DNA from: Candidatus Latescibacterota bacterium
GTDB lineage: Bacteria > Latescibacterota > UBA2968 > GCA-2709665
Length of the DNA: 64,000 nt
Assembly (NCBI GenBank): GCA_965116875.1
Contig: OZ220733.1
Location: 2,720,001 to 2,784,000 of the forward strand
Direction: 5' to 3'
Program-made: the position numbers and the translations under genes
The notes under the pieces: model-generated
Seen by the model: only the letters and a program-made list of their open reading frames with translations
Databases searched by the model: none
Told to the model about the DNA's origin: nothing
Part shown: positions 1 to 64,000 of the stretch, in pieces
How the letters are laid out: the number at the start of each line of letters is the position of its first letter
Numbering within the stretch: position 1 is the stretch's first letter

Positions 1-429
1 TCTGCCCATCAGGCGGCCGACCCTTTCCAGATGTCGCCCGGTCAGGTCGTGCTGGCCGCAAAACCGGCCGTTCACCCACCGGAAAAGCGCGCAGACTCTC
101 GGTTCCGGGATGCCCGGCGACGACGCGACCGTGAACAGATTTCCCTCCCGATCCGCGACCGGTACGGGCACGACGAGGTCCGTATCCCGGGTGATCGCAT
201 CCAGCCACTCCAGCTCCGACCGGAAGAGCGCCAGGTCCCTGTGCCCCGGCCGGTTGACGCGCAAGACGTACCGGCAGCCCCCCGCTCTGATCAGGAACGT
301 GGCGTTATGCCGGTGTTGCAGTGGCCGAAGCGTGAAATCACCCAGATCGTAGGACGCAAGCGCCTTGAGCGCGAGCCGTCGAAGGCGGTGCAACTGTCCT
401 CTGTATGTAAGGTTCTCAAAAGGAATCAA
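1..429 (-). CDS. Phosphotransferase (APH / homoserine kinase type II-like), 3' end outside the window
   Basis: Not in the ORF track because it has no stop. Manual translation from TTG at 429: LIPFENLTYRGQLHRLRRLALKALASY...HNATFLIRAGGCRYVLRVNRPG...SELEWLDAITRDTDLVVPVPV...CALFRWVNGR. Paralogous to 2222..3265. Confidence 0.8.
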   Translation of the reverse strand, partial: MIPFENLTYRGQLHRLRRLALKALASYDLGDFTLRPLQHRHNATFLIRAGGCRYVLRVNRPGHRDLALFRSELEWLDAITRDTDLVVPVPVADREGNLFTVASSPGIPEPRVCALFRWVNGRFCGQHDLTGRHLERVGRLMGR

Positions 430-552
430 GAATCAGGGTTCCCTTTTGTCTCGCGCGTTTTCCCGTCGGAGACGGCGTTGGTTCGACATTGCACGTTCTA
501 CGTACGTTGTAAAAGGCCGAACAATGGCTATGAAATCCGAGTACACAGATCA

Positions 553-1374
553 TCAAAGCCTCAGACAGGCATCCAACGCCACCCGGAAGAGCGCCTGTCT
601 GGCAGAATTCTCTCTTCCCATTTCTCTGGGGTCCCATTCCGCGCCGCTGACGTCGTCCGATCCGTAGAGTAGTTGCGCCAATTGTACGCCGCGGAATCTG
701 GCGGCCGCGAATAACGCCGCAGCTTCCATCTCAACCGTGATGCATCCATCCTGCCGGCGTCTTTCGACCTTTGACCGGGTCTCTCGATAGAACGCGTCCG
801 TCGTCCAGGTCTTTCCCTCGACGTACGGGCATCCGTTCTCGTTAAGCGACGAGACAATCGCCTGGACGGCTTCCGGGGTTGGTTCGACCTCCCGGCTCGG
901 GGGCAGGTAGTGGTACGACGTGCCTTCGTCCCGCAGAGCTGACGTTGGAACGACGATATGGCCGCTCGCGATGGACCTGTCGAGAACCCCCGCGCTCCCG
1001 CACACGATGAACCTGCGGCCGCCTCGAGCGATGATTTCCTCCAGGCATCCCACGGCGAGCGGGGCGCCGACCGCGCCCGGTAGAATCGAGAACTCCTGCC
1101 CGTCATATGTTCCTGAATAGACGGGGATCTCGCCCATGATACACTTGACGGGACGAAGGGGCCGCAGCGCGAGTTTCTGCTTTTCCTGTTCGATCGTCTG
1201 TCGGAAGTAGCAGACGACGCAGCGCTCCGGAACGTCTCGATGCCTGATGGCTTTCGACGGCTCGATGACGGCTTCCCGTTCCTCATCGAACTCCAGAATC
1301 GGATATGTAGCAGGCAATTTGGGCACCGCTCCTGAATTTTTCGTTTTCAATTCTTCTATGGGTCCCGGCGTCAC
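553..1374 (-). CDS. Nucleoside phosphorylase (PNP/UDP family)
   Basis: Motifs VGAP, CGSAGVL, ALRDEGTSYHY, TWTTDAFYRET, TVEMEAAALF. Confidence 0.9.
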   Translation of the reverse strand: MTPGPIEELKTKNSGAVPKLPATYPILEFDEEREAVIEPSKAIRHRDVPERCVVCYFRQTIEQEKQKLALRPLRPVKCIMGEIPVYSGTYDGQEFSILPGAVGAPLAVGCLEEIIARGGRRFIVCGSAGVLDRSIASGHIVVPTSALRDEGTSYHYLPPSREVEPTPEAVQAIVSSLNENGCPYVEGKTWTTDAFYRETRSKVERRRQDGCITVEMEAAALFAAARFRGVQLAQLLYGSDDVSGAEWDPREMGRENSARQALFRVALDACLRL

Positions 1375-2009
1375 TCGCCAAGGCGCTTCAGAATCGCGGC
1401 GGCCACCTGATCGGCCAGACGCTCGGAGCCCTCTTGTGTGAAGTGCACGTTTTCCGGCAGCTGGAGTTCCTTCAGTCGCGGCAGGGCGAAGGCATAGAGA
1501 TCGTTAATCGTAATGCCTGGCTGATTCATGATCTCAACCGCGGCGGCGTTGTATTTCGCCGCGTCTCCCTTCTTCCGACTGTTGGCCCCCGCCGGCACGG
1601 GTGTCGTCGTCGCCCAGATCAGCTTCGCTCCCGTCGTCTTCAGCCTCGACACCAGGTTCCGCAGATTCTCCTTATATTGATCGACAGACGTGAAATGTCT
1701 GCCCTTTCCCGCGTCGGTGAGTTTACCCTCGCCGTCGACGAATTTCAGGTCATGCAAGCCCCAATTGAAATGGATGACATCCCACTTCAGAGTGCCCAGC
1801 CACTCTTCCAGATGCGCCAGCCCGCGGCTCGTCGGACCGCAGTTCCGCGGTGGACGGTGGACGTTCGCCCTGCCCTTGAGGCGTTCTCGAGTCGGAATCG
1901 TATATCCCATCGAAATCGAGTCCCCGATCAGCAGCACGTCCGGCAGGTTCGGATCGCGGGTTATCTCCACAAATGAAGCATGGCGTCGGGCTGGTTTCGA
2001 AACTTGCAT
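1371..2009 (-). CDS. SGNH/GDSL hydrolase
   Basis: LIGDSIS nucleophile block, IHFNWGLHD, C-terminal NVHFT. Confidence 0.9.
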   Translation of the reverse strand: MQVSKPARRHASFVEITRDPNLPDVLLIGDSISMGYTIPTRERLKGRANVHRPPRNCGPTSRGLAHLEEWLGTLKWDVIHFNWGLHDLKFVDGEGKLTDAGKGRHFTSVDQYKENLRNLVSRLKTTGAKLIWATTTPVPAGANSRKKGDAAKYNAAAVEIMNQPGITINDLYAFALPRLKELQLPENVHFTQEGSERLADQVAAAILKRLGE

Positions 2010-2221
2010 AGAGCGCTCCCTGGATTGAATCAGATTCGGGATTACGGTTCGTGAGCGTCCGTTGTAGAGTCTGAACTTCGGATCCCTGAAAGGATGGAAA
2101 AAAGTACCGCGGACGCTGTCATAGATTTACCTCCTTGCGAATAATGGCTCGTTGACGAAATCGGTCCCGTTCGCAAAGTCCAACTTCTGGTGCAGGTTTC
2201 AAGCTACCCCTGTTTCCCAAA

Positions 2222-3265
2222 TCACAGATCCTCCATCCATTCAAGAACGAACGGTTCACCCTCGAGATATTTCCGGCAGGCGCCTTGCGCAAAGCGGGAA
2301 AACGTCGGGAAGTCCTCATCTGGATCCATTGCACGCCAGGAAAGCAGGCGAATGCAGGACTCGATAAAGAAACTCTCGATTTTTCGCAGATGGTCGTCCG
2401 GCAGGCTGTGCTGCTGTTCGTACCCGTTGAGAAAAGCCCGGCAAAGCGTGGGACTCATCGGATTCACGGCAAAGCACCAACCGACGTCGGCGAGAAAATG
2501 CCCGAATCGACACCAGTCGAAATCAATGGGACGAATCTCGCCTCGATGTACGATGCAGTTGCCGCACGAGAAGTCTCCGTGTAGCAATCCCCGGAACCGC
2601 GGAGATCTTTCCATATCCGTGACATGCTCGATGAATCGACTCACAGCCCGTTCCAGTACCGCGAAGTCGAGGGCGCCGATGCGACCATCGTCTGTAGCGG
2701 GACGCAGCCGATTCAGGTCGAGTCGCAGGTCTTCGGGTACGCCCCCGGGGCGCGTAAAGCCTTCCGGAAACGTCCACTGACTGCTGTGCCGGTGAATTTT
2801 TCCGAGGGCCGTTCCCACGTTGTGAAGTATTCCCGGAGGCAGGTCAACAAATGCCTCGTCCCCGTAGTTGTCCCAGACCAACTCGCCGTCGACCCAGCGG
2901 AGAAGGGTCACGAGAAAGGCCCGATTGCCATTGGACGTCACGGGGGTGATGAAGTCTCCCGACAGGCTCCGGACCGGTCTCTGTACGACCAGATCGGTGT
3001 CGCGGTCCAGGGCTTCGAGCCAGAGAAGGTGGGACCGGATCGTTGCTTGATCATCGTGAATGTCCCTGTCACGCTCGGCATAATACACGGTGACGAGGTA
3101 ACTCCCGGATGCCCCGTCAGCACGGAATTTGACCATGCTGTAACCTGAAAAGCCGATATGGCCCACCTGTCTGCGCTCGGCGATGCGGGCTTCCCCTGTC
3201 TCGTAGTTCTCCAGGGCTCGATCGGCGGCGTGCAGGTAATGGTAGAGGCGTTCTCCCATTGGCAC
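2222..3265 (-). CDS. Phosphotransferase (APH / type II homoserine kinase-like)
   Basis: LHGDFSCGNC (Brenner motif), IDFDWC, DRDTDLVV shared with the gene at 1..429. Confidence 0.85.
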   Translation of the reverse strand: MPMGERLYHYLHAADRALENYETGEARIAERRQVGHIGFSGYSMVKFRADGASGSYLVTVYYAERDRDIHDDQATIRSHLLWLEALDRDTDLVVQRPVRSLSGDFITPVTSNGNRAFLVTLLRWVDGELVWDNYGDEAFVDLPPGILHNVGTALGKIHRHSSQWTFPEGFTRPGGVPEDLRLDLNRLRPATDDGRIGALDFAVLERAVSRFIEHVTDMERSPRFRGLLHGDFSCGNCIVHRGEIRPIDFDWCRFGHFLADVGWCFAVNPMSPTLCRAFLNGYEQQHSLPDDHLRKIESFFIESCIRLLSWRAMDPDEDFPTFSRFAQGACRKYLEGEPFVLEWMEDL

Positions 3266-3350
3266 TCAACTTAAGGATTGAAGAAGCGATTCGCTGGAAC
3301 TGGCAACCAAAAAGGCGGAACTGATCGGGAGCCCGTTTGATGCTCCAATT

Positions 3351-3459
3351 ACTCCCCCCTTGAGGGGGAGTCGCAGAAGCCGAGCCGATCCCTGAGCTTG
3401 CGGTCCCTGAGCCAGTCGAAGGGTCGAAGGGCCGGCGACGGCTGATGCGGTGGGGGGAT
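3351..3459. repeat. Intergenic palindromic repeat with a nested CCCTGAGC-nnn-TCGAAGGG hairpin core
   Basis: ACTCCCCCCTTGAGGGGGAGT hairpin, then GCCGAGCCG[at CCCTGAGCTTG[cggt CCCTGAGCCAGTCGAAGGG]TCGAAGGG c]CGGCGACGGC. The core recurs at 34336-34400. Confidence 0.85.
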
Positions 3460-3539
3460 GGCAACACCTTGTTGTTAACTTGCAGCATGAAGAAACATCG
3501 ACGCACTTTGTGCGAAAGTTTCCAGTCAGCCCCGAATCC

Positions 3540-4214
3540 CTATTGCCTGCGTCCCACCAGGAGCGTGTTGGGCGGGTCCTGCCAGGGGCATGCGGCGACA
3601 AATCCGGCTTCCCGCAGGGCAGCGAGTTCGTCCTCAACCGGGAAGTACGTGTCTTCGGATGCCCATTCGTCGAAGTGCTCGCGTGCACGCCGTTCGCTGA
3701 TTCCGCATGAAACGAGGTGGGCCGTCCAGATGCGATAGCACCGTTCGCGTTCGTCCGGGTCCGCGGTCATCGTCACATCTGTGGTTACGAACACTCCGCC
3801 GGGACGGAGTGACCGGAAAATGTGCTTGTACAGAACCCGCTTGCGTTCCATCAGAGGAATGTGGTGCAGGGCCAAGCAGGCCGCCACGGCGTCGCACGCG
3901 GGCAGCGGCGCTTCGAACGAACACTCGCGAAACCGCACGCGGTTCCCGAATCGATTCAGCCGGATGCGTGCCCGGTCCAGCATCTCCGGATCGACGTCGA
4001 TGGCTTCCACGGCGCCCACGCATTCGTGTTCGAGCATCGCTTCGGCAAGGGCCCCCGTTCCGGTGCCCAGGTCCAGCGCAAGGGCGGGGCGGATGGCGGC
4101 GACTTCTCCGGCGATCCTGCTCAGGCCTTCCTCGTAGCCCGGGATGAACCGGCGGATGGTTTCGTCGTAGGCATCGATCTCGAGACGCAGATGGCTGCGG
4201 ACGGAATGACGCAT
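3540..4214 (-). CDS. Class I SAM-dependent methyltransferase
   Basis: LDLGTGTG motif I, IDVDPEML, LALHHI, LRPGGVF. Confidence 0.9.
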   Translation of the reverse strand: MRHSVRSHLRLEIDAYDETIRRFIPGYEEGLSRIAGEVAAIRPALALDLGTGTGALAEAMLEHECVGAVEAIDVDPEMLDRARIRLNRFGNRVRFRECSFEAPLPACDAVAACLALHHIPLMERKRVLYKHIFRSLRPGGVFVTTDVTMTADPDERERCYRIWTAHLVSCGISERRAREHFDEWASEDTYFPVEDELAALREAGFVAACPWQDPPNTLLVGRRQ

Positions 4215-4301
4215 AGGGCGGGTACGTGTGGATGCCGATTTTCGCGAATTCGGCAGTCAGGCGCTGCGAGAGGACGTGAAGACCCATCGGGCGCCGCAAA
4301 A

Positions 4302-4580
4302 TCAGGTGAGAACGATGCGGAGTTGCTTACCCAGGGCACGCGCGGCGCGGTCCATAGTACGCAAGGTTACGGAGGAATTGGAGGAGTCGAGCAGGCGGTC
4401 CAGCGCCGAACGACTGGTTTGCATGCGTTTTGCCATCGCCGACTTGGACAGCTTGTTCTCCTCCATGAACTGACGCAACTGATACGCAATGACGCGTTTC
4501 GTTGCCGTGGCCTCAGCTTCAACGAGAAGGCTCTCTTCAGCGAGGAAGTCGTCACAGCTGCTACCGACATGTTTGTTCAT
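4302..4580 (-). CDS. XRE/HTH antitoxin-like protein with no adjacent toxin
   Basis: MNKHVGSSCDDFLAEE N-terminus and LSKSAMAKRMQTSRSALDRLLD HTH, typical of HigA-like antitoxins. Confidence 0.8.
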   Translation of the reverse strand: MNKHVGSSCDDFLAEESLLVEAEATATKRVIAYQLRQFMEENKLSKSAMAKRMQTSRSALDRLLDSSNSSVTLRTMDRAARALGKQLRIVLT

Positions 4581-4616
4581 TTTGTCCCTCTTAGCGTCAT
4601 TCGCCTGGTGTGTGCC

Positions 4617-5426
4617 CTACTTTTCAACGACGAAGTGAACGTGGTTCGTCGTATCTCTGAACTGGGGCAATTCCGATGTTTCCGCCGCGAATTCCAGGAC
4701 GTTAGCATATGCTTCCGGTTCATCCTTCCTGAGTGAGTCGAGAAGCGGCGCCATGCCATTTGGAAATCCCTCTGCACCGGCATAACTGACAATTCGCAGC
4801 CCCGCATCCTGAAGCTCCGTTCCGGCGATCTCGGGGTTGGACCAGTGACATTCGGTGAAATTGGGACGTTCAGGATCTTCAAAGGTCCTCTCACCGAGCA
4901 TGCTCCGAAGAAAGTCGGGATCATTGAAGCGCTTCGGGAAACCGGTTATTCCACATCGAAGCAGGCCCCACGAATTGAGAAAGGCCACAATCGCCCTACC
5001 GCCCGGCCTCAGGATGCGGATCATCTCCCTCAACGCCTGTGATCGATCCTCTCTTGCGATCAGGTGATAGAGAGGTCCGAGAAGGAGGGCGCAATCGAAT
5101 GATTCGTTCTCGAAGACACCCAGGTCGCGTGCGTCTCCCCGAACAAACCGTTCCGCGTTGATTCCTTCCGCCGCAAACGCCCGCTCTGCTCTCTCCAACA
5201 GCTTCCCGGAGAGGTCGAGCAGTGTCACCTGGTACCCGCGTCTGGCGAGTTCGATGGCGTAACGGCCCGGTCCGCTCCCGATGTCGCATATCGCGCCGTT
5301 CGAGGGGAAGTATTTCTCGATCAGGCGCAGGGTGGATCCGAACTCGATTCGCGAAAGCCCGGTTTCCAGTCGTTCCCACTCACGTTCAGGCGCCGAATCG
5401 TAATAGTTTCTGACGTATTCGCTCAT
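4617..5426 (-). CDS. Class I SAM-dependent methyltransferase
   Basis: CDIGSGPGRY, LLDLS, GDARDL, LLLGPLYHL, LRPGG. Confidence 0.9.
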   Translation of the reverse strand: MSEYVRNYYDSAPEREWERLETGLSRIEFGSTLRLIEKYFPSNGAICDIGSGPGRYAIELARRGYQVTLLDLSGKLLERAERAFAAEGINAERFVRGDARDLGVFENESFDCALLLGPLYHLIAREDRSQALREMIRILRPGGRAIVAFLNSWGLLRCGITGFPKRFNDPDFLRSMLGERTFEDPERPNFTECHWSNPEIAGTELQDAGLRIVSYAGAEGFPNGMAPLLDSLRKDEPEAYANVLEFAAETSELPQFRDTTNHVHFVVEK

Positions 5427-5533
5427 TCAGGTTTCAATTGAAAAGACGGTTCCTGTTGAGGCTCGTCCAGTCTCTTTCACATCAACCTGATATCTGTTGG
5501 ATCCATCTGCTTCGTGTACCCAGGCTTCCAATC

Positions 5534-6316
5534 TCAAATGAAGTTTCGCAGGTCCAGCAGGTTTCCAATCTCGGCGAATGGCTGGATGTCGCCGGGATCC
5601 CTGTCCTTCCGATTCACCCAGATCCCCCGGATTCCGGCCTCCTGCGCTCCGCGGATGTCTTTCCGGATATTGTCTCCCACCATCAGGATCTGCTCCGGTC
5701 CGGTATTCGCAAGCCGAATCGCGTTCTCATAGAAAACTGGATGGGGCTTGGCGAATCCGATGTCTGCCGAGACGAGTACGGCATCAAAATAACCCGCCAG
5801 ACCGCTGGTCTCGAACTTCAGTCTCTGCAGATCGGATGCGCCGTTGGTGGCCAGAACCAGTCGAACGGCGCCATTGAGTTCATCCAGTATTTCGGCAGTC
5901 TCCGGAAAATGCTCGAACAGTTCCGTCCGGGTCTCGACGAATTCGTCAGCCAGGGTTCGAGCCAGCCGTTCGTCGTCAACGCCCATGTCGTTTAGCGCAC
6001 GTGACCAGGCCTCGAACCGGTACGTCGGAGCCCATTCACGCAGCCAGACGAGGTTCTCATCCTCGCCGGCGAACCCGCACCACAAGCCCTCCCAGGAACT
6101 GATCCCGACCCGGCGGCAGTACTCGATCGCCGGCGTTGAGCGCCAGAGTTCCCCGGCCCGCTCCAGGACCCTGTCCCTGAGTTCGGACGGATCCACGCCT
6201 GCGACAGCATTCGCGCGTTGGCCGGTCTGCTCGACCGCTCTCAGCGCGATTGGTTTTTCAAGAATGAGGGTTTCGTCAAGATCGAACAGGATCGTCCTGA
6301 CCGCGGTACAGACCAT
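5534..6316 (-). CDS. HAD-family hydrolase
   Basis: FDLDETL motif I, ATNG, KPHP, MVGDNIRKDI. Start moved to the ATG just upstream of motif I. Confidence 0.88.
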   Translation of the reverse strand: MVCTAVRTILFDLDETLILEKPIALRAVEQTGQRANAVAGVDPSELRDRVLERAGELWRSTPAIEYCRRVGISSWEGLWCGFAGEDENLVWLREWAPTYRFEAWSRALNDMGVDDERLARTLADEFVETRTELFEHFPETAEILDELNGAVRLVLATNGASDLQRLKFETSGLAGYFDAVLVSADIGFAKPHPVFYENAIRLANTGPEQILMVGDNIRKDIRGAQEAGIRGIWVNRKDRDPGDIQPFAEIGNLLDLRNFI

Positions 6317-6371
6317 CGGTTTACTCGATTTCCACCATCCTGAATGAAGACCTGCGGTTCTCGAATTTCTT

Positions 6372-7175
6372 TCAGGTCGTTGGCTGACGCCGCGCGGCTT
6401 CCCATAACGTCGGCACATCCTGAATGTTTCTGACTTCTGGGAAAAACCGCGCCATGTTGTCGGCGCATATCGATTGGACCATGTCGTCGATGTAGGCCGG
6501 GCTGACGAGGGACTCGATGCGTTCGTTCCAGGTACTCCGGTTCTGATGCCCGCTTCCCGCGTCGAGCGTATCCACCGGTATTCGCAGGAAGTCCGCCAGT
6601 CGCCGATGGGAACAGGCCAGTTCGTGAGTCCTTATCAAGAGCCGCCGGTCCTCCGGGATCTGCCGGGTACACCTGTCGACATGCCCGTTCCAGACATTCA
6701 GATAGGCCGCAACCGAATAAAGCCCTCTCTCTGCGAGCGCGCGATCATGCCGTGAATGGGGATGGTGTTCCGGTTTGGACCACCAGGGTAGGAAATCCAG
6801 GATTTCAGAGGGCATCTCGCGGCTGAGGATGTGCCCGACGGCCGATTGAAGCCACGAATAACAGTCCCGGATGAGCACGATGAACTTCGAAGCGGGGAAG
6901 ACATCCAGCAGATGGCCGATGACGAACTGGTTTGCCCACGAAACATCGTATTCCAGGTTGAGCCGGGCGTCCCGCTCGATTAGAAACTCTCGGAATCCCT
7001 CTGCGGTGACTTCACCGTTGGATTCACGGAGGATCATGTCGAGTAACTCCGGCCGTTCCGGCTCGTGGGCCGCGCGGTAATGCGCGGAAAGCAGCCCCAC
7101 GAGAGATGCCGTACCGGACTTCGCCTGCCCCACGCAAAAAGCTTTGACCCGAACTGGATTGCGATTAACGGTCAT
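6372..7175 (-). CDS. Sulfotransferase-like P-loop protein
   Basis: VGQAKSGTASL (5'-PSB-like), HEPE, FPASKFIVLIRDCYSWLQS (3'-PB-like). Start moved to ATG 7175. Confidence 0.7.
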   Translation of the reverse strand: MTVNRNPVRVKAFCVGQAKSGTASLVGLLSAHYRAAHEPERPELLDMILRESNGEVTAEGFREFLIERDARLNLEYDVSWANQFVIGHLLDVFPASKFIVLIRDCYSWLQSAVGHILSREMPSEILDFLPWWSKPEHHPHSRHDRALAERGLYSVAAYLNVWNGHVDRCTRQIPEDRRLLIRTHELACSHRRLADFLRIPVDTLDAGSGHQNRSTWNERIESLVSPAYIDDMVQSICADNMARFFPEVRNIQDVPTLWEAARRQPTT

Positions 7176-7300
7176 GGTGTTCCCGGAAGCGCCTGAAAGC
7201 GTCGTTTTTCCGACTTGGACAAAATGACGTCGAACTCCGCAATCGATTCGTCCGCAATTCGAAAATTGGACTTCGATTCCAAACGGTGCCCGCGCAGCCA

Positions 7301-7504
7301 TTACGCAGATTGAGAACCGTTGTTGGTTTTTCCAAGGAAACAAGCGTGGTGAACAACGATCTTTCGATCTCTCGTATAGTGTATGTCGAATTCAATAGCA
7401 TCGGCACCGATTTCAATGGCTACTTCAAAGTCCGACAGAGTATTCTCCGGTGCCTTTTGGCCAGAGCCCCGATGGGCATGAATTGCTGGAAAAGACATTG
7501 CCAT
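7301..7504 (-). pseudogene. Glycerophosphodiester phosphodiesterase N-terminal fragment
   Basis: AHRGSGQKAPENTLSDFEVAIEIGADAIEFDIHYTRDRKIVVHH, then a stop at 67 aa, far shorter than a complete TIM-barrel GDPD. Confidence 0.75.
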
Positions 7505-7631
7505 GAAAAAGCTAGTCGCTCAGGGACGAAATCTGGTTTCCAGGGGTGCGTTGATGATCACGATCGCTTTACTGTTCAAAAACCTCGAGGTCGCCGAAGG
7601 CTCGCCAAAAGGTTTCGACTCCTGCCCGAAG

Positions 7632-8231
7632 TCAATTGTCAAATAACATGGCCCCAACGGCTTCAAGTCGATATTGGTCGCCATCGTATGCTATGGTCGT
7701 AACCGAGCATTCTCGAAAGACTTCTCCACCGTATGGGTCATTGCAGAATTTAGGTCTGACGCGAGTCAGCTCTTCAGACGAAAAGACATTGAGAAGGAAG
7801 TCTGCCAGGACACCACCATGGGTCACCCCGATCACCGTATCCCGGGATGACTGACGATAGCGATCGGAAACGAAATCCTCAATGCGCCGCCCGGCCGCTA
7901 CGCTTGAATCACCAACAGCGGGTTGGTAGTTCCGTTCTCTGGAACAGTGCTCCCACTGAGCCATAAATTCATCGAATGATTGGCCCTCAATGTCTCCCCA
8001 ATTCACTCGTTCCCGCAGCCGTGAATCTTCGGTAACTTCGAGATTCAAGACGGCGGCGACGATCCCCGCAGTATCTCTTGTACGTGCCAGTGGACTGCTG
8101 AAGATTCTTGTGATGCCGTGTGTTGCCAACTTCCCGGCGAGCCGTTCCGCCTCTTCCCGACCTTCTCGTGTCAATGGCGGATCGCCGATCCTGTGTTCTC
8201 TCTTACCATGGCGAATAAAGTGACAGCGCAT
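7632..8231 (-). CDS. Histidine phosphatase (phosphoglycerate mutase superfamily)
   Basis: IRHG, DPPLT, SSPLARTRDTA, LRE, VTHGG. Confidence 0.88.
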   Translation of the reverse strand: MRCHFIRHGKREHRIGDPPLTREGREEAERLAGKLATHGITRIFSSPLARTRDTAGIVAAVLNLEVTEDSRLRERVNWGDIEGQSFDEFMAQWEHCSRERNYQPAVGDSSVAAGRRIEDFVSDRYRQSSRDTVIGVTHGGVLADFLLNVFSSEELTRVRPKFCNDPYGGEVFRECSVTTIAYDGDQYRLEAVGAMLFDN

Positions 8232-8292
8232 CAAGTGTACCTGTTTTCCGGTTTTTCTTGTCCACACCCGGGATCGCGCCGAATTCCCTTTG

Positions 8293-8877
8293 TCACGAGT
8301 CAAGAGGTGCAAGGTCAATCGGAGTCAACACGCCGAAAAAGCCATACTTGGTTCCGGAAGGATCTCCTTTCCCGGGTGGAAAGTACTCCTCAATCAAGTC
8401 CAGAAGACGACGGTTGAACTCTGCCGCCTGCTGTTCCGAGAGTCGCGCGCGGTTGTGGTTGACGGAGCTTTGAAAACTCGGCCCGAATATACCGTCCGCA
8501 CTCTCCCGAAACGCTTGGTTGAACTGGAAGGCAACTTCCGAAGGTACCGGCTCGGTGTTTTCAGCATTATTGTCACGTCGGTCCGGGAATCGAATGCTGT
8601 CCGCCGCGGGGATGCAACGCCAGGCCCCGGGGTCACTGCCGGTTTCATTGAGGCGTACGATCTCCGATTCCGCGAGTCGCTCCAGGTGTCGAAGGATGCG
8701 GGAATCAGTCACACCCAACGTCGACGAAATCTCCGCAACGGATTTCCCTTCGCCAAGGGTTTCAAGGATGCGCCGGCGGATGGGGTCTGCGAGCAGACAG
8801 ACTCGCTCGTCATCGATAACAAGCAGAGAACCCCGTCCTGTTTCAACCGGAAATGTGAACTCGATCCAGCCGGCCAT
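8293..8877 (-). CDS. ArsR-like winged-HTH protein
   Basis: LADPIRRRILETL...SVAEISSTLGV...HLERLAESEIV. Start uncertain. Confidence 0.7.
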   Translation of the reverse strand: MAGWIEFTFPVETGRGSLLVIDDERVCLLADPIRRRILETLGEGKSVAEISSTLGVTDSRILRHLERLAESEIVRLNETGSDPGAWRCIPAADSIRFPDRRDNNAENTEPVPSEVAFQFNQAFRESADGIFGPSFQSSVNHNRARLSEQQAAEFNRRLLDLIEEYFPPGKGDPSGTKYGFFGVLTPIDLAPLDS

Positions 8878-8967
8878 CCGGAACCCCCATTTGACTGTCT
8901 TTGACCTCGTTGTATTGAGCAAAAAAACGACTCCAAATGCCATGCAAACCGCATCCTCGGTGTGAGA

Positions 8968-9666
8968 TCACCCGCGACCGACACCCAATATCCGAGGCAG
9001 GTCGGCCAACGAAGCAATCTCGAAATCGGCCTGGATCCCGGTGTCGTTCCTCACGCCATCGCGATTCAACCACACAGCAGGCGCTCCGGCATTGTGCGCT
9101 CCCGCAACGTCGTTTTCCAGAGAATCCCCCACGTGCAGAAGCTGCTCCAGCGGACAGCCCGCCCGGCGCGCGGTAATCTGAAAGATCCGTCGATCGGGCT
9201 TCTCAATGCGCACATCCTGAGAAAACACAACGAAGGCAAATCGTCCTTCAAGTCCGCAGCGTTCGGGATAGCTGTTCCCGTTTGACAGAAGTCCGATCCT
9301 GAAATGCGGTGTCAGAATGTCCAGAGTCGGCAACACATCCGGATACAATTCGATGTCCTCAAACCGGTGCTTCCGATATACCTGATTCAGATGAAGAGCC
9401 AGATTTCTGTCGTGGCAGCCAACGCGCTCAAGCGTCCTCTCGAATGCAATTCGTCTGATTTCCGAAAGATTCCAGACCTTGCCCCTCAATTCGTCGGAAA
9501 CCCGATCGCGAATGTCAATCATCTCGTCTACCGTGAGGCGCGATGCAGGCTTTGTAGGGACCTTCCTGCGCAGTTCCACCAATGCGTGTTTCAGCGAATG
9601 CCTCATGACCTTATGAAAATCCCACAGGGTCATGTCGCCGTCAAATGAAATCGCTGAAATTCGCAA
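8968..9666 (-). CDS. HAD-family hydrolase
   Basis: FDGDMTL, LSNGN, EKPDRRIF, HVGDSLENDVAGA. Confidence 0.88.
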   Translation of the reverse strand: MRISAISFDGDMTLWDFHKVMRHSLKHALVELRRKVPTKPASRLTVDEMIDIRDRVSDELRGKVWNLSEIRRIAFERTLERVGCHDRNLALHLNQVYRKHRFEDIELYPDVLPTLDILTPHFRIGLLSNGNSYPERCGLEGRFAFVVFSQDVRIEKPDRRIFQITARRAGCPLEQLLHVGDSLENDVAGAHNAGAPAVWLNRDGVRNDTGIQADFEIASLADLPRILGVGRG

Positions 9667-9688
9667 GGTTTCCGCCTCCGGCTGACCT

Positions 9689-9753
9689 TACCTACGACGC
9701 GTCACCGCTTGCACTCCGCGGCGCTCGCTGCTTCGCCATCCTGGCAATCAACG
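9689..9753. repeat. Direct repeat copy of the 3' end of gene 10566..11012
   Basis: 62/65 nt identical to 10563-10627 by manual alignment; weaker similarity extends about 28 nt further left in both copies. Confidence 0.9.
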
Positions 9754-9857
9754 TCTAAAGAAATCCCGCTAGAAGAGTCGTCTAGCGGGAACCCGTAGAG
9801 CCCGATAAATTGCTTAGGATCGTGGTTGAAAGGATCTGGTCTACAATCACCACTGCC

Positions 9858-10175
9858 TCAGACTGAAATCTCCAAATATTCACCAGGGGCCATTCGTTCA
9901 ACCGCGCTCTGGATGTCGTCGATTCGCAACCGAATGCGAGGCCATGAGGTCGTAAGCAGAACCATGATCGCCAACTGTCTATCGGACAGATTCTGTTGAT
10001 ATCGGAGATTCTGGTCTGTGGAGATCAAGAGTTCGTAACCATCCTGCTCACTTGCCTGAAACAACTCGCTGTTCTGAAGGTGGGACCATCCCCGCTCAAA
10101 TGCAGTATCGACAGAATGATTCGACAGATATCGTCGAAGAGGCACGGGTGTGCCCTGATCAAAGAGAATCTTCAT
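9858..10175 (-). CDS. PIN-like toxin (DUF5615 / VapC45-like)
   Basis: MKILFDQGTPVPL...GW..L.N.EL...LLISTDQNLRYQQNL; overlaps the upstream DUF433 gene (ATGA). Confidence 0.8.
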   Translation of the reverse strand: MKILFDQGTPVPLRRYLSNHSVDTAFERGWSHLQNSELFQASEQDGYELLISTDQNLRYQQNLSDRQLAIMVLLTTSWPRIRLRIDDIQSAVERMAPGEYLEISV

Positions 10176-10399
10176 GAATCAACGGAGTGCACCAACGCTC
10201 TTGCTTCGTGATCGAGAACCGTTTCAACCTGCCATCGTTTTACGCCGGGGAACCACTTCAGAAACTGGTCGATCGATGCCCCATCTTTGAGATTCTCGAA
10301 CAGCGCGGAAAGAGGAACTCTGGTGCCACGGAAGATCCAGGTTCCGCTGACCTTCTTCGGATGCCGTTCCACCGCCTCGCAGGTTTCCCAATTTGCCAT
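10172..10399 (-). CDS. DUF433 antitoxin
   Basis: VERHPKKVSGTWIFRGTRVPLSALFENLKDGASIDQFLKWFPGV. Confidence 0.88.
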   Translation of the reverse strand: MANWETCEAVERHPKKVSGTWIFRGTRVPLSALFENLKDGASIDQFLKWFPGVKRWQVETVLDHEARALVHSVDS

Positions 10400-10565
10400 A
10401 CGATGACTCCACTTGCTAAATGCTCGGTATAACTTCAGCCAATAAAAAATATCGGGATTCGGTGGAATGAACAAGAACTTTATGGGCGGTGTCAGCACGG
10501 GATCGTTTCTGCTGTCGGGTTAAGGATGGCCTGGTCCGCAAGGGTTCCTCCGCAGCTGTCCCTAC

Positions 10566-11012
10566 CTACGCCACGTCACCGCTCGCACTCCGCGGCGCTC
10601 GCTGCTTCGCCATCCTGGCAATCAACGCGGTTCCAACGGCCGAAGCTGAGCTCAGTACAGTCACGGCGCTGACGGTTACGACGCCCCACAGCCAGAGCGG
10701 AAGGGCGGGATGCACCGTTCCTAGAACAAACGGAAGCACGCCAACCAGCAAACCGCTCACGGCTCCCCAGGCGGCGACCCGCGACAACGTCAACGCATCG
10801 AGTCTGCGGCGGCCCTCCGCAATCCCGATCGCCGCGGAAAAGACCGCACCGCAAAGGAAGCCGGGATACGCCCCGATCGCCACCCACATTTCATCCATGG
10901 ATCCGCCCGGGTCCACCATAATCCCTGTCAGCACGCCAATCGGCGACCATACCACGGCCCAGGCCGCGGCCACCAGGACGACATTGAAGATTCGTCTGAA
11001 GCAAATGCTCAT
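10566..11012 (-). CDS. Small integral membrane protein of unknown function (about 4 TM helices)
   Basis: Four Gly/Ala-rich hydrophobic segments in 148 aa. Confidence 0.7.
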   Translation of the reverse strand: MSICFRRIFNVVLVAAAWAVVWSPIGVLTGIMVDPGGSMDEMWVAIGAYPGFLCGAVFSAAIGIAEGRRRLDALTLSRVAAWGAVSGLLVGVLPFVLGTVHPALPLWLWGVVTVSAVTVLSSASAVGTALIARMAKQRAPRSASGDVA

Positions 11013-11425
11013 TGGATAATCCCGTTAATTCAGAAACCCAAACTCACATGGATAGACAGGATAAGCAGGACAACACCCAGGAACAGGACTTATGCTCGCG
11101 TCTCCGGGCTAATGCGATGAATTCTTACTTATTGTAGACCGCACAAATTCAAACTGTCCGATCGAATTCCGCATTCCTTTTCATTCTGTCGTACGAGACT
11201 TCGCTGAATTTATTGAAATACAACAGGTTATACAACGCAAATTCAGGTCTTCGTGAATTATTCACCATCACTGCTGTCTTAGAAAGTTGGAAAAGGACGA
11301 TCTTGGATGCGTAAGTACCTGTTTTTCTTGAAAGCCGTTTCGAAGTGCCAATACAGGTTCACATCTTTGGGCCACGGCTGTCCAGGACAGGAACAAATTT
11401 AAGGCCGGTGTGGTTGGCGTTCCCG

Positions 11426-11573
11426 GGAGCGAGGGCATCCTGCCCTCGGCGTCGGCTAACTCGTCGCACACAGTGTTTTCCGCGAGCCGGTGTCGGATTG
11501 AATGGACGCGTCAGTGGCTCGGCGCGAATAGGGATAGGCGACTCGAAGTTCGAGGGCAGGATGCCCTCGCTCC
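11426..11573. repeat. REP-like doublet: perfect 23-bp inverted repeats, each internally palindromic
   Basis: GGAGCGAGGGCATCCTGCCCTCG (11426-11448) and its exact reverse complement (11551-11573). Confidence 0.85.
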
Positions 11574-11727
11574 GGATATTCGCGGATCATGCCGTGATAG
11601 CGATCGGATAAGACGATTTCGGACAGGTGTGTCCGTTTACAGTTGTTTCCAGGATTCCTCTGGATTGCATCATTCAAATCTATGGCTGTCGTCGTGAGCC
11701 GAAGTCGTTCGAGCAGCTTCGGAATGC

Positions 11728-12111
11728 CTAAACATCTACCTGGTAGTTCAACGCGGCTTCGTCCCCCGTCATGCCGCGGAATCCCCAATTGACGGCAGGA
11801 GTCTCGAATAGGGTAATCTCCACATCAAACGGCGCGATTCCCAAATCCTCCTCCATCCGGTCGAACAAAAGGCGGATGAGCTTCTTCCTGGCTTCGGCTG
11901 ACCGCCCTTCCATCAGAGAAATTTCAATTACCGTGTACGCATCCGTACGGCCGTCGGGATAGAAAAAGTCCTCAGGATCCATCGGAATGAAGCGATGAGC
12001 GCGCTTGTCACCTGGAAATGACAGGGCGTCAACCATACATTCGTTGATCACATCAGATAACTTCGCCTTGATTGGATCCAGATGCTTCCTCAGGCCGTAG
12101 ACTCGAATCAT
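11728..12111 (-). CDS. Tautomerase-family protein (Tautomerase_2-like)
   Basis: LSDVINECMVDALSFP..KRAHRF...YTVIEISLMEGRS.EARKKLI...ETPAVNWGFRG. Start uncertain. Confidence 0.8.
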   Translation of the reverse strand: MIRVYGLRKHLDPIKAKLSDVINECMVDALSFPGDKRAHRFIPMDPEDFFYPDGRTDAYTVIEISLMEGRSAEARKKLIRLLFDRMEEDLGIAPFDVEITLFETPAVNWGFRGMTGDEAALNYQVDV

Positions 12112-12209
12112 GCGGATTCTCCGAAACGTCGCCGCGAACCGCGCCAACTCTATGGACGCGCACGATCAAACCATTGTTATCCGGTCATGGAAGAACCGAA
12201 GCCGGTCAC

Positions 12210-12474
12210 CTAGAGGCGGGAAATGAGCTGCTCGTAGGCGGCATGGGATCCAATCCAGAACCAGACAATCAATCCCTCAGCTCGCACGCCCACGGCACGG
12301 TAATAACGTGTGATCCGGACAGCGTAGATCGGTTCGGATGGGTGTATCTTTTTGAATCGCAAGCTCGGATGGTTCGGATTGATCCGAAAACGGGCGTAAG
12401 CAACGGCCGCTTGAACCTGGACGGGGAAGATCGAGTAGCGCGTCCCGAAAACGACGTGTTGTCCGGGATATCAT
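12210..12474 (-). pseudogene. RelE/ParE-like toxin, frameshifted
   Basis: MISRTTRRFRDALLDLP, frame change near GGGG at 12423-12426, then VQVQAAVAYARFRINPNHPSLRFKKIHPSEPIYAVRITRYYRAVG...VWFWIGSHAAYEQLISRL* (manual translation). Confidence 0.8.
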
Positions 12475-12689
12475 GAGCCGTGCGACTCGAATGGCTCAGT
12501 CTTGCCTGCTCGATATTCATCAAGGGCCTCATTTGCAAGGCTTGATAATTGCTCTGCCGTCGAGTCAAATGCGCGTTCCCACTGGCGCTCTGACGCCAAC
12601 TCCGCCATAAGGACGGCCGCAATCGCGTCCTGCTCATCATTCGAAAGCTTTTTGATTTCCGAAATCGCTGTTTCGAGGAGTTGAGTCAT
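12471..12689 (-). CDS. Putative antitoxin of the downstream RelE/ParE-like toxin
   Basis: 72-aa acidic protein (MTQLLETAISEIKKL..EQDAIA...W...F...LANEAL.EYRAGKT); ATGA overlap with the toxin start. Confidence 0.75.
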   Translation of the reverse strand: MTQLLETAISEIKKLSNDEQDAIAAVLMAELASERQWERAFDSTAEQLSSLANEALDEYRAGKTEPFESHGS

Positions 12690-12862
12690 TTAAGCCTCCA
12701 AATCTGGAGTACCCTACGTTTAGAGAGTTGCTCTGTAACTTGATTCATGAGTGCAACCTCTTCGCGAGGATGCCCACTAAGCCATCCGTTAATTGCGGTT
12801 CCGATTGCGCCTAGAGCTTGAAACGCAACTTTGTCAAAGTCGATAGTTTCTGGGTATGCCAT
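12686..12862 (-). other. Possible 58-aa ORF or gene remnant in lower-GC DNA
   Basis: Manual translation MAYPETIDFDKVAFQALGAIGTAINGWLSGHPREEVALMNQVTEQLSKRRVLQIWRLK*; the stop overlaps the antitoxin ATG. Confidence 0.3.
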
Positions 12863-13172
12863 CTTCAGTGACCCTTGAAGGAAAACTCCAGAATTCGTTG
12901 CTTCTTCACATCACGACAGAACTACCGAAGATATCCTTCACTCCCAAGGATTCGCGACTGTACGGAAACGCATCACCCTGAAATTTCTGCGCAACAAATA
13001 TACTAAAAAATGCCCCGTGAGGGGCATCATCTTTGGTTAAAACCAATCTGCTTTCTCTTCATCAGTGATCCAGTGGGATTCAGAAAACCGAGTTATCCTG
13101 TTCCGTGGCCGGGCAGCGGAATCTGTGGGGTAGTCATCCTTGGTACGCACAGGATGTCGTCCAACTGGACAG

Positions 13173-13406
13173 TCAGGGGACCGCAGGCGTTACGTCTCTG
13201 ACATGTAGAATTTCACCCGCCATAGGAGAACGTACGGCGGAATCTTCCAGGGTGAGAACGGCGATAGTTGTGCCGCGGGTATCGACGAACTCGACCTCGG
13301 ACGCTTCCTTGTCCTCGTATCTATGCACCACCGCCCCGACGTCGCCTGCCTCCAGGCCGTGTTCAACTATCGATTCCTTGAGAACGACCAGATCCAATTC
13401 AGTCAT
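13173..13406 (-). CDS. DUF4926 domain protein
   Basis: ELDLVVL...HGLEAGDVGAVVH.Y....EVEFV...G.TIAVLTL. Confidence 0.82.
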   Translation of the reverse strand: MTELDLVVLKESIVEHGLEAGDVGAVVHRYEDKEASEVEFVDTRGTTIAVLTLEDSAVRSPMAGEILHVRDVTPAVP

Positions 13407-13435
13407 CTTGAATCGATCTCTCCAGACTTGATCCC

Positions 13436-16400
13436 CTAAGCGATCAGCGCGGCGGCTTTTTCCTTGAGCGCGGGCAACAGGTCGTCCGCCGCACGTTCGA
13501 GCGCGGCGAGCGCTTCATTCGCCTGTTTCAGGTCCCCTTCGCGCGCCATGATTTCCAGCCGCAGCGCCGCCTCCACGGTCGAGTTGGCAAGAAAGACGGC
13601 CGCCGAGCCCTTCAGCGTATGCGCCGCGCGCCGCAGCAGGGTGCTGTCGCCGTGGCCGATCGCCCGCTTCATTTCTTCGAGGTGCCTGGCGTATTCCGTA
13701 ACGAACAGCCCGGCCAGTTCAGCCAGAATCGCCTCGTTACCCCCAACCTGATCCAGCGCCCCCTGCCAATCCAGCTCGCCGCCGTCAACGCCGGTCTCCG
13801 TCGGCATTTCATTGTCCGATGGGACATCGGTTTCCACAATATCGTAGAGGTCTCCCGCCCGGATGGGTTTGGGGAGATAATCGTCCATTCCCTCTTCCAG
13901 GCAACGTTCCCTGTCGCCCTGCATCACGTGGGCCGTCATCGCCGCAATTCGTACGTGTTCCCCTGTCGACCGTTCGCTTTCCCTGATCATTCGCGTTGCC
14001 TCCAGTCCGTCCATCTCCGGCATCTGGATATCCATGAGGATCAGATCGAACGTGTCGTTCTCCAGCGCCGCGAGCGCTTCCTTGCCGTTGTTGACGGCCG
14101 TAACCCGGTGGCCGCGCGGCTCGAGCAGGTCCACAATCACTTTCCGGTTGACCAGGCCGTCCTCCGCCAGCAGGACGCGACGCCTGTCGGCGGGCGGTAC
14201 AGGTTCCAGTATTCTGGGTACATCCACAGTCTGGACAACACTCACCTGCAATGCTTCCAACGTGGCATCGAGCAGGTCGGACTGCTTGACCGGCTTTGTC
14301 AGACACCGGGCAAGCCCCAACGCGTCACATCGCACGGCGTCGTGGGTTCTTCCCGCCGATGAAAGAATCAGTATCGGTACGCCCTTCGCCGCGGGATCCT
14401 CCCGAAGACGCTCCGCCAGGGCGAATCCGTCCATATCCGGCATCACCGCGTCCAGAAGAAACAGGTTGAACGGCTGATCCGTTTCGCCGGCCTTCCGAAG
14501 CGCCTCGAGCGCCGCCGGACCCGATTCCGCGACCTCGATCTTCATGCCCCAGGTTCCGAGCATCTCCTCGAATATGAACCGGTTCGTACGATTGTTGTCC
14601 ACCACCAGCGCACGGAGGCCCACCAGGGTCTGCAGGTCGGCCGCCGACCGCTTCGCCAACGGAGGCTGAGCCTCGAAGACCGCTGTGAAACAGAACGTAC
14701 TTCCCTTGTTCAGTTCGCTTTCCACCCACATCCGCCCGCCCATCATCGAGGCGAGTTGAGATGAAATCGCTAGGCCCAGCCCTGTGCCGCCGAACCTCCT
14801 GGACGTAGAAGAGTCGACCTGGCTGAACGATTCGAAAATCAACCGCTGATCTTCGGGTGCGATGCCGATTCCCGTGTCCCGCACAAAGAACCTCAGACGA
14901 ACGGTGTCTTCTTCCCGGGCGTCCACTTTCACGTCGACCAGCACGTCACCCTTTGCCGTGAACTTGATTGCATTGTCCACCAGATTGATCACGATCTGCC
15001 TCAGACGCCCGGGATCGCCAAGCAGCCGGTCAGGAACGTCCGGAGCGACGTGGCACGCCAGCTCCAGCCCCTTCTGAGTGGCTTTGACCGCGAGGGTCTG
15101 CACGGTATCCCCCAGCGTATCCCGGAGGTCGAAACCGATTGCCTCCAGGTCCAGCCTGTTCACTTCCAGCTTGGAAAAGTCGAGGATATCGTTCAGGAGC
15201 GCCAGCAACGCTTCGGAAGACTGTCTGCTCAACTTGAGGTACTCGCGCTGTTGGGGCGTCAGTTCCGTGTTACCCAACAACTCCGTCATGCCCATGATGC
15301 CGTTCATCGGCGTGCGGATCTCGTGGCTCATATTGGCCAGAAACTCGCTTTTTGCACGATTCGCCTTTTCCGCAATGTCTTTGGCTGCCTGCAGTTCCGC
15401 CCCCGAGCGCTCCAGGGCGACCGTGCTTTTCTTCAGCGCTTCGTTCGCCTCACGCTCCGCGGCCGCGGTCTTTTCCAGTTCGCGGTTCTTTTCCTGAAGC
15501 TGTATCTCGGCGTGCTTGCGCAGTGTGATATCCCGGACCGTGCCGATCATATGCACGTTCTGGCCCTCCGTGTCGCCAAATACGCGCCCTTTGTTTCCGA
15601 GCCAACGGATCGTCCCGTCCGGCCAGGCCACCCGGTGCTCCACTTCGAAACCCACCCCTTCCTTGATCGTTCGCCGCACCGCACCGCGGACCATTTCCCG
15701 GTCTTCGGGATGCACGAGTTCATAAAACGCTTCGCGCGTACCCTGGAATTCCTCCGGTTTGAGACCGAACAACGGCGCCACCAGGTCCGACCAGACCAGT
15801 TCACCGGTCAACAGATTGGAGTCCCAACTCCCCATACGGGCGGCTTCCATGGCCAGCTTCAGTCGGGCCTCGCTTTCTCTCAACGCTTGCTCCGATCGTT
15901 TCCGTTCGGAATCCACGTCTGCGAGAGACCGGGCGTACCACCAGATCAGAATATTGAGCGCTACGATTACCCCAAGCGAAAACAGGGACATTCCGGACTC
16001 GAACCCCAGAATTCCCTCGCCGTGAGGCCAGAGCCAACCCAGCGCCAGGGGTATCAGGAAAGCAGCCGGCAGCAGCCTGCGCGCCATCGACCCGCCGGCC
16101 GTTGTGCTGACAATTGTCGTGGTGGGCTCAAGGGCCGGCCGTGACAGAAACATGCCGATGCACAACAATCCGAACGCCAGTGTGGTATAGACGCTCAGAT
16201 GTACGTCCCACGATACCTCCCTGGGGGAGACCGCGTGGTAGAAGTGGCCGACCGCGTAGCCCGCGGAGAGGATGGAGGCGATCGATAGGCACGTCTGCGC
16301 CGGCCAGGCGTTTTCGCGGATACGGAAATGCCAGAGAAACAGCGCCAGGCCGATGAGAGCGAAGTTGCACGCTTCATCTCGCAACATGTGCCCGGCGCCC

Positions 16401-16708
16401 GCGCCGAACCCGATAAACTCGGGGCCCGCGCCGATCAACTCCAGGATTGCGAAGACAACGACGACCGCGCCGATTGCCTTCCCCAGAAACTGCCTGCGCG
16501 CGGACGACCTGCCGCTGCGAAGGAGCCACAGCGCCACGCCGGTAAGCACGAACATGCCCGCCGTCAACAAAGACATCCATTCGGCCACGGGTGCGCTGAC
16601 CTGCCATCCCGCCAGAACCAGGACGGACAGCATGACGACGATCAGATTCGCCGTTTGCGCGGCGATCGCGGCAATCCGGACCAGACGCGGATCTGCGTAA
16701 TCGTCCAT
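13436..16708 (-). CDS. Hybrid (unorthodox) sensor histidine kinase: TM-PAS-HisKA-HATPase-REC-REC-HPt
   Basis: Multi-TM N-terminus; PAS (VHPEDRE, WPDGTIRW); FLANMSHEIRTPMNG; NLVDNAIKFT, DTGIGI, GGTGLGL; two REC domains (LLDAVMPDMDG, LMDIQMPEMDG); HPt (AAHTLKGSA). Confidence 0.95.
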   Translation of the reverse strand: MDDYADPRLVRIAAIAAQTANLIVVMLSVLVLAGWQVSAPVAEWMSLLTAGMFVLTGVALWLLRSGRSSARRQFLGKAIGAVVVVFAILELIGAGPEFIGFGAGAGHMLRDEACNFALIGLALFLWHFRIRENAWPAQTCLSIASILSAGYAVGHFYHAVSPREVSWDVHLSVYTTLAFGLLCIGMFLSRPALEPTTTIVSTTAGGSMARRLLPAAFLIPLALGWLWPHGEGILGFESGMSLFSLGVIVALNILIWWYARSLADVDSERKRSEQALRESEARLKLAMEAARMGSWDSNLLTGELVWSDLVAPLFGLKPEEFQGTREAFYELVHPEDREMVRGAVRRTIKEGVGFEVEHRVAWPDGTIRWLGNKGRVFGDTEGQNVHMIGTVRDITLRKHAEIQLQEKNRELEKTAAAEREANEALKKSTVALERSGAELQAAKDIAEKANRAKSEFLANMSHEIRTPMNGIMGMTELLGNTELTPQQREYLKLSRQSSEALLALLNDILDFSKLEVNRLDLEAIGFDLRDTLGDTVQTLAVKATQKGLELACHVAPDVPDRLLGDPGRLRQIVINLVDNAIKFTAKGDVLVDVKVDAREEDTVRLRFFVRDTGIGIAPEDQRLIFESFSQVDSSTSRRFGGTGLGLAISSQLASMMGGRMWVESELNKGSTFCFTAVFEAQPPLAKRSAADLQTLVGLRALVVDNNRTNRFIFEEMLGTWGMKIEVAESGPAALEALRKAGETDQPFNLFLLDAVMPDMDGFALAERLREDPAAKGVPILILSSAGRTHDAVRCDALGLARCLTKPVKQSDLLDATLEALQVSVVQTVDVPRILEPVPPADRRRVLLAEDGLVNRKVIVDLLEPRGHRVTAVNNGKEALAALENDTFDLILMDIQMPEMDGLEATRMIRESERSTGEHVRIAAMTAHVMQGDRERCLEEGMDDYLPKPIRAGDLYDIVETDVPSDNEMPTETGVDGGELDWQGALDQVGGNEAILAELAGLFVTEYARHLEEMKRAIGHGDSTLLRRAAHTLKGSAAVFLANSTVEAALRLEIMAREGDLKQANEALAALERAADDLLPALKEKAAALIA

Positions 16709-16720
16709 ATCAACTGCTTC

Positions 16721-18376
16721 CTACGGAAACAGGCCTCTCAGGAGTTTCGCCTGCGTCACGCGGTGAATTCCTTCGATCAGCGCCGCCGTGCGTATATCCA
16801 GGCCATCGCGTTCGGACCGTTGAATCGTCCGCTGGAACGCATCGAGCAGAATCTGCCTGAGTCGGTCGTTGATCTCCTCCAGCGTCCACACGTAATTCTG
16901 CGTGTCCTGTACCCACTCGAAATAGGAAACCGTAACCCCTCCGGCATTGCCGAGTACATCAGGCAGAATAAACACCTCTCTTTCCTTCAGGATCTCATCC
17001 GCTTCGAGGGTTGTCGGTCCATTGGCGCCCTCGGCCAGGATTCTGCACGAGATCCGTTCGGCGTTGTCGGCGTTGATCTGATTCTGTATCGCGGCGGGAA
17101 CGAGGATGTCGCATGGGATTTCCAGCAATTCCCTGTTGCTCACGGCGTCTCCGTTCTCGTAGCCTTCCAGGACCCGGTTTTCGTCCGCGTGCCGCAGCAG
17201 CGAATCCACGTGCAATCCGTCAGGATTGTAGATACCGGTGGTCACGTCGCTCACGCCCACCACCGTGACCCCGCAGGCTTCGAGGAATCTCGCCGCGCTG
17301 CTTCCCACGTTTCCGAACCCCTGCACGACGGCGGTCGCGCCATTCAAGTCCATCCCGATGTGTCTGGCCGCCTCTTCGACCAGATACACCAGTCCCCGTC
17401 CGGTCGCTTCGCGGCGTCCTTCGGAGCCGCCAAGCACCACCGGCTTGCCGGTTACGACGGCGGGTACGGTATGTCCCATCTGATGGCTGTACGTGTCCAT
17501 CATCCAGGCCATCACGTTTTCGTCCGTGCCCATGTCCGGCGCGGGGATGTCCTTCTGCGGTCCGATAACGTCGATGATCTCCGACGTGTACCGCCGTGTC
17601 AGCCGCTGCAGTTCGCGCCGGGAAAGGACGGTTGGATCGATGCGTACGCCGCCCTTCGCGCCGCCGAACGGGAGGTTCATCAGGGCGCACTTCCACGTCA
17701 TCCACATGGCCAGGGCGGTGACTTCGCCCAGGTTCACGTCGTGATGGTAGCGCACGCCTCCCTTCGTGGGCCCCATCGTCAACAAATGTTGAATCCGGTA
17801 GCCGGCAACCGTCTCCACGTATCGGTGCTCGTCCCGCCGGAACGGAAACGTGACCACGTGGGTACGCTGAGGAAACAGCAGCCGCTGCCGGATATTGTCG
17901 TCCAGTTCCATCAGGTGCGCGGCCTTCAGGAACTGCTGCTGCGCCAGGCGGAACATCGGCGACTCCCACTCGGCGTGCTGCGCCCGGCTGCGTTCCACGG
18001 CGTATCGGATCGATCTCACCAGGAGCGGGCCGTCCAACTGTGATTTCACCAGATAGTCCTGCGCTCCCGCCTCAACCGCCCGCGCCGCCAGCTTGATGTC
18101 CTCCATTCCGGAGAGGATCACAACGGTCAGATCCGGATACGCGGCCCTCACGCGCAGATACGTCTCCAGGTCCTCGCTGTCCGGCAGTACCAGGTCCAGC
18201 AGCAGCAATTCGTATCCGCCGACAGCGAGCCGGTTCAGCCCTTCCGCGAGCGTACCCGACGAATCCACCTCGAATCCCGGGCCGTCGGACTCGGCAAGCA
18301 GTTCCTGAATCAGGCGGCTGTGAAGCGGATTGTCTTCAATCAACAACGTTTTCAGGTTTGTGCCCGGCATCGTCAC
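16721..18376 (-). CDS. Response-regulator receiver domain fused to a Glu/Leu/Phe/Val (glutamate) dehydrogenase
   Basis: About aa 1-130 REC (LIEDN, LLDLVLPD, ILSG, GAQDYLVK), then GDH motifs GPTKGGVRY, MTWKCA, PFGGAKGG, DIPAPDMGT, QGFGNVG, EGANGP, NAGGVTVSYFEWVQ in one frame. Confidence 0.93.
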   Translation of the reverse strand: MTMPGTNLKTLLIEDNPLHSRLIQELLAESDGPGFEVDSSGTLAEGLNRLAVGGYELLLLDLVLPDSEDLETYLRVRAAYPDLTVVILSGMEDIKLAARAVEAGAQDYLVKSQLDGPLLVRSIRYAVERSRAQHAEWESPMFRLAQQQFLKAAHLMELDDNIRQRLLFPQRTHVVTFPFRRDEHRYVETVAGYRIQHLLTMGPTKGGVRYHHDVNLGEVTALAMWMTWKCALMNLPFGGAKGGVRIDPTVLSRRELQRLTRRYTSEIIDVIGPQKDIPAPDMGTDENVMAWMMDTYSHQMGHTVPAVVTGKPVVLGGSEGRREATGRGLVYLVEEAARHIGMDLNGATAVVQGFGNVGSSAARFLEACGVTVVGVSDVTTGIYNPDGLHVDSLLRHADENRVLEGYENGDAVSNRELLEIPCDILVPAAIQNQINADNAERISCRILAEGANGPTTLEADEILKEREVFILPDVLGNAGGVTVSYFEWVQDTQNYVWTLEEINDRLRQILLDAFQRTIQRSERDGLDIRTAALIEGIHRVTQAKLLRGLFP

Positions 18377-18682
18377 ATCGTCTGCGCCTGGCGCGATTCA
18401 GGTTGCGAGGGTGTACATCGGAATATTTAGTCCGATCGGGTATTTGTGTCAAGTCCAAAGCGCTTTAAGAGCCGCATTTATGCAATTCGCCACGATAATG
18501 CCCGGTGAAACGGACCGGGTCAGATCCACCCGTCAAACGAGATCGAGGCTGCGCTTGCTCGCCTCTCATAGCCGGATTTTCCCGCCTTGACCGCCACTGT
18601 TTCGCACGCGCTCGGGAACGCACCGGTGAATTTCAAACAACTTCTTAGACGATCAGACCGGTTTCCGGTTGCACGTTATCCT

Positions 18683-19654
18683 TCACCGGTTCTCGCGCCG
18701 GAGGTCCAGCCAGTCCAGTTCGTCCTGCGACAGCCGGATCTCCATCGCCTCCCGGTTCAGGCGGCCTTCCTCGACCGACCTGCAGCCCGACACCGTAAAG
18801 ACGTTCAGAGGCTGGTTGAAGAGGTACGCCAGTGCGATCTGCGCCACGGTCTTTCCGCGCTGGCCGGCGAGTTCGGTCGCGCGCTCCAGCCGTGCGAAGT
18901 TCTCTTCGTACCCATAGACCTGTGCGCAGCCTTGCGTCATTTCATTCGCCATCCCGGCGATGTTCTCGCGCGTCAGGAGACCGGAGAAGAACCCCTGCGC
19001 CAGGCTGGACCAGGAAAACACGGGCATCTGCGACTCACGGTACCACGCTCTTTCCTCGGTCCCGCCGCGACCCGAGATACTCAGGCAGCCCTCCCAGACC
19101 TCCTTCACGCGCACGGCCAGGCTGAAATTCGGGCTGCTGGCCACAAAGGGCATCAGGCCGTGGTTCTTCGCATAGAGGTTCGCTTCGCGGATCCGATTCA
19201 CCGTCCAGTTGGAGCCGCCGAAGGCACGGATGCGTCCTTCGGCGGTGTGCTCGTTGAGCGTCTCTACGAGCGGTCCCACCGGCACATCCGGATCGTCCCG
19301 GTGAAGCAGATAGAGGTCGATGTAATCCGTCCTGAGCCGCGCCAGGGAATCGTACAGGTCGGAGGCGACGTCGAACACGGTTACCCTGCGGCCGCGGTCC
19401 GCGTTTGGATGGCCGCCCTTGCTGAGAATGAATACATCGCTTCGATTGCCTCGCCGGTCCATCCAGGCGCCCAATGCCCGCTCCGCCTTGCCGTTACCGT
19501 ATACCGGCGCGGTATCGAAACTGTTGCAGCCCAGGGCCCGAATCCCGTCGAGCAAATCGATGCTCGCCTCGAGATCGTCCGTCGATACCATCAACGTGCC
19601 CTGGACCAGCCGCGAGACCGGTTTGTCGATTCCTTCGACGCGGCCGTATTTCAT
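18683..19654 (-). CDS. Aldo/keto reductase
   Basis: FDTAPVYG, LSKGG, SLARLRTDYIDLYLLHRDD, GGSNW, QIALAY. Confidence 0.92.
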   Translation of the reverse strand: MKYGRVEGIDKPVSRLVQGTLMVSTDDLEASIDLLDGIRALGCNSFDTAPVYGNGKAERALGAWMDRRGNRSDVFILSKGGHPNADRGRRVTVFDVASDLYDSLARLRTDYIDLYLLHRDDPDVPVGPLVETLNEHTAEGRIRAFGGSNWTVNRIREANLYAKNHGLMPFVASSPNFSLAVRVKEVWEGCLSISGRGGTEERAWYRESQMPVFSWSSLAQGFFSGLLTRENIAGMANEMTQGCAQVYGYEENFARLERATELAGQRGKTVAQIALAYLFNQPLNVFTVSGCRSVEEGRLNREAMEIRLSQDELDWLDLRRENR

Positions 19655-19756
19655 GAGGGATCCATATTAAATATGATATGTTTTGTTATGTCGAAAAAGC
19701 GATCAGAGTAAGGCGCCCATTGCCCGGATATCGATATTCAATATCCGCACATCGAC

Positions 19757-19870
19757 AGGGCGGGCAACCAAAAGGGTTGTCCCTACGCATTCAACAACGA
19801 CGCGGAAGGCAGAGGGTTCAATTCGTGGATGCCTGTTTATGTAGGGGCGTCCCTTGTGGGCGCCCGCCTT
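19757..19870. repeat. Pair of GTAG-type REP sequences in opposite orientation
   Basis: Minus strand 19786-19757 GTAGGGACAACCCTTTTGGTTGCCCGCCCT; plus strand 19841-19870 GTAGGGGCGTCCCTTGTGGGCGCCCGCCTT. Confidence 0.8.
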
Positions 19871-19877
19871 CCCGAAT

Positions 19878-20864
19878 TCATTCCATCGGAAATTTCAACC
19901 CGATCTGGTCGCGGATGGTATCCATGGTTCCCATGATATCGACGGTCTCATCCAGCGGGATCTCCTCGCTTTCAAGTTTCCCCTCGCGGAGATAACGGCC
20001 GACCGCTTCCGCCTGGCAGTTGTACCCGTTCCCGTCGTATGGGCGCTCGACGACCTCCTCTTTGCCGTCCCGCACCAGCGTCGCGGTGGTCCCGCGCCAG
20101 TATGGCGGATGAATGCGGATCATCCCATCGGTACCCATGATGTGCGCCCAGTGAGACGTGCTGCACTGGATGGACGTATACAGCATGGCCATGGCTCCCG
20201 CGTCGTATCCGAGCATCATCCCGGCCTGTTCGTCTACCTCCAACTCGCCGATGTGCCCCATGCTCAAAACGCGCGACGGTCTGCGTCCGAACACCATGGA
20301 AGCAAATGACAGCGAATAGATGCCCACGTCCATCAGCGCCCCGCCGCCCAGGGCCGGGTCATAGAGGCGGGACTTTGTCCTTCCGGGACGGGAGCCGAAC
20401 CCGAAGTCCGCCGAAACCATGCGGACGTCGCCGATGGCGCCGTCGCGCAGCCACTGCCTCACATGGTACATGATCGGCAGGAAGCGCGTCCACATGGCCT
20501 CCATCAGAAAGAGGCCCTCCTCCCGGGCAACCGTGACGATGCCGGCGGCTTCCGGACGATTGATCGCGAACGGTTTCTCGCACAGAACGGGTTTGCCCGC
20601 CCTCAGACACAGGATACTGTTCTCCCTGTGCAGGGAATGCGGCGTTGCAACGTAGATGACGTCCACGTCCGGGTCGTTCGCCAGGGCTTCATAACTCGGG
20701 TGCCGACGGGGAATGCCGAATTCGTCTCCGAATGCATCGGCAGCCTGTTGGGTCCGCGAACCCACGGCGACCGGCTCCGCGTCCCCAACCGCCTCCAGGC
20801 CCTTCACGAACGACCGTGCAATGGCCCCCGTGCTCAGGATGCCCCATCGGATTCTTTCGTCCAT
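19878..20864 (-). CDS. Gfo/Idh/MocA oxidoreductase
   Basis: WGILSTGAIA, YVATPHSLH, VLCEKPF, MEAMWTRF, GGALMDVGIY. Confidence 0.93.
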   Translation of the reverse strand: MDERIRWGILSTGAIARSFVKGLEAVGDAEPVAVGSRTQQAADAFGDEFGIPRRHPSYEALANDPDVDVIYVATPHSLHRENSILCLRAGKPVLCEKPFAINRPEAAGIVTVAREEGLFLMEAMWTRFLPIMYHVRQWLRDGAIGDVRMVSADFGFGSRPGRTKSRLYDPALGGGALMDVGIYSLSFASMVFGRRPSRVLSMGHIGELEVDEQAGMMLGYDAGAMAMLYTSIQCSTSHWAHIMGTDGMIRIHPPYWRGTTATLVRDGKEEVVERPYDGNGYNCQAEAVGRYLREGKLESEEIPLDETVDIMGTMDTIRDQIGLKFPME

Positions 20865-20936
20865 CTCTTCATCCTCTCTGTGATTCCCATGATCGTCGGG
20901 TTCTCGCGAACGGCCACGACGGAAGGACGGAAACGA

Positions 20937-22793
20937 TCATCCGCCGGCGCCGGGGGGTGTTCCGTCATCGTCCGCGGCCAGTACGCGGGGCGCCAGCTTC
21001 TCCAGCTGCGCCAACGGCTCCTCCAGGCTGCGGATCGCCTGCACCCAGAAGTCGGGCTGTTCGAGGTCGCTGTCGAGACTTCGCTTCGCCACGTTCTCCG
21101 CAGTGTCGCTGCCCGTCAACCGCAGAAAGCGCTCGTAACGGGGCAGGAAGTCCGGGCCCTCCCTCCTGAACATGGCATAGAGCCCCCGGCTCAACAGATA
21201 GCCGAATGTATACGGAAAATTGTAAAACGTGACTCCTGTAATGTAGAAATGCAGCTTGGATGCCCAGAACAAGGGGTCCTCTTCCCCCTCCTGCAGCACG
21301 TCGCCGAGTACTTCGCGCTGCTTGCCGGTCATCAGCGCTTTCAGCTGAGACACACTCAACTCTCCGCTGCCGCGCTCCTCGTACAGGGCTTTTTCGAACT
21401 CGAACCGGACCGGAATGTCCAACAGATAGGTGCCCCCGTGGCCCACCTCCGAATCCAGGACCACGGCCTTCTGCAACGCATCCACGTCCGGGTCCGAAAG
21501 GACGCCGTCGGCCAGAATCATCTCGGCGAAGGTGGAGGCGGACTCCGCCAGCGTCATCGGGTAATGCCTTGCAAACGGCCGCAAGTCGCGCATCACGTGG
21601 CTGTGAAACGCGTGCCCGGCCTCGTGCGCGAGCGTCAACGTGTCTCCCATGGTGCGGTTGTACGTCATGAAGATCCGCGACTCGGAGATCATCGGCGATC
21701 CCGTGCAAAAACCGCCGGGACGCTTTCCCGCGCGCGGTTCATAGTCGATCCACCGCCTGTCGTACATATCCCGGGTAAAGCTCCCCAGGGCCGGGTAAGC
21801 CGTGGCGAATGCGCCCTGTACCAGGGATTTGCCCTCATCCCAATCCATGGGCGACACGTCGGGAAAGGGCAGGGGGGCGCCAAGGTCGAACCAGGCCACG
21901 TTTTCCAGGCCCATCGCCGTCGCCCTGAAGCGCTGGATCCGGCGCCCCACCTCGATTTCGGAAAAAATCGCGTCGAACATCGCATCCAGCGTCTTTCGCG
22001 AAATCGCGGACTGGAACAGGGCCACCTCGAGAAAATGCGGGACCTCGCGGTAGCGATTCATGGTCAGCCGCGTGCCGGATATTGCGTTCAGCGCTGCCGC
22101 CGCCACGTCTTCCACGCTTTCCCACGCGGCGTTGCCCCCGTCGAACGCAGCCCGCCGGACCCGCCGGTCCGGATTCTCCATCAGCGACCGGCGCTGGGAG
22201 ACGGGCACCCTCTCCTCCCGTCCGTCGGGAAACCGCATATCGAATTCCAGCTTTCCGGACAGGGTATCGTAAAGCCGGCCCCACGCCGAGATACCGTCCA
22301 CCCTCAGGTCGGCCGCCAGCGCCTCGCGCGCCGAATCCATGGTATACTTGGCCTCGCGGCGCATCCGGCCCAGAAGGTACCCCGCGTCCGAAAGCGACTC
22401 CCGGCCCGCGAGCGCCTCGAAGCTGCCGTCGGACGCCGTCTTCAATCCCCTCAGCAGCTCCGTCTGAAGCTTGGTGGCCTCGGCGTATTGCAGCGTCAAC
22501 GCGGCCTCTTCCTTCAGATACGCCTCGTTTCGCGCGTCGGCAGCCGTCAGACATCCCACGTAGGAGGCCACGTGACGCAGCCGTGTAAAAAGGTCCTCGC
22601 TTCGGAGGAAGATTTCCTCCCAGGTTTCAACATTACCCTCGTCCAGCGGCTCCAGATCCTTTGCCGTATCCAGCAGATCCCGTGTATCCGTCTCCAGGGC
22701 ATTCTTGAACTTCACCATCTCCGGCCCGTTGAACGCCGGGAAATAGCTCGACAGATCCCAGTTCATTTCCGTTTCCGGTGCAGTCTCCACCAT
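20937..22793 (-). CDS. pepF: M3B oligoendopeptidase F
   Basis: WDLSSYF, GKRPGGFC, TLAHEAGHAFH (HExxH), LAESASTFAE, FYNFPYTFG. Confidence 0.92.
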   Translation of the reverse strand: MVETAPETEMNWDLSSYFPAFNGPEMVKFKNALETDTRDLLDTAKDLEPLDEGNVETWEEIFLRSEDLFTRLRHVASYVGCLTAADARNEAYLKEEAALTLQYAEATKLQTELLRGLKTASDGSFEALAGRESLSDAGYLLGRMRREAKYTMDSAREALAADLRVDGISAWGRLYDTLSGKLEFDMRFPDGREERVPVSQRRSLMENPDRRVRRAAFDGGNAAWESVEDVAAAALNAISGTRLTMNRYREVPHFLEVALFQSAISRKTLDAMFDAIFSEIEVGRRIQRFRATAMGLENVAWFDLGAPLPFPDVSPMDWDEGKSLVQGAFATAYPALGSFTRDMYDRRWIDYEPRAGKRPGGFCTGSPMISESRIFMTYNRTMGDTLTLAHEAGHAFHSHVMRDLRPFARHYPMTLAESASTFAEMILADGVLSDPDVDALQKAVVLDSEVGHGGTYLLDIPVRFEFEKALYEERGSGELSVSQLKALMTGKQREVLGDVLQEGEEDPLFWASKLHFYITGVTFYNFPYTFGYLLSRGLYAMFRREGPDFLPRYERFLRLTGSDTAENVAKRSLDSDLEQPDFWVQAIRSLEEPLAQLEKLAPRVLAADDDGTPPGAGG

Positions 22794-22804
22794 ACGTCAA
22801 ATCC

Positions 22805-23944
22805 TCAAGGTTCGAGTTTCACGCCCAGAATCCTTGCCGCGGTTCCCCCCATGATCATCCGCAGTTCGTCCGCGCTCAAGAACGCGCAGTAATTCTCAAT
22901 CCACCGCCTCGACTGCCTGTACGTACAGAACCGGTTCTGGAACGGCATATCCGTGCCCCAGTTCAGGTGGTCCGCGCCCACGTTGGCGACCATGGCCTCC
23001 AGCACCGGCCGCGCCTCCCGGTACGGAAAGTCGAACCAGTCTCCGATTCGAACCGGGAAGCAGACCTCGAGATTGCAGTTCGGGTTCTCGAACGGCAGCC
23101 AGATCTCCCGCGGCATCGGCTGGAATTCACCGTCCGAGACGAACGCACGCCAGGGAAATCCGTGCGTCAGGTTCACGATCGTATTGGGATAGCGTTCCAT
23201 CCAGCGGACCAGGACCTTCTGCTCGTCCAGGTAGCCCTGACGGGCGCCGTCCGGCGTCATCCGGCGCGTCACGTCGCCCGGTCCGGACCCAAGCGTAAAG
23301 AAAACCGGCACGCCGAACGAGGTTGCCGCATCCCAGAACGGCCGGCAGGATGCCGCGTCCCACGGTTCGGTGGCGCCGAAGTAGGCCGGCCGGGCGTTGA
23401 ACTTGATCGCATGGAGTCCATGGTCCTGAATGGCTGTCCGGAGTTCCTCAATGACCGCGTCCGTCTCGGTCCGGATGCGCCACTCGTCCACGGGCGCCAT
23501 GGACCGGAGCCGGTCCGGGTATTGACGCACGCAGCCGGCGAGGAATTCGCTGTTGCGGGTCAGCATCGGGTTCGTGTGGATGAGCGCCATGTCCACGTCC
23601 GCGTAATCCATCTCCGCGATCAGGCTGTGCGGCGTGAATTCCAGGTTCCTCAAATTGGGCGGATAGAACTGTTTCGTATAATCCTCCCCGTCGATCGTCC
23701 AGACGACCCGCCCTTTGCGGCCGTCCACGCGGAAGTTCACGTCGGGCAGATCGCTCCAGGACTCGTAATCCGTCGGGATCAGTCCGTCCGAAGTCGCCGC
23801 CGCCCGGTCCCGCACGCGCCAGGCCGGCTGATGGTGCAGGCCCTGGGCCTCCTGGACCCATTTCAGGTGCGCCGCGCTGTCTTCGAACCCGGCCGGATCG
23901 TCCCCCGGCTCGAAACAATAGGCGTGGGAATCAAATATCATCAA
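22805..23944 (-). CDS. Amidohydrolase_2 family metallo-hydrolase
   Basis: FDSHAY, LIAEMDYADVD, THG, WGTDMPF. Confidence 0.85.
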   Translation of the reverse strand: MMIFDSHAYCFEPGDDPAGFEDSAAHLKWVQEAQGLHHQPAWRVRDRAAATSDGLIPTDYESWSDLPDVNFRVDGRKGRVVWTIDGEDYTKQFYPPNLRNLEFTPHSLIAEMDYADVDMALIHTNPMLTRNSEFLAGCVRQYPDRLRSMAPVDEWRIRTETDAVIEELRTAIQDHGLHAIKFNARPAYFGATEPWDAASCRPFWDAATSFGVPVFFTLGSGPGDVTRRMTPDGARQGYLDEQKVLVRWMERYPNTIVNLTHGFPWRAFVSDGEFQPMPREIWLPFENPNCNLEVCFPVRIGDWFDFPYREARPVLEAMVANVGADHLNWGTDMPFQNRFCTYRQSRRWIENYCAFLSADELRMIMGGTAARILGVKLEP

Positions 23945-23957
23945 AACGCTCCTCTAC

Positions 23958-24758
23958 CTATGCCGCGACCTGGTCGGGCATCAATGCGCCGTCACCGAAG
24001 ATCATCGAAAACGACGACTTTCGACTGGAACGGGTTCGCGCGTCGATATAGCAGACACTGAACGCCCGCCTGGGAATATCCATCCGGTTTACCCCCGACC
24101 GGTGCAGCAACCAGTTGTGCAGGATCACGACCTCGCCCGGCTCCATCGTCAGGTCGACGATCCCGTCTTCGGGACAGTATATCCGTTCCTGTTCGTCCGT
24201 AATGGTATGTCCCTGCTCGCTCAGAATCCCCAGTTGATGGGAACCCGGCACCACCTGTACGCAACCGTTTTCAGTGGTGGCCGGGTCCAGCGCCGTCCAG
24301 ACCGTGACCAGCGGGTCCCGGTCCAGGTGCCACGAACCCCCGCCGTCCTGATGCCACGGCAGGTCCGAGCCCTGCTGCGCCGGTTTGTTCATGAACATGG
24401 CCCGGAAACAGGCGATCGAGGCATGGGCGCCGTAGACGTACGCGCAGGTCTCCCTGAAAACGGGTTTCATCATGTAGGCCAGAAACAACGTGTCGAACTC
24501 GAGTCCCTGGATCTTCCGGTAACCCAGACTCGCGCCCTGATGGCCGATTCCGCCGCCCTTCACCTCCTCGTATCGGTCGGTGTTCGTATCCAGTTGCATC
24601 GTCAGACGGTTGTAATCCAGCGGCGCCCGGCCCAGCATGATTTCGTCGATCCGTTGCTGCAGCCCCGCCAGTTCCCCGCTGCTGCACTGTGTGCCGATTT
24701 TGAGGAAACCGTTCCGGTGGTAATCGTTCCACTGCTCCTGCGTGATGATCCGCTGCAT
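23958..24758 (-). CDS. Phytanoyl-CoA dioxygenase (PhyH) family
   Basis: PWHQD, TVWTALD.AT.ENGC..VVPGSH, LLHRSG.N...RR. Confidence 0.92.
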   Translation of the reverse strand: MQRIITQEQWNDYHRNGFLKIGTQCSSGELAGLQQRIDEIMLGRAPLDYNRLTMQLDTNTDRYEEVKGGGIGHQGASLGYRKIQGLEFDTLFLAYMMKPVFRETCAYVYGAHASIACFRAMFMNKPAQQGSDLPWHQDGGGSWHLDRDPLVTVWTALDPATTENGCVQVVPGSHQLGILSEQGHTITDEQERIYCPEDGIVDLTMEPGEVVILHNWLLHRSGVNRMDIPRRAFSVCYIDARTRSSRKSSFSMIFGDGALMPDQVAA

Positions 24759-24830
24759 AAGGATATCCCCCGGTGTAAACTGAATAAACGCTCGAATCCG
24801 AGCGGTTGATTCGGCAGGTAAAATCCGACG

Positions 24831-26405
24831 TTACGTAGCCATTGCCAGCCGGTCACGCACGACCTGCTTTCGGATCTTGCCAACGGACGTCCTTGGCAGC
24901 GCATCCACGAATTCGATCCTGTCGGGGACCTTGAACGCCGCGAGCCGTTTCGCACAATAGGTACGTAACGCATCCTCGCATAGATCCGCACCCGCTTTCG
25001 GAACGACCGCCGCGACGACCCGTTCGTCCCGAATCTCATCGGGAAGGCCCACCACGCAGACGTCCACAACGCCCACGAACTCCTGAATGACCCCTTCCAC
25101 TTCGATACTGGAGATATTCTCTCCCGCCCGCCTGATCAAGTCCTTGCCGCGGTCCATAAAATACAGAAATCCGTCTCCATCCGCCCGTACTGTATCCCCG
25201 GAATACAGCCAGGTCCCGTCCGGTCCGTTTCGCAGGGTTTCGGCAGTTGCCCCCGGATTCTTCAGATATCCCAGCATGATCGTTCTTCCGGGGATCCCCT
25301 TTACAATTACCTCGCCCGGCGCGCCGGCATCGACCTCCCGATCCTGTTCGTCAACCACCTTCACTTCGTAACCCCGCACAGGCTTTCCCATTGCCACGAG
25401 GTTGCGTTCGCCCGTCAACGGACTCATGACGGGCAGCCCGCAGGTTTCGGTCATTCCCCACAACTGCTGCAGGGACGCTCTGAATCTCCGATGCCAGGTT
25501 GCGTACTGGGCCGAGGTCAGATTCTGAGCGAAGGTGACGTTGCGGATCCCGTGTGCAGCGTCGGTCCTTCGCTCCGGCTGGTTCAGCAGCATCCGCAGCA
25601 ATGCCCCGAACAGGGCGGCCATGGTGCAACCGTATTCAATGGCCTGCTCGAAGAACCGGCTTGCGCTGAAACGGGACATCACGGCCACACTCGCGCCGGT
25701 TGCAAGACACGGCCACAACGCGTGGCATTGCGCCCCGGCGTGAAAGAGGGGAAGCGCCAACAGGTGCCGGTCGTCACGTCGCAGACCCGAACCCGCGGCG
25801 AACACTTCCGCGCCATAGACGAAATTGGCATTGGTCAGCATCACGCCCTTGGGCCGCGAAGTTGTACCGGACGTATAGAGGAGTTGCACCACGCGTTCCG
25901 CCCGTCCGTGCCCTTTCGGCGGCTCGACGCTCTGCCCGGACAGCGCTTCTTCATAGACCGGGTATCCGCCGGGCAACGCATCTCCCGTATCACACACGAC
26001 GCTAGGGATTCCCGAATGCGCCGCAACTTCGTCCGTCACCTCCAGGCATGCCGCTTCCGTAAATATCGCCTTGCTTTCCGAATGGGCGACCAGGTACGCC
26101 AGTTCGTCCGTTGTCGAGGCCGGATTCGTGGGCATCACCGTGGCCCCCAGGTACGATGCGGCAAGGATCAGCTGTGCGCAGGCCGGATGGTTGGACAGGT
26201 GCAGATTGAAGACGTCTCCCGCGCGGATTCCCAGTTCACGCAACAGATTGGCCGCCTGATGGATGCTCTCCAGGAACGCGGCATAAGACCACCGGAATAC
26301 CCGCCCGTCTCCCCGTTCGTACACCATCCACTCCCGGTCCGGCTGCTTCCCGGCAAAACCCGCGAAATCGCCGTAGAGCGTCCGGTCCGCCGCAACGTCG
26401 ATCAT
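24831..26405 (-). CDS. Acyl-CoA ligase (CaiC-like AMP-binding enzyme)
   Basis: YTSGTTSRPKGV, WGMTET, SGD, DRGKDLIRRAGENISS, LPRTSVGK. Start placed at MIDVAAD, overlapping the upstream stop. Confidence 0.9.
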   Translation of the reverse strand: MIDVAADRTLYGDFAGFAGKQPDREWMVYERGDGRVFRWSYAAFLESIHQAANLLRELGIRAGDVFNLHLSNHPACAQLILAASYLGATVMPTNPASTTDELAYLVAHSESKAIFTEAACLEVTDEVAAHSGIPSVVCDTGDALPGGYPVYEEALSGQSVEPPKGHGRAERVVQLLYTSGTTSRPKGVMLTNANFVYGAEVFAAGSGLRRDDRHLLALPLFHAGAQCHALWPCLATGASVAVMSRFSASRFFEQAIEYGCTMAALFGALLRMLLNQPERRTDAAHGIRNVTFAQNLTSAQYATWHRRFRASLQQLWGMTETCGLPVMSPLTGERNLVAMGKPVRGYEVKVVDEQDREVDAGAPGEVIVKGIPGRTIMLGYLKNPGATAETLRNGPDGTWLYSGDTVRADGDGFLYFMDRGKDLIRRAGENISSIEVEGVIQEFVGVVDVCVVGLPDEIRDERVVAAVVPKAGADLCEDALRTYCAKRLAAFKVPDRIEFVDALPRTSVGKIRKQVVRDRLAMAT

Positions 26406-27154
26406 CGGTCCTTCTTCCGTGCCATGAACGCCGCCATGTTTGCGCGGGCCTCCTCTGTTTCGAAACAGGCTTCGAACGCTTCGGATGCGGCGGCGTCCCA
26501 CCTTGCGTCGCGAGCGGAGGATATCCGGTTCAGCAGGCGCCTGGTCTCTCTCAATGCCGCCGGAGGAAACGACGCGAGGCGCAACGCAAACGTCCGGACA
26601 CGGTCGCGCAACGCGTCGTCGGCGACGCATTCGTGCACCAGTCCCAGACCCTTCGCCTCCTCGCCGGTCACCGTTTCGCAGCCCATCGCGATCCACCGCG
26701 CGGCCGCCCCGCCGGCCGCGTCGACCAGCCGTCCCAGCCCCCAGGGCGGCGTCCATCCCAATTCCACCTCCGGCATCCCCAGCCTTGCCGATTCCGATGC
26801 GATCCGGAAGTCATGGTACGCCGCGAGTCCCACCCCGCCACCCAGGACGTGGCCGTGCAGCATCGCGATCGAAGGCTGCTGAATGTCATCCAGTTTGGCG
26901 AATGCATCCGCATGCAACCGTTCCGCCTCCGCGGCCCCCTCAGCAGTCAACGGCGCCAGCTCTTTCAGATCGCTGCCGGCGCAAAACGCCCGGCCCGCGC
27001 CGCCCGTCACCACAACCCGCACGTCTTTGCGACCGCGGATCCCGTCGAGGTGGCCGCCGAACGCGCGCACACTGTCAAGATCCATCGCATTCAGCACTTC
27101 GGGCCGGTTCAACGTCAGCCACGCGATTCCGTTTTCGATCGTCAGGTCGATCAT
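26402..27154 (-). CDS. Enoyl-CoA hydratase/isomerase family
   Basis: LNRPEVLNA, AFCAGSDL, GHVLGGG, GMPEVELG. Confidence 0.92.
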   Translation of the reverse strand: MIDLTIENGIAWLTLNRPEVLNAMDLDSVRAFGGHLDGIRGRKDVRVVVTGGAGRAFCAGSDLKELAPLTAEGAAEAERLHADAFAKLDDIQQPSIAMLHGHVLGGGVGLAAYHDFRIASESARLGMPEVELGWTPPWGLGRLVDAAGGAAARWIAMGCETVTGEEAKGLGLVHECVADDALRDRVRTFALRLASFPPAALRETRRLLNRISSARDARWDAAASEAFEACFETEEARANMAAFMARKKDR

Positions 27155-27252
27155 TTAACGTAAGACCGGATTTTACATGGATGGACAGGAAAAAAACCAC
27201 CATACAACATCACACTGACCAATCAGATTCCGCATTTCTTCTACCGTCTTCC

Positions 27253-27319
27253 CTCTACCCTCTACCCGCTTTCAGGCTCTTTGTGGCCAATTTGATGGTT
27301 GTTTTTTTGATTCGAGGTT
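27253..27319. repeat. Dispersed repeat, copy 1 (copy 2 inverted at 36938-37006)
   Basis: CTCTACC.TCTACCCGC.TTC.GGCTCTTTGTGGCC.ATTTGAT.GTTGT.TTTTT...GAGGTT is shared by both copies. Confidence 0.8.
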
Positions 27320-27333
27320 AAATCATGCACGTC

Positions 27334-27828
27334 CTATACGTGTTTTTTCGGATAATCGTACGACACCGTCCTGCCGATGCCGACCGCAATGCTCGCCCAG
27401 GAGTCAACCTCCAGATCCACGCAAAAGACGGCGCACGTTGGCATATAAACGCTGGAATCCGAAGCCAGGTAGCCGGCCAGGTCCGAGAAGCCCGGATTGT
27501 GGCCCACCATGATCACCTCGTCGCAAGCGTCCGGGATCTTCCGCACGACGGCAAGCAGGTCGTACAGGCTCGCATCGTAGATCGTCATTTCCTTGACGAT
27601 CTTTCCGGCAGGGAAGCCCACTGCCTTCGCGATCTCGCGGGCTGTCTTGACGGCACGTCGTGCGGGACTGGAGACGATCATATCCGGATGCGCGCCGCCT
27701 TTTTTCAAACGCGCGCCCATAAACGGCGCGTCCCGTTTGCCCCGCTTGTTCAACGGGCGTTCGAAATCGCCAAGCGCCGGATCGCTCCAACTGGACTTTG
27801 CGTGTCGAATCACATATAGCCGCTTCAT
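27334..27828 (-). CDS. sixA: SixA-like phosphohistidine phosphatase
   Basis: IRHAKSSW, DFERPLNKRG, SSPARRA..TA, VGHNPG, MPTCA. Confidence 0.88.
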   Translation of the reverse strand: MKRLYVIRHAKSSWSDPALGDFERPLNKRGKRDAPFMGARLKKGGAHPDMIVSSPARRAVKTAREIAKAVGFPAGKIVKEMTIYDASLYDLLAVVRKIPDACDEVIMVGHNPGFSDLAGYLASDSSVYMPTCAVFCVDLEVDSWASIAVGIGRTVSYDYPKKHV

Positions 27829-27848
27829 AGGTTAACGCCTCCAAAGCC

Positions 27849-28145
27849 AGGAGAGAGGAAAGAGGAGTGAGGAGTGAAGAGCGAGGAGAGAGAAAAGAGG
27901 AGTGAGGAGTGAGTAAAGATAAAAAGCGGATCGGGAAACGCGAAAGGAAAGAGGACTGAGAGGCCTTTGCCTCGCCTTCTCTCTTATCTCACTACTCTCC
28001 GCTCTCTCCTCGCCTTTTGCCTTCTCTCTTATCTCACTACTCTCCGCTCTCTCCTCGCCTTTTGCCTTCTCTCTTATCTCACTACTCTCCGCTCTCTCCT
28101 CGCCTTTTGCCTTCTCTCTTATCTCACTTCTCTACACTCTCTCCT
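27849..28145. repeat. Purine tract plus a 45-nt tandem array (about 3.8 units) downstream of the four-helix-bundle gene
   Basis: Unit CCTTCTCTCTTATCTCACTACTCTCCGCTCTCTCCTCGCCTTTTG from 27975, preceded by a partly complementary GAGGAGTGAG-rich tract at 27849-27912. Confidence 0.92.
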
Positions 28146-28502
28146 CTACTTCTCTGCCCTGTTCCTGCGACGCATCGTCGTTAACATCCGACTCACTTCG
28201 TCCAGCAGCGATCGTAGTGTCTGGGTCTCCTTCGTTGGGAACCAACCCAGATCTTCGCATAGTGTCAGCAAGGTTTCCGTCTCGGCTAGGGACCCCTGAG
28301 CGATTGCCAGAAAATTCGCTTTGTCCTTCGTTGTCTCCCGCGTCCAACCCTCCGCGATGTTCGCTGGAATCGAGACTGCCGAGCGCGTGATCTGAGAGCG
28401 CATTCCGTAGGTCTCTTCCCGAGGCAGTCGGGGCGTCAGACGATACACTTCGCGTGCTGCCTCCATCGCCTTCCGCCACAGAATCGTCTCTCGATAGTGC
28501 AT
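28146..28502 (-). CDS. Four-helix-bundle protein (23S rRNA-IVP / TIGR02436-like)
   Basis: YRETILWRKAM...VYRLT..LPREETYGMRSQITRSAVSIPANIAEG...FLAIAQGSLAETET. Confidence 0.92.
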   Translation of the reverse strand: MHYRETILWRKAMEAAREVYRLTPRLPREETYGMRSQITRSAVSIPANIAEGWTRETTKDKANFLAIAQGSLAETETLLTLCEDLGWFPTKETQTLRSLLDEVSRMLTTMRRRNRAEK

Positions 28503-28539
28503 GCTCAGTTCCTTCCCCCTCCCGCCTCGACTTCCCCCC

Positions 28540-28712
28540 TCTTATCTCACTACTCTTCACTCTCTCCTCGCCTTTTGCCTTCTCTCTTTTCTCACTTCTC
28601 TCCGCACTCTCCTCGCCTTTTGCCTTCTCTCTTATCTCACTACTCTTCACTCTCTCCTCGCCTTTTGCCTTCTCTCTTTTCTCACTACTCTTCACTCTCT
28701 CCTCGCCTTTTC
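28540..28712. repeat. 45-nt tandem array (about 3.8 units) upstream of the four-helix-bundle gene
   Basis: Same unit and orientation as 27975-28145, with point variants; contains the stop codon of gene 28685..29596. Confidence 0.92.
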
Positions 28713-29596
28713 TCCGTACCGCCGGCATCCCAGACCAGGCGCGGGCCGGCGGCGAGCCCTCGGATATGCCCGTTCTCCCTTTCCCGGGGGTACCCCAGAC
28801 AGTGGGAAATATAAGTTACGCCCTCGATTTCGCGAAACCGGTTGCGATGCTGGTGGCCGTAAACGTGTATCTTCGAACCGAGGCGCCGGATCTGCGCATC
28901 CAGGCCCCGGCATCCCGCCACTCGGCTGAAATTGAACGCGGGATGGGGATCTCCCGGCAACTTGCCCAACCACAGCGGCAAGGGGCTGCCGAATATCAGT
29001 TCGCGTCTCGGCAGGAAGTGGCTGAACGAAATCACCGGCGCATCGTAGTCCCGCGATATATTTCGTTCATTCACGCTGAGGAAGTACTCCGCGGCCGGCC
29101 TCGCGGTCTCCGGCCACCTGACGAAATGGTCATCGCTCCACATCGAAAGCGTCTCGTCTTCACCCGCCTTCGGCGCGTATAAACTGCCGGGTCCCTCCTC
29201 GGGTTTCAGATACCAGGAAAAAAGGGGTACGATCCAAACGCCCTTCCCGTTTCCTATTTTGCCGGGTCGCGTCCTCACGTCGAGACGGTCGCACAGGGCA
29301 AGCACCTGGTCGAATTTGCTCAGCGAGCCGCGGGGCGTGCCCGTTCCACGTACCCACAGTTCGTGGTTCCCCGGAACAAAAAACACACCTGCGAACCTGC
29401 AGCGCAAACCCGCCAGCGCCTCTTCCAACCGGTCCATGCGGTCGCTCACGTCGCCTGCCAGAATCAGCACGTCCCGCCGGAAGTGGGACTCTGAGAGCGA
29501 ATTCATCCAGGCCCGATTGAGCGCGGAGTCCACGTGGACGTCGGACAACGCGAAGATGCGCGCCGCTGCTTTTTCGTGATCTCCCATGGCTGTCAA
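28685..29596 (-). CDS. Calcineurin-like metallophosphoesterase
   Basis: SDVHVD, LAGDV, VPGNHE, SHF, YGHQH. Confidence 0.9.
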   Translation of the reverse strand: MTAMGDHEKAAARIFALSDVHVDSALNRAWMNSLSESHFRRDVLILAGDVSDRMDRLEEALAGLRCRFAGVFFVPGNHELWVRGTGTPRGSLSKFDQVLALCDRLDVRTRPGKIGNGKGVWIVPLFSWYLKPEEGPGSLYAPKAGEDETLSMWSDDHFVRWPETARPAAEYFLSVNERNISRDYDAPVISFSHFLPRRELIFGSPLPLWLGKLPGDPHPAFNFSRVAGCRGLDAQIRRLGSKIHVYGHQHRNRFREIEGVTYISHCLGYPRERENGHIRGLAAGPRLVWDAGGTEKRRGESEE

Positions 29597-29671
29597 ACGG
29601 TCCGCACAAAGGAAACGGTTCCGTCCGCCGGCGAGGCGCCGCCCGCGGGTTCCAGGTCGAGATTGACGGCC

Positions 29672-30304
29672 CTATCGTCTCGTCACCCGGCATACCGCCC
29701 GGGAACCGGCGTCGCAGTACCAGAACGCTCCGTCCCTCATCGTCATCCCATGCGGTTCAGGGTAGCCCGCCGGAATCTCGATCTTTTCCAGAATTGCTCC
29801 ATCCGACACGTTCAAACGGTAGATTGCGCGGTGATTGGTTTCAACGCACCAGAGATCCCGGCCCTCCCACGCAATACCGTGCGGACGGTCCCCGGGGGCG
29901 GGGATCGAGTGTACCACTTCGAAGCCGTTCCCGGGTTCCACCTGATAGATCGTTGCCGCCGGGGGTACGGCCATCCACAGGCGTCCGTCCCGGATCTCCA
30001 GTCCGTGCGCCCCGGTTCCGACCGCGCCCGGCGTATCGAAATGTTCAAGGGTCTCGCCTGTTCCGGGATCCACGCGAAGAATCTTCCGGTCATACGTGGA
30101 GGCCAGCCACAGCGCCGGACCCGCGTCCGTGATCCCGCTCCCCCGGTCCGACGCCGTATTCAGCGTTTTCAGGGTTTCACCCGCGAATGAAACCAGGGCC
30201 GCCTGGTTCGTCTTCTGGTCCAGAATCCAGATGCCGTCCGCCGTGGCCTGCATGCCGTTCGGCTGCGGGCCGGGCGCGTAGAACTCGTGTGTGACGTCAA
30301 TCAT
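29672..30304 (-). CDS. Small beta-propeller protein (glutaminyl cyclase/NHL-like)
   Basis: Repeats of P..P.G(L/I/M)...DG.LW (APGPQPNGM, TPGAVGTGAHGL, APGDRPHGIAW, PEPHGM). Confidence 0.7.
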   Translation of the reverse strand: MIDVTHEFYAPGPQPNGMQATADGIWILDQKTNQAALVSFAGETLKTLNTASDRGSGITDAGPALWLASTYDRKILRVDPGTGETLEHFDTPGAVGTGAHGLEIRDGRLWMAVPPAATIYQVEPGNGFEVVHSIPAPGDRPHGIAWEGRDLWCVETNHRAIYRLNVSDGAILEKIEIPAGYPEPHGMTMRDGAFWYCDAGSRAVCRVTRR

Positions 30305-30358
30305 TCGAATCCTCCAGGTTGCCCGGGTTCCCTCGAATTCAACCGGACGACGGCCGGG

Positions 30359-31186
30359 CTATGCCACCCTCGTCTGCGGCATATTCATCAATCCGATGAT
30401 GCTGTCCGGGTGCTCGTCGCGGGTGCTGAAACCCGGCGATTCGCCACGATCGCGGTAGCTCGCGGTACGCACGTACGGCGGTTTCATGTCCGGATATCGG
30501 AAAGACGAAGGATCTGTCTTCAGCTTTTCGATTGCGTTCCTGGCGCCCTCGCGGATGAGCGCGCGGGACCGGGCCGGCGCGAGGTTGACCGCGCTCAGCT
30601 TGGCGCGGCTGTATGCTTCCGCATCCAGGTGTTCCAGTCCGTCGGGAAGGAGCCCGCGTTTCACGCCCACGGTCAAAACGCCTGGCGTGAGCGCTTCTGC
30701 CTCCGCCGCGAACGCGTTTTCGCCCGCCGCGAATATCGTGGGCACCCCGAGCTCCATCGCGCACAGCACCAGTTGCCCGTATTCGCCGATGGAGATTCCG
30801 TTGATCGCATAGTCCACGCACGCGAAACTTCCCGTATGGGTCAGATGGGACCAGGGCGTCCCGGCCTTCGCGTGCTGCCCCACGTATGCCAACCCGTGGT
30901 ACGAATCATCCAGACTCCATGGCCAGATCGGGGCGGCGTGGCCCCGCATCAGTTGCGCGCGTTCGTCCAGGAGTTCGGGATCCATTGCGCCGTGTCCGTG
31001 TCCGTCCACCACCAGGATCTCTTCCGCGCCGCCTTCGCTGAACCCGTCCACCGCGGCGTTGACTTCCAGCGTCAGCAGCCGCTTCGCTTTATCGTAATAC
31101 ATTGCGCCAGGCGTGCACCAGTCCTCGAAATTGAGAATTCCGGCCACGCCTTCCAGGTCCGTCATAATCATCAGTTTCATCGCCAA
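30359..31186 (-). CDS. M55 family metallopeptidase (D-aminopeptidase-like)
   Basis: MTDLEGVAG, EVNAAVDG, VDGHG, GQHAKAG, LTHT, IGE. Confidence 0.9.
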   Translation of the reverse strand: MAMKLMIMTDLEGVAGILNFEDWCTPGAMYYDKAKRLLTLEVNAAVDGFSEGGAEEILVVDGHGHGAMDPELLDERAQLMRGHAAPIWPWSLDDSYHGLAYVGQHAKAGTPWSHLTHTGSFACVDYAINGISIGEYGQLVLCAMELGVPTIFAAGENAFAAEAEALTPGVLTVGVKRGLLPDGLEHLDAEAYSRAKLSAVNLAPARSRALIREGARNAIEKLKTDPSSFRYPDMKPPYVRTASYRDRGESPGFSTRDEHPDSIIGLMNMPQTRVA

Positions 31187-31203
31187 TCCCCTTCATTTTA
31201 CGA

Positions 31204-32400
31204 TCATCGCCGTTCGCGCCCCACCCAGAGGTCGTTGAAGCCGGTTACCGGCCCGTCGTCGTTCGGTCCGCTGGCCAGGTCGAGGCCGCCGAACAGGTAC
31301 ACCGAGTCATCCAGCGCCGCCATGCCCGGTACCCTCCGGACGCCAGGGCACGCCGCGGACTCCGAATAGTCCTTCGAACCGTCGTGCGCCTGCAGGCAGG
31401 TCCACTCCCCGGTGCCCAGATTCAGGCGCCACAGATCGTTCAGTTGCGGCCCGTTCACTTCTTCCGGCATGAAGGTCCCCTGCGGCCCGAACCCGCCGAA
31501 GATATACCATCGATCGCCGATCCGTGCCGAACCCTGGCCGTACCTGGCGGAAGGCCGGTTCATCGCCCTGAAGTCGTTTTCAGCGAGGCAGGTCCATTCG
31601 CACGCGGCCGGATCGAAGCACCAGAGATCGTTATGGAACTGCGGATCCCGGTCCTGCGTGTCCCGCCCCGCCCAGACGTAGATCCGACCCTTCCAGGCCG
31701 TCATCGACATGACGTACCGCTTCGGGGGGCACGCAGCGCCGTCCGCCGCTTCCATCCGTTCCCAGGCCCCGGTCCGGGTATCATAGGTCCAGAGTTGTCT
31801 GCTGAGCACCGCCGTTTCGACCGTCGGGGGAAGCGGCGCCCGGTGGCCCCAACCGCCAAAGAGATAGATCCTGCTTCCGATAACGGCCGTTCCGAATCCA
31901 CCCATTGTCGCCGGACGTCCCCGCCCGGAAAAATCCGGATGCTCCAGCAAAACGCCGTCATCCGGCTCCAGCAGCGTCCAGCGCCCATCTGAAGGGTCGT
32001 ACATCCACAGATCGTTCAGCAGGGTAAACTTCCAGCCTTCGCTCAGGATCGACAACCCGCCGAACAGATAGAACCGGTCGTTGATTTCAACCCAGGCGGG
32101 CAGCATGCGGGCGCACGGCCTGTCTGCCGAGACGTCGAATCCGGCGGCGCCGTCGTTCGCTTCCAGCAGGTCCCATCCCTCAGCCGACGGATCGTACACC
32201 CACAGGTCGTTCAATGCGCCCAACGTGGACTTGTTTCCCTGCCCGGAGGAAGCGCCGTATCTGAGAGTACCGCCTCCGAACATATAAATTCGTCCCCTGT
32301 ACGGCAGCAGTGCGCCCGGCGCCTCTCTGGCGCAGGGCACGTCGCCGCGGGCCGGCTCGAAGTCGGGGTGGCAGAGACGCCAGTTGAATTCCGAAGTCAT
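31204..32400 (-). CDS. Kelch-repeat beta-propeller protein
   Basis: Six Y.FGG...NDLW.YD....W repeats. Confidence 0.9.
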   Translation of the reverse strand: MTSEFNWRLCHPDFEPARGDVPCAREAPGALLPYRGRIYMFGGGTLRYGASSGQGNKSTLGALNDLWVYDPSAEGWDLLEANDGAAGFDVSADRPCARMLPAWVEINDRFYLFGGLSILSEGWKFTLLNDLWMYDPSDGRWTLLEPDDGVLLEHPDFSGRGRPATMGGFGTAVIGSRIYLFGGWGHRAPLPPTVETAVLSRQLWTYDTRTGAWERMEAADGAACPPKRYVMSMTAWKGRIYVWAGRDTQDRDPQFHNDLWCFDPAACEWTCLAENDFRAMNRPSARYGQGSARIGDRWYIFGGFGPQGTFMPEEVNGPQLNDLWRLNLGTGEWTCLQAHDGSKDYSESAACPGVRRVPGMAALDDSVYLFGGLDLASGPNDDGPVTGFNDLWVGRERR

Positions 32401-32442
32401 TTGAATATCACGCAGCCAATCGCAGCGTAACCCATTGCCCGT

Positions 32443-34143
32443 TCATGGAACAACCGGCAGGTTCAGGTGTGAAGGATAGTTCCGGGAGTGATGAACTTCC
32501 TGTATTGCCGCCACGAGTTTCGTCTCCGCGAGGTCGTTCCCGCCCGAGTTGTGATTCCGGTCGTGGTTCGGAAAATCACTGCTGGTGATTTCAAGGCGTA
32601 TCCTGTGCCCCGCGAGAAACCTGCAGGCCGTGGGCGTCATGCGGATGCGGTATTCGGTCACCGCGTCCGGCGTGATGAAATCCTCTTCGTCCAGCGAATG
32701 GCGATGGCGGGCGCGAACCATTCCGTATGCGACGTCCATCGCCGGACCGCCGGGAACTTCGTCCACGAGCCGTACGAAAAAATCGGTATCCGCCGCCGAA
32801 GTCGCCGCGTAGAGAACGACCTCGGGATATCCCACCGTCTCCACGTCTGTTTCCAGGGTCGGCGTGCGGAAGATCAGGATATCCGGGCGATAATCGAGCC
32901 TCGTTCTGTCCGACGGTTCCGTAAACAGCGCGGTTGACCAGAGCGTGGGAACCGGGTCGTTCGGATCGTACACATAGGTGTCAGGGCTCTCGCCGGCGGC
33001 CGGGGCGTCCAGCAGACGGCCGGACCCCGCGGGCAGGTGCGCATCGCCGTCGCTGTCCAGAAAGTAGGCCGCCCGCGTCGTCTCCTCCGGCGGCCACGTC
33101 GACGCCGTCTTCCAAACCCCGGACCCCATCACGAAGTACCGCACGGCCGGCTCCCGGTCCACCCCGTTGTCATCCCCCTTCAGCCAGCGGTCGAACCAGC
33201 GGATCATCGCGTCCTGGATGTTCAGCTTGGCCGCCGACCCGAAGTCGAAGGGACCCTGTCTGCGGCTGCCCAGGTTGTTGTGGTTCCACGGTCCGATCAC
33301 GAGCCGGCTCTGCGTTCTTGCGTGATCCGTCCGTCCGTGCTTCTGCATCAGCCCGAGGTGGGCCATCGTGCCTCCGCAATGGTCGTACCAGCCGCTGAAG
33401 TCCAGGTTCGGGACCTCCACTTCGCGGTGCACTTCGTCGAATTTCCAGCACCTGCGGTTCGGATGCCTCAACCAGTCCTCAACGTACCCGGAAAGCCCCT
33501 CGGGCAGGTAGAGCGGCAGGTCCAGCCACGGCATGAAATAGAGCCATCGCATATGCTCAACGTTTTCCCAGATTTCCACCGCCTCGTCCCTGTGATGCGG
33601 ACCCGGAGCGCCCTCCCTCCGCCGGATATCCGGCGCCATGGTTCCCATCCACCACTTGACGCGCCGAGCGGGCCGAAAAGACCCCCACCAGTCCACTTCC
33701 GTATTCTCCAATGGAATCGACCATGCGCACATCGCGACCAGGTGCGGCGGGCGCAACTTCGCCAGCATCCACTGCATCCAGGCGTTGTAGGACCCGCCGA
33801 ACGTGCCGACCTTCCCGTTGCAATATCGCTGCCTTGCCAGCCACTCCACGCTCTCGTACCCGTCCTGCGCATCCGGCGTGCCGCCCTCAACGGTATACGG
33901 GATATACGTCCCGTCCGAAGCATAGCGACCCCGTGAATCCTGGGCAACCACGACGTAACCGGACCGCACAACACGTTGGAATCCGCCGTTCGGCTTTCCA
34001 TAAGGGGTCCTCATCAACAGTCCGGGGTACCGCCTCGATCCAGCCGGCCTGAACACGTTCGTGCGCAGCACCACGCCGTCGGACATCGGTACGGGGACGT
34101 CCTTCTCCTCGATGATTTCGGCCGAGCACTCTTTTTCCGTCAT
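32443..34143 (-). CDS. CocE/NonD family serine hydrolase
   Basis: MSDGVVL, RTPYGK, QDSRGRYASDG, GGSY, GWYD, IGPW.H, C-terminal PepX_C-like domain. Confidence 0.92.
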   Translation of the reverse strand: MTEKECSAEIIEEKDVPVPMSDGVVLRTNVFRPAGSRRYPGLLMRTPYGKPNGGFQRVVRSGYVVVAQDSRGRYASDGTYIPYTVEGGTPDAQDGYESVEWLARQRYCNGKVGTFGGSYNAWMQWMLAKLRPPHLVAMCAWSIPLENTEVDWWGSFRPARRVKWWMGTMAPDIRRREGAPGPHHRDEAVEIWENVEHMRWLYFMPWLDLPLYLPEGLSGYVEDWLRHPNRRCWKFDEVHREVEVPNLDFSGWYDHCGGTMAHLGLMQKHGRTDHARTQSRLVIGPWNHNNLGSRRQGPFDFGSAAKLNIQDAMIRWFDRWLKGDDNGVDREPAVRYFVMGSGVWKTASTWPPEETTRAAYFLDSDGDAHLPAGSGRLLDAPAAGESPDTYVYDPNDPVPTLWSTALFTEPSDRTRLDYRPDILIFRTPTLETDVETVGYPEVVLYAATSAADTDFFVRLVDEVPGGPAMDVAYGMVRARHRHSLDEEDFITPDAVTEYRIRMTPTACRFLAGHRIRLEITSSDFPNHDRNHNSGGNDLAETKLVAAIQEVHHSRNYPSHLNLPVVP

Positions 34144-34335
34144 CCTACCCATTCCGGTTGCAGGAAGTTTACAGTGCACTTATTGCGGATAGTGCATCTG
34201 TCCTTGTTTCGCAGGCAGCCCATCGGACCGCAAGTGTTCTGCCCGGGAATTCGGTTGTCCGCAATCGGCCGTCGAGTCGCCGGGCGTACATCCCTTTGAC
34301 GAGTTCACGGCAACGCTCAAGAACGGTCGCCTGTG

Positions 34336-34477
34336 CCCTGAGCCGCTCCCTGAGCTTGTGGTCCCTGAGCCTGTCGAAGGGTCGAAGGGTCGGCGAAGGG
34401 CAGTGAACAACTCCGGACGAGTAACCAAACACGGGCATTTCGACATTTCGACAAGCTCAATGCAAGCATGCTCAATG
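34336..34477. repeat. Cluster of self-nested GA-mismatch hairpin repeats on both strands
   Basis: Triple nest at 34336-34400 (plus); double nest CATTGAGCATG[cttg CATTGAGCTTGTCGAAATG]TCGAAATG at 34477-34436 (minus). Confidence 0.88.
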
Positions 34478-34559
34478 ACCACGTTTTGGCTGACGACGCG
34501 AACGCTGAGATACATGTTGAATCGGCGGATGAATGGTGACGTCTTTCCGGGCCGCGGCA

Positions 34560-36119
34560 CTAAATTCGCATCAATATGTCCCGAAGTCCGTTTACGGCAT
34601 CCCGGAAACCCGAAACGCCGGGCAGCGGCCAGAGGCAGAAGACCCCGTCGAAACTTCGACATCTGAGGTTGGAGAGAATCTCCACGAGTTCCGCGTTGCC
34701 TCCGCCGGGAACCGCCGGGTCCCCGCTCGCCGCGACGACGTCCCTGAAGTCGACGTGCCTGACAGACCGCCGGACCGGCCCCTTGTAGAGTTCCATATAG
34801 AACGGGCTTCCGCCCAACCTCGCGACGGCGGCCGGATCGTATGCCATGTTCAGTCTGGCCGACCCGATCTCTCTGAGCCCTCCGGCGATATCCGACGGAT
34901 TCACACCTGCGGGGTTCCCCACAAGCACGTCCATCCCATTGTCTTCGGCGACCCTGGACAGCCTTTCAAGCGCACGGTTCAGGTTCGCGAGATCGAGGCC
35001 TTCGGGAAGGCGGACGTGCAGGTACTCGGCATCGAGACCCGCTGCAACTGTACAGGCCTCCGCCAGCGTCCCGGCAGATGCGAGCCGCGTGCGCAATACC
35101 ACGACGTTGAGGCCCCGGTCCCCGAGGTGACCGCGAAGGCCGTCGACATTGACCAGATGATTCGTATGCACTTCCACCGATGAAATCCCTGCGGTAGCGA
35201 CCGGATCCAGCGCCATTTCGGGATCGGCATCCACTGCCCACAGCGGCACGCTCAGGGTGAATCCCTCGTCTTTCAGCATGGACGTCAGCGATTCCGCGGG
35301 AGGGGCTGATTCATCGCGCTGGACCGCCCGACGGCCGGCGGTCGATCTCGCGATCTTCTTCCTGTATCCCACGCAGTCGGCGCAATTCGGATTCTCATCC
35401 AGCGCAAAGCCGGGGTCGCGCGACATCTCGCGCCGCATGATGGCCGCGGCCCGGAGAGCGTCGATCAGACGGCACACCGCCGGACCGACCGTACCCACCC
35501 GCATGGCCCCCTCCGTCCTGAACAGCCGATCGAACTTCAACACGCCCCCGCGATGCCCTCCCGGACACCGGCGAATCGTCATCGCGCGGACCTCGCCGTC
35601 TTCGGCCACGTACTTCATTTCCAGTTCGCGGAGATAGGGCAGGTCCAGTTCCGCTTCCACCGTGTGCAGCAGCGTCATCGTATCCAGGTCGCAGCCGACG
35701 TGCAACACCTTTCCGCCGAGTGTGATCAGGCGGCCGTAGGGCGTCTCCGGCCCGTCCGGCGCCGCGCTCTGTTCGTGATCGGACAGGATCTCTTTCGCCC
35801 TTGCGCCGTACCCCGCCACCGGATGATAGGGGTGCCGGCTGCGCATCACGCCCGGCCGCAACCGGAACGTCTCGCTGATCACGCCCATGTCCGATGGGAT
35901 CACGTCCGGATCGAACGTGCGACCGTCCCGGGCGGGATGCGTGGGCATCATCAGGGTTCCGCCGGGCCCCACGACTTCCACAAGCGCGTCGATCACCGCG
36001 TTCGCGCCGCCGTCCACAGGTCCCAGACTGCTCAGGGACGAATGGACCACCACAATCGCGCCTGGCTGCAATCCGAGCGCGGTCAACCCGTCTTCAATGT
36101 CGCGTTGAGTCAACATCAC
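34560..36119 (-). CDS. AAC(3)/YokD-family N-acetyltransferase fused to a xylose-isomerase-like TIM barrel
   Basis: N-half VHSSLSSLG.VDGGA, MGVISETFR, RSRHP, TLLHTVE; C-half MAYDPA, RHVDFRD, PGGG.A...IL..L....FDG. Confidence 0.8.
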   Translation of the reverse strand: MMLTQRDIEDGLTALGLQPGAIVVVHSSLSSLGPVDGGANAVIDALVEVVGPGGTLMMPTHPARDGRTFDPDVIPSDMGVISETFRLRPGVMRSRHPYHPVAGYGARAKEILSDHEQSAAPDGPETPYGRLITLGGKVLHVGCDLDTMTLLHTVEAELDLPYLRELEMKYVAEDGEVRAMTIRRCPGGHRGGVLKFDRLFRTEGAMRVGTVGPAVCRLIDALRAAAIMRREMSRDPGFALDENPNCADCVGYRKKIARSTAGRRAVQRDESAPPAESLTSMLKDEGFTLSVPLWAVDADPEMALDPVATAGISSVEVHTNHLVNVDGLRGHLGDRGLNVVVLRTRLASAGTLAEACTVAAGLDAEYLHVRLPEGLDLANLNRALERLSRVAEDNGMDVLVGNPAGVNPSDIAGGLREIGSARLNMAYDPAAVARLGGSPFYMELYKGPVRRSVRHVDFRDVVAASGDPAVPGGGNAELVEILSNLRCRSFDGVFCLWPLPGVSGFRDAVNGLRDILMRI

Positions 36120-36216
36120 GGCTTTCTCAGGATAATCCGGAATCGACGTTTTCGGCCAGGCAGACCCTTTTGTGTTTTTGTGCCTTTTGTGGCAAATGCC
36201 TTTTGGCGCCCTGTAC

Positions 36217-36912
36217 CTACCGCCATTCGATCAGCGCCTTCGCGTACGCGCGACCCACCAGCCTGGACCCTTCTCGAAGATACGGAATATGATGTCCTGA
36301 CAGGATACAGTCCACGTGCAGCGTGGAAAGCCGTTTCAGGGTCCTTATATACGTGGGTTTGTCGAATTCTTCGCCTCCCTGCCAGCCCAGTTCCGGCTGG
36401 TAGTAGGTATTTCCGCAGAACAACACGTCGCCGGCAAGCCAGATGGTCTTGCCGGTGTGTTCGAATCTGTAGATGACGCATCCGTTGGTGTGGCCCGGCG
36501 CGTGGATGACCTCGAACCGGAATCCGCAAGCCTCTATGGTATCGCCGTCCTCGACCACTCTGTCCACCTTGCAGGCCGGCAGACGGAACCCTGCGGCGTA
36601 CGGAATCGTGCGCGCGTCCGATTGCTCGATCCCATCCGCGTCGCCGGGCCCGGCAATGACGAAGGCACCGCGTTTCCGGATCGCCGCCGCGTTGCCGATA
36701 TGGTCGTAGTGGCTGTGGGTCAGAAACAGATAGTCCACTTTCTCCAGTGAGATCCCCCACAAGGCCATCTGTGCTTCGGCTCGGTCGAGGTCGCCGGGCA
36801 CCGACCCCGAGTCGACCATGATCGTGCCGGCATCGTTATGCAGCACGTAGAAATTCGGATGTTGGGCGTAAGCAAACCCGTCCGCCAGATAGATATTCGG
36901 CAGAATCTGCAT
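36217..36912 (-). CDS. MBL-fold metallo-hydrolase
   Basis: THSHYDHIG, APGHT, AGDV, SGH. Confidence 0.9.
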   Translation of the reverse strand: MQILPNIYLADGFAYAQHPNFYVLHNDAGTIMVDSGSVPGDLDRAEAQMALWGISLEKVDYLFLTHSHYDHIGNAAAIRKRGAFVIAGPGDADGIEQSDARTIPYAAGFRLPACKVDRVVEDGDTIEACGFRFEVIHAPGHTNGCVIYRFEHTGKTIWLAGDVLFCGNTYYQPELGWQGGEEFDKPTYIRTLKRLSTLHVDCILSGHHIPYLREGSRLVGRAYAKALIEWR

Positions 36913-36937
36913 ACCGGCCTCCATGGGCGCTGTGACC

Positions 36938-37200
36938 AACCTCAATTCGAAAAAAGACAACAATCAAATCGGCCACAAAGAGCCCGAATGCGGGTAGACG
37001 GTAGAGGTGAAAAAATCGGGTAGACGCAAGACGGGAGACGGGAGAAGAAACCCTTGCCCGTCTATTCTTCCGACTCGCCTGCGGCATAAGGAAAATCCCG
37101 TTACGGCATCCGATCTCTCCCGTCTAACGTCTTCCTTCTCACCAGGTAGTAGGGTGGGGTGTGGTCCTCTACCCTCTTCCGTCTCACGTCTCCCTGCTTC
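36938..37200. repeat. Dispersed repeat copy 2 plus inverted heptamer tracts
   Basis: GGTAGAC/GGGAGAC-type units (36991-37047) face TCTCCCG/TCTAACG/TCTTCCG/TCTCACG units (37114-37195). Confidence 0.7.
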
Positions 37201-37322
37201 TGTGGGGCCGGGGGGAGAGGTCCCGTTCACGTCCCGTGGGTATCCTGGAAATCCGCAGTGGAATCGCCTTTATCAACTTGCACATGTACGAATTAACGTT
37301 CCCGAAAAACGACGAATCCTGA

Positions 37323-38198
37323 TTAGACGTCCGATATGCCCTTGTATCCGGGAGGAATGAGCCCCCGTTGATGGTCCCTGCAATGCTCCAGGAAGCTGCG
37401 GTCCCTCAACAGGAATCCGGGATCTTCCACGATACACCGGGTGCCGGCATCTATCAGTTCCCTGGCGTTCATATTCGTGACTTTCGCGTCGCCGATCCTT
37501 CCGTACCTCACGAGATCCAGCCTCTGCATCTCGGGCTCCATCAGAAAGTAGTCCCTGGGCACGTTCGGCGTATGCACCTTCTGAACGTGGACGTGAATCC
37601 GGCCACGTTCGTCCGCCACTTCCAGCCGGGAGGGATCGTCCATCAGCGCGTAGGGCGCGTGCCCGTATTCCTCGCAGGCGTGCATCATGGTGCAGCTGGT
37701 CCATCCCGTTCCCAGGAACATGTAATGCGCGTCTATTTCGCCCAGCTTTCCCCAGGCCGTATCCCGTCCGCACGGGGTGAAGCAGCGAACCGCGCCTTCC
37801 GCGAGGTACTCCGCCTGGCGTCCGATCGCACACATCGGATTGCTGGAATCCAGGCATCTCACGGCATCCGGATGATGCCGTAGGACTTCCGTGATCCGAC
37901 CCATCCTCGAGGGTGAGCGTCGAACGTCGAATGCGGGACTTCCGCTGTTGAGCACGTACTCGCAGTGCCACCCGTTGAAATGACACGTGTGCACCGCGAT
38001 CGTGCCCCGGGGCCCTACCGCCTCCAGAAACGCGCCGATCACGGTTTCCGCCCCGCCCTCCACGTACCCCATACTGCTCAGGGAATTGTGAAAAAATACC
38101 GCGTCGCCGGGATTCACCCCCAGGTTCCGCAGGCCTTCGATGATGTCGTTTTTCCTGACGACCGTCTTTCCTTCCGGTGACCAGGGTTTCTTTGCCAT
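37323..38198 (-). CDS. AAC(3)/YokD-family N-acetyltransferase
   Basis: FHNSLSSMGYVEGGA, FD....PSRMGRITE.LR, TMMHACEE. Confidence 0.85.
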   Translation of the reverse strand: MAKKPWSPEGKTVVRKNDIIEGLRNLGVNPGDAVFFHNSLSSMGYVEGGAETVIGAFLEAVGPRGTIAVHTCHFNGWHCEYVLNSGSPAFDVRRSPSRMGRITEVLRHHPDAVRCLDSSNPMCAIGRQAEYLAEGAVRCFTPCGRDTAWGKLGEIDAHYMFLGTGWTSCTMMHACEEYGHAPYALMDDPSRLEVADERGRIHVHVQKVHTPNVPRDYFLMEPEMQRLDLVRYGRIGDAKVTNMNARELIDAGTRCIVEDPGFLLRDRSFLEHCRDHQRGLIPPGYKGISDV

Positions 38199-38272
38199 CC
38201 GTGCAGTCTCCCTGCAAATAAGCAGTCCGTGTACCAATATCAGATTCGTCCACCGCCGCGTCACCCAACCGT

Positions 38273-38863
38273 TCAGTCGCGGTACGCGGCAAGTGACGGA
38301 TGGTCCAGGACGGAAGCAAGCCATGCCCATCCATCTTTACATCGACTGTAGGTCTCAAACGGGATGAAGTCGAAATCCAGGTATAGGTTGATCGCTCGCG
38401 CGCTGGTGGTCTGGGTGGTCAGATAGGCGCGATCGTGGAAGTCGGCGATGCGTTGAAGCGAGGCCGCCAGAAGCGGTTTGGCGAGTCCACGGCCCTGATA
38501 CTCAGGTCGGATGGCGATCCAGTGGATGCGGCCGTAGTCCTTTCCGTTGAACGCAGGGTTGTACCAGGCCGTGCTTGTGCCGATCACCCGGCCGACCGGG
38601 TCTTCCAGATACAGACACCGCTCCTCCATCCGTTTCCGGCCCGGTCCGAACTCGCGTTCGAAGGCGGCAAGCGCCCCGTCCATCGTATCGAACGACGCAA
38701 CGGAGACTTCGATTTCGGCCCAGTGGTGGTCTTCTCCGGTCCGGTAGTAGCGGAGGCTGTACCCCTCGGGAAGCGGAAATGCCGGGAGGTCCGTGAGGTC
38801 TTCCCTGACCATCACCACCGGAATGAATTCCTGCTTCCTTTCCCAGACTGCTTCGATTTTCAC
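38273..38863 (-). CDS. GNAT family acetyltransferase
   Basis: IHWIAIRPEYQGRGLAK, AINLY..F.F. GTG start with an upstream AAGGAGG; the longer ORF call runs into the IS. Confidence 0.85.
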   Translation of the reverse strand: MKIEAVWERKQEFIPVVMVREDLTDLPAFPLPEGYSLRYYRTGEDHHWAEIEVSVASFDTMDGALAAFEREFGPGRKRMEERCLYLEDPVGRVIGTSTAWYNPAFNGKDYGRIHWIAIRPEYQGRGLAKPLLAASLQRIADFHDRAYLTTQTTSARAINLYLDFDFIPFETYSRCKDGWAWLASVLDHPSLAAYRD

Positions 38864-38914
38864 GATGCCTGCCTCCTTCTCGCTTCCGCCGGGGATCCAC
38901 ACCGGGCCGCTAGG

Positions 38915-40779
38915 CCTTAAATAAGCGAGTATTGTTGTTTGTTGAGCCGAAGGGCGCATTTTGGTGCGTTTGGGTTGATGAGAGCAATGGTGCCTGGCAA
39001 ATGGTGATGGCGTGAGGTCGTACAGAGGTCTGTCGAGGTGAGTTTGCTGTGTAAAGCGACCGGTTGTGTGTGATTTGGGCGTAAGGGTCCGTTGCGTGAT
39101 GATGGACGCGAACGCTGTGGTGATCTGCGGTCATCCTTCGAGTTGGTGTCAGGTGAAGCCGGTGCGTTCGATGGTGGCCCAGGCGCTTAGGAGTCTGCTC
39201 AGGGACGGCTGATAGCCGATGATGCGCACGGTGGTGCTTCGCGCGTTTCTCACCACACGACAGGGAAACAGGATGATGTGGTTGAGGAAGGTGCGAAAGT
39301 CCATCCGGATATAGTGCCGGCGGTGTTTGATGCGATGCATCATCATGGCAAACCACGACTTGATGTTCCAGGCCAGTGCGGCGATGACCATGTAAGCCCA
39401 GTTACTGATCAGGTCATACATGGGCACGCGCAGGGCGTTGACACCGTTTTTGAGTTGTTCGATGACGTTTTCCTGGTCGCAACGTTTGTTGGCCGCAAAG
39501 ACGACTTCGGCAGGTGTGAGGTCGTGGCGCGTGGTGATGTAGAAGAAATACCGGATATTGTCGAAGAGGGTCTGCTCGCCTTTCGTCTTGGAGATGTTTT
39601 TTCTCACGGCCACGACGCGGTAGGTCCGTTCGCACTTGCCGGGCTGATAGTCAAACTGTGCCACGTCTTCGAACTTGAGCGCCAGGGTGAGGTAGCCCCG
39701 CGCCTTGACGATGCGCTGCTTCTCATTGTCCCGTCGGTGCCTTTTCTGTGGCGCGACAGGCCGGTGCAGGCGATGCCAGGCCGCTTCGTCAAGCGCCTCG
39801 GCCCGTGTTCGCAAGGCCTCGTTGGCGTCCATGCCGAAGATGAAATCGACGTTTTTGGCCCAGCGATCGAAGTGACCGGTGAGCGAAAAATCCGTGTCGC
39901 CGCGCAGGCATACGCGCCCTGCGTGGGGCTTCACCAAGGAGATGGCCGCATCGATCCAGGATGCGGCGCCCTGGTGAGAAGACGCGTTGCCCGGACGGTT
40001 GACCACATACAGCACCTCTTTGGTATTGGCCAACGACACGATCAAAGGCGCATATCCCCACACGCCCTTGTAGGAAATGTCCATACCGGCTTTCTTCTGC
40101 CCATACGTTGGCGCACTGGTGCCATCCACGTCGATGTATGCCACCCCTGCCAGGTCTCGGGTAGCGCGTGTGCGCCACAACTTGGCGCGTACCGCGTTAA
40201 TGCAATCCATCAGCTCGATCACGTCGGCCTCGGTGAAGCGACGTGTGAAGTCACCCGTGGTCGTCGGATCCGGGATCAGATCCGCGTTCAAGGCATTCAT
40301 GTAGGCCACGTCATGTCGCAAACGCTCGATATCTTCCAGACGCGTGCCGCCGCACATGATGTTGTAGGAAAGGTTCAACACATGATCCGACTCGTGATAC
40401 GGCAGATGCACCTTCAACAACTGCAACCTCGCGTCGATTTCCTTGACCAAGCCCAACTTCGTCACCAGGCGATGCACCGCCGTGATGCCACCGTAGCTCA
40501 TCGCGTGCCCATCTGCGCTGACCTCGTAATGTACACGCGTGCTGCCAAACATCGGCTTGCCTTGCGCACAAAAGCGACTCGCGCGCTTCTGCCGTACATG
40601 TACCTTGCGCCCACATTTTGTACTGTTCCTGCGGCTTTCTCTTACCGATATTCTTTTCACCGGAAAGGCCCCCTTCGTTGGAGTAGCAATTTCCCGTCCG
40701 AGACTGCTAACTTCAACAAAGATAAGTCTTTCCGGTACTTTTATACATTTAAATCTGAAATAACTCGCTTAATTAGAGG
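38915..40779 (-). mobile_element. IS1380-family insertion sequence, about 1.87 kb
   Basis: Imperfect terminal IRs CCTTAAATAAGCGAGT / CCTCTAATTAAGCGAGT; flanking direct repeat CTAG(G) at 38910-38914 and 40780-40784. Confidence 0.9.
39149..40660 (-). CDS. IS1380-family DDE transposase
   Basis: IPDPTT.GDF.RRF, IDVDGT, YKG.WGY.PL, RPGN, LRGDTDF, RCDQENVIEQLKNG. Confidence 0.92.
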   Translation of the reverse strand: MKRISVRESRRNSTKCGRKVHVRQKRASRFCAQGKPMFGSTRVHYEVSADGHAMSYGGITAVHRLVTKLGLVKEIDARLQLLKVHLPYHESDHVLNLSYNIMCGGTRLEDIERLRHDVAYMNALNADLIPDPTTTGDFTRRFTEADVIELMDCINAVRAKLWRTRATRDLAGVAYIDVDGTSAPTYGQKKAGMDISYKGVWGYAPLIVSLANTKEVLYVVNRPGNASSHQGAASWIDAAISLVKPHAGRVCLRGDTDFSLTGHFDRWAKNVDFIFGMDANEALRTRAEALDEAAWHRLHRPVAPQKRHRRDNEKQRIVKARGYLTLALKFEDVAQFDYQPGKCERTYRVVAVRKNISKTKGEQTLFDNIRYFFYITTRHDLTPAEVVFAANKRCDQENVIEQLKNGVNALRVPMYDLISNWAYMVIAALAWNIKSWFAMMMHRIKHRRHYIRMDFRTFLNHIILFPCRVVRNARSTTVRIIGYQPSLSRLLSAWATIERTGFT

Positions 40780-42879
40780 CTAGGCAAGGGCCGTTCCGGC
40801 GTCGGTAAGCGTATAGGCCGGGCCCTCCCCGAACACCGTCCCCCATCGTTCGCGATCCTGGTGCTCGAGTACCAGCCTGATCGTGCCTCCGGGCGGACCA
40901 CCCAGCATGAAAATCCGCTCCGGGCGTTGCGGAAGCACCGGTCCGCGGACCGGACTGGCGACCTGCTCCGCGGGAGGCACGAGAACCAGTTGAGGCGCGG
41001 CGCCCGGAGCGGTATACCAGAATGAGATCATCGATCCATCGGCCTGTTGTCCGGCAACGCATTCCCCTCCGCAAGGCAGAATCGCCCACAGGACGTCGAG
41101 CGACGTCTCGCCGGCCATCGCAAACCGGAAGCGGAGGTCCGCATGGTCCATCGCCTCCAGGTCTTCGGGCGGGATGTCGTAGCCGGACAGGTACTCCCTC
41201 CAAAACGGGTCGACCGGTTGCGGAACTCGTTCGAACGCCGCCGCATGCGAAGCAGCGTGATAGAGGCCGCATGCCTGTCCGGATGGCGTCTCCAGCCGGA
41301 GCGATCTGTCCGCGCCGATCCGGGTATCGACCTCATGTCCGACGTGAAAGTGGGCCTCCACGGGGCGCGTCTCATGACCGGAGAACCGGACCCGATCCAG
41401 CACGAATACGGCGTGCCGGTCCCTTGCGTGCAATACGGTCCGCTCGAAACCGGACAGGTCCGGGACTTCGGGGTACGCGCACGCCGCTTCGCACCTTGCG
41501 GCTGAGTACACGTCGTTCTCGCCCCGGTAGACACCCGTCATCTCGCCCCCGGCGCCGGGTTCGACCGACTGTCCCCGGCCGTCGAAGGTGAGCGTATTCT
41601 TGAACGAGGTATCGAACCGGAAATATCCGGACGGCCGGAAAAAATAGTGACCGTTTACAAAGTACGTAAAGGACGCCCGGTCTTCATAGTGGGCGTGCTT
41701 GTTCTGCGTTATGGTCTGTATCGGAAGCCCTTCGTCCAGCAGGGACTGCGCCAGCGGGGCGCCGGGAACGGTACACTCGAAGCTGAGTACGGATGCGCCT
41801 TCGTCAAATCCCGTACGGGAGAAAAACTGACCCATCGACGGAAAAGCGGCGGCGGCCGGCAATCCGTCCGGAGGCTCCGCCGCAACGCCGGGATCGTACC
41901 ACAGGAAGCTCCAGCCGTAGTCGTGATAGTCCTTCAGGAACGATCGGGCGGATTCCCGTTCCGCCTGCCACTGCGCCAGACCGTCATTGAACTCGGACGC
42001 GAGTTTGTACAGTTGAAAAGCCACGACCCCGCCGGTCTCCCCGTGATACCGGCCGCTGGGCGTCGAGTCGTCCAGAAATACGTAGTTTCCATCCGGAAGA
42101 AGGTGGTAGGTCCGCCAGCGGGGCAATGCCTTCAGCCAGGGCACATCAAACGCGTTTTCGCCGAATACCCGCTTCCTGCCCTCCAGGTAGAACAGCATCG
42201 GTCCCAACGCGTAATTCAGCGGGGCCACGCCCTCGTTCCAGGCCCCGTCCTCACCTTGAATGGAAACGATCCATTCGACCTCTCTCTCAACATCGGTCAA
42301 CCACGACCCGGCTTCGGGCGCGTAGGGCAACAGGGCCAGACAGCCGACGCCGGCGCCGAAGACCGGCACCCAGCAGTCGTGGTAATGGTATCGCCGGCTC
42401 CAGCCTGCCTCCCCGGTATTCATGTACCGGACCATCCGTCCGGTCTCGACCCGCAATACCTCGATCGCGCGACGAATCAGCGGTTCAGGAAGAACCCGGC
42501 CGAACAGGTCCACGCCGTAGGCCAGCGCCATCACGTGAAAGGCTACGAGATATGAGGATTTGACCTGCTCGTTTCCCGCGCTGTCCGCATCGACCCATCG
42601 CGCCATCCAGCGTTCGGCAAGTCCGCGCCACCGCCCGTCGCCGGTGACCTGCCATGCAATGCCGCAGTTCACCACCAGAGTAAAACAGATCTCGAGCAGA
42701 TCGCTGTACGCGGGCTCCTCCAGGTCCCAGAGCGTGCCGGGCGGATCGACATGCAAACGGGCGTGCAGGTCTGCCACCATCGGCCGGAAGAACCGCGCGT
42801 GTGACGAAGCGCTGCGATCGCGCAATTCATCCAGTTCGTTCTCGGACAGAATCAACCGCGGCGCCGCGGGGTCGACCAT
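40780..42879 (-). CDS. Heparinase II/III-like (DUF4962-type) polysaccharide lyase-like protein
   Basis: Helical N-half with DGAWNEG....Y; C-half FFSRTGF, HAHYED..SF, KNTLTFDG.GQ, FERTV, FVLDRV. No evident signal peptide. Confidence 0.75.
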   Translation of the reverse strand: MVDPAAPRLILSENELDELRDRSASSHARFFRPMVADLHARLHVDPPGTLWDLEEPAYSDLLEICFTLVVNCGIAWQVTGDGRWRGLAERWMARWVDADSAGNEQVKSSYLVAFHVMALAYGVDLFGRVLPEPLIRRAIEVLRVETGRMVRYMNTGEAGWSRRYHYHDCWVPVFGAGVGCLALLPYAPEAGSWLTDVEREVEWIVSIQGEDGAWNEGVAPLNYALGPMLFYLEGRKRVFGENAFDVPWLKALPRWRTYHLLPDGNYVFLDDSTPSGRYHGETGGVVAFQLYKLASEFNDGLAQWQAERESARSFLKDYHDYGWSFLWYDPGVAAEPPDGLPAAAAFPSMGQFFSRTGFDEGASVLSFECTVPGAPLAQSLLDEGLPIQTITQNKHAHYEDRASFTYFVNGHYFFRPSGYFRFDTSFKNTLTFDGRGQSVEPGAGGEMTGVYRGENDVYSAARCEAACAYPEVPDLSGFERTVLHARDRHAVFVLDRVRFSGHETRPVEAHFHVGHEVDTRIGADRSLRLETPSGQACGLYHAASHAAAFERVPQPVDPFWREYLSGYDIPPEDLEAMDHADLRFRFAMAGETSLDVLWAILPCGGECVAGQQADGSMISFWYTAPGAAPQLVLVPPAEQVASPVRGPVLPQRPERIFMLGGPPGGTIRLVLEHQDRERWGTVFGEGPAYTLTDAGTALA

Positions 42880-43070
42880 CGGGGACGTCCATTTCCGAAT
42901 CAGGGTTGAAATCGAAATGGCCCGGCTTCACAGAACCCCTCATCCCAAGTCTAAACCATACCGGGAGGGATTGCAAGTCCCTTTGACCGTGGATTGGATG
43001 GCTGCACGACCCCGCCGCGCCGGTCAGTGCGCCCGGCATGGCGAAATAAAAAAATCACTCTTTTTTTCTC

Positions 43071-43100
43071 TTGACAAAATCCGCCGGGTGGTGTTATCAT
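43071..43100 (+). promoter_or_regulatory. Sigma70-type promoter of the plus-strand cluster
   Basis: TTGACA (43071) - 18 nt - TATCAT (43095), with an extended -10 TG and upstream A/T tracts. Confidence 0.7.
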
Positions 43101-43382
43101 TACTTATAGTATGTTTTAGTAGTGTGTTTGCTTCAAGCGAGTGTGGTTCGAAACGGCATCGCGAGGGCTTTCTCTGTGGGAGGGGCACCGTCTTGCCGTA
43201 ACTGTAATTATCGGCCCTCCCCCGGAATTTGCGGACGCCCGTTCCGGATGCCGCCGAACGGGCAATCAAAATCACGCCGGGGAGTCGGTGACAGGTTGAG
43301 CCAAAGTACTGCAAACGGACCGGATTTAGCGAGAATGTCGGCGGCGATCGCGCGGCCCGGTCCATCACAAGGAGGGCAGTCT

Positions 43383-44129
43383 ATGGGCACATGGAGGGTT
43401 GCGGCTGTTGCCGGGCTTCTGGTGGCTCTTCTGGCACCGGATATCGGCGCGCGGGAGTTCGACCGGATCGGAGGGCGGATGCTGTTGGGCTACAACCTGC
43501 CCGTAATGGGGCTTCGGACGAACTGGTACACACAGGCGGTACGTTGGGGCGGCAGCGTTGTTTACAACCGGAATATCAACAACGCGCTTGAGTTCGAGTA
43601 TCACCGGCTCGAATACAACGACGGCAAGATCGAGAGTCAGACGTTTACCTGGAACGAAGACTCGAAGGATTATGCAAGCCCCGAGTCCGACGCCAGTATG
43701 CGGATCAACAGCGTGCTGTGCAACGTGGTTTTCCGGCTCGGCGACAAGTCTCGGCTGTTCTATAACCAGGGCACATCCCCTTACGTGGTCGCCGGCGGCG
43801 GGTTTCACAGCTACAGCAATCGCGTGACCGGCCTTATTTATCCCGGGCAGAAGGGCATCCCGGTCGAGGGTTCGGAAGAGAATATGCTGGATCCGAGCGT
43901 GGTTCTCGAACCGGTGGTGGAGAGCCGGTGGGCGCTCGGGGCCCATTTCGGGTTTGGCGTCGAACGGTTCATGTCGAACAACTTTTCACTGGATTTCCGG
44001 GTTCAGCACAATTTCCTGGTGGGGACGCTCGGGCCGCGGGAGGCCTGGGGCATCAAGGGCGTGATGCCGCTGCTGCAGATGCTGGATCTGGAGGTGGCCG
44101 TCAAATTCTACGAATCGGGGAAAGATTAA
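43383..44129 (+). CDS. Outer-membrane beta-barrel protein (OmpA/OmpW-like)
   Basis: GGAGG RBS, signal peptide, SPYVVAGGG, GAHFGFGVE...SLDFRV, near-terminal VAVKFY. Confidence 0.75.
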   Translation: MGTWRVAAVAGLLVALLAPDIGAREFDRIGGRMLLGYNLPVMGLRTNWYTQAVRWGGSVVYNRNINNALEFEYHRLEYNDGKIESQTFTWNEDSKDYASPESDASMRINSVLCNVVFRLGDKSRLFYNQGTSPYVVAGGGFHSYSNRVTGLIYPGQKGIPVEGSEENMLDPSVVLEPVVESRWALGAHFGFGVERFMSNNFSLDFRVQHNFLVGTLGPREAWGIKGVMPLLQMLDLEVAVKFYESGKD

Positions 44130-44229
44130 TTCGTCTCGCGTGCCCGGCGATCAGGGAGGAGGCACGATCCAAATCGGGCATAAGTGGCTGAAGATAACCA
44201 GCTCAGACAATACAAATGGAGGTTCGGCA

Positions 44230-47200
44230 ATGAAGAAGTGCGTTTTGTTTATCGGAGTTCTTTCCCTCTGTACGGCGCTGGCGTTGAGTGGTAACGCCTG
44301 GGCCGGCACGACTGGAAAGATTGTTGGAAAGGTCCTGGACAATCAGGGCGAACCGCTTCCCGGCGCCAACGTGGTCGTCGAGGGCCTCAACCTCGGGTCC
44401 ACAGCCGATGCGGAGGGGTTCTACGTGATTCTCCGCGCCGATCCGGGGCTGTATACGCTAAAGGCGTCCCTGATCGGTTATCAGGCCGAGTCACAGACGG
44501 ACGTGCGTGTGCAGGCCGACGTGACGACGGAGGTCGATTTTACGTTGCAGGAGGCGACGCTTGAGCTCGGGGATATGGTTGTCAAGGCGGAACGTCCTCC
44601 GGTTGAGGTTGACAAGACCTTCAGCAAGTACATCGTAGGCGCCGATGAGATCGAGCAGCTTCCCATCGTGCGCACGACCAGCGAGTTGATCACGCTGCAG
44701 CCGGGCGTGCACCTCGACGGGTCCGACCGCATGCGGGGAAGCAACCGGCCCGGTGAATGGCGGAGCCGCACGGGCGGAGACGTGGCCTATTACGTGGACG
44801 GCGTGAAAATCGTGAACAGCGACGGCGCCGGCTCCCACAACTGGAAGGCTATCAACCGGTCGACCGTCCAGGAGATTTCCGTGGTCACGGGCGGGATGAA
44901 CGCCGAGTACGGCAATGCCCAGGCCGGCGTCATCAGCATTATTACAAAAGACGGAAGCCAGAACTTCCACGGGTGGGGCGAGTACCGGCGGACCCCCCCG
45001 GGGCAGAAGCACTGGGGCGCAAACGCCTACGAAAGCCCGTCGCATCTCGACAAGATGAAATGGGGCGAGGGCGAGTGGCAGAACGAGCGGGACCCGGATA
45101 CGGGTCGACTCGTCCACCAGCGCTCGGACTACGATGAAATCACCGGCCACGAGGTGGAGGGGAATGTCTCGGGTCCGCTTTCCAGGAGCGCTTCGTTCAT
45201 CGTTTCGGGCAAGACGGCACGGAAGGCGCCCATCTATCCCTCGGGGACGGAGAGGGGCTACTATGACGACATAGGGCGGTTTGTTCCTTCTTTGAACAAC
45301 TACCAGGGATCATACAGCGTCACCGTCCGCGCGTCCGAAAATGTAAAGATGAAGATCGGCGGTTTGTTCGAATACAACAAGAAGTTTATCGGTACCGACC
45401 GGGATTCCTACCGGAACGAACGGTCCGCGGGCACCTCCAGCGGCGTCATTCGCGGTTTAGGCAAGAACATCTTCCTGCCGGCGGACTGGAGCGCGGCGGG
45501 CAAAATGAGTACGAACCACAATATGCAATACCTGGCCATCACCCATTCTCTCTCGCCCAGGACGTTCTACGACCTCCGGATATCGCGCTATTCAACGGTC
45601 GACGACACCAGCGATATCGCGGCGAGAACGTCGGACGTGCGTACGGATGCGGACGGATGGTTTGCCGTGGACCGGGAGGTCCGCCATTACCAGGTTGCGG
45701 ACCGGAAGCGGTACCAGGTCAAGCTGGATCTGGCCAGCCAGATCACGAAGGGGCATTTCGTGAAGGCCGGGTTCGAATTCATCAAGTACAGCATGTTCCT
45801 CACCCGTTACACGGGAGAGAGCGCACAGGCCAGGCGGCTGGAGTTCGCGGGCGCGCAGGGCGTGGTCGGAGATCCTGTCAAGCCCCAGCACCTCGCCATC
45901 TACGCGCAGGACAAGATGGAGTTCGAAGGCATGGTCATCAATGCCGGCCTGCGTCTGGACCTGTTCGATCCGGTATCCAAGTTCCCGGCTTCCGGCGCCT
46001 ATGCGTTCTCGCCCATGTACAACTCGCCACTTAGATTCCAGAATGCGCCCCACCGCGAACCGGTCGTGTTTAAAAACCTGAGCCCGCGGGTGGGGGTGTC
46101 GCATCCGATCACGGCGCGTTCGTCCATGCATTATTTCGCGGGTCTGTTCCTGGCCTATCCCGACATCTATTATCTGTTCAACGGGGACTGGCGGACATCG
46201 GGTCCCGATCAGGACTGGAACGGGAACGGCGGGATCGATCCGGGTGAGCGGTACAACGCCATGCGGCCGTCGTACCCGATTCGCAGCGGGCAGGGCACCA
46301 CTGAAATCCGACCCGAAAAGACCGTGTCGATGGAGGTGGGGGCGGACTGGAACTTCGTGCAGGACTACACCGGCGCGATCGCATTGTACTACAAGAGCGC
46401 AAAGGACCAGTACCATTATCATTCCGACGTGCGCTTTTACGCGCCGCACAGGCCCGGTTGGGTGCATCCCTACGCCCGGATCCTGCACAACAACGGGTTC
46501 GAAGAGCAGCGGGGTCTGGAATTTTCCCTGCGGAAGCCCCTCAGCCACAACTTCGCCATCAATCTTGCGTACAACATGACATGGGCGCAGGCCGGTTGGG
46601 GCAATTTCGACGCCTGGTTCAACTTCCTGTATCCGGACTCCATGTACATCGCCAGCGGGCGATACTGGTACGAGTACAGGGTGGAGAACGGCGTTGAAGT
46701 GCCGGTGCCCCTCACGGTCGAGCAGATCCGGGAGATCGGCGCCACCGCCAACCGAGTCATCCGGAATAACGCGAAACGAGACGGCAGGCCGGGAGGCAGA
46801 GGATACGAGCAGACCCGGATGACGGCCCGGGAATACGGGCTCATCGGCCTGGACGACTTCGAACTGGACCACATCCACGTGTGGGCGAGGGGTTATCAAA
46901 CCGGCCTGAACGCCGACGGCGGCAACATCCGGAACCAGGGCAGTGTACAGTTCCTCTACCTCACGCCAGGGGACTACGGGCCCGATTTCAAGGTGTTCGG
47001 TAGCAAGTTCCTCGCCAACTGGCGGGTCAACCTGCTCTGGCGCATGCAGAATACGGGTTCGTTCTGGTACACGCCGGCGAATTCCGGCCGCGAACGCCGG
47101 CTGCGTCCTATCCGCACCTGGACCGACTTCGCCATTGAGAAGCGTTTTCCGTTCGGTCTGGGACGCGGCGACGTCAGCCTCTTCCTGGAGGTGCGAAACC

Positions 47201-47370
47201 TGTTCAACCAGAAGGACGACAGTTCATACAATACCACCGACTGGACCAACTGGGGATTGCTTACGGCCCGCCCGGACAACTCCGAATTCCTCCTGTACGG
47301 GGATACGCGCGACCGGAACTTCTACAACCATCCCCGGCGCACGGAGATGGGTTTGAGAATCCAGTTCTGA
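44230..47370 (+). CDS. TonB-dependent receptor with an N-terminal carboxypeptidase-regulatory-like domain
   Basis: Signal peptide, TTGKIVGKV...GEPLPGANV, plug YYVDG...TGGMNAEYGNAQAGVI, SPRVGVSHPI, PEKT..MEVG, NLFN, C-terminal Phe. Confidence 0.92.
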   Translation: MKKCVLFIGVLSLCTALALSGNAWAGTTGKIVGKVLDNQGEPLPGANVVVEGLNLGSTADAEGFYVILRADPGLYTLKASLIGYQAESQTDVRVQADVTTEVDFTLQEATLELGDMVVKAERPPVEVDKTFSKYIVGADEIEQLPIVRTTSELITLQPGVHLDGSDRMRGSNRPGEWRSRTGGDVAYYVDGVKIVNSDGAGSHNWKAINRSTVQEISVVTGGMNAEYGNAQAGVISIITKDGSQNFHGWGEYRRTPPGQKHWGANAYESPSHLDKMKWGEGEWQNERDPDTGRLVHQRSDYDEITGHEVEGNVSGPLSRSASFIVSGKTARKAPIYPSGTERGYYDDIGRFVPSLNNYQGSYSVTVRASENVKMKIGGLFEYNKKFIGTDRDSYRNERSAGTSSGVIRGLGKNIFLPADWSAAGKMSTNHNMQYLAITHSLSPRTFYDLRISRYSTVDDTSDIAARTSDVRTDADGWFAVDREVRHYQVADRKRYQVKLDLASQITKGHFVKAGFEFIKYSMFLTRYTGESAQARRLEFAGAQGVVGDPVKPQHLAIYAQDKMEFEGMVINAGLRLDLFDPVSKFPASGAYAFSPMYNSPLRFQNAPHREPVVFKNLSPRVGVSHPITARSSMHYFAGLFLAYPDIYYLFNGDWRTSGPDQDWNGNGGIDPGERYNAMRPSYPIRSGQGTTEIRPEKTVSMEVGADWNFVQDYTGAIALYYKSAKDQYHYHSDVRFYAPHRPGWVHPYARILHNNGFEEQRGLEFSLRKPLSHNFAINLAYNMTWAQAGWGNFDAWFNFLYPDSMYIASGRYWYEYRVENGVEVPVPLTVEQIREIGATANRVIRNNAKRDGRPGGRGYEQTRMTAREYGLIGLDDFELDHIHVWARGYQTGLNADGGNIRNQGSVQFLYLTPGDYGPDFKVFGSKFLANWRVNLLWRMQNTGSFWYTPANSGRERRLRPIRTWTDFAIEKRFPFGLGRGDVSLFLEVRNLFNQKDDSSYNTTDWTNWGLLTARPDNSEFLLYGDTRDRNFYNHPRRTEMGLRIQF

Positions 47371-47400
47371 TCCATTCCGTCGTCAACACGCCATGAATGA

Positions 47401-47431
47401 GCGGGGGCCCCGGGGTTGCCCGGGCTCCCGC
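47401..47431 (+). other. GC-rich intergenic hairpin without a U-tract
   Basis: GCGGGGGCCCCGGG...CCCGGGCTCCCGC just after the receptor stop codon. Confidence 0.55.
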
Positions 47432-47479
47432 CGGTATGCGATTCTTAATTGAGGACCTATCAACGCTGAGGAGGATACG

Positions 47480-49912
47480 ATGCGTTCGAACCGTATGAAC
47501 ACCGTCCTGAAAGGGTGCGGTGGATGGGCGTTCGCAGCAGTCCTGGCGATATGCTGGTCCGGACAGGTCTGGGGCCAGGCGAACCACCCCGGGTCCGCCG
47601 GCAGGGCGCCCCTGGAACGCGGGATGCTGTATACGTCCGTGACCAATCTGGGCACTCAGGGAGGCTCCATCGGCGCGGCGCTCTCGCGGTCATCCAGCAT
47701 GGTCTACCCGGCCACGGTGGGCGGCGACATCATTACAGGTGACGGTTGGGCGAGCCAGTTGCCGTTCTTCCGCGTCGACTGCAACAGCGAAGGGCGAATC
47801 GAAGCCACGTCGCACGGGGAGGGCATTGGCCTGGCGCTGCGGCTTCCATCCAGTTTCCAGGGCTCAAGAGCCTACGACAATTTCTCCAAGAACGGGTACT
47901 ACGTGGTGCTGACCGGCCCCCGTTCGGACATGCTCGACGAGATTGTGCCCATGGTGGCGGATCCTTCCATGGATGAGGAACTGCAGTACCTGGGCGGGGA
48001 GATCAGGGTGCAGCCCTCCTCCGCCGAGAATCCGGGCTTCGAATGGCGCAAGGGCGCCCCGTGGTACTACGCGCCCACCTGGAGCGAGAACCTGGCGCAG
48101 ATTCTTGAGAATGCGCCGCTGAACAGGGCCCCCGTGAGAATCAGCAACTGGTCGTGGGGGGAGTACGCGACTCCCGGACCTCCGGGCGCGCCGTCATCCC
48201 GTTCCGACGAGTGGCCCGAAGAGATAATCGTGACCAAGTGGACCACGCTTGCCGGCGTTACCTTTACGCGGCGCACGATGGCATGGAGCTACCCCGCGTG
48301 GGACGACTTCATCATTACGGAGATCGAAATCGAGAACACGGGCGACAGCGATGGCGACGGAGAGAGGGACCTGCCCGCGGAATGGCTGGATAATGTATAC
48401 GTTCCTATCATCGGCTCGTGGATGCTCACGGACGCGGGGCTGTCCCACTACAATCGCTCGGACCGCTGGCACTGGTACAACGTGGGCGGTCTGGACGACT
48501 GGATCGTCTATACCGAAAATGCCGGTTATTCCGGTCCTGCCAGGGGGCTGAAAATGATCGTGGACTGGGACGGCGACAGTCCGGAGTTTCCCTGGGACGA
48601 TACGGGCGATCCCGTAAACCGGCTGATTATTTCGCCCTCTTGCGATACGGGCCGCAAGGACGGTGAATTCACCTCGTACCAGTATATGGGCTTCGGACCG
48701 CTGGCGTATGAGGACGGCGGGGACTGGGGATTCAATACCAGGGACGCGGGCAAGTATGCCCAGCCCCAGGGCGACCAGCCTCACGCAGTACGCTTCTGGC
48801 GGATCGAAAGCACCACCGTGTCCGCGGACCCCCGGCCGGGGGCTCACGACCGTGAGACCATGTTCAATATGATCGCGGAAGCGGGCTTTCAGGCCAATCC
48901 CAGCGAAATCGGCGTGTTCTACAGCGCCCAGACCTTCGGGCCGTATTCACTTGGACCCGGCGACAAGGCCAAGCTGGTGGTGGCATGGGTGGGCGGCTCG
49001 GGCGCCGGAGAGAGCGACCTCTACACATGGACGCGGTCGCACCTGTATGACTTCGACGGTCTGAAGAAGGGCGAAGAATGGATGGTCGAGTTTTTCAAGC
49101 GCGCGAAGTGGGCTTATGACAATGAATACGACGTGCCGGATTCGCCGCCGGACGTGTACGTGGACGTCACAAACAGCCCGGACGCGCAGAACCTGCTCAC
49201 GTGGAACTCGGCGGACGGCGCGATGAACCCGGACTATATAGGAGCGGAGGCGCAGGACGTGGCGGGTTACCGCATCTACCGCTCCGAGTGGAACCCGGAC
49301 GGGCCCTGGACGAGAGTCGGCGAGGTCCCGGCCGGGACGCATACGTTTACGGACGTTGAGTCGGTAGCCGGGTTTAATTACTGGTACTCGGTAAGGCCGT
49401 TTGCAAACGGCCACGAGGACTGGGTGGGACGCGTGGGCACGATGGCCACGCTCCCCGCCATGGTGCAGGCGCAGGTAATGGCCGGCCTCGAAGGCGGCCA
49501 GTGGGCACGGTCCCAGCGCAAGCCGCCGTTCTTCAGTCCGAAGCAGCCCGCGGTTGGCGAGACCGAGGCGTTGGGCCGGGAAGTCTTCGTGGTACCCAAT
49601 CCCTTCCGCGTTGGCGACGCCAATCTGCAGTACCCGGGCAAACCGCAGATCCGGTTCGTGAACGTGCCGAGCAAGGCCTGGATCTACGTGTTCAACAGCG
49701 CCGGCGACATGGTCGGAAAGATCCTCCACGACGACCGCACGGATGCGCCCGACGATCCGAACGTCTGGCTGGGCGAAGCGCAGTGGGACCAGCTGGCGAT
49801 GTCGCTCGGCACGGGGTCGATTTCCGCGGGCGTCTACTTCTTCGTGGTGGAATCTCTCGTTTCCGAAAGTATGGGGAAGAAACGGATTGGAAAATTCATG
49901 GTCATCCGATAG
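47480..49912 (+). CDS. Secreted protein with an FN3-like domain and a T9SS type-A-like C-terminal domain
   Basis: Signal peptide; PDSPP...LTW...GYRIYRS...FTD...YWYSV; tail VFVVPNPF...IRFVNVP....IYVFNSAGD...W...SAGVYFFVVE...GKFMVIR. Confidence 0.78.
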   Translation: MRSNRMNTVLKGCGGWAFAAVLAICWSGQVWGQANHPGSAGRAPLERGMLYTSVTNLGTQGGSIGAALSRSSSMVYPATVGGDIITGDGWASQLPFFRVDCNSEGRIEATSHGEGIGLALRLPSSFQGSRAYDNFSKNGYYVVLTGPRSDMLDEIVPMVADPSMDEELQYLGGEIRVQPSSAENPGFEWRKGAPWYYAPTWSENLAQILENAPLNRAPVRISNWSWGEYATPGPPGAPSSRSDEWPEEIIVTKWTTLAGVTFTRRTMAWSYPAWDDFIITEIEIENTGDSDGDGERDLPAEWLDNVYVPIIGSWMLTDAGLSHYNRSDRWHWYNVGGLDDWIVYTENAGYSGPARGLKMIVDWDGDSPEFPWDDTGDPVNRLIISPSCDTGRKDGEFTSYQYMGFGPLAYEDGGDWGFNTRDAGKYAQPQGDQPHAVRFWRIESTTVSADPRPGAHDRETMFNMIAEAGFQANPSEIGVFYSAQTFGPYSLGPGDKAKLVVAWVGGSGAGESDLYTWTRSHLYDFDGLKKGEEWMVEFFKRAKWAYDNEYDVPDSPPDVYVDVTNSPDAQNLLTWNSADGAMNPDYIGAEAQDVAGYRIYRSEWNPDGPWTRVGEVPAGTHTFTDVESVAGFNYWYSVRPFANGHEDWVGRVGTMATLPAMVQAQVMAGLEGGQWARSQRKPPFFSPKQPAVGETEALGREVFVVPNPFRVGDANLQYPGKPQIRFVNVPSKAWIYVFNSAGDMVGKILHDDRTDAPDDPNVWLGEAQWDQLAMSLGTGSISAGVYFFVVESLVSESMGKKRIGKFMVIR

Positions 49913-49949
49913 CCGGCGTGAGGCAATCCCGGGAAGGAGCGATTAGCTT

Positions 49950-50930
49950 ATGAAGCGGATACTTTGCATGACACTGATGACCGTTCTCGTGGCCGGCGCA
50001 ATCGGGAACTCGCCCGCGGAAGCGCGGGACGTACCCGAAATCCTCAAGTCCGAGGATTTCCGGAAACTGGGACTGGCGTCGTTTCCGTGGATGAAAGTAA
50101 CCCAGTCCTCGCGAGCGGCGGCTATGGGAGACGCGTTTACGGCCATATCGAACGACATCAACGCGATCTTTTTCAACCCGGCCGGCCTGGTTCACCTGAA
50201 GCGTTTCGGGTACCAGCTTTCCCACACCCGGTGGCTGGTCGACACGGGGTTCTACAGCGGCGCGTTTGCATACCGGACGGGCTGGGGCGTTCTGGGCGCC
50301 AGCGTGTTGAACTACGACGTGGGCGATATGCCGGTACGGACCATATTCAACCCCGAGGGCACGGGAGAGATGATCAAGGGCGGCGGGACCTCCGTGGGCC
50401 TGGCCTATGCGTTTCAGGCAACCGACAAGCTGGGCTTGGGAATCCGGGTGGTATATATCTCGGAGACCCTGCACGTCGACAACATGACCTCCCTCGTTCT
50501 GGACGCCGGCACCCACTTTTACACGGGCTTCAGGAGTTCGCGAATTGCCCTGGCCATGCGGAATTTCGGGCCGGATACCAAGGTGCTGGCGGAAGACCAG
50601 AAATTCCTGATGCCGATGAATTTCGATATCGGCGTGGCCATGGAGCTCTTTGGCGAGATGGACGAGCCGAATTACCTGACGGTTTCTTTCGAGAGTTCCT
50701 ACCAGGTGGACTACGAACAGCGGTGGCAGATCGGCAGTGAGCTCTGGCTATCCAACGCGGTAGCCCTGCGCGCCGGCTACAAGTTCAATCACGACCTGGA
50801 AACGTACAGCTTCGGCGCGGGATTCAAGGGCGATTTTGGCGGCCGGACGGTGCTGGTTGACGTCGCCTATACAGACGTCGGCGAGTTGCTGGATGCACCC
50901 ATTCGGTTCAGCATTGGCGGCGCGTTTTAA
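49950..50930 (+). CDS. PorV/PorQ-family outer-membrane barrel
   Basis: SRAAAMGDAFTAISND.NAIFFNPAGL, SHTRW, ALRAGY, terminal F. Confidence 0.88.
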   Translation: MKRILCMTLMTVLVAGAIGNSPAEARDVPEILKSEDFRKLGLASFPWMKVTQSSRAAAMGDAFTAISNDINAIFFNPAGLVHLKRFGYQLSHTRWLVDTGFYSGAFAYRTGWGVLGASVLNYDVGDMPVRTIFNPEGTGEMIKGGGTSVGLAYAFQATDKLGLGIRVVYISETLHVDNMTSLVLDAGTHFYTGFRSSRIALAMRNFGPDTKVLAEDQKFLMPMNFDIGVAMELFGEMDEPNYLTVSFESSYQVDYEQRWQIGSELWLSNAVALRAGYKFNHDLETYSFGAGFKGDFGGRTVLVDVAYTDVGELLDAPIRFSIGGAF

Positions 50931-51131
50931 TCTCGGATACCTGGGCGGTCCCAACCCGGGCCGCTCATTGTAAACAGCGCTAACGGCGGCGCAATGTGTC
51001 TCCGGCCGGGTCGGCGGGAAGGGGCATTGGCCGCCGTTTTGTTATCGGTGCCCGGATCGGCAGCGAGAGAAGCAGGGCGGGCACAAAGGGACAAACCGGA
51101 CATTTGCCTTCGACCCGGCGTAAGGCGGCCC

Positions 51132-52019
51132 ATGCGTGCCATCGGCTTTTTCTGCTTTTGTCTGATTTGGTGGGGCGTTCTGGCCTGTGGTGGCGCGGAT
51201 GAGCCGCCCACGGGCGCCGTGGAGGAATTCGACCCAGGTAAGGATCGGCCCCTTCCGGTGGGTCTGGTGCGGCTTTTCCGCGGCGTTGAGATGGTTCGGG
51301 TGCCCTCGGGTCACTTCACGATGGGCATGGAGCGCGGCCCGGGGGACCAGCAGCCGGCGCGGGAGGTGTACCTGAGCGCATTCTACATAGACCGGTATGA
51401 AGTGACCAATGCCCTGTATTTCCAGTTCTGGGCCGCTCCGGACGGCGGCAACCGCGAACGGCATACACCGGCCAGCCATGGGTCCACGAACGGTATTGGC
51501 GACTGGCCGGACCGGGCGGAAACCAGGCCGGATTTTCCGGTCGTGGGGATCGACTGGTTCGACGCGGCCGCCTACTGCGCCTGGCGTGGAGCCAGGTTGC
51601 CGACCGAAGCGGAGTGGGAGAAGACCGCGCGCGGAGACGAGGCGAGGGAGCCCTATCCGTGGAACAAGGGGTTGAACGGTTCCCGGGCGAATTACCGGGA
51701 CGGCGACGACGGGTACGACAATACCCTGGCGCCGGTGGGAAATTACCCGGAGGGGGTCAGTTTTTACGGTGCAATGGACCTGGTGGGAAACGTGTGGGAG
51801 TGGTGTGCGGACTACTACGATGCCGAATATTACAAAGTGAGTGCAACCATCGGACCAACGGGACCGGATCAGGGCAAATTCCGGGTACTTCGGGGCGGGT
51901 CCTGGCGGACCGCCGCGGGGCAGGATCCGAACAAGCTCAGCATCACTTTTCGCAGCTGGTCCGATCCTTCGGGAGCCACGGACGGATGGGGCGTCCGTTG
52001 CGCAAGGGACGTAAACTGA
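51132..52019 (+). CDS. FGE-sulfatase (SUMF1) fold lipoprotein
   Basis: Lipobox VLAC; F.MG, IDRYEVTN, PVVG..W.DA.AYC.W.G.RLPTEAEWEK, GNVWEW, RGGSW, GVRC. Confidence 0.9.
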   Translation: MRAIGFFCFCLIWWGVLACGGADEPPTGAVEEFDPGKDRPLPVGLVRLFRGVEMVRVPSGHFTMGMERGPGDQQPAREVYLSAFYIDRYEVTNALYFQFWAAPDGGNRERHTPASHGSTNGIGDWPDRAETRPDFPVVGIDWFDAAAYCAWRGARLPTEAEWEKTARGDEAREPYPWNKGLNGSRANYRDGDDGYDNTLAPVGNYPEGVSFYGAMDLVGNVWEWCADYYDAEYYKVSATIGPTGPDQGKFRVLRGGSWRTAAGQDPNKLSITFRSWSDPSGATDGWGVRCARDVN

Positions 52020-52021
52020 GC

Positions 52022-52882
52022 ATGCGCCGGTGCAAGCGGTGGCACGGCGCCTGGTATGTTCTCCTCCTGTGCGCAGGGTGCAGCGGAGGAGAGTCCCTCC
52101 TGGACGAACTGCCCGAGGGGGTCTTCCTGGACCGCACGCCGGCGGGTACCGTGGACACGATGCTGGTCGTAAACGCAGGCGATTTCCTGATGGGCACGAA
52201 TCAGGGTTTCGACCCCGAGGGCCCGGCGCATGTTGTTTATCTCTATTCCTATTATATAGACAAATACGAGGTGACCAACGCACAGTTTCGGGCGTATGTG
52301 CGCGTGACGGGAGCATCGTTGCCGTCTGAATCCGGAAACCCGTTATTTTCCGGAGACCGCCAGCCGGTCGTGGGGGTGACGTGGACGGAAGCGGATGCCT
52401 ATTGCAGGTGGCGGGGTGGACGCCTGCCCACGGAGGCGGAGTGGGAAAAGGCGGCTCGTGGAGCGGACGGACGCACCTACCCCTGGGGTGAGGCAGCGCC
52501 CGGCGCCGACTACGCAATCATGGATCTGGGCGGCAGGTGCGGCCGCACCAACTGGGCGAATCCTTCCGCCGGTCCGGTGCCGGGCGAGTTTTGCAAAACA
52601 CGGCCGGTGGGTTCCAGACCCAGAGGCGCGAGCCCTTACGGGTTGCTGGACATGGCGGGCAACGCCTGGGAGTGGTGCAACGACTGGTACGACGACACGT
52701 ACTACGGTCGCAGTCCCCGGGAAGATCCATCCGGCCCTGCGACTGGGACGTTTCGCGTTGTCAGAGGCAGTTCGTGGCACCACCTGCCCCATTACCTGAA
52801 GACATCCGCCCGGTTCAGATTCTATCCGGACCAGAAGGGCAATTTCATTGGTTTTCGCTGTGCTCGGGACGTACGTCCATAG
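52022..52882 (+). CDS. FGE-sulfatase (SUMF1) fold lipoprotein, second copy
   Basis: Lipobox-like CAGC; IDKYEVTN, RLPTEAEWEKAARG.DGR.YPWG, DMAGNAWEW, GFRC. Confidence 0.9.
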   Translation: MRRCKRWHGAWYVLLLCAGCSGGESLLDELPEGVFLDRTPAGTVDTMLVVNAGDFLMGTNQGFDPEGPAHVVYLYSYYIDKYEVTNAQFRAYVRVTGASLPSESGNPLFSGDRQPVVGVTWTEADAYCRWRGGRLPTEAEWEKAARGADGRTYPWGEAAPGADYAIMDLGGRCGRTNWANPSAGPVPGEFCKTRPVGSRPRGASPYGLLDMAGNAWEWCNDWYDDTYYGRSPREDPSGPATGTFRVVRGSSWHHLPHYLKTSARFRFYPDQKGNFIGFRCARDVRP

Positions 52883-54029
52883 CCTCTGCGACGGCTCGGT
52901 GGGCCGCACGCTGTGGCAGGGAATGCTGGTGGTCTGCGTTTCGTCCGCCCAACCTCTGGTGGCGAGCGACGTGGGGTTCGCCCTGGAGGACAGCGTTACT
53001 GCCAGGTTGAACGACGCGATCGGACTGACCTCAGGGACGACGGCGGGATTCGGGATGGGGGCGACTCAACGCGCATATCCGCCATTTGCCGAAGCCGCCA
53101 GGCGTGTGGCTGACAGCAGAGGTCAGAGCGGGGCGAAATGGAACCTGACCCGTCCTGCGATCGCTTTCGCGGTCGCGCGGCTCCGGGATGCGCTGGCGAC
53201 CGCCCCTGAATTCGCAGCGGCTCACTACCTGCTGGGCCTGATGGAAGCACGGCAGAGAAAGTACGGCGACGCGCTGGCGGCATACCGGCGGGCGGCCGGG
53301 GCGGGGCCACCCTTTTCCAAAGATCCCATGAAGGCGCTGTTCCTGGGGGCCGTCGCCCGCTGCCAGGCCGCGGCGCAGCAGGTTGCGAAGGGCACCCAGT
53401 TTCTGGACAGGGGAAAGGTCGAGGAGGCGGGAACGGCCTATGCAGAGGCCGTTGCGCTGATGCCGGACTACGCCGAGGCGCAGGCGAACCTGGGTCTCGT
53501 CCGCATGCTCAGCGGAAATCTGGACGGGGCCGTTTCGCGGCAACTGGAGGCCATCCGTCTGGATCCTGACCTCGCCGAGGCGCATTACAATCTGGCCAAT
53601 GCATATTCCCGTCAGGGAAGGCACGAGGAGGCGGTGACCTCGTACGAGGAGGCCATCCGGCTGAAACCGGAAAGCGCGCCGTCCGACTCGGTCGTGTCGG
53701 TTGTCGACGCGAATCAGGGGGCATATACCCGATCGGTCGCCGGGTTTCAGCATGCCATGCGTTACGCGGGCCTTGCCAACGCGTATTTCAATCTCGGCGA
53801 CACCGCGGCAGCGATTGAGGCCTACCGGCACGCGGTCCGCCTTGCCCCGGACTTTGCAGACGGACACTACAATCTGGGCGTCATTCACGAACGGGAGAGG
53901 AACGCGGAGAGCGCCATCGTCCACTGGCGGGCGTATCTGAAACTTGCCCGCAACGATCCGGCACAGAAGGCATGGGTTGAAGACGCCATGGCAAGGCTGA
54001 GTCGGCTGGAAAATTCGCGAAAAGAATAA
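52848..54029 (+). CDS. TPR-repeat protein
   Basis: Repeated P..AEAHYNL(G/A)...G..EEA...Y..AIRL.P. Start uncertain. Confidence 0.88.
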   Translation: MVFAVLGTYVHSLCDGSVGRTLWQGMLVVCVSSAQPLVASDVGFALEDSVTARLNDAIGLTSGTTAGFGMGATQRAYPPFAEAARRVADSRGQSGAKWNLTRPAIAFAVARLRDALATAPEFAAAHYLLGLMEARQRKYGDALAAYRRAAGAGPPFSKDPMKALFLGAVARCQAAAQQVAKGTQFLDRGKVEEAGTAYAEAVALMPDYAEAQANLGLVRMLSGNLDGAVSRQLEAIRLDPDLAEAHYNLANAYSRQGRHEEAVTSYEEAIRLKPESAPSDSVVSVVDANQGAYTRSVAGFQHAMRYAGLANAYFNLGDTAAAIEAYRHAVRLAPDFADGHYNLGVIHERERNAESAIVHWRAYLKLARNDPAQKAWVEDAMARLSRLENSRKE

Positions 54030-55759
54030 TGCGCTTCGGTATGATATGGACAGGTCTCGTGTTTCTCACGAGCCTGGTGGGGAAATGCCCCGCGCAGGGC
54101 GTGACGTTCAGGGACGTGACCGTGGCGGCCGGGATCGGATTCATCCACGACAACGGCGGGTCCGGCAGGGAATATATGCCGGAAACGATGGGGTCCGGGT
54201 GCGCGTTCCGGGACTTTGACGACGATGGGGATGCGGATATTCTATTGATCAACGCCTCCCCGCTCCACGAAGACGCATCAGAACGGCAATCCACGATGGC
54301 GCTCTATCGCAACGATGGAAGCGGGCGCTTTTCGGACGTGACGGCCCTGGCCGGTCTCAAGCAGCCGCTCTACGGGATGGGAAGCGCGGCAGCCGATTAT
54401 GACAATGACGGGGACATCGACCTGTACGTGGCATGTCTGGGCGCCAACCGGCTTTACCGGAATCAGGGAAACGGACGGTTCGAGGACGTCACGGCAGAGA
54501 TGGGGGTGGGTGACTCCACGTGGAGCGTCTGCGCGGTATGGCTGGACTACGACCGGGATGGGGACCTTGACCTTTTCGTGGGAAACTACGTACAGTGGAC
54601 CGCGGAACGGGATGACTGGCTGTCTGCGCGTTCCAACGCCCGATCCTACGCGCCGCAGCTGTACGACCCCGAGTACTCGCGGCTCTACCGCAACGACGGC
54701 AGACGGTTTGTGGACGTCACAGCCGAATCCGGAATCGGCCGAAAACCCGGGAAAGGCATGTCGGCGGTCGCGCTGGATTACAACGGGGACGGATGGCCGG
54801 ATATTCTGATGTCGAACGACACCATGCCCGACTATCTCTACCGCAACAACGGGGACGGCACGTTTACAGAGGATGGCCTGCTGGCGGGCATTGCGTACAG
54901 CGCCGCCGGAGAGGCGAAGTCGGGCATGGGAGTCGACGCGGGAGACGTCCGCAACGCCGGCAGGGAGGACGTGGCCATCGGGAACTTCTCCTACGAAATG
55001 ATTTCCCTGTTTCAGAACCAGGACGGGGCATACTTTACGGACCGGACCCTGCCTTCCGGCGTGGGCCACCCGAGTGCGCCGTTCGTCACGTTCGGGATCT
55101 TCTTCTTCGACTACGATCTGGACGGCCGCCAGGATCTCTTTGCGGCAAACGGACACGTGGACAGCCGGATCCGCCAGACCAGACCCCATCTCAGCTACGC
55201 CCAGCGACCGTTACTCTACCGGAACGAGGGCGACGGCAGCTTCAGGGAAGTTGGCGCCCGATGCGGCGATCTGGCCGATCCCCTGGTTGGGCGCGGCGCC
55301 GCGTATGCGGACTATGACGGCGACGGCGACCTGGATGTCCTGGTAGCCACAAACAACGGTCGCCCCGCGCTCTATCGCAATGAAGGAGGGAACCGGAACC
55401 GTTCCCTGAGGGTAAAACTGATCGGAGGCGGTGCTCCACCGGACGACAGGTACCGCAAGCCGGATGGAGGGGCGACCTGGTCCAACCGGGACGGGATTGG
55501 CGCGAAGGTTCGGCTGCGTTCCGGGGAGTTGACGCAGACGCGTTCCGTCAGGGCGGGATCGAGCTATTGTTCGCAGAGTGAGCTGATATTAACATTCGGC
55601 CTGTCGGGCGCGAGGGCCGCCGACGAGGTTGAGGTGGTCTGGCCTTCCGGTCGGATAGAACGAATCAACAACATTACAGCCGGGCAGACGGTAACCGTTC
55701 GGGAGGGACGGGGAATTGTTGCCGGAACGCCGCTGACAGACGTACCGTCGGCGGACTGA
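54029..55759 (+). CDS. CRTAC1-like FG-GAP repeat protein with an ASPIC/UnbV domain
   Basis: Many DYDNDGD.DL...LYRN.G.G.F.DVT repeats; NRDGIGAKV, SYCSQS, FGL, VWPSG. Confidence 0.93.
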   Translation: MRFGMIWTGLVFLTSLVGKCPAQGVTFRDVTVAAGIGFIHDNGGSGREYMPETMGSGCAFRDFDDDGDADILLINASPLHEDASERQSTMALYRNDGSGRFSDVTALAGLKQPLYGMGSAAADYDNDGDIDLYVACLGANRLYRNQGNGRFEDVTAEMGVGDSTWSVCAVWLDYDRDGDLDLFVGNYVQWTAERDDWLSARSNARSYAPQLYDPEYSRLYRNDGRRFVDVTAESGIGRKPGKGMSAVALDYNGDGWPDILMSNDTMPDYLYRNNGDGTFTEDGLLAGIAYSAAGEAKSGMGVDAGDVRNAGREDVAIGNFSYEMISLFQNQDGAYFTDRTLPSGVGHPSAPFVTFGIFFFDYDLDGRQDLFAANGHVDSRIRQTRPHLSYAQRPLLYRNEGDGSFREVGARCGDLADPLVGRGAAYADYDGDGDLDVLVATNNGRPALYRNEGGNRNRSLRVKLIGGGAPPDDRYRKPDGGATWSNRDGIGAKVRLRSGELTQTRSVRAGSSYCSQSELILTFGLSGARAADEVEVVWPSGRIERINNITAGQTVTVREGRGIVAGTPLTDVPSAD

Positions 55760-55775
55760 GACAAGGGGGCACATC

Positions 55776-58247
55776 ATGGATACCGGACGTCGATTTCAGC
55801 CTGTCCTTCTTCAGCAATTCTGCGTAGTTGTTCTCCTGTTGGGATTCAACGTACCGGCGCGAGCGGATGCGCTCTCGGTGACGGATTCAATCCTCGCCGT
55901 TGGCGAACGGCAGATGGAGAGCCGCCGGTTCGGCGAGGCGCTGGATACCTTCCTGCGTCTTGCCGAGACCATTCCCGGAGACGCGCAAATACTGACCCGC
56001 CTGGGGCAGGCGCGTCTCAAGGTTGGGGACTTCAAGGGGGCCCAGGAGACATTTGAGGCGGCGCTCGACCTGGATAAGAAGAATGCCGCAGCACACGCCG
56101 GCCTTGCACTCGCGTACGCCGAAATGCCCGCCAAGGGCATAAGCGCCCTCCACAACTTCAGGAGGTCCATCGGGGCGGCCAAAAAGGCCATCGAACTCGA
56201 TCCCGAACAGGCCGACGCGTACCGTGCGCTTGGGGAGGCGCACGAACGATTCAAGGAGGACCACGAAAAGGCGCTCGGACATTTCGACACGTACCTGTCG
56301 ATGGAACCTGACGACCCCGACGGCCTCTACTTCTTCGGCCTGGCTTGTATACAGGCGGAATCCTACGACAGGATCGCCCGTCATATCGTTCCATACGTGG
56401 AAGCCTCTGACGAGGAGACCCGCTTGCTGCCCATCGCCGCCCAGGGCTTCGTCCACGGGGAAAAATACAATGAGGCGCTGGACTATTTTCAACGTTTCCT
56501 GGGAACTGTCGAGCCGCGGGAGCGGGAGTTGTACGAAGACGTCACGAACGTGGCTTCCAGGGAAGAACTCCGGGAGATTCAGGCGCTGACGGACTCGACG
56601 GCGCGTCAGGCCTACCTGGAGCGGTTCTGGCTGCGGCGAGACCCCGACATGATGACCCGAGTCAACGAGCGCATCATCGAGCATTACCGGCGCGTCTGGT
56701 ATGCCCGCACCTTCTTTGCCGATAAGGTCTCGCCCTGGGACAAGCGGGGTGAAGTCTATATCCGATACGGGAAGCCGGACTACCGGTCCCGGTCCTACCA
56801 ACGCGATCTGTCCGTTACCCCCGACGTGGAAGCGGTCCGCATGCGCATGGCGGCCAGTCTCTACGGGGCCGAAGCTTCCTTTATGACGTTTACCGGGCCG
56901 GTGTTTCCGATAAGGGCGTTTCGCCATCCCATTACGCAGCGAACCCAGGACAATCTCCACGGTTTCGGTTCCGCCGATCAGCGTGATGCCAGTTTTCTCG
57001 AAGATGGCTTTACGTCAAACACGGATGCCGCGGATGAAGAGGAGTTCCAGGAGCGCGATCTGGAAGGAACCCCGCTGACCGCGCCGCTCACACGGAGCGA
57101 TTTTGACGACCAGGACGGCGCCCGGTTCGAAGAACTCGGAAATCAGATCGCAAGGATGAAGTTCGGCGACTACATTCCTGTAACCATCCACACCGACATG
57201 GCCACGGTTCCCTGGGAAACCTGGATCTACACGCAGATCCAGGGGGGTATCGAAATCGTGTTTACCGATGAAAACAAGAGCGGTCAGTTCAATTTCGCCC
57301 CGATTCCCCCCGTGACCGGTCTCAATAACCAGCTCGTCAACATCACCCGCCTGGTCAGATACGCTCCCGAGATCATCTACCAGAACGCCGCCCACGAGAC
57401 CCCCGACTATTACCGGCCGGGCATCCAGGGACCCGCCCTGAATTTCTATTACGACCTGGCCAACTTCCAGGGTACCGACGGTCAGACCAACGTCGAGGTC
57501 TACTACGGCATTCCGCCCGAACAGGTCGAAATTGCCGAGCAGGCCGACTCGGCGCAGGTCCTCGTACAGTGCGCGATGGCTCTGGCGGATGCGGCCCATA
57601 CAACAATCTACCGCGATACCCGCGAGTTCTACTACGAAGGACGGGCGGACTTCCATCGGGTCAGGGGCGCATTCTTGCCGGAAATGCTCAAGACCGGGGT
57701 GCCGCCGGGCAAATATGAGCTCCAGGTGCAGATCAAGGACCTGGCTTCCGGGCATACGGGACTCTACAAGCAGGCAGTCGAAGTTCCCGACTACAATGTC
57801 GAAGAGCTCAGGATCAGCGATATCCTGCTGGCTTCTGAAATCGGCGACGCGGATTCGGCCGGCAAATTCAGGAAGGGCGATATCCGGGTCGTGCCGATGC
57901 CCACGAGGAATTACAGAAAAGCGCAGAAGGTGTATGCCTATTACGAGATTTATAACCTGAAAAAGAACCGTTTCGGACAGACCGACTACGAGGTGAAATA
58001 CGTGGTCCGGACGGTTGTGGGGCGATCGGAGGGGGTTGTTGGCGCCGTTGCTTCGCTATTCAAGCGCAGAAAGACGCAGATATCGGTCTCTTACGAACAC
58101 GCGGGAACGGAAACCACCGAACAACAGTACTTTGAAATCGACCTGGACAGGGCCAGGCCGGGCGTACAGGTCCTGGAGGTGAAGATCAAGGACAGGGTCA
58201 GCGGAAAAAGCGACACACGCGAAATTCAGTTTCGTTACGGAATCTGA
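55776..58247 (+). CDS. TPR plus GWxTD-like domain protein
   Basis: Signal peptide, TPRs, FWLRRDPD.MT..NE...EHYRRV.YA...F....WDKRGEVYIRYGKPD, WETWIY, Ig-like C-terminus. Confidence 0.85.
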   Translation: MDTGRRFQPVLLQQFCVVVLLLGFNVPARADALSVTDSILAVGERQMESRRFGEALDTFLRLAETIPGDAQILTRLGQARLKVGDFKGAQETFEAALDLDKKNAAAHAGLALAYAEMPAKGISALHNFRRSIGAAKKAIELDPEQADAYRALGEAHERFKEDHEKALGHFDTYLSMEPDDPDGLYFFGLACIQAESYDRIARHIVPYVEASDEETRLLPIAAQGFVHGEKYNEALDYFQRFLGTVEPRERELYEDVTNVASREELREIQALTDSTARQAYLERFWLRRDPDMMTRVNERIIEHYRRVWYARTFFADKVSPWDKRGEVYIRYGKPDYRSRSYQRDLSVTPDVEAVRMRMAASLYGAEASFMTFTGPVFPIRAFRHPITQRTQDNLHGFGSADQRDASFLEDGFTSNTDAADEEEFQERDLEGTPLTAPLTRSDFDDQDGARFEELGNQIARMKFGDYIPVTIHTDMATVPWETWIYTQIQGGIEIVFTDENKSGQFNFAPIPPVTGLNNQLVNITRLVRYAPEIIYQNAAHETPDYYRPGIQGPALNFYYDLANFQGTDGQTNVEVYYGIPPEQVEIAEQADSAQVLVQCAMALADAAHTTIYRDTREFYYEGRADFHRVRGAFLPEMLKTGVPPGKYELQVQIKDLASGHTGLYKQAVEVPDYNVEELRISDILLASEIGDADSAGKFRKGDIRVVPMPTRNYRKAQKVYAYYEIYNLKKNRFGQTDYEVKYVVRTVVGRSEGVVGAVASLFKRRKTQISVSYEHAGTETTEQQYFEIDLDRARPGVQVLEVKIKDRVSGKSDTREIQFRYGI

Positions 58248-58300
58248 TTCCGGGGCAGGCGCGGCAAATCTAGCGCCACCCTCGAAATGAGAGTTGCAAC

Positions 58301-58324
58301 CAGGGCGCAGTACGCTGCGCCCTG
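58301..58324. repeat. Perfect hairpin (REP-like or terminator-like)
   Basis: CAGGGCGCAG-TACG-CTGCGCCCTG, 10-bp stem, no U-tract. Confidence 0.6.
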
Positions 58325-58440
58325 CGTGTATCTGCGAACCCGTCCATCTCTGAAGGCTCTCCGTTGCGGGAGGAAAACGGATATTCTAATGTAGTATGTG
58401 ATAACCCAGGGATCATTGTACAACAGGGAGGAAACTGAGA

Positions 58441-59421
58441 ATGTCTGAAATTCGCGCGGGGCTGATCGGATGCGGAGCGATCGGCGGCGTGCATAGCGAA
58501 GCGGTTTCCGGGCTGCACGGCATACGCATGGCGGCGTTTTGCGACGTGGTTGAAGAGAAGGCGCGCGCCCTTTGTACTCGCTACGGAGGCGACTATGCCA
58601 CCTCCGATGCCGGGCGGATCCTTGCGGATGAGTCGCTGGACACGGTATATATCTGTACACACCACGACACCCACGCGGATTACTGTATCCGGGCGGCCGA
58701 AGCGGGGAAGCATGTTCTCGTGGAAAAGCCCCTCGCGCTGACCGTTGAAGACTGCAGGAGGATCGGCGACGCGGTAGAGCGTGAGGGGATTCAGCTGTTT
58801 ACGGCCTTCAAGATGCGGTATTATCCGATGGTACAGAAAGCCCGGGAACTGATCCCCGAGCCGTTGATGGTGGTGATGCAGATGATGGACAACCGATGGG
58901 GGAATACCTGGGCCAACGATCCCGTCCTGGGAGGAGGCAACGTGTACAGCCAGGGATGTCACTCTTGCGATCTCCTGAGATATGTGGCCGGTTCGGATCC
59001 GAAGGAAGTCTACGCGGCGGGCGGGAACTACTATCAGCCGAACGGCAGGCTGGACAATCTGACCGCCACGTTCAGGTTTGAAAACGGCGCGGCAGGCTGC
59101 TGGATCCAGGGGGATGCCAATCAGCCGGCGATGACGAGCAAGCTGTTCATGGAGATTTTCTCCGAAAACCGGTCCGTGCTGCTTACCGACCGGTTCTGCA
59201 CGCTGACGTATACGGAGACCGGGAGGGAGCCTGTGGTCTACCGCGGCGAAGAGGGTGGATTCGTCGAGGAGAACCGGCTGTTTGTCGAGGCGCTGAGGAC
59301 AGGCGCGCCCATGGCCGCGGACCACGTGGACGGGCTGATGGCCACGCTGATGATGATCCAGGCGGGTCGGAGTATTGATCGCGGACGGCCGGAGCCGGTG
59401 GCGTCGCTTGCAAGGGCCTGA
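58441..59421 (+). CDS. Gfo/Idh/MocA oxidoreductase
   Basis: GLIGCGAIG, ICTHHDTH, GKHVLVEKPLA. Confidence 0.92.
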   Translation: MSEIRAGLIGCGAIGGVHSEAVSGLHGIRMAAFCDVVEEKARALCTRYGGDYATSDAGRILADESLDTVYICTHHDTHADYCIRAAEAGKHVLVEKPLALTVEDCRRIGDAVEREGIQLFTAFKMRYYPMVQKARELIPEPLMVVMQMMDNRWGNTWANDPVLGGGNVYSQGCHSCDLLRYVAGSDPKEVYAAGGNYYQPNGRLDNLTATFRFENGAAGCWIQGDANQPAMTSKLFMEIFSENRSVLLTDRFCTLTYTETGREPVVYRGEEGGFVEENRLFVEALRTGAPMAADHVDGLMATLMMIQAGRSIDRGRPEPVASLARA

Positions 59422-59484
59422 AGCCGCTACAGTGCACATCGTCTGATATCGTTCACATCACAAGTAGAATTGCGAGGTAACGGC

Positions 59485-61827
59485 ATGAAGGAACACAGAC
59501 ATCCGCATCCGCACAAGGATCCGAGACAGCCCGGTGACGGGACCGGTCCGCAAACCAATCCCCCTGTCTTCGCCTGGCTTCCGTTGGATTCCGCCTCGGG
59601 CTATCGCCTGCAGGTGGCGCGTGACCCGGCTTTTAAGAACATCTGCCTGGACAAGGGCGGCCTGCAAGAACCGGTATACCTGCCGGAACGGGCGTTTGAG
59701 CCCGGAGAGTATTTCTGGCGGTGGTCCGCGGGTTGCGGCGCGACGTCAGAGGATTTTTCGTTTGAGATCCGGCCGGAGGCCACAGTTGTGGAGGTGCCCC
59801 CGGCAAGCGAGTGGCTGAAGCGATTCCCGTCTGAACACCCGCGGGTCTACGTGCGGCCGGAGGAGGTGCCGGCGCTCCGGGCCGCCTCCGCCGGCGATGC
59901 TTCACAGGCGTGGGAGGGCCTGCGAGACAGCGCCGACGCCGTGTTGGCCGAACCGCACGAGATCGAAGAGCCCCCGTTTCTGCCCGACCGTAGCGAGAAC
60001 TATCAGAAGTATCACGAGACGTGGGCGCCGATCATGTGGGAGTCCCGGCGCTTCGTCAAGGGCGCGGAGACCCTGGCGCTGGCGTTTCTGGTGAGCGGGG
60101 AGGACCGGTTCGCCCGCGCCGCCTGCCAACGGATGGCGTCCATATCACGCTGGGACCCGGAGGGATCGAGTCACCTTGCCCACAACGACGAGGCCCACAT
60201 GTCCGTCATCTGGAACGGTTCCAACGCGTGCGACTGGGTGTGGGACCGTTTTACGGACGAGGAACGCGATGCCGTTGTGGCGCAGTTCCGGCAGCGGGGA
60301 CGGATTACGTTCGACTATATGCACAACAGGGGGTCGTACGGGGTGACGCGGTTCGACTCGCATGCCGGCCGCGAGATCGTGTTCCTGGCCCACATCGCGC
60401 TGGTGTTTCACGAAACCATTCCCGAAGCGCAGTCGTGGCTGGAGTGGCTCAGGCCCGTGCTGTGCGGCATCTGGCCGATCTGGGCGGGCGACGACGGGGC
60501 ATGGGCGGAAGGACCCTCCTATGGACTGGCCTATGTCACGATTATGTCCATGTTCGCCTCGGTGCTGAAGCGGGGTATCGGCGTGGATCTGTACCGGAGA
60601 CCCTTCTGGAAGAACCACGCCCGCTGGCGCCAGTACTGTTTGCCGCCATACGCGGAGTGGATGGGATTCGGCGACCATACGGAGCGGTGGGCAGGCTCCT
60701 GGAGGTCCAATGCGGACCTGGTGGACCTGATCGGGCGCGAGACGGATACCGGCGAGTTCGCGGGATACGTGGAAGCCTTCCGCGCCGAGGCAGAGCAGAT
60801 GCAGACACCGGAGGAGCGGCGAAGCTCGGGCGTGATGTCGCAGCTCTTCCTGGCGCAACCTGAAAAGGTGTGTCCGGAGAACGGCGGAAAAGAACCGATA
60901 TTTCGCGTGTTCCCGGCCGCCGGATGGGCCGCGGTCCGGACGGACCTGAACGATGCCGCGCGGGACGTTGCGCTGATCTTTCGCTCTTCTCCGCTCGGCG
61001 CCATCAGCCATTCCCACGCGAACAACAACGATTTCATTCTGCACGCCGGCGGCAAGGTGATGGCGATGCCCAGCGGCTATTACATCGGTTACGGTTCGGA
61101 TCATCACACGCACTGGGTCTGGCACACCAAGTCCCACAACTGCGTCACACTTTCGGATGCCTCCCAGATCATGCGTTCGCACGACTCGCTCGGTAAGATC
61201 GAAAATGCGTTCGAGGACGAGGGAATCGTCTACTTTGCAGGCAACGCGGACGCCAGCTACAGCGACCGCGCGGAACGGTGCCGGCGGCACGTTTTCTTCC
61301 TGAAAGCGCAAAGCTGTTTCGTGATGATCGACGAGTTCGTCGCGGCTCCGGGCATCGATTCGGCGCTGCAGTGGAACATCCACTCCTGGAACCGTTTTTC
61401 GGTAGACGAGGAGAGACGGACCTTCCTGCTGGAGCGTGAAGGGAGTACCCTCGAAGGGCATTTCATGTACCACAACAACGCGTTCTTCTCCCTGAGCGAG
61501 GGGTGGGACCCCCCACCGATGCGGACCGGCAGGGACGAATCGCAGTGGGGCCAGCAGTACCATCTTCGGTTTACCACATCCGGCCTGGTGAGCCGGCGCA
61601 ACCTGGGCGTCGTGCTGTGTCCGGGACACGCGTCGCTGGATCGGCCCGGAGTACAGACCGAGCGGTCGGGCGAAACGGAAGTGGCGCGGATCGGGGACGA
61701 CCTCGTGCTTGTTGGCGGTCGGGACGGCGTGGCATTCGGCAGCCGTCGCTCCGGCGGGCTTGCGTTGCTGGTCGTTCAAGGCCGGGAGTATGAACTTGGG
61801 GATGCGGGCGTCGCAACGAGGAGATGA
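59485..61827 (+). CDS. DUF4962 plus heparinase II/III protein, PL15 oligo-alginate-lyase-like
   Basis: TNPP.F.W, EHPRVY, NDEAH, FDSHA, GAWAEGPSY, ISHSHANNN, SGYY, HTKSHN. No evident signal peptide. Confidence 0.82.
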   Translation: MKEHRHPHPHKDPRQPGDGTGPQTNPPVFAWLPLDSASGYRLQVARDPAFKNICLDKGGLQEPVYLPERAFEPGEYFWRWSAGCGATSEDFSFEIRPEATVVEVPPASEWLKRFPSEHPRVYVRPEEVPALRAASAGDASQAWEGLRDSADAVLAEPHEIEEPPFLPDRSENYQKYHETWAPIMWESRRFVKGAETLALAFLVSGEDRFARAACQRMASISRWDPEGSSHLAHNDEAHMSVIWNGSNACDWVWDRFTDEERDAVVAQFRQRGRITFDYMHNRGSYGVTRFDSHAGREIVFLAHIALVFHETIPEAQSWLEWLRPVLCGIWPIWAGDDGAWAEGPSYGLAYVTIMSMFASVLKRGIGVDLYRRPFWKNHARWRQYCLPPYAEWMGFGDHTERWAGSWRSNADLVDLIGRETDTGEFAGYVEAFRAEAEQMQTPEERRSSGVMSQLFLAQPEKVCPENGGKEPIFRVFPAAGWAAVRTDLNDAARDVALIFRSSPLGAISHSHANNNDFILHAGGKVMAMPSGYYIGYGSDHHTHWVWHTKSHNCVTLSDASQIMRSHDSLGKIENAFEDEGIVYFAGNADASYSDRAERCRRHVFFLKAQSCFVMIDEFVAAPGIDSALQWNIHSWNRFSVDEERRTFLLEREGSTLEGHFMYHNNAFFSLSEGWDPPPMRTGRDESQWGQQYHLRFTTSGLVSRRNLGVVLCPGHASLDRPGVQTERSGETEVARIGDDLVLVGGRDGVAFGSRRSGGLALLVVQGREYELGDAGVATRR

Positions 61828-64000
61828 GCATGAATAACGGACCGACGGGCCTGAAGGTGGATGTGTTGAAGGACATGTGCCCGGAGACGGCGCTGGTTGT
61901 CAACTGCGAGCCGGAGGCGAAGATCGTCGTCGGCGGGGATGCAACCCACGCAAGGCAGGCGGCCAGGATCGTCGAGCGGGTCGAGGCGGCAACGGGGGCG
62001 CGGTTGGAGGTGGTCCGGGCAGCGGACGCGGCTGCCGGGGTTCTGCTGGAGGGGAACGTGGTGGCGCTGGGGAATATGGCCGACAACGCCTTTATCCGGT
62101 GGCTTTATTACCAGTGGTGGGCGGTGGAAGACCGCTGTTATCCCGGCAGGGGCGGGTACGCGCTGCGCACGCTGCACAACCCCCTGGGGAACGGGCACAA
62201 CGTGGTGCTTCTGGGCGCCAGCGACGAGGCGGGGCTGGAGCGGGTGGTGTCGCGTTTTGTGGACCTTGTACGAGATGAGACGACGTTCAGCGTGGGATGG
62301 ACGATGGAAATCCGGCTGGGTCCCGGGTTCGACGCATTTTCCCGTCCGCCGGAGGGATGGCTGCAGGAGCGGCGGGAGGACTGCATCGCGCGGGCGACGG
62401 CGGCTCACGCGTCCGAGTCGGGCGCCGGTTTCCAGCTGATTTCGGAGGCAGGCGCGTATGGACTGATGTATCACCGGACCGGACACGAGGCGTACGCGTC
62501 CGCCGTTCTGGAAATTGCGAAAGCCCACCTGAGGATGGGCGAGTACGGGGTGATGGCGCACTTCCACGTCTGGTGGCTGGCAGCGGTTTGGGACCTGATC
62601 GAGGAGAGCCCGGTGTATACCGAAGAGGACCGGCTGAAGATCACGCAATACCTGCTGTGGATCATGGATTCCACGGAGGGGGCGTATACGCGGTTCTTCA
62701 GGGAGGGTGTGGGGCACCGGATGGTCCGGCAGAACCACCAGACGCTGGTGGCGCTGGCGGCGTGGTTCGGAGGAAGGTATTTTTCGACCCACTACGGTTT
62801 CGAAGAGGCGAAGGAGTGGATGGCCGCGTCGGCGGAGGTATTCAGGGGGCAGGCGGGGTCGTTCAAGCCCATCGAGGATGCCAATGCCTATCAGTGGATG
62901 ACGCTGGACCATATATTGACCTATACACTTGCCAGCGGAGATACCACCTATATCGACAATGGAAACTGCAAGCGCTCCCTGGACCAGGCGGTGTTGTATT
63001 GCAACAACCGTGGCGCACTGCCCGCGTTTGGAGATACGGGTGCGCCGATGGACGGATACCCTACGAATTTCCTGGCCAAGGCGGGTCATGTACTTCAGGA
63101 CGGGCGCGCGGTGTTTCTGCTGGGCAAACGGTTCGACAGGCCCTCGGACTATTTCCGGCCCCAGAGGGCGGGAGAGCGGTATGAAACCGTGAGCGATCCA
63201 TTGCTGGTGAGGAGTTTCGAGAAATATTTCGACGACGGCCTCGAGCCACGTGTCCCGGACGAGATGGCCGGCGTACAGGTACTCGAGGTCGCAGGGGGAT
63301 TCTACGATCTCGCCGAAGATCCGAAGGCGAGACCGCGCGAAGTGAAACCGTTGAACCTGCCGAGAGAAGAGGCGTTCGACACGGTCTGTTTCCGTGAAGG
63401 CTTCGGCCGGGACGACCAGTACCTGATGTTGCATGGGATCTACTACGGCAACCACAGCCACGAAGACGGGAATACGATCCCGGAGTTTTCGGCCAACGAC
63501 CGGATTTTCCTTGTGGATGCTTCGTATACGGAGGGACCGACGCTCAAGCACCACAACGGCGTGACGGCGGTGCGGGACGGGGAAGCGTGGGACGTTCCGG
63601 CGCTGTGCCGGCTGGAGGGTGTGGCGGACCTGGGTCGTCTGGGCATCAGCCGGACGTCGGTCGATGGTGAATGGGGCGCCCTGTGGGTCCGGAACGTCGT
63701 GTGGCGCAGAGGCCGATCTTTCGTGGTTGTGGACGAGGTCGAAGCGACGAAGCCGGGAGCGTTCGCGCTGCAGTGCCACTGGCGCACGTTGGGGAGGCCG
63801 GCATTGAACGACGGGACGCTGGAGGTGGTTCAGCGGGACCCCGAGACCGGGCGCGAAGACCGGTTTGTTCTGCAAAGCGCGGGAGGAGGCCGGATGTCGC
63901 TGGAGCGGGACTGGGAGAATTTCGGTCACTGGTGGGACGCATATCCCTATGCGGATGACTATGTGAATATTCTGCGCGAGTCGGTTAACCGGGAGATGCA
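61824..64000 (+). CDS. Large heparinase II/III-like protein, 3' end outside the window
   Basis: Not in the ORF track because it has no stop; ATG overlaps the previous TGA. Partial manual translation: ...ALGNMADN...YPGRGGY.LRTLHNP.G.GHNV...GNHSHEDGNTI...LVDASY...KHHNGV. Confidence 0.72.
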   Translation, partial: MSMNNGPTGLKVDVLKDMCPETALVVNCEPEAKIVVGGDATHARQAARIVERVEAATGARLEVVRAADAAAGVLLEGNVVALGNMADNAFIRWLYYQWWAVEDRCYPGRGGYALRTLHNPLGNGHNVVLLGASDEAGLERVVSRFVDLVRDETTFSVGWTMEIRLGPGFDAFSRPPEGWLQERREDCIARATAAHASESGAGFQLISEAGAYGLMYHRTGHEAYASAVLEIAKAHLRMGEYGVMAHFHVWWLAAVWDLIEESPVYTEEDRLKITQYLLWIMDSTEGAYTRFFREGVGHRMVRQNHQTLVALAAWFGGRYFSTHYGFEEAKEWMAASAEVFRGQAGSFKPIEDANAYQWMTLDHILTYTLASGDTTYIDNGNCKRSLDQAVLYCNNRGALPAFGDTGAPMDGYPTNFLAKAGHVLQDGRAVFLLGKRFDRPSDYFRPQRAGERYETVSDPLLVRSFEKYFDDGLEPRVPDEMAGVQVLEVAGGFYDLAEDPKARPREVKPLNLPREEAFDTVCFREGFGRDDQYLMLHGIYYGNHSHEDGNTIPEFSANDRIFLVDASYTEGPTLKHHNGVTAVRDGEAWDVPALCRLEGVADLGRLGISRTSVDGEWGALWVRNVVWRRGRSFVVVDEVEATKPGAFALQCHWRTLGRPALNDGTLEVVQRDPETGREDRFVLQSAGGGRMSLERDWENFGHWWDAYPYADDYVNILRESVNREM

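Follow-up and report, generated by a model that had tools for sequence, protein, structure and literature searches.

Two-component systems are almost always viewed as switches of transcription, or else as regulators of second messengers and chemotaxis. CheB works by occlusion of its active site, which is relieved by phosphorylation. In Actinobacteria, glutamate dehydrogenase (GDH) is controlled by GarA/OdhI, an FHA protein that is phosphorylated by Ser/Thr kinases and acts as a separate partner, and RocG of Bacillus subtilis moonlights via protein–protein contacts with GltC. A built-in connection between the two kinds of system has also been catalogued: Table 1 of the P2CS paper (Barakat et al. 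2009, PMC2716373) gives EC 1.4.1.3, glutamate dehydrogenase, as 'Probable' in two-component proteins, alongside large amino-acid decarboxylases. Thus, a GDH joined to a receiver domain (REC-GDH) had already been noticed, although the entry in that table is a catalogue line, given there with no partner kinase, comparative analysis or experiment.

The locus described here encodes a REC-GDH and, beside it, a multi-step sensor kinase, within a 64-kb stretch of DNA (the window). The novelty implied by an earlier note on this DNA was overstated, as the architecture is widespread, publicly annotated and represented by the GDH entry in the 2009 table. Our literature search found no experimental study of REC-GDH. 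The fusion and its sensor kinase are a widespread and catalogued, putative route to direct signal control of a central carbon–nitrogen enzyme.

A receiver fused to glutamate dehydrogenase

The REC-GDH gene, identified from the ORF list, its translation and Pfam, occupies positions 16721..18376 on the reverse strand and opens with a GTG at 18376 to encode 551 aa. The real start is probably the ATG at 18370 (MPGTN..., 549 aa), because the same start is present in the 96%-identical sequence P0003 and in the majority of homologues. As the earlier note had described, a single frame joins an intact receiver to a full-length GDH. Pfam assigns residues 11–113 to Response_reg (52.8 bits against a cut-off of 30.2), which makes the domain a member of PF00072, and places ELFV_dehydrog_N (PF02812) at residues 169–298 (176.8 bits) and ELFV_dehydrog (PF00208) at residues 316–548 (267.4 bits), both over their cut-offs. 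Every motif that had been read from the translation was located: IED at residue 13, LLDLVLPD at 59 (containing D61), the switch Ser in ILSG at 87 (S89) and YLVK at 108 (containing K111) in the receiver, and KGG at 205 and 241, MTWK at 226, GGAKGG at 238 and GFGNVG at 353 in the GDH part.

The receiver (17987..18355, reverse strand, residues about 8–130) has a complete active-site quintet, E14, D15, D61, S89 and K111, and the codon of the phospho-acceptor D61 lies at 18194–18196. In an alignment of 121 REC-GDH family sequences, E14, D15, D61 and K111 show 100% conservation, and only T (88%) or S is found at position 89. Conservation within the domain peaks in β3 (0.89), α4 (0.83) and β5 (0.79). 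Judged by these residues, the receiver looks functional.

The same can be said of the enzyme. GDH domain I (17483..17872, reverse strand, residues 169–298) carries K205-G-G, K229, G238-G-A-K241-G-G and D281, and the NAD(P)-binding domain (16733..17431, reverse strand, residues 316–548) carries G353-F-G-N-V-G358 and S484. K205, K229, K241, D281, the glycines of GxGxxG (G353/G355/G358) and S484 do not vary among 61 fused sequences; the catalytic, substrate-binding and cofactor roles of these residues are those of the GDH literature. From its conserved residues the GDH part therefore looks functional. Residues 138–551 align end to end with residues 3–416 of Thermotoga maritima GDH (1b26; E 4e-139), and all PDB matches to REC-GDH begin at query residue 134 or later, none of them including a receiver. 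The NCBIfam equivalog cut-offs are not reached for GdhB_Halo (501.3 vs 620), GdhA_Arch (477.4 vs 750) or PRK09414 (273.3 vs 536), and by these scores REC-GDH is a GDH-family member outside those three orthologue groups.

The junction between the two parts (17873..17986, reverse strand, residues 131–168; EWxSPMF...LAQQQFLKAA) was delimited from an AF2 model, structure alignment and unfused relatives, the last of which begin just upstream of the EWDSPMF motif. In the AF2 secondary structure, α5 of the receiver is a long helix (116–137) that is separated by a break of two residues from a GDH helix (140–155). The pLDDT exceeds 90 across most of the NAD(P)-binding domain; GDH domain I is poorly modelled (pLDDT below 50 in parts; pTM 0.62), so the placement of the receiver relative to GDH is not given by the model.

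The gene sits in a single-contig genome of 5.45 Mb, in an open, stop-free frame. Contigs from four of four sequencing runs, belonging to four studies, bridge the REC/GDH junction, two runs with 0 differences and two from related strains. That two genes were wrongly joined in assembly or annotation has a negligible probability: besides the open frame and the junction-spanning contigs, 120 of 120 best matches share the architecture, and the fusion occurs in finished plasmids of cultured Sinorhizobium fredii strains. We rejected the chimera on these grounds. REC-GDH is the only ELFV-type GDH of the genome (1 ELFV match) and no large GDH was found there; glutamine synthetase (GS) and GOGAT were.

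The neighbouring hybrid kinase

The REC-GDH stop codon (TAG, 16721–16723) is followed, after a spacer of 12 nt (16709..16720), by the ATG of the kinase gene at 16708, exactly the distance noted earlier, and the two genes are likely co-transcribed. The kinase (13436..16708, reverse strand, 1090 aa; ORF list, Pfam and NCBIfam) is a hybrid, or unorthodox, sensor histidine kinase with HisKA, HATPase_c, REC and Hpt domains in one protein and conserved relay residues. The membrane region, PAS domain, two receivers and HPt that had been read from the translation were all recovered, by Pfam and, for the membrane region, by hydropathy. Its N-terminal multi-pass membrane region (15929..16708, reverse strand, residues about 1–260) contains at least five strongly hydrophobic segments (Kyte-Doolittle 1.6 or more) and matches no Pfam family. 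Downstream of it, all on the reverse strand, lie a PAS_3 sensor domain (15536..15799, residues 304–391), the transmitter (14684..15355; HisKA 452–515 with H462, HATPase_c 564–675), a first receiver, REC1 (14264..14608), with D753 and with D-N where the acidic pair is normally found, a canonical second receiver, REC2 (13835..14176), with E849, D850, D893, T925 and K947, and an HPt domain (13478..13720, residues 997–1077) with H1030 in HTLKGS. The receivers were placed with the REC scan and the kinase alignment and the other domains with Pfam. A terminator-like hairpin with a T-run (13009..13028, reverse strand), about 400 nt 3' of the kinase stop, is a consensus match only; evidence for it is weak, since six such sites were found against 5.0 expected from shuffles.

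In an alignment of 62 kinases (61 partner kinases of other REC-GDHs and that of the window), the H-box histidine is present in 60, the remaining two being gaps, and all 62 have the complete REC2 quintet, including D893, and the HPt histidine H1030. The D-N pair of REC1 characterizes the clade of the window's kinase (15/62), so either of the internal receivers may carry the phosphate. The best NCBIfam matches are BarA and TorS, but the scores are below the equivalog cut-offs for BarA (487.8 vs 890) and TorS (475.8 vs 676.5), as well as for ArcB (356.8 vs 838).

Genome-wide, Pfam finds one Hpt domain, that of this kinase. A REC scan of the genome gave three matches in the window, all within this gene pair, and REC was absent from the 24 other ORFs scanned in 5.5–27.8 kb of the window, in agreement with the statement that no other response regulator lies nearby. 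The 25 REC matches found elsewhere in the genome could in principle receive phosphate from the HPt, which counts against a relay with the adjoining REC-GDH as its target.

Distribution and linkage of the gene pair

The fusion is not peculiar to this genome. REC and both GDH domains were found in all 120 of the best-matching cluster representatives, and our set comprises 89 distinct fused loci, drawn from the species-representative genomes of several phyla; cultured carriers include S. fredii (on plasmids, such as the NGR234 megaplasmid), Halomonas, Sphingobium, Leisingera and Nitrococcus. Counting as adjacent any ORF with histidine kinase (HK) or HPt domains within 500 nt of REC-GDH, we found such a neighbour at 73 of the 89 fused loci and at 60 of the 65 with full flanks (at least 3 kb on each side), compared with 0 of 68 loci encoding an unfused GDH. 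The kinase is thus a conserved neighbour, as the earlier note had proposed to check, and the genomic linkage of the two genes is an observation. Of the refuting conditions given in that note, the three open to computation (a chimeric assembly, a fusion confined to this genome, homologues unlinked to the kinase) all proved false, which supports its interpretation. HK and HPt are both present in 66 of the 73; six others are cut by contig ends, and at one locus (L100) the neighbour is a 269-aa ORF with HPt only. Pfam confirmed six of six neighbours scanned. No further REC-bearing ORF occurred among the adjoining ORFs that were scanned with Pfam, a subset of the neighbours of the 89 loci.

A FastTree phylogeny groups all 84 fused GDH domains in a single clade, which has 86 rows and an SH-like support of 100. 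Within the partner kinases, the transmitter-REC-REC-HPt module is constant (median 51% identity to the window's kinase) and the sensor parts vary, comprising unknown TM regions, PAS_3, dCache_1-HAMP-PAS, CHASE, GAF-PAS and PAS_7. The fusion arose once, and the sensor domains of its partner kinases are exchangeable.

Five of the 65 full-flank loci have no adjacent kinase, and all five belong to one sub-clade of 21 rows, which also contains receivers lacking D15 and T89 and two relatives with no receiver at all. Because kinase-less loci, degenerate receivers and receiver losses share this one sub-clade, receiver integrity tracks the presence of the kinase. Three of the five (L119, L140 and L149) have an intact receiver and no kinase within about 5 kb; kinase-less loci of this kind count against a relay that depends on an adjoining kinase.

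They would also fit a REC-GDH that is phosphorylated by another donor, either a different kinase or acetyl phosphate, from which many receivers take phosphate in vitro, so that the state of carbon or energy supply, and not the signal of the kinase, would set GDH. We think this improbable, because adjacency to the kinase is both strong and specific, the conserved transmitter-REC-REC-HPt module accompanies REC-GDH, and the genome has no HPt other than that of this kinase.

Three loci from Planctomycetota (L007, L009 and L013) retain the fused receiver with D15 and T89 replaced (signatures EGDIK and ESDIK) and have no adjacent kinase. The domain can therefore persist in this subgroup without a canonical active site, as expected if it were a structural or oligomerization pseudo-receiver with no phospho-switch and the neighbouring kinase served another target; such a module would resemble the CheY-like wing domain of large amino-acid decarboxylases, which P2CS lists beside GDH. 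This reading is nevertheless hard to credit. The five residues of the phosphorylation chemistry are intact in the window's protein and at 86 of the 89 loci (EDDTK or EDDSK), the kinase adjoins most well-flanked fused loci and none of the unfused ones, and degenerate receivers are found only where the kinase is absent.

The cassette also passes between phyla as a two-gene unit. This transfer bears on a further explanation, that REC-GDH itself takes part in signalling and is not the regulated output, serving as a metabolic phosphate sink, a trigger enzyme or a moonlighting partner. The GDH part would then report glutamate, 2-oxoglutarate or NAD(P)H, tune the gain or loss of phosphate by the receiver and modulate kinase signalling elsewhere. 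Strong purifying selection acts on both halves, which fits any model that uses both; the other REC matches of the genome could provide alternative targets; and RocG–GltC offers a precedent. We consider the explanation unlikely, though less so than the two above, given that the HPt is the only one of the genome, the window holds no other response regulator, the cassette consists of just HK and HPt beside REC-GDH at most loci, the scanned neighbours contribute no extra receiver, and the two genes move together.

Proposed relay and comparison with known systems

The adjoining multi-step sensor kinase most likely phosphorylates REC-GDH, and the two genes probably constitute a dedicated phosphorelay of four steps that ends in an enzyme, with GDH under post-translational control. 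The transfer of phosphate, and any influence that it has on the kinetics or oligomeric state of GDH, we infer in the following form. The kinase, with its membrane and PAS regions, would autophosphorylate on H462; the phosphate would pass to an internal receiver, most likely to D893 of REC2, then to H1030 of the C-terminal HPt, and finally to D61 of the receiver at the N terminus of GDH. Phosphorylation of D61 would alter the α4-β5-α5 face of the receiver. Domain I is the oligomerization core of GDH, and α5 is predicted to be nearly continuous with its first helix; a likely consequence of phosphorylation is thus a shift in how subunits pack or how the cleft closes, and hence in GDH activity. 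No transcriptional step would be needed. As to direction, we have a weak preference, which is a guess by analogy, for activation of GDH through relief of inhibition, as in CheB. In a broader form of the proposal, towards which we lean only slightly, a horizontally mobile two-gene cassette wires a His-Asp-His-Asp relay onto GDH as a switch of activity or assembly on the scale of seconds, which lineages would re-aim at different cues through swaps of the kinase's sensor domain.

The terminal receiver is here built into GDH, which stands where carbon and nitrogen metabolism meet. If phosphorylation does change GDH activity, bacteria of at least six phyla possess a fast valve on the flux between glutamate and 2-oxoglutarate, driven by a signal and working without a change in gene expression. 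Confirmation of the broader proposal would, we believe, provide the first proven example of a primary metabolic dehydrogenase gated directly by two-component signalling. Since several carriers of the cassette are in culture and genetically tractable, the hypothesis is directly testable, and the natural series from kinase loss through receiver degeneration to receiver loss supplies ready comparison proteins.

Several known systems share parts of this arrangement. CheB, the REC-GGDEF proteins PleD and WspR, and the REC-HD-GYP protein RpfG also combine an N-terminal phosphorylatable receiver with a catalytic domain, so that activity rather than transcription is targeted, and likewise receive their phosphate from a cognate kinase whose gene is close by. 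Their outputs are signalling enzymes, however, whereas that of REC-GDH is a central metabolic, oligomeric oxidoreductase, and the output domains are not homologous. The hexameric GDHs of about 50 kDa (T. maritima 1b26 and 2tmg; B. subtilis RocG 3k92) resemble the GDH part, but only REC-GDH has the receiver. BarA/GacS, TorS and ArcB have in common with the window's kinase a HisKA-HATPase-REC-HPt organization for relaying phosphate in several steps to a receiver on another protein; the window's kinase differs in having two receivers ahead of the HPt and in scoring under every equivalog cut-off, and its proposed target is an enzyme rather than a DNA-binding domain. GarA/OdhI and RocG–GltC are likewise post-translational, linked to signalling and placed at the glutamate/2-oxoglutarate node, but they act through separate partners, an FHA protein and a transcription factor, whereas in REC-GDH the phospho-acceptor domain lies within the enzyme itself.

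The fused gene and its neighbouring kinase

The receiver–glutamate dehydrogenase fusion (REC-GDH) is encoded by a 551-residue ORF at 16721..18376 (−), co-directional with the ORF of a 1090-residue hybrid kinase at 13436..16708 (−). As the earlier note described, 12 nt separate the REC-GDH stop codon from the kinase ATG, and every motif quoted for the fusion is present at its stated place. Pfam assigns Response_reg to residues 11–113 (52.8 bits, cut-off 30.2) and ELFV_dehydrog_N and ELFV_dehydrog to residues 169–298 and 316–548, both well over their cut-offs. Translation probably begins at the ATG at 18370, for a protein of 549 residues as in P0003, a 96%-identical relative. The description of the partner as a membrane kinase with PAS, two receivers and an HPt domain is also borne out: its N-terminal part has five or more strongly hydrophobic segments, and PAS_3, HisKA, HATPase_c, two Response_reg stretches and Hpt come after it. 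Nor is there another response regulator nearby, since the only three REC domains in the whole window fall within the gene pair and all 24 neighbouring ORFs scanned are free of receiver domains. The neighbours are unremarkable (aldo/keto reductase, GFO/IDH/MocA oxidoreductase, M3 peptidase, tautomerase). A sigma-70 scan upstream of REC-GDH found no convincing promoter; a TTGACA hexamer lies ~75 nt upstream of the ATG, without a good −10 partner at 16–18 nt. On the 3′ side of the kinase gene, ~800 nt (12641–13435) have a G+C content of 0.52 versus ~0.61 and contain no Pfam-matching ORF; a terminator-like bidirectional hairpin lies at 13009–13028 inside this stretch.

The earlier note allowed that the fusion might be an assembly chimera or unique to this genome. 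The probability that it is an artefact is vanishingly small. Contigs from four of four sequencing runs, each from a different study, bridge the REC/GDH junction near 17960: two without a single difference (X1 record 1, X2 record 15) and two from related strains (X3 record 21, 14 differences; X4 record 31, 2 differences). The window's DNA may itself derive from X1. The genome that contains the window is a single contig of 5.45 Mb. In a search of 5.8 billion proteins, all of the best 120 cluster representatives examined carry PF00072, PF02812 and PF00208; they are 539–566 residues long and 69–96% identical to REC-GDH. The bridging contigs, the single-contig genome and these relatives together rule out a chimera. 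Some metagenome contigs contain apparent joints, whose sides are all shorter than 30 nt and lie at conserved GDH motifs; we read them as GDH genes of other organisms rather than as rearrangements.

REC-GDH is the sole PF00208 match in the genome that holds the window, no large Bac_GDH was found there, and the HPt of the kinase is the sole Pfam Hpt match, alongside 28 receiver matches. Glutamine synthetase and a 1544-residue GltB-type glutamate synthase are present, and ammonium assimilation is therefore independent of REC-GDH. This independence would fit a catabolic or conditional role for the GDH. REC-GDH could also be a metabolic sensor or a phosphate sink, which we consider unlikely.

Spread of the fusion and its linkage to a hybrid kinase

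From species-representative genomes we gathered 89 distinct fused loci, 12 from a first search and 78 from a second, one of the latter (L136) duplicating the contig of L006. The second search returned 188 stretches encoding a relative of the REC-plus-linker query; since its patterns fall in the N-terminus of GDH, this number is an upper bound. By record titles, the fused loci belong to Latescibacterota, Gemmatimonadota, Planctomycetota, Zixibacteria, Myxococcota/Bradymonadia, and Alpha- and Gammaproteobacteria. Cultured carriers include Sinorhizobium fredii, Ensifer, Leisingera, Phenylobacterium, Sphingobium, Nitrococcus mobilis, Halomonas stenophila, Billgrantia, Pontibacterium, Roseiconus and Lujinxingia. 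The S. fredii gene is plasmid-borne, including on pNGR234b, with a hybrid kinase downstream; its RefSeq name is merely 'Glu/Leu/Phe/Val dehydrogenase dimerization domain-containing protein'. On plasmid pSfreNXT3a of strain NXT3 (L160, 52840–57482), RefSeq divides the kinase into a 'PAS-domain containing protein' and a 'hybrid sensor histidine kinase/response regulator' with overlapping coordinates, which may reflect a frameshift or an annotation split. One candidate fusion, in a Gaiellaceae MAG (L055), was rejected; a separate gene for a 212-residue response regulator (6992–7630) precedes an unfused GDH (8030–9679), a second kind of REC-GDH neighbourhood.

Every ORF of 80 residues or more in the 89 loci was searched with phmmer for the catalytic core (residues 440–680) and HPt (985–1090) of the window kinase, and any histidine kinase (HK) or HPt ORF within 500 nt was counted as adjacent. 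The concern that homologues might not be linked to the kinase did not materialize: 73 of 89 fused loci have an adjacent HK/HPt gene, compared with none of 68 unfused GDH loci, and among loci with full flanks (at least 3 kb on both sides) the counts are 60/65 and 0/46. HK and HPt are both present in 66 of the 73. HK alone occurs in four, all cut by a contig end, and HPt alone in three, two of them cut in the same way and the third (L100) having a 269-residue HPt ORF. In 51 loci the partner gene follows REC-GDH on the same strand; in 17, and in one more where the ORF call overlaps, it precedes REC-GDH on that strand; in four it is downstream and convergent. Five loci (L012, L134, L146, L156, L158) encode the HPt in a small gene of its own, placed between those for the kinase and REC-GDH. 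Pfam applied to first-batch neighbours gave HisKA-HATPase-2xREC-Hpt, or HK with a separate Hpt, in six of six scanned. Three Gimesia MAGs (L106, L109, L111) have an upstream dCache_1-HAMP-PAS hybrid kinase with HPt and also a second histidine kinase of ~850 residues, without HPt, convergent and directly 3′ of REC-GDH. A phosphodonor other than the adjacent kinase is improbable. Five full-flank loci (L007, L009, L119, L140, L149) have no kinase.

The relay residues were followed in an alignment of 61 partner kinases and the window's own (n = 62). Sixty carry the H-box His, the other two having gaps there, and the REC1 Asp, the REC2 quintet and the HPt His are present in all 62; the transmitter-REC-REC-HPt module has a median identity of 51% to that of the window kinase. 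In REC1 (residues 702–805 of the window kinase), D-N replaces the acidic pair in the window's clade (15/62 aligned kinases), and the Thr/Ser position is V or A in 9/62. REC1 may be a regulatory pseudo-receiver and REC2 the relay station. The sensor parts vary between partner kinases. In a Pfam scan of 43 of 66 sensor stretches, with near-duplicates left out and the window's own scanned in addition, 18 loci matched no family (mostly ~315-residue regions), six had dCache_1-HAMP-PAS-PAS (dCache_1 exceeding the Pfam cut-off in just two), five CHASE, four the window's type of membrane region with PAS_3, three two PAS_7 and two several PAS_3; GAF-PAS, TorS-like-HAMP-PAS_7, a single PAS, DUF4154 and two extra receivers were each found once.

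Conservation, descent and the proposed relay

In REC-GDH and its 120 best relatives, E14, D15, D61 and K111 are 100% conserved, and position 89 is Thr in 88% and Ser in the query. Of the 89 loci, 55 have EDDTK as their five-residue signature, 31 EDDSK, two EGDIK and one ESDIK. Conservation within the receiver peaks at β3 (0.89), α4 (0.83) and β5 (0.79). In the GDH half, 61 fused sequences without exception have K205-G-G, K229, GGAK241GG, D281, G353xGxxG358 and S484. Both halves look functional at the sequence level, and a purely structural pseudo-receiver has a low probability; three of the 89 receivers (L007, L009, L013) are degenerate.

Residues 138–551 align end to end with Thermotoga maritima GDH 1b26 (E 4e-139), and no chain among the matching solved structures spans the receiver too. 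REC-GDH scores under the NCBIfam equivalog cut-offs of the named GDH groups. Its nearest unfused relatives (L008 and L016, 68–73% identical) begin just ahead of the EWDSPMF motif, which therefore belongs to the N-terminus of GDH and leaves a true linker of just a few residues. The AF2 monomer model, built from a 61-row alignment (mean pLDDT 74.3, pTM 0.62), is confident for REC and the NAD domain and poor for GDH domain I, and its domain orientation is given no weight here. In it, REC α5 is a long helix (116–137) that is nearly continuous with the helix that opens the GDH oligomerisation domain (140–155), two residues on. A complex prediction of REC (1–135) with GDH (139–551) scored 0.00, giving no verdict for or against docking.

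Of the 152 GDH domains in a FastTree phylogeny, 84 are fused, the window's among them, and 68 are unfused. Six fused loci whose GDH parts are cut by contig ends were left out, and the midpoint root is for drawing only. All fused rows fall in one 86-row clade (SH-like support 100), within which the unfused pair L008 and L016 is nested and to which unfused L017, L018 and L036 are sister. The 'fused' label requires two changes on this tree, compared with a mean of 50.3 in shuffles. All five full-flank loci without a kinase lie in one 21-row sub-clade (SH-like support 82) centred on Planctomycetota by record titles, which also contains the receiver-less pair and the three degenerate receivers. The latter, in Pirellulales/Planctomycetota MAGs (L007, 7004–8647; L009, 6962–8650; L013, 2339–3982), are still fused and carry G or S instead of D15 and I instead of T89. 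They have no kinase nearby, their neighbours being cyclopropane-fatty-acid-synthase-like methyltransferases and DUF1295, and they group beside L140 and L149, which have intact receivers and no kinase, and L008/L016, a finer grouping with weak support (48). We read the pattern as a decay series in which loss of the kinase is followed by erosion of the receiver active site and then by loss of the receiver. Such a series is expected if the job of the receiver is to take phosphate from the adjacent kinase.

We consider a His-Asp-His-Asp relay from the adjacent kinase to D61 the most likely mechanism, with moderate confidence. H462 would phosphorylate an internal receiver, REC2 (D893) being the canonical one, and phosphate would then pass through HPt H1030 to D61 of REC-GDH. 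The α4-β5-α5 face is the phosphorylation-responsive surface of receivers. Given this and the near-continuity of α5 with the GDH helix, D61 phosphorylation would act on subunit packing or cleft closure. As to its direction, we lean weakly, by analogy with CheB, toward activation by relief of inhibition.

Relation to known systems

A full-text literature search turned up no experimental work on a receiver-GDH fusion; Galperin's response-regulator censuses, which may mention the architecture, lay outside that search. Two papers that it returned, on Wolbachia (PMC4426382) and PIRSF (PMC2674652), are irrelevant to the fusion. Public records name the family 'response regulator' or 'glutamate dehydrogenase'. 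For GrtK/GrtR of Burkholderia glumae, the passages retrieved describe transcriptional control only (PMC12918730). Table 1 of P2CS 2009 lists EC 1.4.1.3 as 'Probable', so a GDH output has been catalogued (PMC2716373). The module of REC-GDH and kinase is real and conserved, and it is not new to catalogues. What is added here are the linkage counts with an unfused control, the conservation of the relay residues, the sensor-domain inventory, the single-HPt observation and the decay series. Response regulators with an enzyme as output are a known kind, and REC-GDH likewise has an enzyme output.
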